Below are positions 1 through 64,000 of a stretch of 64,000 nt of DNA, piece after piece. Positions within the stretch are counted from its first letter, which is position 1. Each line of letters opens with the position of its first letter. The DNA is taken from assembly GCF_057098645.1 (NCBI RefSeq), contig NZ_CM169472.1; one strand, 5' to 3'. The notes beneath the pieces were generated by a model. The model did no database searches. It was not told the origin of the DNA and worked only from the letters and a program-made list of their open reading frames with translations. The position numbers were made by a program, and so were the translations under genes.

Positions 1-397
1 GGCGGTAGATGGAGAAAATGGTACCGACAGAGACGTTAACATCGATGTTGGACGAGCCATCCAGTGGGTCCATCAGCACCACGTATTTTGCATGTTCACA
101 GCCTTCAAAGACAACAATCTCATCTTCTTCTTCAGAGGCAATGCCCGCAACGATATCGCGTGCTTTCAGTGCGGCTTTCAGTTTTTCATTAGCGAACAAG
201 TCGAGTTTCTGCTGAACCTCGCCCTGCACGTTCTCAGCACCGCTGGCACCCAGGATATCAACCAGTCCTGCTTTGTTGATATCGCGATGGATAATCTTGG
301 CGCCCAGTTTTATTGCCGACAGCAAAGCAGTGAGCTCACCGGTAGCATGAGAAAACTCGTGCTGCTTTTCGACAATAAATTCACCTAACGTTTTCAT
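1..397 (-). CDS. fbp: fructose-1,6-bisphosphatase class I, N-terminal part (gene continues beyond window start)
   Basis: Reverse-complement translation from the ATG at 395-397 reads [12 protein letters not shown]..., matching the Fbp N-terminus from memory; the + strand ORF 92..388 is the antisense artefact. Confidence 0.85.
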
Positions 398-572
398 AAA
401 ACTTTCCCTGCAATGTTTATGGAGTAAAGCGACCGCAACAATCTTAACAAATAATCTCAATGTTGCGCTCAGGTGAATCGCGCCAGCAAATTACGGATTA
501 TCCTGAAATGCGTTTCTCACTTGCCCGACATATGCGTAAAATGAGCGGCAGATTAAAAAAGGATAGTGACGT

Positions 573-1946
573 ATGCGCATTCATATTTTAGGAATTTGTG
601 GCACGTTTATGGGCGGTCTGGCGATGCTGGCGCGCCAGTTAGGCCATGAAGTAACGGGTTCGGACGCCAATGTGTATCCGCCGATGAGCACCTTACTTGA
701 GAAGCAAGGCATTGAACTGATTCAGGGTTACGATGCCAGCCAGCTCGATCCGCAGCCGGATCTGGTGATTATTGGCAACGCCATGACCCGTGGAAATCCG
801 TGTGTGGAAGCGGTACTGGAAAAAAACATCCCTTATATGTCAGGTCCACAGTGGCTGCACGATTTTGTGCTGCGTGACCGCTGGGTGCTGGCCGTTGCCG
901 GTACACACGGCAAAACTACCACCGCGGGAATGGCGACCTGGATTCTGGAACAGTGCGGTTACAAACCGGGATTTGTGATCGGCGGTGTGCCGGGGAATTT
1001 TGAGGTTTCGGCGCGTCTGGGCGAAAGCGACTTCTTTGTTATCGAAGCGGATGAGTATGACTGCGCCTTCTTCGACAAACGTTCTAAATTTGTTCATTAC
1101 TGCCCGCGTACGCTGATCCTCAACAACCTTGAGTTCGATCACGCCGATATCTTTGACGACCTGAAAGCGATCCAGAAACAGTTCCACCATCTGGTGCGTA
1201 TCGTTCCGGGGCAGGGCCGTATTATCTGGCCGGAAAACGACATCAACCTGAAACAGACCATGGCGATGGGCTGCTGGAGCGAGCAGGAGCTGGTGGGCGA
1301 GCAGGGTCACTGGCAGGCGAAAAAGCTAACCACTGACGCTTCTGAATGGGAAGTCTTGTTGGATGGCGAAAAAGTGGGCGAAGTGAAATGGTCGCTGGTA
1401 GGCGAACATAATATGCACAATGGCCTGATGGCGATTGCAGCGGCTCGCCATGTTGGTGTAGCGCCGGCAGATGCCGCTAATGCGCTGGGTTCGTTTATTA
1501 ATGCTCGTCGCCGTCTGGAGTTGCGTGGTGAAGCGAATGGCGTCACGGTATATGACGATTTTGCCCATCACCCGACGGCGATTCTGGCAACGCTGGCGGC
1601 GCTGCGTGGCAAAGTTGGTGGTACGGCGCGCATTATTGCTGTGCTGGAACCGCGCTCGAATACCATGAAAATGGGGATCTGCAAAGACGATTTGGCACCT
1701 TCATTAGGTCGTGCCGATGAAGTCTTCCTGCTGCAATCGGCGCATATTCCGTGGCAGGTGGCAGAAGTGGCAGAAGCCTGCGTTCAGCCTGCACACTGGA
1801 GTGGCGATGTGGATACGCTGGCAGATATGGTGGTGAAAACCGCTCAGCCTGGCGACCATATTCTGGTGATGAGCAACGGCGGTTTTGGTGGGATCCATCA
1901 GAAACTGCTGGATGGGCTGGCGAAGAAGGCGGAAGCCGCGCAGTAA
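573..1946 (+). CDS. mpl: UDP-N-acetylmuramate:L-alanyl-gamma-D-glutamyl-meso-diaminopimelate ligase (murein peptide ligase)
   Basis: 457-aa ORF with Mur ligase features (GTHGKTTT P-loop), position next to fbp. Confidence 0.9.
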   Translation: MRIHILGICGTFMGGLAMLARQLGHEVTGSDANVYPPMSTLLEKQGIELIQGYDASQLDPQPDLVIIGNAMTRGNPCVEAVLEKNIPYMSGPQWLHDFVLRDRWVLAVAGTHGKTTTAGMATWILEQCGYKPGFVIGGVPGNFEVSARLGESDFFVIEADEYDCAFFDKRSKFVHYCPRTLILNNLEFDHADIFDDLKAIQKQFHHLVRIVPGQGRIIWPENDINLKQTMAMGCWSEQELVGEQGHWQAKKLTTDASEWEVLLDGEKVGEVKWSLVGEHNMHNGLMAIAAARHVGVAPADAANALGSFINARRRLELRGEANGVTVYDDFAHHPTAILATLAALRGKVGGTARIIAVLEPRSNTMKMGICKDDLAPSLGRADEVFLLQSAHIPWQVAEVAEACVQPAHWSGDVDTLADMVVKTAQPGDHILVMSNGGFGGIHQKLLDGLAKKAEAAQ

Positions 1947-1949
1947 TTC

Positions 1950-2060
1950 GGCCTTAGCCAGATATAGTGTGCGTAGGCCGGATAAGGCGTTCACGCCGCA
2001 TCCGGCATTTGAGCATAGTGCCTGATGCGACGCTTGATGCGTCTTATCAGGCCTACAGGT
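1950..2060. repeat. REP/BIME palindromic unit cluster
   Basis: Repeated gcctgatgcgacgct...gcgtcttatcaggcctac and ggccggataaggcg motifs typical of enterobacterial REP elements. Confidence 0.6.
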
Positions 2061-2101
2061 GCACCGTATCCGGCAAACCATACTCACATCAACAACGAAA
2101 A

Positions 2102-2653
2102 TTACCCTTCGTTCTCCGCTAACTCGCGCAGATACTGGAAAATCTGGCGTGCGGATTTCGGCGGCTTATTCCCTTCTTTCTCTTTCTTCGCGTTGCGGAT
2201 CAGAGTACGCAGTTGCTGACGATCGGCATCGGGCCACAGATTTAATACCTCAGCGATGGCGTCATCACCTTGATCGATCAGACGATCGCGCAGGTTTTCC
2301 AGTTTATGGAACAGCACCACCTGCTGGTTGTGACGGTTTTTCAGCTTATCCAGCGCCTGACGAATAGGCTCTACGTCGCGCTGGCGCAGCATCTTACCAA
2401 TGAGCTGCAACTGGCGGCGGCGACCTTCCATCTTAATACGCTGGGCGAGCTCAATAGCCGCGCGCAGATCCGCATCTAACGGGATCTTATCCAGCGCGTT
2501 TTTCCCCAGATCAACAATTTCCGCGCCAAGGCGTTTTAGCTCCTCGGCATCACGTTTAATTTCACTTTTACTGACCCAGATAATTTCATCGTCTTCGTCT
2601 TCGATGTCATCACCGGGAACGTCGTCGAGCCAGTCTTCGGGCTGCTTAGTCAT
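2102..2653 (-). CDS. yjgA: DUF615 ribosome-associated protein YjgA
   Basis: 183-aa acidic/basic ORF in conserved position between mpl and pmbA. Confidence 0.8.
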
Positions 2654-2746
2654 CTCAGGCTCCTTAAAAAAAGAGGCTAATGTTACCAGTTAAGATGCGC
2701 ACTGAAAAACGGTTCTCTGTTAGACTTCAGAGAAACTCTCTACATT

Positions 2747-4099
2747 ATGGCACTTGCAATGAAAGTAATCTCTCAAGTTGAAGCGCAGCGCAAGATTCTG
2801 GAAGAAGCAGTTTCCACTGCGCTGGAGTTGGCCTCAGGCAAATCGGACGGTGCGGAAGTTGCCGTCAGCAAGACCACCGGCATTAGCGTAAGCACGCGTT
2901 ATGGTGAAGTGGAGAATGTTGAATTCAATAGCGATGGCGCGCTGGGGATCACTGTTTATCACCAGAACCGCAAAGGTAGCGCATCATCCACCGATTTAAG
3001 CCCGCAGGCCATTGCCCGTACTGTACAGGCGGCGCTGGATATTGCCCGTTATACCTCGCCAGATCCCTGTGCCGGCGTGGCAGACAAAGAGCTGCTGGCC
3101 TTTGACGCACCAGATCTCGACTTGTTCCACCCTGCGGAAGTTTCCCCGGATGAAGCCATTGAACTGGCGGCCCGCGCAGAACAGGCGGCATTGCAGGCGG
3201 ACAAACGCATCACCAATACCGAAGGTGGCAGCTTTAACAGCCACTACGGTGTCAAAGTTTTTGGCAACAGCCACGGCATGTTGCAGGGTTACTGCTCAAC
3301 GCGTCATTCGCTCTCCAGCTGTGTAATTGCCGAAGAAAATGGCGATATGGAGCGTGATTACGCCTACACCATTGGGCGGGCGATGAGCGATCTGCAAACG
3401 CCAGAGTGGGTCGGGGCCGACTGTGCTCGCCGCACTTTATCGCGCCTGTCACCGCGAAAACTCTCCACCATGAAAGCGCCAGTGATTTTTGCTAATGAAG
3501 TGGCAACCGGGCTGTTCGGTCATCTGGTTGGCGCAATTGCAGGCGGTTCGGTTTACCGTAAATCTACCTTCCTGCTGGATTCGCTGGGTAAACAAATTCT
3601 GCCGGACTGGCTGACCATTGAAGAGCATCCGCATCTGCTGAAAGGGCTGGCGTCGACGCCATTCGACAGCGAAGGTGTGCGCACCGAGCGTCGCGATATT
3701 ATTAAAGATGGCATCCTGACTCAGTGGCTGCTGACCAGCTATTCGGCGCGAAAACTGGGGCTGAAAAGCACCGGACATGCGGGCGGTATTCACAACTGGC
3801 GGATTGCCGGACAAGGTCTAAGCTTCGAGCAGATGCTCAAAGAGATGGGCACCGGGCTGGTGGTGACGGAATTGATGGGCCAGGGCGTGAGTGCAATTAC
3901 CGGTGATTATTCCCGTGGTGCGGCGGGCTTCTGGGTAGAAAACGGCGAAATTCAGTATCCGGTTAGCGAAATCACCATCGCAGGTAATTTAAAAGATATG
4001 TGGCGCAATATTGTCACCGTCGGTAACGATATTGAAACACGCAGTAATATACAGTGTGGTTCTGTGCTGTTGCCGGAGATGAAAATCGCCGGACAGTAA
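2747..4099 (+). CDS. pmbA: metalloprotease PmbA/TldE
   Basis: 450-aa ORF, TldD/PmbA-like sequence, conserved synteny. Confidence 0.85.
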
Positions 4100-4279
4100 A
4101 AAAACTGGCGCGACCTGCCGCGCTATAAACTAAAAAATTACACAAAATCATTCGCACTGCATCGAGACGGAAAGTGAATGAGGGCCGGGGAGCGTACTCG
4201 CAGTACGTGACCCGGTCGAATGAGCGTAGTCGTCGATGAGGCAGTGTGAAGGATGAAGTGTAAATAAAAAAGGAAGTGA

Positions 4280-4669
<390 letters not shown>

Positions 4670-4794
4670 TTCCTTATTGGGCGGTGAAACGTTACCGCCC
4701 AACGCTTTCTTACCCCTCGTAAAATCACCGCCAAATCTCTCTTCACTACGGCATATTTCTGCGTGTCGACGCCATTTTTGCGAGGCGTTTTCCA

Positions 4795-4845
4795 GAAATG
4801 AATGTAATGCATATGTAATGCTATAATACATTACACTTTTCATAA
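4795..4845 (+). promoter_or_regulatory. putative promoter/operator with TGTAATG direct and inverted repeats upstream of the antitoxin-like ORF
   Basis: aatgtaatgcatatgtaatgctataatacattaca contains a -10 like tataat flanked by TGTAATG / CATTACA repeats. Confidence 0.3.
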
Positions 4846-4859
4846 TTACCGGAGGCATA

Positions 4860-5099
4860 ATGGCCACACTTAACGTCCGCCTGGATGACAAACTGAAAAA
4901 TGAGGCTTATGCGGTGCTGGAAAAATTAAATATCACGCCTACTGAAGCAGTGCGGCTGCTGTTTCAGTACGTTGCGGAAAATGGACGAATGCCGGTAAAA
5001 ACGCTCACTGTCAGTGATAGTGAAGAAGCCTTGTTACGCACTGTCAGGGAACGACTGGCCAACCCACAAGAGACCATTAAGGTCCGGCTGGATGAGTGA
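4860..5099 (+). CDS. RelB/DinJ-family antitoxin-like protein (no cognate toxin gene downstream)
   Basis: 79-aa ORF MATLNVRLDDKLKNEAYAVLEKLNITPTEAVRLLFQYVAENG... resembles the ribbon-helix-helix DinJ/RelB N-terminus. Confidence 0.55.
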   Translation: MATLNVRLDDKLKNEAYAVLEKLNITPTEAVRLLFQYVAENGRMPVKTLTVSDSEEALLRTVRERLANPQETIKVRLDE

Positions 5100-5564
5100 T
5101 TAACGCAAATGATGCACCACCTGATTGCTGCTGCCGCGCCAGATCAGGGAAGGGTCTTTTAAATCCTGCACAAATTTGCCGTCGACCAGCACGTTAATCA
5201 AATCAACAACCTGCATTTGCGCAGCGTTGAGTTCGTCGAGTTTATAGCCTGTCCACACCCAGATGTCTTTACCCGGACACTCGGCGCGGATGCGTTGTAC
5301 CAGTTTCAGAATATCCGGCACGTTTTGCGGATGCAGCGGGTCGCCGCCGGAGAGGGAAATACCCTGGCGTTTGATACGAGTGTCATTCAGATCGTTAATG
5401 ATCTGGTCTTCCATTGCTTTGGTAAATGGCTGACCGGAATTTACCCGCCAGGTGCTTTTGTTATAGCAACCGGGGCATTCATGAACACACCCGGAGACAA
5501 ACAGGGTGCAGCGAGTGCCGGGGCCGTTGACGATGTCGACAGGATAGTACTGATGATAATTCAT
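5100..5564 (-). CDS. nrdG: anaerobic ribonucleotide reductase activating protein (radical SAM)
   Basis: 154-aa ORF with radical SAM CxxxCxxC (CVHECPGC) motif; downstream of nrdD on same strand. Confidence 0.9.
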   Translation of the reverse strand: MNYHQYYPVDIVNGPGTRCTLFVSGCVHECPGCYNKSTWRVNSGQPFTKAMEDQIINDLNDTRIKRQGISLSGGDPLHPQNVPDILKLVQRIRAECPGKDIWVWTGYKLDELNAAQMQVVDLINVLVDGKFVQDLKDPSLIWRGSSNQVVHHLR

Positions 5565-5589
5565 TGTTTCGCCTGGCTTATCAGTCCGC

Positions 5590-5745
<156 letters not shown>

Positions 5746-5753
5746 AGTGCAGA

Positions 5754-7892
5754 TCAACCTATCTGCCCATTTCCCAAATGTTTAACGCGGCGCTTAACTT
5801 CTTCCTGCTTACCGGCGTTAAACGGACGTGCATCCGGGCTACCTAAATATCCGCACACGCGGCGAGTTACCGACACACGGGAGGCGTCATGGTTACCACA
5901 TTTCGGGCAAGTGAAGCCTTTGCTGGTGCACTCGAACTCACCGGTAAAGCCACACTCGTAGCACTCATCAATCGGTGTATTGGTGCCGTAATACGGTACA
6001 TGCTGATAGCTGTAATCCCAGACATCTTCCAGCGCCTTCAGGTTGTGCTGAATGTTTGGATACTCGCCGTAGCAAATGAAACCACCGTTCGCCAGCGGCG
6101 GGTAAGGCGCTTCAAAGTCGATCTTGTCGTACGGGTTCACCTTCTTCTCCACATCGAGGTGGAAACTGTTGGTGTAGTAACCTTTATCGGTCACGCCCGG
6201 CACCACGCCAAACTCAGCAGTATCGAGACGGCAGAAGCGATCGCACAGGTTTTCACTCGGCGTGCTGTAGAGACTGAAACCATAACCCGTTTCTTCTTTC
6301 CACTGATCCACTGCCTGACGCAGACGTTCAACAATGGCGATACCTTTCGCGCGAAGCTGCTCGTTGTCGTAAACATGCTCGCCGCCGAACAGCGCGTTAA
6401 TGGTTTCGTGGATGCCGATGTAACCCAGCGAAATAGACGCACGACCGTTTTTGAAGATTTCAGAAACATCATCGTCAGCATTCAGACGCACGCCACAAGC
6501 ACCTTCCATATAGAGGATCGGGGCCACGCGCGCTTTCACGCCTTCGAGACGAGCGATACGGGTCATCAGCGCCTTACGTGCCAGCACCAGACGTTCATCC
6601 AGCAGCTTCCAGAAGGTGGCTTCATCGCCTTTTGCTTCCAGAGCAATACGCGGCAGGTTCAGGCTGATCACGCCGAGGTTGTTACGACCATCGTGGATCT
6701 GCTCGCCGTTTTCATTTTCCCACACGCCGAGGAAGCTGCGGCAGCCCATCGGAGTTTTAAACGAACCGGTGACTTTCACTACCTGATCGTAGTTCAGGAT
6801 ATCCGGATACATGCGCTTGCTTGCGCACTCCAGCGCCAGCTGTTTGATGTCGTAGTTCGGATCGCCTTTTTTATGGTTCAGGCCATCGCGAATCGCAAAC
6901 ACCAGTTTCGGGAACACCGCAGTTTTACGGTTTTTACCGAGGCCTGCGATACGGTTACGCAGGATAGATTCCTGAATCAGGCGCGACTCCCAGCTGGTGC
7001 CCAGACCAAAACCAAAGGTTACAAACGGCGTCTGACCGTTGGCGGTGTGCAGGGTGTTTACTTCGTACTCCAGCGACTGGAAGGCATCGTAGCACTCTTT
7101 AATGGTACGAGAGTTAGCGTAGCCTTCGGCGTCCGGGATGTTCCACTCTTCTGCGGTCTTGCGATGTTTGTTGTAGCTGGCGGTGACAAACGGTGCCAGC
7201 ACTTCATCGATACGGTTAATGGTGGTGCCGCCATAAATATGGCTGGCGACCTGAGCAATAATCTGCGCAGTTACCGCGGTTGCCGTAGAGATCGACTTCG
7301 GCGGTTCAATCTCGGCGTTCCCCATCTTAAAGCCCTGGGTCAGCATGCCTTTCAGGTCGATCAACATGCAGTTGAACATCGGGAAGAACGGCGAGTAATC
7401 GAGATCGTGATAGTGAATATCGCCACGCTCATGTGCCTGCACCACGTCACGCGGCAGCAGGTGCTGACGTGCATAGTGTTTAGCCACGATCCCGGCCAGC
7501 AGGTCGCGCTGGGTTGGAATCACCTTGCTGTCTTTGTTGGCGTTTTCGTTGAGTAACGAGGCGTTGGTCTGCTCGACCAGACCACGGATCTCCTGGTTCA
7601 GGCGACCGCGTTTTTCACGTTCAATGTCGCGATCGTGACGGTACTCGATGTAAGCACGAGCCAGTTGTTTGTATGGACCTGACATCAGCTGGTTTTCAAC
7701 AGCGGTCTGGATCTCATTGATATCCACCTGGTTGCGGCCCTGCATCTGCTCGCTGACAACCGCAGCAACAGTGGCGCAATAATCTGCATCATCGACTTCC
7801 GCTGCTTTAGCTGCACGCAGAATCGCTTCTTTGATGCGCTCTGATTTAAACGGCACTTTGCAGCCGTCTCGTTTCATCACATGCGGTGTCAT
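5754..7892 (-). CDS. nrdD: anaerobic ribonucleoside-triphosphate reductase (class III)
   Basis: 712-aa ORF with C-terminal glycyl radical motif (RVCGYLG) and zinc-ribbon cysteines. Confidence 0.92.
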   Translation of the reverse strand: MTPHVMKRDGCKVPFKSERIKEAILRAAKAAEVDDADYCATVAAVVSEQMQGRNQVDINEIQTAVENQLMSGPYKQLARAYIEYRHDRDIEREKRGRLNQEIRGLVEQTNASLLNENANKDSKVIPTQRDLLAGIVAKHYARQHLLPRDVVQAHERGDIHYHDLDYSPFFPMFNCMLIDLKGMLTQGFKMGNAEIEPPKSISTATAVTAQIIAQVASHIYGGTTINRIDEVLAPFVTASYNKHRKTAEEWNIPDAEGYANSRTIKECYDAFQSLEYEVNTLHTANGQTPFVTFGFGLGTSWESRLIQESILRNRIAGLGKNRKTAVFPKLVFAIRDGLNHKKGDPNYDIKQLALECASKRMYPDILNYDQVVKVTGSFKTPMGCRSFLGVWENENGEQIHDGRNNLGVISLNLPRIALEAKGDEATFWKLLDERLVLARKALMTRIARLEGVKARVAPILYMEGACGVRLNADDDVSEIFKNGRASISLGYIGIHETINALFGGEHVYDNEQLRAKGIAIVERLRQAVDQWKEETGYGFSLYSTPSENLCDRFCRLDTAEFGVVPGVTDKGYYTNSFHLDVEKKVNPYDKIDFEAPYPPLANGGFICYGEYPNIQHNLKALEDVWDYSYQHVPYYGTNTPIDECYECGFTGEFECTSKGFTCPKCGNHDASRVSVTRRVCGYLGSPDARPFNAGKQEEVKRRVKHLGNGQIG

Positions 7893-8127
7893 GATCGCTC
7901 CATATTTTTAAGAACAGGTTATCCACAGAAATTGGGAAAGGCGTTTTCCGGTTTTTTCGTTTCGTTTTCCGGTGCTTTCCGCAATCGCCATCCGCTTATC
8001 CACAACGCCGCACCTTTTTCGTGGGGAGCTGTAGTAGCAATTATAGTCGATTAATACAACATATTGGGTTGGGATGCATTTTAAAGTCTATATATAGTGC
8101 TTTGCATCAAGGATGTTTGAACTTTTT

Positions 8128-8141
8128 TTGATGTAGCTCAA
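8128..8141 (-). promoter_or_regulatory. possible FNR-type half-palindromic site upstream of nrdD
   Basis: ttgatgtagctcaa approximates TTGAT-N4-ATCAA; nrdDG is known to be anaerobically induced. Confidence 0.25.
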
Positions 8142-8285
8142 AGTAAAAAGCAGAGCGTACGGATGACGGGCGCTACAGCGTTATGTAAATTTTTTAATGA
8201 ATTTGCTGGTTGAAAAATCAACAAAAACAACATGCTGACAGACAAAACCCCGGAATGACAGGCATTACCGGGGCTTAGCGAAGAT

Positions 8286-9941
8286 TTACTTCTGTAACCA
8301 CCAGACAGCCTCAAAAGGCCGTAGAGTCATGGCACAGGGTTGTGGTGAGGCTTCTTCGTAGTTATGCATCACAAGCTGCCAGTTGCCGCGCATTTGCCCT
8401 GGCTGCCAGGGTTGGATCTCACGGCTAAGGTTGGCAATGACCAGCAAGGTTTGCCCCTTCCATTCACGGCGATAGCACCACAATACAGGGCTGTTTGGCA
8501 GCAGATCCTGGTAATTGCCCCATGTCAGGATGGCTTCCTGCTTACGCAGTGCGATTAACTTTTGGTAGGTGTAAAACACCGAGGAATCATCGGCCAACGC
8601 GGCTTCTACGTTGATTTGTTGATAGTTATCGCCCAGGCCAATCCACGGTTCGCCAGCCGTAAACCCGGCATTATCGCCGTTGCTCCATTGCATGGGCGTG
8701 CGGCTGTTGTCACGGGATTTACTGGCGAGGATTGCCAATAACTCGTCGGCATCACGCCCATCGTTGCGCAGCTCGGCAAACATATTGAGGCTCTCTACGT
8801 CGCGATAGTCAGTAATGCGCGTGAAATGCGGGTTAGTCATGCCAATCTCTTCGCCCTGGTAGATATACGGCGTTCCCTGCATGCCATGCAGCACCATCGC
8901 CAGCATTTTTGCCGCAGGCACGCGGTATTCACCTTCATCACCAAAGCGAGAAACAATGCGCGGCTGATCGTGGTTACACCAGAACAAGGCATTCCATGCC
9001 ACGTTGTGCATTCCTTGTTGCCAGTGGCGGAACAATGTTTTCAACGCCACAAAGTCAGGTTTAGCCAGCGTCCATTTTTCACCACCGGGATAATCGACCT
9101 TCAGGTGATGAAAATTAAATGTCATCGATAATTCACTGCCTGTCAGTGCCGCGTATCGCTGGCAATGCTCAAGGCTGGTGGAGGACATTTCACCTACGGT
9201 CATTAACCCGCGTGGCGTAAACACATCGCGGTTCATCTCGTGCAAAAACTCGTGTGCTCGTGGCCCGTCGGTGTAGAAGCGACGCCCGTCGCCGTCCAGG
9301 TCTTCAGGGAAACGCGGGTCTTTGGAGATCAGATTCACCACATCCAGGCGCAACCCGTCGACCCCACGATCGGCCCAGAACTCACAGACTTTTTTCAGCT
9401 CTGCGCGTACCGCTGGATTCTCCCAGTTGAGATCCGCCTGTTCTGGTGCAAAGAGATGCAAATAGTACTGTTCGCTTTCCGCATGCCAGCGCCACGCACT
9501 ACCGCCAAATTTTGAACGCCAGTTGTTCGGTGGCGTTTCTGGTTCGCCATCGCGCCAGATATAAAACTGGCGGTAAGGGCTTTCTTTGTTCAGCGCCTCG
9601 CGAAACCAGGCATGTTGGGTAGAGGTATGGTTAAACACCATATCGAGAATGATACGAATCCCGCGCGATTTTGCCTGCGTCACCAGTTCGTCAAAATCGT
9701 CCAGCGTGCCGTAGGTGGGATCAATCGCCGTATAGTTCGCTACGTCGTAACCGTTATCGACCTGGGGAGAGACATAAAAGGGGGTTAGCCAGATGGCATC
9801 AACGCCCAGTTTATGCAGATAGTCCAGGCGTTGGATAACGCCACGTAAATCGCCGGTGCCGCTACCCGTGGTGTCCTGAAAACTCTTTGGATAAATCTGG
9901 TAGATAACGCCGTTTTGCCACCAGTGGGGAAGATTAGTCAT
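8286..9941 (-). CDS. treC: trehalose-6-phosphate hydrolase
   Basis: GH13 alpha-glucosidase sequence starting MTNLPHWWQNGVIYQIYPKSF; the listed ORF extends upstream of the true start. Confidence 0.9.
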   Translation of the reverse strand: MTNLPHWWQNGVIYQIYPKSFQDTTGSGTGDLRGVIQRLDYLHKLGVDAIWLTPFYVSPQVDNGYDVANYTAIDPTYGTLDDFDELVTQAKSRGIRIILDMVFNHTSTQHAWFREALNKESPYRQFYIWRDGEPETPPNNWRSKFGGSAWRWHAESEQYYLHLFAPEQADLNWENPAVRAELKKVCEFWADRGVDGLRLDVVNLISKDPRFPEDLDGDGRRFYTDGPRAHEFLHEMNRDVFTPRGLMTVGEMSSTSLEHCQRYAALTGSELSMTFNFHHLKVDYPGGEKWTLAKPDFVALKTLFRHWQQGMHNVAWNALFWCNHDQPRIVSRFGDEGEYRVPAAKMLAMVLHGMQGTPYIYQGEEIGMTNPHFTRITDYRDVESLNMFAELRNDGRDADELLAILASKSRDNSRTPMQWSNGDNAGFTAGEPWIGLGDNYQQINVEAALADDSSVFYTYQKLIALRKQEAILTWGNYQDLLPNSPVLWCYRREWKGQTLLVIANLSREIQPWQPGQMRGNWQLVMHNYEEASPQPCAMTLRPFEAVWWLQK

Positions 9942-9990
9942 TACGTTATTCCTGCAAATGCGAGGGGGCGCAATTGCGCCCCGAAGAAAA

Positions 9991-11412
9991 TTAAACAATG
10001 TCCAGCGTGCCCAGGCGGTATTTCCGCTGATAGATAAACGAGGTGAGTACAATCGGGATGATGATGGCGATAGCCATTGCCAGCGCAAACACCTGCCAGT
10101 AGCTCGGTTGAATCGAGAGAATTCCCGGCAGGCCGCCTACGCCGATGCCATTCGCCATAACGCCGTTCAGGCCGCATAGCAATCCTGCCAGACCAGAACC
10201 AATCATCGCGCACAGCATCGGGAAGCGATATTTCAGGTTGATGCCGTACATTGCAGGCTCAGTGACCCCAAGCCAGGCGGAGATCGCCGCAGGCACGGAG
10301 ATCTCGCGTTCATTGTGTTTGCGGCTGGAAATGATAATGCCTATCACGGCGGAGCCCTGAGCGATATTCGACAGCGCAATCAGCGGCCACACTGGCGTAC
10401 CACCCATGCTTTGAATCATCTGCAAATCAATAGCAAGCGTGGTCTGGTGTACCCCGGTGATCACCAGCGGGGCGTACAGGAAGCCAAACAATGCCGCGCC
10501 AATCGGAGCAAAGCTGCCGGTCATCAGGTGACGTACCGCAAAGGCAACGCCATCGCCAATCATGCGACCAAACGGACCAATCAGCGCATGGGCGAGGAAC
10601 ACCGCGAGGATCAGCGAACAGACGGGCACCACCACCAGATAGAGGTAATCTGGCACGATGCGTTTAAGGCGAGTTTCAATAACGCCCAGCGCCAGCCCGG
10701 CTAACAGTGCCGGGATCACCTGCGCCTGATAGCCCACTTTGGCGATGCTGAACATGCCAAAGTCCCACACTTCCGGCAGCTGCTGCCCGAGCAGATAAGC
10801 GTTCATCAGCTGGGGGGAAACCAGTGTCACGCCAAGCACGATACCAAGGATCGGCGTGCCGCCCATTTTTTTCACCGCTGACCAGCAAATCCCGACCGGC
10901 AGGTAGAAGAAGATCGCTTCACCGATCAACCACAGAAAATCGTAGATCGTTTGCAGGGAAGGGTACATTTGCGCCAGCGTTTGACCGTTGCTCATGGGCA
11001 AATCGCCGATCACATTGCGAAAACCGAGGATCAAACCGCCGCTGATCAACGCGGGCAGCAACGGGAAGAAGATCTCCGCGAAATGAGAGATCAACTGCTC
11101 ATGCCATTTCATATTCTGCCGGGCGGCTTTTTTTACCTGCTCTTTATCAACCTGCGCCTGTCCGGTTGACGCTATCAGTGCTTGATAGTAATCACCCACG
11201 TTGGTGCCAATCACCACCTGAAATTGCCCGGCATTGGTGAAACAGCCTTTCACCATGGGGAGTTGCTCAATTTCTTTCGGTCTGGCATTGGCCGGTTGGT
11301 TGAGGACAAAGCGCAGGCGAGTAATACAGTGGCTCACCGTCGCAATATTGCCGCGCCCGCCGACCAGTTCAATCAACCGATCGATATCCGTTTGGTTTAT
11401 TTTGCTCATCAT
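9991..11412 (-). CDS. treB: PTS trehalose-specific EIIBC component
   Basis: 473-aa polytopic membrane ORF with N-terminal EIIB cysteine motif (CITRLR). Confidence 0.9.
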   Translation of the reverse strand: MMSKINQTDIDRLIELVGGRGNIATVSHCITRLRFVLNQPANARPKEIEQLPMVKGCFTNAGQFQVVIGTNVGDYYQALIASTGQAQVDKEQVKKAARQNMKWHEQLISHFAEIFFPLLPALISGGLILGFRNVIGDLPMSNGQTLAQMYPSLQTIYDFLWLIGEAIFFYLPVGICWSAVKKMGGTPILGIVLGVTLVSPQLMNAYLLGQQLPEVWDFGMFSIAKVGYQAQVIPALLAGLALGVIETRLKRIVPDYLYLVVVPVCSLILAVFLAHALIGPFGRMIGDGVAFAVRHLMTGSFAPIGAALFGFLYAPLVITGVHQTTLAIDLQMIQSMGGTPVWPLIALSNIAQGSAVIGIIISSRKHNEREISVPAAISAWLGVTEPAMYGINLKYRFPMLCAMIGSGLAGLLCGLNGVMANGIGVGGLPGILSIQPSYWQVFALAMAIAIIIPIVLTSFIYQRKYRLGTLDIV

Positions 11413-11478
11413 AAAGCCCCATGGCAGATGACATTTTTGGTTGGCTGCAGAATATATTGCGCGGAAAAATTTAAAAAC

Positions 11479-11490
11479 GGGAACGTTCCC
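11479..11490. promoter_or_regulatory. perfect palindrome GGGAACGTTCCC, candidate TreR (LacI-family) operator in treB promoter region
   Basis: 12-bp perfect palindrome in the treR-treB intergenic region. Confidence 0.45.
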
Positions 11491-11530
11491 GAAACGCAGC
11501 GAAGATCACAATTTATCGTTCAGGAAACGA

Positions 11531-12478
11531 TCAGGACAGGGTGGCGGGGATGATGATTTGTTGCGGTTCGCTGCGCCCGGTTACCTGCGCGATCAACTGG
11601 CAGGCCGCCTGGCGTCCAGCTTCGGCGTAACCAGGATCTACGGTGACGATCTCCGGATGAAGGAATTTCATTAATGGCGTATTACCGACGCTCGCCAGTT
11701 GCAAGGTGTCGATGCGTTGTTCTTGCAGGTATTTACTTGCGCCAAGTGCCAGCGTGTCGGTTGCGCACAGTAAGGCAGTAGTTTCAGGCGTAATCACTTT
11801 TGCTACGTTCTCATAGCCTTGCTTCATAGCAAGGCCTGGCAGGGCGGCAACGGGATGCAGTTTATGCGCTTTGCAGAACGCCAGGTAGGCTTCGTGACGT
11901 CGCTTCCCGGTCGTCACGTCACTATGCGGCACGCCGAGATAACTGATATTGCGATGCCCCTGGTCATACAGCCGTTGCATCAGGATCTTGATTGCCCCTT
12001 CGTCGTCATAACAGACCGAAGCAAAGCCTTTTGCGTCACGCGCCAACAGAACCAGCGATGACTGCCAGTGGGCTAACATTTCTTCTGTTATGCCGGTAAA
12101 ACCGAACAGCACTACGCCGTCGATATTACGCCGTTTCAGCACCCCCAAATGTTCGGCAACTAATTGCGGGGAAAACTGACTTTCCATCATGATTGGATCG
12201 TAACCTTGTTCATAGAACGCTGGCAGCATGGTTTGAACGGCGAGATTTTCTGACAACGAATCCAGACGGGTGACAATGATGGCGACCACTTTATCGCTTT
12301 GCCCACGCATAGCGCGCGCAGAGCGGGAAGGGGAAAATCCATGCTGATTCATCACTGCTTCAACACGCTCGCGGGTGCGCTGGCTCACGCCGCTTTCGTT
12401 ATTCAGCACCCGGGAAACTGTAGATTTCCCCACGCCGCTTAAGCGCGCGATGTCTTTGATGGTCAGCCGATTTTGCAT
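11531..12478 (-). CDS. treR: trehalose operon repressor, LacI family
   Basis: 315-aa ORF with N-terminal HTH (LTIKDIARLSGVGKSTVSRVLN). Confidence 0.9.
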   Translation of the reverse strand: MQNRLTIKDIARLSGVGKSTVSRVLNNESGVSQRTRERVEAVMNQHGFSPSRSARAMRGQSDKVVAIIVTRLDSLSENLAVQTMLPAFYEQGYDPIMMESQFSPQLVAEHLGVLKRRNIDGVVLFGFTGITEEMLAHWQSSLVLLARDAKGFASVCYDDEGAIKILMQRLYDQGHRNISYLGVPHSDVTTGKRRHEAYLAFCKAHKLHPVAALPGLAMKQGYENVAKVITPETTALLCATDTLALGASKYLQEQRIDTLQLASVGNTPLMKFLHPEIVTVDPGYAEAGRQAACQLIAQVTGRSEPQQIIIPATLS

Positions 12479-12662
12479 CCTGTTGTCCTGTAACGTGTTG
12501 TTTAATTATTTGAGCCTAACTTTACCCGTGCATTCAGCAATGGGTAAAGTCTGGTTTATCGTTGGTTTAGTTGCCAGCAGGTATTATATCGCCATAGATG
12601 CTACGAATATTATTGGATTCTCCTTATTATTTGCGGCGCTTTTTTCACTTACCGGAGGTTAT

Positions 12663-12716
12663 ATGGAACCTGATCCCACGCCTCTCCCTCGACGGAGATT
12701 AAAACTTTTCCGGTAA
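12663..12716 (+). CDS. mgtL: mgtA leader peptide (proline-rich)
   Basis: 17-codon [20 protein letters not shown] in the mgtA 5' leader. Confidence 0.7.
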
Positions 12717-12856
12717 GCCCGTCTTTTCACGGCGTTACCGGATGCGTAAGGCCGTGACGTTTTAACGTCCCTGCTCAGCTTTATTACCTTCAGGTAAGGC
12801 TTCGCCACGCCTGAAGACATTTCTGTACTGTTTCAGACAGTGCGGAGGGACTCCTT

Positions 12857-15553
12857 ATGTTTAAAGAAATTTTTACCCGGCTCATTCGCCATTTACCTTC
12901 CCGTCTGGTTCATCGTGATCCATTGCCTGGCGCGCAGCAGACAGTGAATACGGTGGTCCCGCCGTCCTTAAGTGCGCATTGCCTGAAAATGGCGGTGACG
13001 CCCGAAGAAGAATTGTGGAAAACGTTCGACACTCATCCGGAAGGGTTAAATCAGGCGGAAGTGGAATCTGCCCGCGAACAACATGGTGAAAATAAATTAC
13101 CCGCACAACAACCGTCGCCGTGGTGGGTACATTTATGGGTCTGCTATCGCAACCCCTTTAATATTTTACTCACCATTCTCGGCGCTATTTCTTACGCCAC
13201 GGAAGATTTATTTGCCGCGGGCGTTATCGCGCTAATGGTCGCTATTTCAACGTTGCTGAACTTTATTCAGGAAGCACGTTCCACTAAAGCGGCAGATGCC
13301 CTGAAAGCGATGGTCAGCAATACCGCGACGGTGCTGCGCGTAATTAACGACAAAGGAGAAAATGGCTGGCTGGAGATCCCGATCGACCAGCTGGTGCCCG
13401 GCGATATTATAAAACTGGCGGCGGGAGATATGATCCCGGCAGATTTACGTATCTTGCAGGCGCGGGATCTGTTCGTCGCTCAGGCGTCGTTAACCGGTGA
13501 GTCTCTGCCCGTGGAAAAAGCCGCTACCACTCGCCAGCCGGAGCACAGCAATCCGCTGGAGTGCGACACGCTGTGTTTTATGGGCACCACCGTGGTGAGC
13601 GGCACGGCACAAGCAATGGTGATTGCTACAGGTGCCAATACCTGGTTTGGTCAACTGGCGGGGCGTGTTAGTGAGCAGGAAAGCGAGCCGAATGCCTTTC
13701 AGCAAGGGATCAGCCGCGTCAGTATGCTGCTGATTCGCTTTATGCTGGTGATGGCACCGGTGGTGCTGTTAATCAATGGTTACACCAAAGGCGACTGGTG
13801 GGAAGCGGCGCTGTTTGCGCTTTCGGTCGCGGTAGGCCTAACGCCGGAAATGTTGCCGATGATTGTTACCTCGACGCTGGCGCGCGGCGCAGTAAAGCTG
13901 TCGAAACAGAAAGTGATCGTCAAACATCTGGATGCTATTCAGAACTTTGGCGCAATGGATATTCTGTGCACTGATAAAACCGGCACCCTGACGCAGGATA
14001 AAATTGTGCTGGAGAATCATACCGATATCTCCGGTAAAACCAGCGAACGCGTGCTGCATAGCGCGTGGTTGAACAGTCATTATCAGACCGGACTTAAAAA
14101 CCTGCTCGATACAGCGGTGCTCGAAGGTACGGATGAAGAGTCAGCGCGCTCGCTGGCCAGTCGTTGGCAAAAAATCGATGAGATTCCGTTTGATTTCGAG
14201 CGTCGCCGGATGTCGGTGGTAGTGGCAGAAAATACCGAGCACCATCAGCTGGTTTGCAAAGGTGCATTGCAGGAAATCCTCAATGTGTGTTCGCAGGTGC
14301 GTCACAATGGCGAGATTGTGCCGCTCGATGACATCATGCTGCGTAAGATTAAGCGGGTTACTGATACGCTGAATCGTCAGGGGCTGCGCGTGGTTGCGGT
14401 GGCGACGAAATACCTGCCAGCGCGTGAAGGAGATTACCAGCGGGCGGATGAATCCGACCTGATCCTCGAAGGATATATTGCTTTTCTTGATCCGCCAAAA
14501 GAGACAACCGCTCCGGCACTGAAGGCATTAAAAGCGAGTGGAATTACCGTAAAAATCCTTACTGGCGACAGTGAGTTAGTTGCAGCGAAAGTGTGCCATG
14601 AAGTGGGGCTGGACGCGGGAGAGGTGGTCATTGGTAGTGATATTGAAACGCTATCTGACGACGAACTGGCAAATCTTGCACAGCGCACCACGCTGTTTGC
14701 CCGCCTGACGCCGATGCATAAAGAACGCATTGTGACCTTACTGAAGCGCGAAGGGCATGTGGTTGGCTTTATGGGCGATGGTATTAATGATGCGCCCGCC
14801 TTACGCGCTGCGGATATCGGCATTTCTGTGGACGGCGCGGTAGATATTGCCCGTGAAGCGGCTGATATCATCCTGCTGGAAAAAAGCCTGATGGTGCTGG
14901 AAGAGGGGGTTATTGAGGGACGTCGCACTTTCGCCAACATGCTGAAATACATCAAAATGACGGCGAGCTCTAACTTCGGTAATGTGTTCAGCGTGCTGGT
15001 GGCGAGTGCTTTCTTGCCCTTCCTGCCGATGTTGCCGTTACACTTGCTTATTCAGAACTTGCTGTACGATGTGTCACAGGTGGCGATCCCGTTTGATAAC
15101 GTCGACGACGAGCAAATTCAAAAGCCGCAGCGTTGGAATCCGGCGGATCTGGGGCGCTTTATGATCTTCTTCGGACCGATCAGCTCGATCTTCGATATTC
15201 TGACGTTTTGCCTGATGTGGTGGGTATTCCATGCCAACACGCCGGAAACACAAACGCTGTTCCAGTCGGGATGGTTTGTGGTGGGCTTACTGTCGCAAAC
15301 GCTGATTGTGCATATGATCCGCACCCGCCGTGTGCCGTTTATTCAGAGCTGTGCATCGTGGCCGTTAATGATCATGACCGTGATCGTGATGATTGTCGGG
15401 ATCGCATTGCCGTTTTCACCGCTGGCCAGTTATCTGCAATTACAGGCGCTGCCGTTAAGCTATTTCCCGTGGCTGGTTGCGATTCTGGCAGGGTATATGA
15501 CATTAACCCAGTTGGTGAAAGGGTTCTATAGCCGTCGTTACGGCTGGCAATAA
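12857..15553 (+). CDS. mgtA: Mg2+-importing P-type ATPase
   Basis: 898-aa ORF with P-type ATPase motifs (DKTGTLT, TGD, GDGINDAPAL). Confidence 0.95.
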   Translation: MFKEIFTRLIRHLPSRLVHRDPLPGAQQTVNTVVPPSLSAHCLKMAVTPEEELWKTFDTHPEGLNQAEVESAREQHGENKLPAQQPSPWWVHLWVCYRNPFNILLTILGAISYATEDLFAAGVIALMVAISTLLNFIQEARSTKAADALKAMVSNTATVLRVINDKGENGWLEIPIDQLVPGDIIKLAAGDMIPADLRILQARDLFVAQASLTGESLPVEKAATTRQPEHSNPLECDTLCFMGTTVVSGTAQAMVIATGANTWFGQLAGRVSEQESEPNAFQQGISRVSMLLIRFMLVMAPVVLLINGYTKGDWWEAALFALSVAVGLTPEMLPMIVTSTLARGAVKLSKQKVIVKHLDAIQNFGAMDILCTDKTGTLTQDKIVLENHTDISGKTSERVLHSAWLNSHYQTGLKNLLDTAVLEGTDEESARSLASRWQKIDEIPFDFERRRMSVVVAENTEHHQLVCKGALQEILNVCSQVRHNGEIVPLDDIMLRKIKRVTDTLNRQGLRVVAVATKYLPAREGDYQRADESDLILEGYIAFLDPPKETTAPALKALKASGITVKILTGDSELVAAKVCHEVGLDAGEVVIGSDIETLSDDELANLAQRTTLFARLTPMHKERIVTLLKREGHVVGFMGDGINDAPALRAADIGISVDGAVDIAREAADIILLEKSLMVLEEGVIEGRRTFANMLKYIKMTASSNFGNVFSVLVASAFLPFLPMLPLHLLIQNLLYDVSQVAIPFDNVDDEQIQKPQRWNPADLGRFMIFFGPISSIFDILTFCLMWWVFHANTPETQTLFQSGWFVVGLLSQTLIVHMIRTRRVPFIQSCASWPLMIMTVIVMIVGIALPFSPLASYLQLQALPLSYFPWLVAILAGYMTLTQLVKGFYSRRYGWQ

Positions 15554-15589
15554 AGAATAAACTGGGCACGATAGCCCCGATTCAGATTG

Positions 15590-15745
15590 CAGACAAAGTA
15601 AGCTTTGTTCATGCCGGATGCGGCGTAAATGCCTTATCCGGCCAACAAATTCAATAAATTGCAGGAATCACGTAGGCCTGATAAGCGTAGCGCATCAGGC
15701 GATTTTGCGTTTGTCATCAGACTTAATCCGGGCATGATAGCCCGG
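15590..15745. repeat. REP/BIME cluster downstream of mgtA
   Basis: gccggatgcggcgtaaatgccttatccggcc and aggcctgataagcgtagcgcatcaggc units. Confidence 0.6.
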
Positions 15746-15758
15746 ATTTCCATCAAGA

Positions 15759-16145
15759 TTAGCGACGAACAGCGATCGCTTCGATCTCAATCTTCACGTC
15801 TTTCGGCAGACGGGCAACTTCAACGCAAGAACGTGCCGGGAAGGTGGCGTTGTGTTCGGTGAAGAAGGCTTCGTAAGTGGCGTTTACGGTTGCGAAGTCG
15901 TTCAGATCTTTCACAAACACGGTGGTTTTAACGATGTCGCCCACTTTCAGGCCAGCGGCTTCGACGATCGCTTTTACGTTATCCAGCGACTGACGTGCCT
16001 GTGCAGCGACGTCTGCCGGTACTTCGCCCGTTTTCGGATTTACCGGGATCTGACCGGAGGTGATGATCATATTGCCCAGATCAACGCCCTGTACGTAAGG
16101 ACCGATAGCTGCCGGTGCATTTTCCGTCGCGATAGTTTTGCTCAT
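15759..16145 (-). CDS. ridA: RidA (YjgF) enamine/imine deaminase
   Basis: 128-aa sequence MSKTIATENAPAAIGPYVQG... of the YjgF/RidA family. Confidence 0.9.
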   Translation of the reverse strand: MSKTIATENAPAAIGPYVQGVDLGNMIITSGQIPVNPKTGEVPADVAAQARQSLDNVKAIVEAAGLKVGDIVKTTVFVKDLNDFATVNATYEAFFTEHNATFPARSCVEVARLPKDVKIEIEAIAVRR

Positions 16146-16217
16146 GATTTCTCCTTTATTACAGCGGTAAAAAGTCTGGCTCATTATAGGGAGCCAGACT
16201 TTTATTACCAACCGCAA

Positions 16218-16679
16218 TTAATTGGCCAGCACCACATTATGGGAAAACTCTTTTTCACAGTATTTGCATTTGAGCGCGATATCATTGGCGCGTTTTCGCA
16301 CGGCAAAGCTGGAAGAAACCGGTTCGGCATGGCTGATACAGTTGCTGTTCGGGCAGACCAGCACATTGTCGATGCGCTCCGGCAGACTTGGGCGCGATTT
16401 ACCCACCACTTCATAGTTGTCGATACGGTTAACCGTGGCTTGCGGCGCATACAATGCCAGTTGATCTACTTGATCTTCACTCAAAAAGGTATTTTCGATT
16501 TTGATCAGATCTTTGCGGCCCATCTCGCCAGAAGGCAGGTTCAGACCAATGGTGATGCGCTGATCTGTTTCGGTCAGCTTGAACAGACTCAACAGCTTAA
16601 AACCGATCTGGGCGGGGATATGGTCAATTACCGTGCCGCGTTTAATAGCTTCAACCTGCAATTTATTATCGTGTGTCAT
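16218..16679 (-). CDS. pyrI: aspartate carbamoyltransferase regulatory subunit
   Basis: 153-aa ORF with C-terminal zinc cysteines (CPNSNCISH...CKYCEK). Confidence 0.95.
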
Positions 16680-16691
16680 CTCTATTTCCCC

Positions 16692-17627
16692 TTACAGTAC
16701 CAGATCGCGATTCAGAACCAGTGCCAGTAACGCCTGGCGAGCGAAAATCCCGTTGCCTGCCTGCTGGAAGTACCAGGCGTGTGGCGTTTTATCAACATCC
16801 GTCGCAATCTCATCAACACGCGGCAGCGGATGCAGTACTTTCATATTGGCTTTGGCGTTGTGGAGATCGCTGGCGCGAAGAACAAACTGCGCTTTCACGT
16901 TGGCGTACTCGGACGGGTCCAGACGCTCTTTTTGCACGCGGGTCATGTACAGGATGTCTACTTCCGCCATCACTTCTTCAATAGAGCTGTGCAGACTCCA
17001 TGCGATCCCTTTTTCATCAAGCATATCCAGAATGTATTGCGGCATTGCCAGCGCGTCCGGCGCGATGAAGTAAAAACGGTTGCCGTCGAACTTCGCTAAC
17101 GCCTGAGTCAGGGAGTGAACGGTGCGGCCATATTTCAGGTCACCAACCATTGCGACGTGGAGATTGTCCAGACGCCCCTGGGTTTCCTGAATGGTGAATA
17201 AGTCCAGCAAGGTTTGCGTCGGATGTTGGTTGGAGCCATCACCGGCATTCAGTACCGGTACATTGCCGGAAAACTCGGTGGCCAGGCGCGCCGCACCTTC
17301 CTGCGGATGACGCATCACTATCGCATCGACGTAAGTGCTGATAACCGAAATGGTATCGGCCAGCGTTTCGCCCTTTTTACCCAGTGATGTATTGGCGCTG
17401 TCGGAGAAGCCCACCACGCTGGCACCCAGGCGGTGCATGGAAGTTTCGAAAGAGAGGCGGGTACGGGTAGAGGCTTCGAAGAAACAGCTGGCAATGACTT
17501 TGTGCTTCAACAGCTCTGGTTGCGGGTTTGCTTTCAGTTTCGCCGCTGTCGCCAGCACCAGATTAAGGTCATCGCGACTAAGGTCGTTTATGGAAATGAT
17601 ATGTTTCTGATATAGCGGATTAGCCAT
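16692..17627 (-). CDS. pyrB: aspartate carbamoyltransferase catalytic subunit
   Basis: 311-aa ORF with STRTR and HPLP carbamoyltransferase motifs. Confidence 0.95.
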
Positions 17628-17630
17628 CTT

Positions 17631-17765
17631 TTATCTCCTGACGCCTGGGCAAAAAAAAGCCCCTCGATTGAGGGGCTGGGAATGGGTGATCAACGGGAAG
17701 AAAAACGGCAGGCCAGCGTCTTTTTTCAGACGCGGTAAGACAAAATGTCGAACACACTGAACCAT
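17631..17765 (-). CDS. pyrL: pyrBI operon leader peptide
   Basis: 44-codon ORF MVQCVRHFVLPRLKKDAGLPFFFPLITHSQPLNRGAFFCPGVRR overlapping the attenuator. Confidence 0.8.
   Translation of the reverse strand: MVQCVRHFVLPRLKKDAGLPFFFPLITHSQPLNRGAFFCPGVRR
17651..17676 (-). terminator. pyrBI attenuator (intrinsic terminator)
   Basis: On the minus strand GCCCCTCaatcGAGGGGC hairpin followed by an 8-U run, inside the leader. Confidence 0.8.
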
Positions 17766-17790
17766 ACATCCTCCCGGCAAATTGTCCGGC

Positions 17791-17819
17791 ATTATACTCA
17801 TCGTCAGAAGCGGTGCAAG
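17791..17819 (-). promoter_or_regulatory. pyrBI promoter core (-35 TTGCAC, 17-bp spacer, -10 TATAAT)
   Basis: Minus-strand reading gcTTGCACcgcttctgacgatgagTATAATgccggac, followed by SD GGGAGG and the pyrL ATG. Confidence 0.6.
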
Positions 17820-17918
17820 CATTTGATTAGACTGGCCCCCTGAATCTCCAGACAACCAGTATCACTTAAATAAGTGATAGTCTTAATACTAGTTTTTAGA
17901 CTAGTCATTGGAGAACAG

Positions 17919-18284
17919 ATGATTGATGTCTTAGGGCCGGAGAAACGCAGACGGCGTACCACACAGGAAAAGATCGCAATTGTTCAGCAGAGCTTTGAAC
18001 CGGGGATGACGGTCTCCCTCGTTGCCCGGCAACATGGTGTAGCAGCCAGCCAGTTATTTCTCTGGCGTAAGCAATACCAGGAAGGAAGTCTTACTGCTGT
18101 GGCCGCCGGAGAACAGGTTGTTCCTGCCTCTGAACTTGCTGCCGCCATGAAGCAGATTAAAGAACTCCAGCGCCTGCTCGGCAAGAAAACGATGGAAAAT
18201 GAACTCCTCAAAGAAGCCGTTGAATATGGACGGGCAAAAAAGTGGATAGCGCACGCGCCCTTATTGCCCGGGGATGGGGAGTAA
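17919..18284 (+). CDS. insC: IS2 OrfA (InsC) HTH transposase subunit
   Basis: [40 protein letters not shown]... IS3-family OrfA. Confidence 0.85.
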
Positions 18285-19147
18285 GCTTAGTCAGCCGTTG
18301 TCTCCGGGTGTCGCGTGCGCAGTTGCACGTCATTCTCAGACGAACCGATGACTGGATGGATGGCCGCCGCAGTCGTCACACTGATGATACGGATGTGCTT
18401 CTCCGTATACACCATGTTATCGGAGAGCTGCCCACGTATGGTTATCGTCGGGTATGGGCGCTGCTTCGCAGACAGGCAGAACTTGATGGTATGCCTGCGA
18501 TCAATGCCAAACGTGTTTACCGGATCATGCGCCAGAATGCGCTGTTGCTTGAGCGAAAACCTGCTGTACCGCCATCGAAACGGGCACATACAGGCAGAGT
18601 GGCCGTGAAAGAAAGCAATCAGCGATGGTGCTCTGACGGGTTCGAGTTCTGCTGTGATAACGGAGAGAGACTGCGTGTCACGTTCGCGCTGGACTGCTGT
18701 GATCGTGAGGCACTGCACTGGGCGGTGACTACCGGCGGCTTCAACAGTGAAACAGTACAGGACGTCATGCTGGGAGCGGTGGAACGCCGCTTCGGCAACG
18801 ATCTTCCGTCGTCTCCAGTGGAGTGGCTGACGGATAATGGTTCATGCTACCGGGCTAATGAAACACGCCAGTTCGCCCGGATGTTGGGACTTGAACCGAA
18901 GAACACGGCGGTGCGGAGTCCGGAGAGTAACGGAATAGCAGAGAGCTTCGTGAAAACGATAAAGCGTGACTACATCAGTATCATGCCCAAACCAGACGGG
19001 TTAACGGCAGCAAAGAACCTTGCAGAGGCGTTCGAGCATTATAACGAATGGCATCCGCATAGTGCGCTGGGTTATCGCTCGCCACGGGAATATCTGCGGC
19101 AGCGGGCTTGTAATGGGTTAAGTGATAACAGATGTCTGGAAATATAG
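18242..19147 (+). CDS. insD: IS2 OrfB (InsD) DDE transposase catalytic subunit
   Basis: 301-aa ORF overlapping orfA in another frame, IS3-family arrangement. Confidence 0.85.
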
Positions 19148-19380
19148 GGGCAAATCCATTGATGCAATATTTTGTCAGCGCAAACGGTTTACTTGAATTA
19201 TAAGTCAAAATATATGCATTTTTATTTGATGTGATTCTGCAGGCGACTGTCGTTCGGTATCAATAATTGCAGACATTTCCTGCTTTTTTCTTTTTCACTT
19301 TCACGCAATCAGATATGCATTTTATTCCATTCATCCGACTTATAGGGCGGAGTGTGAAAACGAACGGCTAACACTATTGC

Positions 19381-19776
19381 TTACTGCTCAGGGATGCGCG
19401 CTATCACTTTAATTTCAAAATCAAAGCCTGCCAGCCATGTAACACCCACCGCCGTCCAGTTTGGATAAGGTGGGGTGCTAAATATTTCATTTTTCACCGT
19501 CATGATGTCTTCGAATTGTTTTTCTGGATCGGTATGAAAGCTCGTAATATCAATGATATTGTCAAAAGTGCATCCCGCAGCAGCCAGGGTCGCATGCAAA
19601 TTATCAAATGCCAGTCTGACTTGTTGCTGAAAATCGGGTTCTGGTGTTCCGTCCTCTCGACTTCCTACTTGCCCGGAAACAAACAGCAAATCGCCGGAAC
19701 GAATAGCCGCAGAATAACGATGCTCAGCATACAGTGAATGTCGTCCAGCAGGGAAAACAGCGGTTCTTTCTACCAT
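19381..19776 (-). CDS. yjgH: RidA/YjgF-family protein YjgH
   Basis: 131-aa ORF of the YjgF family in conserved position. Confidence 0.8.
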   Translation of the reverse strand: MVERTAVFPAGRHSLYAEHRYSAAIRSGDLLFVSGQVGSREDGTPEPDFQQQVRLAFDNLHATLAAAGCTFDNIIDITSFHTDPEKQFEDIMTVKNEIFSTPPYPNWTAVGVTWLAGFDFEIKVIARIPEQ

Positions 19777-19906
19777 TTGGTTATCCTCAAGATTTACGAC
19801 ATGAACAGAAGATTTATATTTATCAGGAGCCGCTTTTAGCGGACGACGTGAGTAAACAAAACCCAGACATCATGGATAATGGCTGGGCTTAATTGAGCGT
19901 AGTCGG

Positions 19907-20620
19907 TTATGCGCCAAACGCGCCATCAATGGTATGCATCGCGCCGGTAACAAAACTGGCTTCTGGCCCTGCTAACCATGCGACCATACCAGCGACCTCT
20001 TCCGGTTGCCCATGTCTTTTGATAGCCATAAAACTATGCAACATATCGCGCATTGGCCCGTTGGCGGGATTAGCGTCGGTATCAATTGGCCCTGGCTGGA
20101 CGACGTTGATGGTGATCCCACGCGGTCCGAAATCACGGGCCAGCCCGCGCGCCATGCCTTGCAGGGCAGATTTACTGGCGGCATAAGCAGCCATGCCTGC
20201 AACAGGCATACGATCGCCATTCACGGAGCCGATGATTAAGATGCGCCCGCCTTCGGGCATCTGCCGGGCGGCTTCAACAGAGGCATGGTAAGGAGCATGA
20301 ATATTGATTTTGAAAAGGCGATCAATATCGTCGGCATTTAATTCCAGGGCATCGCCAAAGACGCCAATACCTGCATTTACCACCAGGATATCCAATGCGC
20401 CGCTCTTACGAACGACATCAATGACAGCGTCTCTGTCAGCACTATCTGTGAATACTGCTGTCGCTCCCGTCTCTTGTGCCAGGCGTTCAGCGGCATCTTT
20501 CGACTCCGCATAGGTGAATCGTACATTGGCCCCATCGGTGACGAAACGACGTACGATAGCGGCACCGATTCCACGGCTACCACCGAGGATGAGAACTGTC
20601 TTACCTGTAAAAGCGCCCAT
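19907..20620 (-). CDS. bdcA: short-chain dehydrogenase/reductase, c-di-GMP binding biofilm dispersal mediator
   Basis: 237-aa SDR with TGxxxGxG (GGSRGIGAA) and YxxxK motifs. Confidence 0.85.
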   Translation of the reverse strand: MGAFTGKTVLILGGSRGIGAAIVRRFVTDGANVRFTYAESKDAAERLAQETGATAVFTDSADRDAVIDVVRKSGALDILVVNAGIGVFGDALELNADDIDRLFKINIHAPYHASVEAARQMPEGGRILIIGSVNGDRMPVAGMAAYAASKSALQGMARGLARDFGPRGITINVVQPGPIDTDANPANGPMRDMLHSFMAIKRHGQPEEVAGMVAWLAGPEASFVTGAMHTIDGAFGA

Positions 20621-20690
20621 AAGGACTCCTTGATTTATTATGTAACATGCATTACAAAACTGTTTTAACTTTCTGTCAACAAGTTTTGTA
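20621..20690. promoter_or_regulatory. divergent bdcA/bdcR promoter region with TTGTAA...TTACAA inverted repeats (candidate TetR-family operator)
   Basis: ttgtaacatgcattacaa and caacaagttttgtaatg palindromic elements between divergent genes. Confidence 0.35.
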
Positions 20691-21284
20691 ATGATCACTA
20701 AAAAACAATATCGCGTTCCAGGTCGTCCCAGACGTTTCGCTCCTGAGCAGGCAGTCTCTGCGGCAAAAGTGCTTTTTCACCAAAAAGGTTTCGATGCTGT
20801 CAGTGTTGCTGAAGTTACTGATTATCTTGGTATTAACCCCCCGAGCCTCTACGCGGCTTTTGGCAATAAGGCTGGGTTATTTAGCCGTGTACTCAATGAA
20901 TATGTCGGCACGGAAGCTATTCCGCTTGCCGATATTCTTCGTGATGATCGTCCGGTAGGGGAGTGCCTGGCTGAGGTATTAAAAGAAGCGGCGCGCAGAT
21001 ATAGCCAAAACGGCGGCTGCGCTGGCTGTATGGTTCTTGAAGGCATTCATAGTCATGATCCACAAGCGCGTGATATTGCCGTTCAATATTATCACGCCGC
21101 AGAAACGGCCATTTATGACTATATCGCCAGGCGGCATCCACAAAGCGCACAATGTGTGACTGATTTTATGAGTACCGTGATGTCAGGGCTTTCTGCGAAG
21201 GCACGGGAGGGGCACTCCATCGAACAACTCTGTGCAACAGCTGCACTGGCGGGGGAAGCGATAAAAACTATTCTCAAGGAGTGA
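20691..21284 (+). CDS. bdcR: TetR-family transcriptional regulator
   Basis: 197-aa ORF with N-terminal TetR HTH. Confidence 0.85.
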   Translation: MITKKQYRVPGRPRRFAPEQAVSAAKVLFHQKGFDAVSVAEVTDYLGINPPSLYAAFGNKAGLFSRVLNEYVGTEAIPLADILRDDRPVGECLAEVLKEAARRYSQNGGCAGCMVLEGIHSHDPQARDIAVQYYHAAETAIYDYIARRHPQSAQCVTDFMSTVMSGLSAKAREGHSIEQLCATAALAGEAIKTILKE

Positions 21285-21416
21285 TGCGGGCCTTGACCCG
21301 AAAGGCGGGAACGCGCCTGCCGATAAGTTGTGATAAGACAATAATTCACGCGTTAAGGCTAGCGGAATTGATCATCTTTTCGTATAACGATAGAAATGAA
21401 ACGTTGTTTTAATTAA

Positions 21417-21881
<465 letters not shown>

Positions 21882-22003
21882 TGACTTTTCGCCGTAAATA
21901 ACTCCAGGTTTACGGCGAGTTTGTGAAAAGAGCGTTTTTTGATATTTTTTTGTGAGTAAAATTTGTAATGCTTAGACGTTCTTATTAACTCAAGGAGTTC
22001 GTC

Positions 22004-35252: not shown

Positions 35253-36578
35253 CTACCTCTTTCCCTTTCGCGGGGGATTATTTTGCTGCTCGGTACTGGC
35301 CTGAAAGCCTTTTTGCAACATCTCATAGGCGGATTCCCGGTCCACGTCATCCTCGTACTTGCCATACACCGGAGAGTGATTAATCAAGCCATTGCGCTCA
35401 TCTTCCGTCACCGGTCCCATCCGCGAACAAGGCGCAATCACCATCGCCCGTTCCACCACAGAAGGACTTCCTTTTGCATCGAGAAACGAGATCAACGCTT
35501 CGCCCGTCCCCAGTTCCTGGATTGCCTTTTCGGTATCAAACGCCGGATTAGCCCGCATGGTTTGCGCCGCTGCCTTCACTGCTTTCTGATCTTTTGGCGT
35601 AAAAGCCCGCAAAGCGTGCTGAACGCGATTACCGAGCTGGCCGAGCACATTATCTGGAATATCAGACGGGTTTTGCGAAACGAACCAGACGCCCACGCCT
35701 TTTGAGCGAATAAGCCTTATCACCTGCTCAATCTTATCCAGCAGTACCTGCGGTGCATCGTTAAACAGCAGATGTGCTTCGTCGAAGAAAAACACCAGTT
35801 TTGGCTTCTCCAGATCGCCCGCTTCCGGCAATTGTTCATACAACTCTGAAATCATCCACAGCAGGCTGGCGGCGTACAGTTTCGGCATCTGATAAAGCTT
35901 CTCGGCGCTGAGGATATTAATAACGCCTTTACCGTTGGCATCGGTGCGCATCCAGTCTTTGATATCCAGCATCGGCTCACCAAAGAAGTGTGCTGCGCCT
36001 TGCTGTTCCAGCGACAACAGCCCGCGCTGGATGGCACCAACCGATGCGCTACTGATATTACCGTACTGATTCTGGAAAGATTTGGCGTTATCGCCGATGT
36101 ACTGGGTAATTGCCCGTAGATCTTTAAAGTCGAGCAGTAACAGCCCCTGATCGTCAGCAATGCGGAAAATGATATTCAGCACGCCAGATTGCACATCGTT
36201 GAGATTCAACAGCCGCGCCAGCAACAGCGGCCCCAGATCCGAAACCGTCGCCCGCACCGGGTGGCCTTTCTCGCCAAAGATATCCCACACCACCACCGGA
36301 TTGGCATGCGGTTGCCAGTCATTGACGCCGATATTTTTAAGCCTTGTGAGCAGTTTTTCCGACGCCGTTCCTGCCTGCGCGATACCGGTCAGATCGCCTT
36401 TCACATCAGCCATAAACACCGGAACACCGATTTCCGATAGAGACTCCGCCAGTTTTTGCAGCGTGACAGTTTTACCCGTCCCCGTTGCGCCAGTAATCAG
36501 CCCGTGACGGTTAGCCATTCCCGGCAGTAAAAATAGTTCTGTGTCCGGCGTGCGGGCAATTAACAGGGGTTCGCTCAT
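35253..36578 (-). CDS. yjgR: DUF853 P-loop NTPase YjgR, apparently frameshifted near the 3' end (C-terminal 58 codons continue in another frame to 35077)
   Basis: Walker A GATGTGKT; start assumed at [10 protein letters not shown]; the region 35077-35252 encodes a plausible C-terminus ...[12 protein letters not shown] in a different frame. Confidence 0.75.
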
Positions 36579-36707
36579 GAGATTTCCTCCAGTTTCCTGC
36601 CTGGAGTATAGGCAACGGCTGCGCACTCTTCACCGCTAAATTCAGCAGATTGCGAGACGCCTTCCAAAGAGATTTAAGTGCCGGGCGACAGGCACCCGGC
36701 AAAGGGA

Positions 36708-37727
36708 TCAGAAGTCGGCTTTCAGGACCACTCGGTAGCGCGCTTTACCATCGCGTACATGCTGAATGGCGTCGTTAATTTTCGACATCGGGAACAGTTC
36801 GGTAGTCGGCACAACCTTGCTGCGGGCGGCAAAGCGCATCAGCTTACGCAACTCATAAGGTGTACCGGTAGCAGAGCCAGAGACACTGCGATCGCCCGCA
36901 ATCAGCGTAAAGGCCGGAACCGGCAACGGCGTGAGAACCGCACCGATTGTATGGAAATTACCGCCATAGGTCAGCGCCTCAAAATAAGGCTGCCAGTCGA
37001 GGCTGACGTTGACGGTGTTGATAATGAGATCAAACTGCCCCGCCAGTGCTTTCAGTGCCTGTGGATCGCGGCTATTCACCACTTTATCGGCACCCATCGC
37101 CAGTACTTCCTGCTCTTTCGCCGGATTAGAACTAAAGGCTGTCACCTCGCATCCCATTGCGTGCAGAAGTTTTATAGCGATATGCCCCAGCCCGCCAATA
37201 CCAATTACCCCAACGCGGCTGGTAGCAGTGATATGGTGCATCAACAGTGGTTTAAAGACCGTGATACCGCCGCACAACAGCGGCCCGGCGGACTCGATAT
37301 CAATATTTTCTGGCAGTGGAATCACCCATTGCCAGTCCGCACGCAACTTCTCGGCAAAGCCACCGCGATTCATAATCGTCGGCACCGCACCTTGCTCGCA
37401 GTTGATCTGATTACCGCTAATACAGGCATCGCAATGCCCGCAGCTGCGTGCCGTCCAGCCAATCCCGACACGCTGACCGACCTGCAAACCTTTATCCTGC
37501 GCGGCGCTCCCGAGCGCCACCACGCGACCAATCACCTCATGCCCGGCAACCAGCGGATATTGCGAAAATCCCCATTCGTTATCGATCATCGACAGATCGG
37601 AATGGCAGATCCCGCAGTAATCCACCTGCACTTCAACATCTTGTGGCTTCAGCTCACCGGGATCGTACTCATAAACTTCCAGTTCGCCGCCCGCTTCTTT
37701 TGCGGCATAGCTTTTTATCATCGACAT
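36708..37727 (-). CDS. ahr: NADPH-dependent aldehyde reductase (zinc alcohol dehydrogenase family)
   Basis: 339-aa MDR with zinc motif GHEVIG and Rossmann GIGGLGH. Confidence 0.9.
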
Positions 37728-37922
37728 TTTTTGGTCCTTCTCTGGTGTTGTCTGGGAAGTGTAGAGCATGGCAGGGCGGGGTGCCTGGAGTGTGACAAAG
37801 GTTACACATCGCTGAGTGTAATGCTGAAAATTTCAACACTTAGCGAGGTGCGAGCAAGCTGGCGCTTGCATGGTGGCGTGCGACAGGTATAATCCACAAC
37901 GTTTTCCGCATACCTCTTCAGT

Positions 37923-38007
37923 GCCGAAGTGGCGAAATCGGTAGACGCAGTTGATTCAAAATCAACCGTAGAAATACGTGCCGGTTCGAGTCCGGCCTTC
38001 GGCACCA
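37923..38007 (+). tRNA. leuX: tRNA-Leu (anticodon CAA)
   Basis: 85-nt sequence GCCGAAGTGGCGAAATCGGTAGACGCAGTTGATTCAAAATCAACCGTAGAAATACGTGCCGGTTCGAGTCCGGCCTTCGGCACCA with long variable arm. Confidence 0.95.
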
Positions 38008-38171
38008 TTATTACTTCCAAGTCCATCCGAGTAAGTCCGATTATCCATTAAAAATCAATACTTTCAGCGATTTCTACGATCTTGGATCGTCCGAGGTTGT
38101 CCGTTGAAATCCGGATGTCATTGGGGGCATAATTGGGGGCATCTTAACTTCGATTAGAAATGTGCCCCCAA

Positions 38172-39446
38172 ATGAAGCTCAATGCTAGACAAGTCGAGAC
38201 AGCAAAGCCAAAAGACAAAAGCTACAAAATGGCCGATGGCGGCGGTTTGTATCTCGAGGTTTCGGCCAAGGGGTCTAAATACTGGCGCATGAAATACCGA
38301 CGCCCCTCTGACAAAAAAGAGGATCGCCTCGCTTTTGGTGTTTGGCCGACCGTGACGCTTGCTGAAGCTAGAACGAGGAGGGATGAAGCGAAAAAGTTGC
38401 TGGCGCAAGGTATAGATCCAAAAGCAGTACAGAAAGAGGCTCAAGCAGAGAATGCTGGTGCTTATAATTTTGAAACTATTGCTCGTGAATGGCACGCCAG
38501 CAACAAACGTTGGAGTGAGGATCATCGGGCGCGTGTTCTTCGCTATCTAGAGCTGTATATCTTTCCTTATATTGGCTTGTCTGATATCCGACAGCTTAAA
38601 ACTAGCCATCTTTTAGCACCGATAAAAAAAGTTGATGCCAGTGGTAAGCATGATGTGGCGCAGCGTCTTCAGCAACGTGTTACTGCTATTATGCGCTATG
38701 CCGTACAGAACGATTATATAGATTCAAATCCTGCAAGTGATATGGCTGGTGCGTTATCGACAGCTAAAACGCGGCACTATCCAGCTCTACCATCACATCG
38801 TTTTCCTGAGTTCTTAGCACGTCTTGCTGCATATCGTGGTCGTATGATGACGAAAATTGCGGTTGAACTTTCTTTATTAACATTTGTTCGTTCCAGTGAG
38901 CTACGTTTCGCTCGCTGGGATGAATTCGACTTCGATAAATCTCTATGGCGTATACCTGCAAAACGCGAGGAAATTAAAGGCGTACGTTACTCATATAGAG
39001 GAATGAAGATGAAGGAAGAGCATCTCGTTCCACTTAGTAGGCAAGCGATAGGGTTGTTGGAGCAGTTAAAGCAGATTAGTGGTGATAAGACGCTGCTTTT
39101 CCCTGGGGATCATGACGCAACTAAGGTTATGAGTGAGAACACTGTTAATAATGCATTGCGTGCGATGGGCTATGATACGAAAACAGAAGTTTGCGGACAT
39201 GGTTTTAGGACAATGGCACGTGGTGCGTTAGGAGAGTCAGGATTATGGAGTGATGATGCTATTGAACGCCAATTGAGCCATTCGGAACGTAATAATGTGC
39301 GAGCTGCGTATATTCATACGTCTGAGCATTTAGATGAGCGCAGACTAATGGTCCAATGGTGGGCAGATTATCTTTATTCCAACAGAGAGAAGCATATCTC
39401 TGCTTTTGAATTTGCAAATAAACTTAATAAAAATAGCCTTGATTAA
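38172..39446 (+). CDS. intB: P4-type tyrosine integrase
   Basis: N-terminus MKLNARQVETAKPKDKSYKMADGGGLYLEV... typical of P4-family integrases, directly downstream of tRNA-Leu. Confidence 0.9.
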   Translation: MKLNARQVETAKPKDKSYKMADGGGLYLEVSAKGSKYWRMKYRRPSDKKEDRLAFGVWPTVTLAEARTRRDEAKKLLAQGIDPKAVQKEAQAENAGAYNFETIAREWHASNKRWSEDHRARVLRYLELYIFPYIGLSDIRQLKTSHLLAPIKKVDASGKHDVAQRLQQRVTAIMRYAVQNDYIDSNPASDMAGALSTAKTRHYPALPSHRFPEFLARLAAYRGRMMTKIAVELSLLTFVRSSELRFARWDEFDFDKSLWRIPAKREEIKGVRYSYRGMKMKEEHLVPLSRQAIGLLEQLKQISGDKTLLFPGDHDATKVMSENTVNNALRAMGYDTKTEVCGHGFRTMARGALGESGLWSDDAIERQLSHSERNNVRAAYIHTSEHLDERRLMVQWWADYLYSNREKHISAFEFANKLNKNSLD

Positions 39447-39613
39447 GTCTCCGCTTAGTTTGAACTAGCCTTCATCAACAGCAATGCTTGTGTCTTTTTA
39501 ACCTTCACTTAACAACTTCTTAGGCAATTATTCCATTGCTTTTAAAAACTAAGTATTCCTTAGTAATTTCGAGTGTAAAAAGTGCAAACCTACCTCCAAA
39601 AAGAGGATTTTCG

Positions 39614-39817
39614 ATGCTTCCAATTAGGTTAAAAAAAGCCCGATTGAATGCTGGGTTAACTCAAGAACAGTTGGGAATACTTGTTGGCATTGATGAATGC
39701 TCTGCCAGTGCTCGCATGAATCAATATGAGAAAGGTAAACATATGCCCGATTTTTCACTTACTAAAAAAATCGCTGATTTATTAAATGTCCCTGTCTCAT
39801 ATTTTTACACACCCTAA
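39614..39817 (+). CDS. XRE-family HTH protein, candidate restriction-modification controller (C protein)
   Basis: 67-aa ORF LKKARLNAGLTQEQLGILVGIDECSASARMNQYEKG..., SD aagagga upstream; precedes a putative R gene. Confidence 0.55.
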   Translation: MLPIRLKKARLNAGLTQEQLGILVGIDECSASARMNQYEKGKHMPDFSLTKKIADLLNVPVSYFYTP

Positions 39818-39911
39818 GATGACTTGGCAGAAATTATTTTGTTGATTAATAAACTAGACAAAAAACAGCGGTTAATTTTATTAAAAAATTTATCAGATGG
39901 ATTTATAAGTC

Positions 39912-40730
39912 ATGAATAAGCAAGAAGTTATACTTAAAGTGCAGGAGTGTGCTGCGTGGTGGATTTTGGAGAGACAAAGTAAACTAACAAAGTTAATGTC
40001 AGAAACAATGTCCATAAATCCGTTTATGACCCCTTTTATTTTTGATTATCATTCCCTTAATGATTTTGATGAACTAGTTGAAGCAATAATTGCTAAGCAT
40101 TTAATGACTGGGCATGATACTGGCTTTGGAAAATTGATTGATGAAAAAATACTTCCTAGAGTGTTTGGTGCATATAAATTAGATAAAAGTTATAGAGCTG
40201 CCAACGAGCCTTTTATACACCCTTGCTTTGATGAAATAGATCATGTAATACAAAGGGATGATGGTAGAATTGAGCTTTTATCTCTTAAGGCAGGGAAATG
40301 GACTATTCAATTGACGATGGCTGTCCAACTAAATAAAGCATTTCACGAAATCATAAATAATTATCCTGGAGTGGCTGACAATATAGTGGTTGGGGTTTTT
40401 TATGGAAATAGCCATGGATTAACTGATAAGTATAGAATCTTACGAGGTATCAATACTGGTGCAAACCACAATGTGATTGATATTCGTGACAAAGTGCATG
40501 TATATGCTGGTAAAGAATTTTGGTCATGGCTTAACAATGGTGAGGCTGAAACCCAGCATTGGGTACTTGAAGGTATAGAACGTGCTGTAAAAGAAGCAGA
40601 TATAAAAGAAAAAAATAAAGATCTTATTGAAAAATTCAAAGAACATGTTGCAAAGAAGTACAATGAGCAAGTTCTAAATGCTGATGGCACAGCTCAATGG
40701 CACAAATTACTTGAAATGATTAATGAATAA
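39912..40730 (+). CDS. uncharacterised protein, candidate type II restriction endonuclease (by context)
   Basis: 272-aa AT-rich ORF convergent with a C5-MTase and preceded by a C-protein-like HTH; possible PD-(D/E)xK-like segment DEIDHVIQRDDGRIELLSLK. Confidence 0.4.
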   Translation: MNKQEVILKVQECAAWWILERQSKLTKLMSETMSINPFMTPFIFDYHSLNDFDELVEAIIAKHLMTGHDTGFGKLIDEKILPRVFGAYKLDKSYRAANEPFIHPCFDEIDHVIQRDDGRIELLSLKAGKWTIQLTMAVQLNKAFHEIINNYPGVADNIVVGVFYGNSHGLTDKYRILRGINTGANHNVIDIRDKVHVYAGKEFWSWLNNGEAETQHWVLEGIERAVKEADIKEKNKDLIEKFKEHVAKKYNEQVLNADGTAQWHKLLEMINE

Positions 40731-40767
40731 AAAACTGGCCTAAGGGCCAGTTTTTTTATGACTAATT

Positions 40768-42021
40768 CTAAACTTCTTCTTCAAGGTCGTAGTAAGAAAC
40801 ATCTCCACTATATGCTTGACCATTTTTAAAGAAAGATCTGGTTCTAATATGCGGTCTAATATGGGTTTCTATATAATCTGGAGTTACTAAATCAGCAACC
40901 TTATTTTCTTGTATACGATGAAGAAGTTCCATAGCAGCTTCCCCTGCAACTTTACCTAACCGGACAGGAACTGCGTTACCTATCTGTCTGAATTTTTCTG
41001 TAGTTGTACCTTCAAATTTCCAGTAATCAGGAAACTCTTGTATCGCGGCAGCTTCACCAACAGAAATAGCTCTAAGTTCAGTTGGGTGGCACATACTTGT
41101 TCCCGCATGATTTGGCATTGTTACTACTGTGGGTGAAGGAAACTGGAAAGATAGTTTCCTCCAGTAAGCACTTCTTCCTCCTTTAAGATACCAGCTTTTT
41201 CCCATAGATTCTTTTTGCATTTCTTCTGGCATGCTTCTCCAGTTTCCGCCAGGTGGAACCATTGAAAGATATTTCAGTTTTCTTGGCGAAAAATTCATGA
41301 CTTCTGGATATTTATCAACAAAACCGCTCTCTGGGCCAATTACATCCCCCAGCGTTTTGAATGGCGGAAGATTATCTTCTACTCTATTGCTGAATAAAGG
41401 GGAGGCGAAATTGGCTATCATTCCGAAGCGATTACCAATTAAAATAACACGCTCCCTAATTTGTGGGGCTCCATAGTTGGCAGCATTAACTACAAAGCAA
41501 TCCACATGATAACCTAGTTTATTGAATTCGTTAGCTACCCTTTTTATTAGAGAGCCTTTTTCGAAAGCAGATGCTGCGATTGTGCCTGATAGCTCCTTCT
41601 TTTTAGAAGCTGGAACTATAGACATTGATAATAAACCGCGTACGTTTTCCATTACGAAAACTTTTGGGTTTAATTCTTTAATCATTCGAACGTATTCGAA
41701 AATAAGCTGCCCTCTGGCATCTTCTAGCCCTAACCTATTTCCAAAAACACTAAATGCTTGGCACGGTGGACCGCCAGCAACTAAATCTATTTCTTCTTTA
41801 TCATTCACTCCGGCTAGTGCTAATAATTCAGAGCCAGTGCAGTCAACAATACTACCTTCGAATACAGCAAGATTTGGCTTATTAGTTTTAATTGTTTTTA
41901 GAGCTGCCTTATCTTGTTCAACGCAAGCTACGAGCTCAAAGCCAGCCTCTTCGAGACCTAAGTCTAACCCCATTGCGCCACTAAATAGCGAAATAAACTT
42001 TTTACTAGACAAAATAATCAC
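40768..42021 (-). CDS. DNA (cytosine-5)-methyltransferase
   Basis: 417-aa ORF with motif I FSGAMG, motif IV GGPPCQAFS, motif VI ENV. Confidence 0.85.
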   Translation of the reverse strand: MIILSSKKFISLFSGAMGLDLGLEEAGFELVACVEQDKAALKTIKTNKPNLAVFEGSIVDCTGSELLALAGVNDKEEIDLVAGGPPCQAFSVFGNRLGLEDARGQLIFEYVRMIKELNPKVFVMENVRGLLSMSIVPASKKKELSGTIAASAFEKGSLIKRVANEFNKLGYHVDCFVVNAANYGAPQIRERVILIGNRFGMIANFASPLFSNRVEDNLPPFKTLGDVIGPESGFVDKYPEVMNFSPRKLKYLSMVPPGGNWRSMPEEMQKESMGKSWYLKGGRSAYWRKLSFQFPSPTVVTMPNHAGTSMCHPTELRAISVGEAAAIQEFPDYWKFEGTTTEKFRQIGNAVPVRLGKVAGEAAMELLHRIQENKVADLVTPDYIETHIRPHIRTRSFFKNGQAYSGDVSYYDLEEEV

Positions 42022-42337
42022 CTACATACTTAGCAGCCAAATACTAGGATATTGTAAAGGATTAACACTAATCCTCAACTCAAGTTTCAGGGATCTTAGC
42101 AGAATCTGCTTTGCAAGGATTCTATGAATGTAAATTAATAGATACTGGCGCGCAGTGCTTTCCCCGCCTCGCCCGCCCGCTTTGCAGGGCGGTTTTAATG
42201 CAGTTGCACAGTCACGCTCAGGCTGCGCCGGGAATGGCGCGGTCTGCAGAGAATGAGGCAGGAAAACGCATGCAAAGCCATGCACCTTATCGATGCATGG
42301 CTTTTTTCAGTAAAAACGGGAGGATTTTCGGGGAATT

Positions 42338-42910
42338 TTACACAGACTGACGTGATGCCAGTTGCGCACTTTTACGCGAAAAAATCATGTTCTGCGCAGG
42401 GGTGAATTTTTCACGGCTGTCATCCACCGAAGCCGCGTCAGGCCTGAATCCGATGGTCGTTAAAATGTCGCTATCCTGTGCGGAATAATTAATTTTTTCA
42501 CCCTTCGCAAGCCAGGACAGGAGGGCTTCACGCAGGGCATCTGTGGCACGCTGTATGGCACAGTTTCGGGCAATGGCCGTCAGCTCACTGTAGCCCATCA
42601 GCTCCGGTGCCAGTGCCGCCGCCAGTGCTGTGCCGTGCTGCTGCATAAAATCATTCAGCCGATCGCGGATGCTGATGTGCTGAACGGCTTCATGCGAACG
42701 AATATAACGACCGGCGGCCTGATTCACCTGCCATTTTCTGACTTCGATAATATTGCGTAATTCGTCCAGGCGACTGACGTTTCTGCCTTCTCCTGACAGA
42801 AGCCGCAGATATTCCTGTTCGGCCGCAGCCAGCTCATTTTTGCGTTGCAGCCATGCTGCTTTGTTATTCTGACAGGTGTCAAAGGCCTGCTGTAAGGCTG
42901 TGCTTTCCAT
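42338..42910 (-). CDS. psu: P4-like polarity suppression protein Psu
   Basis: 190-aa ORF at the end of the sid-delta-psu operon, length and position as in P4. Confidence 0.7.
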   Translation of the reverse strand: MESTALQQAFDTCQNNKAAWLQRKNELAAAEQEYLRLLSGEGRNVSRLDELRNIIEVRKWQVNQAAGRYIRSHEAVQHISIRDRLNDFMQQHGTALAAALAPELMGYSELTAIARNCAIQRATDALREALLSWLAKGEKINYSAQDSDILTTIGFRPDAASVDDSREKFTPAQNMIFSRKSAQLASRQSV

Positions 42911-42983
42911 CGTTATCTCTTTCTCATCATGCTGAAGAATAAAAATACGGTGTGCGGCGACGGCCGGGGTTAACCGGCAGCCC

Positions 42984-43484
42984 TCATTCCAGACGCAGCG
43001 AATATGATTGTGTTTTTAACCGTACTGGCGGCAGTTCCTGTTTTTCATGCAGGCTTTCTGCCAGTTCGTCCGGCGTGACCGGGCGGACAATGAAGCGGTT
43101 GATGGTCTGAAGCGTTTTAAACACCAGACCACAGCCCGGATCCGTGCACACATAAAAACGCTCGGTGACTTCCTGAGACAGACGCCGCGATGTTCTTGAC
43201 AGCGCAAGGCCTTTACATCTCCGACAACAATATCCGGTAACAAGCATTCTTTTCGGGCGCTTCATGCTACCGGAGGCTGACGTCAGTGAATCGCGGTATC
43301 TCTGTTTGCCTGAAATGTATTCCATTCCTGAATCTTTACAGTCAGAGAAAAAGCTTTCACTCGCTTCAAATGTCGCAGAGCAATAAATATTCCGGCACTG
43401 TGCAATCATTATCTTGGTGCCATCGTCCATGAAATGTGCGCGACGGGTGTGAGCAACATGTCCACACGACGGGCAGTAAATCAT
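42984..43484 (-). CDS. delta: P4-like Delta late-gene activator (tandem Ogr-type zinc finger)
   Basis: 166-aa ORF with two CxxC...CxxxxC zinc-finger units (CPSCGH...CRNIYC and CCRRC...CTDPGC). Confidence 0.8.
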   Translation of the reverse strand: MIYCPSCGHVAHTRRAHFMDDGTKIMIAQCRNIYCSATFEASESFFSDCKDSGMEYISGKQRYRDSLTSASGSMKRPKRMLVTGYCCRRCKGLALSRTSRRLSQEVTERFYVCTDPGCGLVFKTLQTINRFIVRPVTPDELAESLHEKQELPPVRLKTQSYSLRLE

Positions 43485-44215
43485 GACAGCAGTCCTCTGG
43501 CCTTAAGCACTGCTCCCTGCTGGTCTATTTTGTCCTGCCACACCTTGCGCTGTGCCGGTGTGCCTGCCACCTCATAATCCATGTGCGGGAGTGTTGCCGC
43601 TGACAGTCCGGTCAGCCGGAGAACCGGCTCGCCGGTGAGGCTGATTTGCATCTGTTTTATTTTCTGTTCCAGCGATGATTTCACCTGCTGCATGACAGCT
43701 TTATCGGGTGCGACGTAGCCCTGATGCCCGGTGGTGTTGGCGAGCGGATTTTCCTGTACCAGAATGCTCAGATGCATTGCCCGGACAAGCGCCTCACAGG
43801 TTTCATTCAGGGCGTGTTCCAGCTCATGCTCTGCATACAGACTCAGAAGGTGATGATGTGCCTTCCGGTAGGCGGTGGCCGTGCTGTCACACGCCCCTTT
43901 CAGGCGTTCACGTTCGAAATTCAGCACCACGGCCAGATTGTCATATTCCTGTACCAGCTCCCGGCGTGCCACGCGCTCAATGTGGCGCTGTTTCAGCTCG
44001 TCGCTCAGGACACCACCGGCTGCACGAAAGGCCGTGCGCCAGTCGTCAGCGTCGTTTCCGTCGGCCTGCGCCAGCGCATTTTTTTCCTGCTCTGCCCGTT
44101 CAATGGCCGTGACGGTCTCATCCATCAGTCGGGCGTTCTCAAGGTGGGCGGCTCTGGCCTTTTCCAGTTGTGCCAGTGCGGGTTGCAGATATTCAGGGAT
44201 GGTGTTGTCAGACAT
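43481..44215 (-). CDS. sid: P4-like Sid capsid size determination protein
   Basis: About 244-aa coiled-coil ORF upstream of delta; start assumed at MSDNTIPEYL. Confidence 0.7.
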   Translation of the reverse strand: MSDNTIPEYLQPALAQLEKARAAHLENARLMDETVTAIERAEQEKNALAQADGNDADDWRTAFRAAGGVLSDELKQRHIERVARRELVQEYDNLAVVLNFERERLKGACDSTATAYRKAHHHLLSLYAEHELEHALNETCEALVRAMHLSILVQENPLANTTGHQGYVAPDKAVMQQVKSSLEQKIKQMQISLTGEPVLRLTGLSAATLPHMDYEVAGTPAQRKVWQDKIDQQGAVLKARGLLS

Positions 44216-44287
44216 TTTCCGGCTCCTCGTCACTTCAGGTTAAGAAAATTGTGACGTACACCGGACAACAACACGACGCATTGCAGA

Positions 44288-44305
44288 TGTGCCAGCCCTG
44301 ACACA
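44288..44305 (-). promoter_or_regulatory. TGT-N12-ACA dyad, candidate Ogr/Delta activator site of the sid late promoter
   Basis: tgtgccagccctgacaca about 70-90 bp upstream of the sid start, matching the P2/P4 late promoter activator-site pattern. Confidence 0.45.
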
Positions 44306-44384
44306 GGAGACTCATCCTCAGACCGGCAAGCCAGGAAAAGGTCGCAGGAAAAACCGGCTTACTGTTTGTTTTTTTATATTTTAC

Positions 44385-44478
44385 TGTTCACCTCTGTTCA
44401 CCATAAGAAAAAAGATAAGTAATACAGTAAGTTAAATGGTGAACAATCGCAGTAATGACTGTTCACCGTCTGTTCACC
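44385..44478. repeat. P4 ori-like cluster of TGTTCACC iterons (alpha-binding type I repeats)
   Basis: Five TGTTCACC/GGTGAACA octamers within 95 bp. Confidence 0.6.
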
Positions 44479-44804
44479 CGTTGATGGACTTTTTGTGCTG
44501 TTTACTACTGTTTATTTTTATTAATTCACTGAAATAAATAAGAAAAAACAATTTGTATTTCACTATAATTTTTTCCAGCTCCTTCCAGAGCGTTTTAAAG
44601 CTATCTGGCGCTGATATACAAAAAATGCACAGCCATTGTAAGGCTGCCGGAACAAATCCCCCCTGTTGCGTCTGCCAAAAATATTCACAAAATAAAGCGC
44701 TACCCGAAGCCGGACGGACTTATCCGGTGCTGTATGGACATTAACGAGGTAGCCCGATGCAAGCTGTTTTTTCTTCCCCGTCTCCCGCCCCTGTGACGCC
44801 ACTG

Positions 44805-45023
44805 ATGCCGCTGCCGGACATCACGCAGGAGCGTTTTTTACGTCTGCCGGAAGTGATGCACCTGTGCGGCCTGTCACGCTCGACCATCTATGAACTCATC
44901 CGTAAGGGGGAATTTCCGCCGCAGGTGAGTCTTGGCGGTAAAAATGTGGCCTGGCTGCACTCTGAAGTCACCGCATGGATGGCCGGACGCATTGCCGGAC
45001 GCAAACGGGGGTACGACGCATGA
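44805..45023 (+). CDS. AlpA/Vis-family phage transcriptional regulator
   Basis: [51 protein letters not shown] matches AlpA-type HTH. Confidence 0.75.
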
Positions 45024-45412
45024 TAGTGCCCGCTCTGCAAAAACTCCCTTTTTCTGGCTTGCCTTTTTCCGGCATTTGCGGATATAGTTTTTCCGCTGCC
45101 GCAAAATCGGCAGCCGGGCGTGAGAACCCGTGTAGCTCGAAGGCGACATATGACGCGCCATGCGTCTTTTTTTGTGTCGCAATCAACGCCACAGAGCGCC
45201 AGATTATGGTGTGGCGTGTGGTTTGCCGTGCAGGTATGATCCTGTTCGCAATCGCATGTTATGCCACTGAGTCAATGGTAGCTCAGGCGGGGCAGCCTCC
45301 GGGCTGGCCGGTATTCTTCGAGGCCGGTATTCTCACCCCCGTCTGGGCTATCGCCATCGAGCGTGAGAACTCCGGCGATAGCAGTTATTTGCTACTCGAA
45401 GGAGGCTGCCTT

Positions 45413-45610
45413 ATGGCTACAACCCTTACCCCCTCACACCCTGAATTTGTCTTTGTGTTTGCGGCTGTCCGTCGCGCAGACCGTCATCCCCGTATCTGCA
45501 TGCTTCGCACCGTCGCCGGTGATGAACGCAGCGCCCGCCGTTCCCTTGTCCGTGACTATGTGCTCTCCCTTGCTGCCCGTCTGCCGGTGGTGGAGGTGTC
45601 CCGTGCGTAA
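45413..45610 (+). CDS. small hypothetical protein of the P4-like early region
   Basis: 65-codon ORF with strong SD ggagg 8 nt upstream; the longer listed ORF 44975..45610 is rejected. Confidence 0.35.
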
Positions 45611-45915
45611 TAAAAGCCCCTCAGACCGTCTCAGCGCGTCATGACGCCCGTGAACACCTCAGCATTGAGGCTTACCATAAGCTCAACCGCGCCAGCGCCG
45701 TATCCCGGTTTGTTGCAAAATGGCATCTGAATCGATCGCAGTTTGGCATTCGAATCGATCATGATTTGGCATCCATCTCCGATCACAGTTTGGCATCACA
45801 ATCGATCACGATTTGGCATGCTTCCGATCATTGATTGGCATCCTGCCAGTCACTCCGGGAATTAACTCTTTTCACCACAGTCTCCATTGCCGTGTTTAAA
45901 CCAGTGGAGACGTCA

Positions 45916-47481
45916 ATGTCCAGAAAGAGAAAATCCAGGAGCACTATGGAAACCTGTTTTAAGATCCTTCAGCTCAAGTTCGACAAGAAGCTGACTAACC
46001 GTTGTATCGGACTGACGTTACACATCAGCGCCTCAACCGTTTTTGAGGTTCTTGCCCGCTTCAAAGCCTCTTCTCTGTCATGGCCATTACCTGCTGATAT
46101 ATCCCATGACACGCTGGAGAAACTCATTTTTCCGCCCAAAGACACCTTTGCATCAGAGCTTGTAATGCCTGACATGTTGTACTTCGATACGGAAATGAGA
46201 AAACCAGGTGTGACGCGGCAACTGTTGTGGATGGAATACAAGGCACAGGCGGGTAACAAAGCGATGGGATACTCGCACTTCTGCCGTTGCTACCGGGAGT
46301 GGAAAAAAACGCGACGTCTCTCCATGCGCCAGGAGCATCGTGCCGGCGAAAAGCTTTTTATCGACTTCTGTGGTCCTACGGTTCCTGTTATTAATCCGGA
46401 CACCGGTGAGATACGCCGCGTGGCAATCTTCGTGGCCGTAATGGGGGCGTCCAACTATACCTACGTTGAAGCGTGCGAAGGTCAGGACATGATGTCATGG
46501 TTAAATGCCCACAGCCGTTGCCTGACCTTCCTGGGCGGCGTACCGAAGCTGCTCATCCCCGATAACCTCAGAAGCGCAGTGAAAAAGGCCGATCGATATG
46601 AGCCTGTCATCAACGACAGTTATCAGGCACTGGCTGAGCACTATGGCACGGTTATCATCCCGGCCCGACCACGCAAACCTAAAGATAAACCAAAAGCAGA
46701 AAACGGCGTCCTCATCGTTGAACGATGGCTTCTTGCCCGCATCCGTAATGAAACCTTCCACACGCTCAGGGCGCTGAATGCGCGCCTTAGGGAGTTACTG
46801 ACAGACATGAATAACCGGCCAATGAAGGGGTACGGCAATCAAACCCGTGCAGAACGCTTCCGCATACTGGATGCGCCAGCACTCTCTCCGCTGCCTCTGG
46901 CACCTTATGAATACACGGAATACAAAGCTGTGAAGGTTGGCCCTGACTACCACGTTGAATATGCCCGTCACTGGTACTCCGTTCCACACGAACTGGTCGG
47001 TCAGCGTCTGTCACTGAAGGCGGGGCAGTCGGTGGTACAGCTCTGGCACAAGGGGCAGTGTGTGGCGCAACATCCGCGCAGCACACATGAATATAAACAC
47101 ACAACCAATCCGCTTCACATGCCAGAGCGCCACCGGCAGCACGGGACATGGACACCGGAACGCCTGATCGAGCAGGGAAAACGTACGGGCCCGTCCACAG
47201 GCCGGGTGGTTGAATCCATGCTGAAGGCAAAACCCCATCCGGAACTGGCTTATCGTGCAGTTCTGGGGCTGCTGGCACTTCAGAAAAAATACGGCCCGGA
47301 ACGGCTGGAAAAGGCCTGTTACGTTGCCCTGCACTATAACGCCCCTGACAGACGCTTTATCGACAATCTGCTGCGTCACCATCGGGAGAACCTGGAGCTT
47401 CCATTATCCCGCCAGGGCGAACAACATCCGGCATATGCTTCAGAGCATGAAAACCTGCGTGGTCCGGGCTACTACCACTGA
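45916..47481 (+). CDS. istA: IS21-family transposase IstA
   Basis: About 520-aa ORF with N-terminal HTH and DDE-type core, followed by istB. Confidence 0.75.
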   Translation: MSRKRKSRSTMETCFKILQLKFDKKLTNRCIGLTLHISASTVFEVLARFKASSLSWPLPADISHDTLEKLIFPPKDTFASELVMPDMLYFDTEMRKPGVTRQLLWMEYKAQAGNKAMGYSHFCRCYREWKKTRRLSMRQEHRAGEKLFIDFCGPTVPVINPDTGEIRRVAIFVAVMGASNYTYVEACEGQDMMSWLNAHSRCLTFLGGVPKLLIPDNLRSAVKKADRYEPVINDSYQALAEHYGTVIIPARPRKPKDKPKAENGVLIVERWLLARIRNETFHTLRALNARLRELLTDMNNRPMKGYGNQTRAERFRILDAPALSPLPLAPYEYTEYKAVKVGPDYHVEYARHWYSVPHELVGQRLSLKAGQSVVQLWHKGQCVAQHPRSTHEYKHTTNPLHMPERHRQHGTWTPERLIEQGKRTGPSTGRVVESMLKAKPHPELAYRAVLGLLALQKKYGPERLEKACYVALHYNAPDRRFIDNLLRHHRENLELPLSRQGEQHPAYASEHENLRGPGYYH

Positions 47482-47497
47482 CAGAAGGAACAACAGT

Positions 47498-48253
47498 ATG
47501 AGTGATAACCTGTTAAACAAACTGACCCAACTGAAACTCCCGGCGATGGCCGGGAGCCTGATACGGCAGCGGGAAACGCCTCAGACCTACGACGAACTGT
47601 CGTTCGAGGAAAGGCTGACGCTGCTGGTTGATGACGAGCTTCTGAGCAGGGAAAACAGCCGTGTGGCACGGTTGAGAAAAAATGCCGGCCTGAAATACCA
47701 GGCAACACCGGAAGGGCTGCGCTATCCGGCCTCAAGAGGTCTGCGGGCTGAACAGATGAGAGAACTGCTGAACGGCCACTACATAACCCACAGGAAAAAC
47801 CTGCTGATAACCGGTCCGACAGGATGTGGCAAGAGCTGGATAGCCAATGCGCTGGGCGAACAGGCATGTCGACAGAAACACAGCGTCCGGTACTGTAGAA
47901 CCGGGCGATTACTGGAACAACTGGCTCAGGGACGTGTTGATGGCAGCTGGCTGAAATATCTGAAACAGTTGCAAAAAATACAGGTTCTAATCCTGGACGA
48001 TCTGGGGCTGGAACAGTTAAGTAACGCCCAGTGTAATGACCTTCTGGAGCTCATAGAGGATCGTTACGGACAAAGCAGCACGATAGTGGTAAGCCAGTTC
48101 CCGGTAGATAAATGGCATGGTCTGATGGAGAACCCAACAACAGCAGATGCCATCCTGGACAGACTGGTACATAACTCACACCGAGTGGTCCTTCAGGGAG
48201 AGTCACTGAGGAAAAATCCCCCGGTAGTGGAAAGCAGCGAAAAAACGCGTTAA
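47498..48253 (+). CDS. istB: IS21-family ATP-binding helper IstB
   Basis: Walker A GPTGCGKS, Walker B ILDDLG, C-terminal ILDRLVHNSHRVVLQGESLR as in IstB. Confidence 0.8.
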   Translation: MSDNLLNKLTQLKLPAMAGSLIRQRETPQTYDELSFEERLTLLVDDELLSRENSRVARLRKNAGLKYQATPEGLRYPASRGLRAEQMRELLNGHYITHRKNLLITGPTGCGKSWIANALGEQACRQKHSVRYCRTGRLLEQLAQGRVDGSWLKYLKQLQKIQVLILDDLGLEQLSNAQCNDLLELIEDRYGQSSTIVVSQFPVDKWHGLMENPTTADAILDRLVHNSHRVVLQGESLRKNPPVVESSEKTR

Positions 48254-48525
48254 AAAGCGGTAGAAAAAGTTAAGTTCCCGGTTGATCGAATGGATGCGAA
48301 TCGCTGATCGGACTTCGATGCCAATCCGTGATCGAATAGAGCGGAATACGCAGTTTGTTGGGGGTGATTTGATTCACCGTGAACTCTCCGGCCTGCATCA
48401 GCTCTACATTCCGCATATTTTCAGTTACCTGAATGAAGATATTGATTTTGTGCTGAATGAACTGAAAGCCAAAGGCCTGTGCCGCGATTTTCTCGCCCAG
48501 CAGAAAGACCGGGGAGACAGGACGC

Positions 48526-48981
48526 ATGTTTGATTTTCCCCAGCCCGGTGAGATTTACCGTTCTGCCGGTTTTCCCGATGTGGCCGTGGTCGGCATTCTG
48601 GAAGACGGTATTCCGTGGGAAATGCCGTACCGCTGCCCGGACATTGTCTGGAACCCGTACCGCCGTAAATTCAGTATCCTTGTGCGTATCCTCGCTGACG
48701 GGCGCACCACAGACATCCCGCTGGGGCGTTTTCTGCGGGAATTTACCTGTGACCGTCCTGACCTGTTTAAACGCAGCCCCGTAAACCGGCATGCGGTACT
48801 GAAAGAAATGGCCGGAGACCCGGAATTACAGAAATGGCGGGAGAAATATCTGGATATTTACCCGCAGGACCCTGTTCCGGTCAGCCGGGCGGCACCGGTG
48901 GCGCGGGAATGGCGGGAAATTCCCCGCACGGAGCCTGACCCGGAAATCACCCCGGATAACAGTTACCGCAATTATCTGTAA
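48526..48981 (+). CDS. P4-like early-region protein (orf151 equivalent)
   Basis: 151-aa ORF upstream of alpha in the same orientation. Confidence 0.5.
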   Translation: MFDFPQPGEIYRSAGFPDVAVVGILEDGIPWEMPYRCPDIVWNPYRRKFSILVRILADGRTTDIPLGRFLREFTCDRPDLFKRSPVNRHAVLKEMAGDPELQKWREKYLDIYPQDPVPVSRAAPVAREWREIPRTEPDPEITPDNSYRNYL

Positions 48982-49116
48982 TTAAAAAACGACACCCGAA
49001 AAATTAAATGTGCGTATTCGCGCAGGGATACGCACGTCTTCAGGAGACGCAGATATGCCTTATCAGTTAATGCAACCGGCACGGAATGCAGTCATCTGTC
49101 ACAGGGAGGAAAACAA

Positions 49117-49437
49117 ATGAAAACACCCTTACCGCCCGTCTTACGCGCTGCCCTTTACCGTCGCGCTGTCGCCTGTGCCTGGCTGACCGTGTGCGAACGT
49201 CAGCACCGCTACCCGCATCTCACCCTTGAGTCACTGGAAGCGGCCATCGCCGCTGAGCTGGAAGGCTTTTATCTGCGCCAGCACGGTGAGGAAAAAGGGC
49301 GTCAGATAGCCTGTGCCCTGCTGGAAGATTTAATGGAATCCGGCCCCCTGAAGGCCGCGCCGTCGCTGTCCTTTCTCGGGCTGGTTGTGATGGATGAACT
49401 CTGTGCCCGTCACATAAAAGCGCCGGTACTGCACTGA
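49117..49437 (+). CDS. P4-like early-region protein (orf106 equivalent)
   Basis: 106-aa ORF immediately upstream of alpha. Confidence 0.5.
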
Positions 49438-49451
49438 AGGAGAACAACACC

Positions 49452-51785
49452 ATGAAAATGAACGTAACCGCCACCGTCAGCCATGCGCTCGGCCACTGGC
49501 CGCGTATTCTCCCGGCGCTGGGGATTCAGGTGCTGAAAAACCGTCATCAGCCCTGTCCGGTCTGTGGCGGGAGTGACCGCTTCCGTTTTGATGACAGGGA
49601 GGGGCGCGGCACCTGGTACTGCAATCAGTGTGGTGCCGGTGACGGCCTGAAACTGGTTGAAAAGGTGTTTGGTGTCTCCCCGTCCGACGCGGCCGCAAAG
49701 GTGGCTGCCGTGACCGGCAGCCTGCCCCCGGCTGACCCGGCAGTGACGGCTGCCGCCGGTGCTGAAACAGACGCTGCCCGGAAGAACGCCGCCGCACTGG
49801 CACAAACCCTGATGGCGAAAACCCGTCCCGGAACCGGTAACGCCTACCTGACCCGCAAGGGCTTTCCCGGCCGGGAATGCCGGATGCTGACCGGCACACA
49901 CAGATCCGGTGGCGTGAGCTGGCGTGCCGGTGACCTTGTGGTGCCACTGTATGACGACAGCGGCGAACTGGTTAACCTTCAGTTAATCAGTGCTGACGGC
50001 CGTAAGCGCACCCTGAAAGGCGGACAGGTCAGGGGCACCTGTCACACCCTTGAAGGACAGAATCAGGCCGGAAAACGTCTGTGGATAGCGGAGGGATACG
50101 CGACCGCACTTACCGTACATCACCTGACCGGTGAAACGGTGATGGTGGCGCTTTCTTCCGTGAACCTCCTTTCTCTGGCCAGCCTTGCCCGGCAGAAGCA
50201 TCCGGCCTGTCAGATTGTCCTTGCCGCAGACCGTGACCTCAGCGGTGACGGCCAGAAAAAAGCCGCCGCAGCCGCAGATGCGTGTGAGGGCGTTGTTGCC
50301 CTGCCGCCGGTCTTCGGTGACTGGAATGATGCCTTCACGCAGTACGGCGGGGAGGCCACCCGTAAGGCCATTTACGATGCCATCCGGCCACCGGCTGAAA
50401 GCCCGTTCGACACCATGAGCGAAGCAGAGTTTTCCGCCATGAGTACCAGCGAAAAGGCCATGCGTATCTATGAGCATTACGGCGAGGCGCTCGCGGTTGA
50501 TGCCAACGGCCAGCTTCTGTCCCGTTATGAAAATGGTGTCTGGAAGGTGCTGCCGCCACAGGACTTTGCCCGGGATGTGGCCGGGCTGTTTCAGCGTCTG
50601 CGCGCGCCGTTCTCCTCCGGGAAGGTGGCCTCCGTGGTGGACACCCTGAAGCTGATTATTCCGCAGCAGGAAGCCCCCTCCCGCCGCCTGATTGGCTTTC
50701 GTAACGGCGTGCTCGACACGCAGAACGGCACGTTCCACCCGCACAGTCCGTCACACTGGATGCGCACCCTGTGCGATGTGGATTTCACCCCGCCGGTGGA
50801 CGGTGAAACGCTGGAGACCCACGCCCCCGCGTTCTGGCGCTGGCTTGACCGTGCCGCCGGTGGCCGTGCGGAAAAACGCGACGTGATTCTGGCCGCACTG
50901 TTTATGGTGCTGGCAAACCGCTATGACTGGCAGCTCTTTCTGGAGGTGACCGGTCCCGGCGGCAGCGGCAAAAGTATCATGGCCGAAATAGCCACCCTGC
51001 TGGCCGGTGAGGATAACGCCACGTCGGCCACTATTGAGACGCTGGAATCCCCGCGTGAACGTGCCGCGTTAACTGGCTTCTCACTGATACGCCTGCCGGA
51101 CCAGGAAAAATGGAGCGGCGACGGTGCCGGACTCAAGGCCATCACCGGCGGCGATGCGGTGTCCGTGGACCCGAAATACCGGGATGCGTACTCCACGCAT
51201 ATCCCGGCGGTGATTCTGGCCGTGAACAATAACCCGATGCGCTTCACCGACCGCAGCGGCGGCGTGTCACGCCGGCGGGTGATTATTCACTTCCCGGAAC
51301 AGATAGCCCCGCAGGAGCGCGACCCGCAACTTAAGGACAAAATCACCCGCGAGCTGGCGGTCATCGTGCGTCACCTGATGCAGAAGTTCAGCGACCCGAT
51401 GCTCGCCCGGTCACTGCTTCAGTCCCAGCAGAACTCAGACGAGGCACTGAACATCAAACGGGATGCCGACCCGACGTTTGATTTTATCGGCTATCTGGAA
51501 ACCCTGCCGCAGACCAGCGGCATGTATATGGGGAACGCCAGTATCATCCCGCGTAATTACCGTAAATACCTCTATCACGCCTATCTGGCCTACATGGAGG
51601 CAAACGGCTACCGGAATGTACTCAGTCTGAAAATGTTCGGGCTGGGGCTGCCGGTGATGCTGAAGGAATACGGGCTGAATTACGAGAAGCGCCATACCAA
51701 ACAGGGGATACAGACCAACCTGACGCTGAAAGAGGAAAGCTACGGCGACTGGCTGCCAAAATGTGACGACCCTGCAACAACCTGA
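49452..51785 (+). CDS. alpha: P4-like alpha primase-helicase
   Basis: 777-aa ORF with N-terminal zinc-binding primase motif (CPVCGG...CNQCG), Walker A GPGGSGKS, P4 position. Confidence 0.85.
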   Translation: MKMNVTATVSHALGHWPRILPALGIQVLKNRHQPCPVCGGSDRFRFDDREGRGTWYCNQCGAGDGLKLVEKVFGVSPSDAAAKVAAVTGSLPPADPAVTAAAGAETDAARKNAAALAQTLMAKTRPGTGNAYLTRKGFPGRECRMLTGTHRSGGVSWRAGDLVVPLYDDSGELVNLQLISADGRKRTLKGGQVRGTCHTLEGQNQAGKRLWIAEGYATALTVHHLTGETVMVALSSVNLLSLASLARQKHPACQIVLAADRDLSGDGQKKAAAAADACEGVVALPPVFGDWNDAFTQYGGEATRKAIYDAIRPPAESPFDTMSEAEFSAMSTSEKAMRIYEHYGEALAVDANGQLLSRYENGVWKVLPPQDFARDVAGLFQRLRAPFSSGKVASVVDTLKLIIPQQEAPSRRLIGFRNGVLDTQNGTFHPHSPSHWMRTLCDVDFTPPVDGETLETHAPAFWRWLDRAAGGRAEKRDVILAALFMVLANRYDWQLFLEVTGPGGSGKSIMAEIATLLAGEDNATSATIETLESPRERAALTGFSLIRLPDQEKWSGDGAGLKAITGGDAVSVDPKYRDAYSTHIPAVILAVNNNPMRFTDRSGGVSRRRVIIHFPEQIAPQERDPQLKDKITRELAVIVRHLMQKFSDPMLARSLLQSQQNSDEALNIKRDADPTFDFIGYLETLPQTSGMYMGNASIIPRNYRKYLYHAYLAYMEANGYRNVLSLKMFGLGLPVMLKEYGLNYEKRHTKQGIQTNLTLKEESYGDWLPKCDDPATT

Positions 51786-51792
51786 CCCACCT

Positions 51793-51818
51793 GACCGGCA
51801 TCTGCCGGTCTTTTTTTA
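51793..51818 (+). terminator. intrinsic terminator downstream of alpha
   Basis: ccggcatctgccgg hairpin followed by a T7 run. Confidence 0.6.
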
Positions 51819-51825
51819 TCCCGAC

Positions 51826-52115
51826 ATCCCCCGAAGGTGAACAATCCACTGTTCACCCTTCACCGTATATTCACCCGTTATCACACTGAAATTAAAAGAG
51901 AAAAACGAAAGGTGAACAGTGTGAACAATCAAATCAAAAAAAACTTTTTTCTCCCTGCGTGATTTTCAGTGCAGGGGACTAATCGCCGGTATGAGTCACA
52001 CCGGCAGAATACCGGAGGTGAAGAATCGAATGTTCACCCTTCACCCATTATTCACCACCTATCATACTGAAATAAAAGGAGAAAAAAGAAAGGTGAACAG
52101 TGTGAACAGTTCTTT
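51826..52115. repeat. crr-like cis replication region: two direct repeats of about 105 bp, each carrying TGTTCACC/GGTGAACA iterons
   Basis: Copies at about 51831-51935 and 52005-52110, near-identical. Confidence 0.65.
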
Positions 52116-52320
52116 CGAAAAAAAATTTTTTATGTGGATAAAAGATGCACTGGTTTGGATCCGAGCTACGGATCCAAACTTACTGATTAAAAATGATTTA
52201 ACTTTCCGATTTATTGATGGGCTGAAAATAGATTGGTCAGAAAAACAGTGGGGGCACAAAAGGGGGCATATTTCATTGTTGTGTTTTATTATTTGTTTTT
52301 TATCATTAACTTATTTTGAT

Positions 52321-52344
52321 GTTTGAGTCCGGCCTTCGCACCAC
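52321..52344 (+). repeat. degenerate direct repeat of the tRNA-Leu 3' end (attR-like island boundary)
   Basis: gtttgagtccggccttcgcaccac versus tRNA 3' end gttcgagtccggccttcggcacca. Confidence 0.55.
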
Positions 52345-53020
52345 ACCGTATGCAAATCGAGTCGCTCAAGGGCGGCTTTTTTTGTGTCTGAAATCACCCA
52401 TATCCGTGCAGTATATAGGCCTGCCAGAAAAGCAGTTCAGTATTCTTCATTTTGTAGTCGATGGTCCCAAGTTTGCTCTGGCTGGAAGCTGCATCGTCCA
52501 CATTACGTGGGCAGGGTGGTTTCGCTATGCTACTTGAACGTTTTGACCATGTGGCTCAGGTAGCTAATATCAAAAGACGTCATTTTGTCTCCACGCCCAC
52601 CTTGGTGAACATTCAATAAATAGTTTCGGTCGAGAGCAGTTATGTAGGGCTAGCAGACGAGATGCGCAGACATCTTGTTGAAGACAATTATACTGACCAC
52701 CTGAGAACGCTATTCTACCGAATAATATTTATTATCTTGGCGAATAATGATGATTACCTGTGTAACTATGGTTTTATGCTGATGGGACCGGCAGTACAAT
52801 TTCTGTAGTGTACTCGCAATTTCAGATCTCTGGCGTTTATTCTGGTGCAAAGGAGGTATGTGATGAAAACTTTGCTACCATGCCATTAAATGCGACCAAT
52901 ATCGGATTATCCATCAGTTGCTTGTCGTAGATTTCATTGGTTATAAAAATGCAAGGTGTAAAAGATGAAATTTATAATTATTAGTTAAGTGGCTAGTTTT
53001 ATAGTAATTTAGACAATAGG

Positions 53021-55069
53021 ATGTATGGAAAAATGGAAAAAGTTTATGATACCACTAGAATTAGTAATCTTGCTAACGACCCGAAACAGTTTTGTTCTTT
53101 TTTTTGTGAGTACATAAAAAGAGATGATATTAGTATAGATATCGCCTTGGATGTGCTGAGAATATCTTCCATCTATTATAATAGATTTTCAGTTCAGACT
53201 GAAGTTGAGTATAACAATACATTCAAAAAATGTATTAATGAGCTAGTAAACTCATTTCCTGATAACATTGAACTAATTTCTGAGTTCGAGAGTCAATGTA
53301 AAATTATGCATGATATAAATAATTCTTTCTTTGCGGCTACAAAATGTGCTGGTATTTGGCGTGAAAATACAAAAAAATCACATGCATTAATACTTAATCT
53401 CATCATGTTTTGTGAGATGTTTTTATCATCATTATCATCCTTGGTTGTGGTCAATGATCCTAAAAAAATGAAGAGGATTTTTCCATTATTTATCGTTTCT
53501 GAAAATATTAATATTCATGCTGAACCTGATATCGAATATTTTCGAGTTATCGATAGGGCATTTGATGAGGTAGCCAATTACACCGGAAGAATATTTTCTT
53601 ATTTACGGACTCATGAGCCATTGAAACTAACTTCTTGTGTGAATAAACAAACCTTGCTTTCAATGGGAGGGTACCTTAATGAGTGGAATGTTTTTGACTC
53701 ATTAAGCAGAGTAAGAGACTTTTTCAGACTAAGTAGTGCAGTATTTACAAAATTGGATAATAACATTTACTCTCTTGAGGTTGATAGTTTTTGTTTATAC
53801 CGAGATTATGAGATTGCAAGAAATAGACTAATGATGAGAGCGTCACATCTATATAGCGAAGTTCATGAATTTAGTAACAAACATTTTCATCTAAATAGTT
53901 GGGTAAAGGATCATATGCCATCTTACTTAAATTCTGATGGCGTTTTTAGCTCATTTCATCTAAGCGAGTTGGAAAATATGTCTCCTGATGACCTTCATGA
54001 AGAATATGGGAATATATCATTATTTAATTGGGTGCACGCTTATCAATGTTTAGTCGAGTTATCTAAAGAAGAAATGAGCAAAAGATTTTCATCGACAAAA
54101 CCTATACCCCTACAGTTGGATCGCTGGCTGATCATAAAAAGCCGTGAGAGTTGGTTATCATTCTTTCAACGTAAGGGGATTGCAGCAGATGCAGCAAAAA
54201 AACTGATAGATTATTTTACCTTCAATTCAAAATCACATGATCTTAATGATTGCCCATTTATTCCCTGTATGGACGGTTTATGCTTAATGCCTGCATTCAT
54301 AGCAAATAGCTCAGTGACTCGCTCTCTAATGTCATTATTTGGTTCCAAAAAAATTTCTCAAGCAAGTAAAGGGCGATTTCATGAGCAACAATTTATAAAA
54401 CAAGTTCGTGATGCGGGGATTAAAGCTTCTCCAATTGATGCTCATGCTAATTATCAGTGCGATTGCGTGATTCTCCTGGATGATTGTTTGATTTTTACAG
54501 AACTAAAATCAAATGGTCAACCAATATATTATGGTAAGTACTATCAGCAAGTGTGTAACATCGTTGGAGATAGCTCATTAATACATGATCATAATAATAA
54601 ATTTATGCGTTCTTATTTTCAACAAATAAATCGAACTTCTGAACATTATCTTAATCATCTTGATGTGATCATTAAAGAATTCGAACTACCATCAACATGG
54701 CAACCCAAAGGTGTGTATAAGCTTATTGTTACTACAACTATGCTCGGTGGGAAATATCATGTGGATGATACATATGTAGCGGACAAATATGCATTATCTA
54801 GTTTTTTTCAACGAATACCTGGAGTGATATATCAAACAAATGAAAATGGAGAAATGGCGAAAAATATCATTGATGGGTTTGAGTGTTGCGAAGGGGAAAT
54901 CACTATCGATAAGTTTATAGATTATCTTTCCTCTTTGCCCGGTATTAATGCTGTACGTAAAAATATACAAAAATTAACTTATAGTGTTCGATTTAATGAA
55001 AAACTAGTCCATCACCCTTATTATGATTCTTGGGCTTTTGGCCCATATATTCGTAAGGGAAATGATTAG
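53021..55069 (+). CDS. large AT-rich hypothetical protein, no recognisable motif
   Basis: 682-codon uninterrupted ORF in an island of low GC; standalone gene flanked by long noncoding regions. Confidence 0.55.
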   Translation: MYGKMEKVYDTTRISNLANDPKQFCSFFCEYIKRDDISIDIALDVLRISSIYYNRFSVQTEVEYNNTFKKCINELVNSFPDNIELISEFESQCKIMHDINNSFFAATKCAGIWRENTKKSHALILNLIMFCEMFLSSLSSLVVVNDPKKMKRIFPLFIVSENINIHAEPDIEYFRVIDRAFDEVANYTGRIFSYLRTHEPLKLTSCVNKQTLLSMGGYLNEWNVFDSLSRVRDFFRLSSAVFTKLDNNIYSLEVDSFCLYRDYEIARNRLMMRASHLYSEVHEFSNKHFHLNSWVKDHMPSYLNSDGVFSSFHLSELENMSPDDLHEEYGNISLFNWVHAYQCLVELSKEEMSKRFSSTKPIPLQLDRWLIIKSRESWLSFFQRKGIAADAAKKLIDYFTFNSKSHDLNDCPFIPCMDGLCLMPAFIANSSVTRSLMSLFGSKKISQASKGRFHEQQFIKQVRDAGIKASPIDAHANYQCDCVILLDDCLIFTELKSNGQPIYYGKYYQQVCNIVGDSSLIHDHNNKFMRSYFQQINRTSEHYLNHLDVIIKEFELPSTWQPKGVYKLIVTTTMLGGKYHVDDTYVADKYALSSFFQRIPGVIYQTNENGEMAKNIIDGFECCEGEITIDKFIDYLSSLPGINAVRKNIQKLTYSVRFNEKLVHHPYYDSWAFGPYIRKGND

Positions 55070-55092
55070 AGCAATTTATTATATAGTCCATG

Positions 55093-55134
55093 TTATTCAC
55101 TGATTATATTATTGATAATATAATCAGTGAATAA
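55093..55134. promoter_or_regulatory. 42-bp perfect inverted repeat (20-bp arms, 2-nt centre)
   Basis: ttattcactgattatattat tg ataatataatcagtgaataa, 24 bp downstream of the 682-aa ORF stop. Confidence 0.4.
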
Positions 55135-55467
55135 CTCTAATTTTTTTAATGTTGGGGGGTAGCCTGAAATTGAAATTGGTACTACGGAACGGTATGATCA
55201 TATCGCATCAAAATATCAAGGTAGTGATGATTTTCTACGCAACGATCCAGAAACGTGGATTTTATCATCACCATAAGCAATGGCAGCGACAACACCATCA
55301 ATTTCTATATCAAAGGTGGTGAAATGAATTAGAAAATTGTTTATTTAATCCATTAGCGATAAGTTTTATTGTTATTTAGCCGAGATATATTCCATTGAAA
55401 AAAGTAAATTGGCACTGATATTATATCAAATGGGAATAATCCTTTTGTAAATAAGCTGAGGAATGTG

Positions 55468-55650
55468 TTAATTCACATCCAGCGCCTTATAAACCGCATC
55501 AACCGGTTCTGAGTAAAAACTTACCTGAAACTTGGTAAACAACTCTGCCGGAACTGTTGGAATATCCATAGCCGAGGATATCGGCAACAGAACACGTTTT
55601 GCGCCGCTATCGAAGGCGAGTTGTAAACTAGCGGCAAGATCCTGCACTGA
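55468..55650 (-). pseudogene. C-terminal remnant of a Lon-like (S16) protease gene
   Basis: 60-codon open frame without start: ...AKRVLLPISSAMDIPTVPAELFTKFQVSFYSEPVDAVYKALDVN resembles the Lon protease domain C-terminus; truncated at the 5' side. Confidence 0.3.
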
Positions 55651-55691
55651 TTATGTCAGCAATATTGAACATACTGCGATAGTTATCAACC

Positions 55692-64000: not shown

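Follow-up and report, generated by a model that had tools for sequence, protein, structure and literature searches.

The region between an uncharacterised 682-aa open reading frame (ORF; 53021-55069, plus strand) and a convergent HNH restriction endonuclease gene on the minus strand is, taken as a whole, very probably best explained as a non-functional deletion scar of a BREX cassette in the leuX defence island of E. coli. It covers positions 55070-55691 of the window, the 64,000-nucleotide stretch of DNA that was analysed. As had been predicted, the ORF list contained only short frames between the 682-aa ORF and the 342-aa HNH ORF (55692-56720, minus strand). The island is marked by the tRNA-Leu(CAA) gene at 37923-38007 and represents hotspot #37, the most occupied defence hotspot of E. 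coli, in which BREX is found in 9% of cases (PMC12707154). The StySA BREX system of Salmonella also sits at leuX (PMC9009780). Identity to E. coli O145:H28 strain RM9872 is 99.9-100% over the window except for a 14.3-kb P4-like island that is inserted at leuX relative to that strain. This P4-like island runs from 38008 to about 52320 and contains an integrase gene (38160-39446) and a primase-like 777-aa ORF (49452-51785). Next to it, at about 52321-52344, the 3' end of the tRNA is repeated in an imperfect copy.

The minus-strand frame at 55468-55647 reads VQDLAASLQLAFDSGAKRVLLPISSAMDIPTVPAELFTKFQVSFYSEPVDAVYKALDVN followed by its stop codon, and an in-frame TAA precedes it at 55648-55650. It matched the BrxL-specific NCBIfam model TIGR02653 at model positions 617-675 of 675 (E 3.8e-24) and the PADLOC BrxL model (E 1.7e-19). 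Alignment with intact E. coli BrxL by tblastn gave 56 identical residues out of 59 (95%; E 1e-33), and at the DNA level 170 of 180 nt (94%) were identical to intact brxL. The brxL gene of strain RSHH22 was 94% identical to the relic. The match to the generic Pfam family Lon_C (PF05362, positions 159-200 of 205) was not significant (E 0.28; 11.1 bits against a threshold of 21.1), so the identification rests on the BrxL-specific profiles. These results bear out the original prediction of a Lon-like C-terminal peptide without a start, for which a tblastn comparison with Lon and BrxL proteins had been proposed. A full BrxL protein has about 675-695 aa, with an N-terminal ATPase part and a Lon-like C-terminal domain. 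Here only 59 plus about 11 codons of brxL are left, with an in-frame TAA and no start; the GPS(T)A segment and the ATPase part are gone, and the score of 85 bits is far under the TIGR02653 cut-off of 628. Judged from these matches, the frame is a relic of a BrxL family member and not a member itself. The apparent GTG start of the frame (55645-55647) is an internal Val codon of BrxL with no Shine-Dalgarno sequence ahead of it. RefSeq annotates the relic as a partial pseudogene, named 'hypothetical protein' and in some genomes 'peptidase', an entry that could be changed to brxL fragment.

We searched 5,426 complete E. coli genomes with positions 55070-55700 as the query. The whole stretch was recovered in 339 of them. 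In a second class of matches, 55185-55647 aligned at about 85% to a 'phospholipase D-like protein' (PLD-like) gene and brxL. Strain STEC17-190 (locus L002) carries, all on the minus strand, the PLD-like gene, brxL, pglZ, pglX, brxC, brxB and brxA, the PLD-like gene lying directly downstream of brxL. Beyond brxA, a plus-strand NucS_C-like gene encoding 332 aa is followed by the restriction enzyme gene that the window also has, and by nanM and nanC. Strain RSHH22 (L003) has leuX, the same BREX operon, the NucS_C-like gene, the phosphorothioate (PT) restriction enzyme gene, nanM and nanC. No other BREX gene adjoins the relic in the window; in both strains the operon occupies the orthologous position. 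As an intact brxL and a whole BREX-1 operon stand at exactly this position in related islands, the window has kept both outer ends of a BREX cassette that was lost. The original prediction thus passed on the two points where it could have failed: the remnant is similar to the Lon family, and the intact gene at its position in related islands is brxL and not an unrelated one. The left part of the ancestral island would have consisted of leuX, an integrase gene, AbiE, the PLD-like gene and brxL-pglZ-pglX-brxC-brxB-brxA, with the genes from PLD-like to brxA on the minus strand. In its right part, brxA would have been followed by the NucS_C-like gene, the PT-dependent HNH restriction enzyme gene and then nanS-nanM-nanC. 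Table 1 lists the features of the region.

Table 1. Coordinates of features in and around the BREX deletion scar (window positions).
Feature	Position	Strand	Basis
AT-rich module, 30-35% GC, with the uncharacterised 682-aa ORF (53021-55069)	52396..55184	+	No blastn homology to L002-L005; GC profile
Inverted repeat, 21-nt arms 55092-55112 and 55115-55135 around a TG centre	55092..55135	+	Arms 100% complementary
T7 run (U-tract) 3' of the hairpin	55141..55147	+	Sequence; no comparable T run on the minus-strand side
PLD-like (DrmC/ZacB-like) relic, first 62 codons	55185..55369	-	162 matches in a 187-column alignment (3 gaps) to L002; alignment A1
PLD-brxL intergenic spacer relic	55370..55467	.	98 nt vs 118 nt in L002 (20 nt short); 82 matches in 118 columns, 20 gaps; alignment A1
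brxL 3' relic, last 59 codons and native TAA stop	55468..55647	-	TIGR02653, PADLOC BrxL, nucleotide and protein identity
Second brxL piece, about 11 codons	55648..55681	-	blastn-short match to L002 20534-20567; 28/34 nt identical
GCGATA, 6-bp microhomology at the junction of the ~14.5-kb deletion	55676..55681	.	Alignment A5, row L012; L002 sequence
Native 9-nt 3' flank of the restriction enzyme gene	55683..55691	-	Common to islands with BREX, Wadjet or McrBC in the neighbouring slot; alignments A2, A5
Phosphorothioated-DNA-binding HNH restriction endonuclease	55692..56564 (RefSeq start; mechanical ORF to 56720)	-	NF045808, E 1.5e-131; annotation

Next to the scar on its right, the restriction endonuclease gene is the conserved neighbour of a variable slot, and its 3' end was found in 1,786 of the 5,426 genomes. 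In these 1,786 genomes the gene forms a fixed right-hand border of the slot. The two HNH ORFs of the window had been described as a pair. They matched different families, NF045808 for the first and NF041791 for the second (57104-58207; E 7e-210), and therefore belong to different systems: the first is a PT-DNA restriction endonuclease and the second is ZorE of a type II Zorya system. The latter system (zorE, zorB2, zorA2) occupies 57104-60634 and beyond. Downstream of it, according to the RM9872 annotation, lie a STY4851/ECs_5259-family gene and then a large DEAD/DEAH helicase gene, indicating that several defence systems are stacked in the island. A second scar was seen at 56637-56914, where fragments of nanM (N-acetylneuraminate epimerase) lie between the restriction enzyme and Zorya II genes; an HNH gene, nanS and most of nanM of related islands are absent there.

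Continuous homology to brxL ends at 55647; that to the restriction enzyme 3' flank begins at 55683, 9 nt past the TGA stop of the enzyme gene. The 35 nt between these two points match brxL sequence from 57 nt further upstream and are not filler; the relic therefore has an in-frame deletion of 19 codons together with a TAA stop. The 34 nt of the second piece are TGATTATGTCAGCAATATTGAACATACTGCGATA, and the encoded peptide is IAVCSILLT*S, compared with IALCSILLAKP in intact BrxL, with the TAA at 55648-55650 in frame. The two pieces are joined by the 57-nt (19-codon) deletion between 8-bp direct repeats, TCCTG(C/T)AC, and this loss inside the relic is a slippage deletion between the repeats. Identity to intact alleles is 82% in the second piece, compared with 94% in the 180 nt next to it. 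Of six substitutions in the second piece, three raise its likeness to an arm of the palindrome described below (CACTGATTATGT vs CACTGATTATAT). Both the divergence and the likeness are probably due to chance or to a divergent source allele. The repeat shared by the palindrome and the brxL break (CACTGATTATAT and, at 55645, CACTGATTATGT) was considered as a recombination signature and rejected: the second copy is derived from brxL, and a match of 11/12 within 900 bp is about what chance would give.

At the outer end of the second piece, brxL is joined to the flank of the restriction enzyme gene at GCGATA. The junction partners, broken at the slash, are AAAGCGATA/AGCG for brxL and GACGCGATA/GTTATCAACC for the restriction enzyme flank, the flank allele with GCGATA being that seen in strain GN03551 (L012). 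Relative to L002, the deleted span is 20576-35111, or 14,536 bp. The DNA lost comprises about 1.8 kb of brxL (its first ~600 codons), five other BREX genes and the NucS_C-like gene. As traced by sequence comparison, a single illegitimate recombination across GCGATA removed these ~14.5 kb. It fused the last ~70 brxL codons to a point 9-16 nt downstream of the stop codon of the restriction enzyme gene.

The left side of the scar holds a further relic. One remnant had been predicted, and the brxL relic is that remnant; a second one exists, in which the 5' end of the PLD-like gene has decayed. Here the start codon has changed from ATG to ATA (55367-55369), the coding sequence is distributed over three frames, and 55185 marks the point of truncation. 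A tblastn search recovered it as three frame pieces with a combined E of 2e-17. In the intact homologue, PF13091 covers residues 71-142; the relic is frameshifted and ends at codon 62, and the PLD (HKD) domain is not kept. This unannotated fragment could be added to the annotation. A plus-strand 57-aa ORF at 55149-55322 was rejected as a gene: it is antisense to the PLD-like relic, occurs in no annotation record and varies among strains. The 2.8-kb AT-rich module stands in place of the whole stretch that began right behind leuX and extended to codon 62 of the PLD-like gene, including the integrase gene, AbiE and most of the PLD-like gene. Of the 5,426 E. coli genomes, 340 have the module, in each case in the context described, with the 682-aa gene directly following leuX. 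Its 682-aa protein gave nothing significant against PDB sequences, Pfam, NCBIfam and PADLOC, the last yielding only a weak match (PDC-M29B, E 0.0011). Homologues of the gene were seen in Enterobacterales only, at 75% in Salmonella, about 50% in Izhakiella, Xenorhabdus and Pectobacterium, and 40% in Pantoea; one of them adjoins a P4-type integrase. An invariant C-D-C...D...E-L-K block at residues 480-496 resembles the motif of PD-(D/E)xK nucleases; one homologue bears the UniRef name 'NERD domain'. On its sequence, the protein is a candidate single-gene defence nuclease.

A perfect 42-bp palindrome had been predicted at 55093-55134. The inverted repeat is real and its arms are fully complementary. 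Its centre is a non-palindromic TG dinucleotide, which makes it near-perfect only. The arm sequence occurs here alone in the window (0.02 matches expected by chance). The repeat forms a 20-bp AT-rich hairpin, 23 nt past the stop codon of the 682-aa gene. By itself the hairpin folds at -23.2 kcal/mol, and a 101-nt context gave z = -4.5 against shuffled sequences. Flanking GATTAGA (55064-55070, overlapping the TAG stop) and TCTAATT (55136-55142) can lengthen the stem, and the U tract (U5-7) then directly abuts the pairing. In a simple scan the element was terminator-like on the plus strand only; the same kind of scan found no terminator for the restriction enzyme gene in intact islands. Among 339 genomes, the palindrome occurred at one locus per genome and exclusively with the 682-aa gene (the two matches per genome are its two strands). 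With a single locus per genome and an arm unique in the window, it does not behave as a dispersed repeat of the REP, ERIC or MITE type. Other strains carry variants in which 5 nt of the loop are duplicated or an A>G change is compatible with a G.U pair. The palindrome had also been placed at the junction. Of the two homology breakpoints, the nearer (55184/55185) is 50 nt away and the farther 540 nt, so that the palindrome sits 50 nt inside the 682-aa module.

As it is found at one locus per genome, always with the 682-aa gene and 50 nt from the junction, the palindrome is most likely the terminator of that gene: together with the T run it forms a putative intrinsic terminator that came with the 682-aa gene. 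The terminator would end the 682-aa transcript before the convergently transcribed restriction enzyme gene. Some of its properties are atypical of a strong intrinsic terminator, as the stem is AT-rich, with 4 G-C pairs out of 20, and the T run begins 5 nt past the core hairpin. No equivalent hairpin was found after the stop codon of distant 682-aa homologues in Pectobacterium, Izhakiella and a metagenome contig, so the terminator is without covariation or other comparative support; the Salmonella contig carrying a homologue ends inside the gene. An Rfam scan of 54800-55900 gave no family at threshold, and its sub-threshold matches were to miRNA precursors only and were caused by the hairpin.

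Two other accounts of the region were weighed against deletion and termination. In the original prediction, brxL was truncated as the HNH module or other adjacent modules inserted into it or replaced it. The left side does fit replacement, as BREX islands lack the 682-aa module, which truncates the PLD-like gene at codon 62. On the HNH side, however, the restriction enzyme gene is ancestral: it is already present in intact islands, in the same orientation and with the same 3' flank, one gene beyond brxA. No new DNA lies at the brxL junction either, where ancestral sequences are joined directly at the 6-bp microhomology. Alignments A2 and A5 thus contradict insertion or replacement at the right-hand junction, and as an account of the truncation we regard it as improbable. 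The palindrome had been proposed to be either a terminator or a site for recombination or binding. A protein-binding or recombination site, serving in cassette exchange or integration or as an operator, would suit perfect 21-nt arms that are AT-rich and longer than termination needs, promoter-like hexamers that overlap the palindrome on both strands, and a region of repeated cassette turnover. Against this stand its distance from both homology breakpoints, its confinement to a single locus per genome solely with the 682-aa gene, and a T run present only on the side expected for the 682-aa transcript. Furthermore, the loop duplication and the G.U-compatible change preserve an RNA hairpin, and the partial copy at 55645-55664 (11/12 nt) is brxL-derived and at chance level. 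A role as such a site is unlikely, and termination, with the T7 run on the sense side after the stop codon, is the favoured part of the original proposal.

We also considered whether the scar has a function. The 59-codon frame might be a small gene, encoding a mini-protein with the C-terminus of a Lon-like protein that is kept by selection. It is open from GTG in the window, some RefSeq records call it a peptidase, and the scar is found in 6.6% of complete genomes at 97.6-100% identity. Over-expression of an engineered brxL 3' remnant of Salmonella had global effects (PMC9009780), that remnant being much longer, at roughly 700-800 nt. By contrast, no ribosome-binding site accompanies the GTG, which in BrxL is an internal Val codon; the GPS(T)A segment and the entire ATPase part are missing from the 59 residues that are left, and the profile score is far under the family cut-off. 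GAA>TAA nonsense alleles were found in loci L004 and L008, that is, in 2 of 4 other scar alleles examined, indicating that the relic is decaying. Over the four alleles, the codon changes comprised 5 nonsynonymous, 2 nonsense and 6 synonymous ones, a pattern that looks unconstrained; two intact brxL alleles differed by 5 synonymous and 0 nonsynonymous changes. A selected mini-gene is highly improbable in our estimate. From this small sample of alleles, we infer that the relics of the scar are drifting and yield no protein products. The scar could also be useful as DNA, with the brxL and PLD-like relics and the point past the stop codon of the restriction enzyme gene acting as homology anchors for the swapping or renewed acquisition of defence cassettes; in a variant of this idea, the palindrome would be bound by the nuclease-like 682-aa protein. 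The occurrence of the same junction with two left flanks, and of unrelated BREX, Wadjet and McrBC cassettes whose ends fall within about 15 nt of one position, is compatible with homology anchors. Such a use is nevertheless very unlikely, and a non-functional deletion scar is the reading that we keep.

The junction between brxL and the restriction enzyme flank (query 55600-55760) was found in 360 of the 5,426 complete E. coli genomes, and the whole scar with the 682-aa module in 339-340. In about 21 genomes, such as ECJXMCRH7 (L004), the junction is present with a different left flank of the RSHH22 type. As the scar occurs with two left flanks, a history with a single origin needs later recombination. 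We infer that the deletion occurred once and later spread or recombined among lineages. In loci L012-L015, unrelated BREX, Wadjet (with a NucS_C-like gene) and McrBC cassettes, the last in two orientations, were seen to end within about 15 nt of the stop codon of the restriction enzyme gene. Other, independent states of BREX inactivation occur at the slot. RSHH22 has an internal stop in pglZ (L003 22097-24694), and LR-25 (L005 8274-8971) has lost the whole BREX operon by an IS1-associated deletion, with the PLD-like and NucS_C-like genes kept.

This defence hotspot is well known, and the pseudogene scar in it is ordinary and not novel; on its own it matters little. Its value lies in being a clean, datable example of the loss of a defence system from a hotspot, mediated by microhomology with no IS element and with both cassette ends fossilised. 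The junction sequence is usable as a marker for BREX loss and for cassette turnover at leuX. Among complete E. coli genomes the fossil is found in 360, whereas close relatives of the intact gene are less common, with about 180 records at 80-95% identity.

The features of the region can be set against known systems. Compared with BrxL of type 1 BREX (leuX-island alleles WP_001462982.1 and WP_001193073.1), the relic shares 95% of the protein and 94% of the DNA over the last 59 codons, as well as the orthologous chromosomal position, the strand and the stop codon. It differs in keeping about 10% of the gene, with a 19-codon internal deletion, an in-frame stop and no start. The engineered brxL 3' remnant of the Salmonella StySA BREX system (PMC9009780) is likewise a C-terminal brxL fragment in the leuX island. 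That remnant has roughly 700-800 nt, the whole Lon-like domain and a strong cassette promoter, whereas the relic described here is limited to 59 codons and lacks expression signals. The putative terminator resembles intrinsic terminators in having a stable hairpin soon after the stop codon and a T run on the sense side only; its stem is unusually long (20-21 bp) and AT-rich, and the T run stays 5 nt off the core unless the flanking 7-bp stem forms. In contrast to the BREX losses of LR-25 and RSHH22, the present loss is IS-independent and microhomology-mediated, took the NucS_C-like gene too and is common to 360 genomes. Finally, the island has the same tRNA-Leu CAA anchor as hotspot #37 (PMC12707154) and, across alternative genomes, the same contents, namely a P4-type integrase island, BREX, a phosphorothioate-related restriction enzyme, McrBC, Wadjet and Zorya. 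The window differs in presenting an emptied BREX slot in which relics of both flanking cassette ends are kept.
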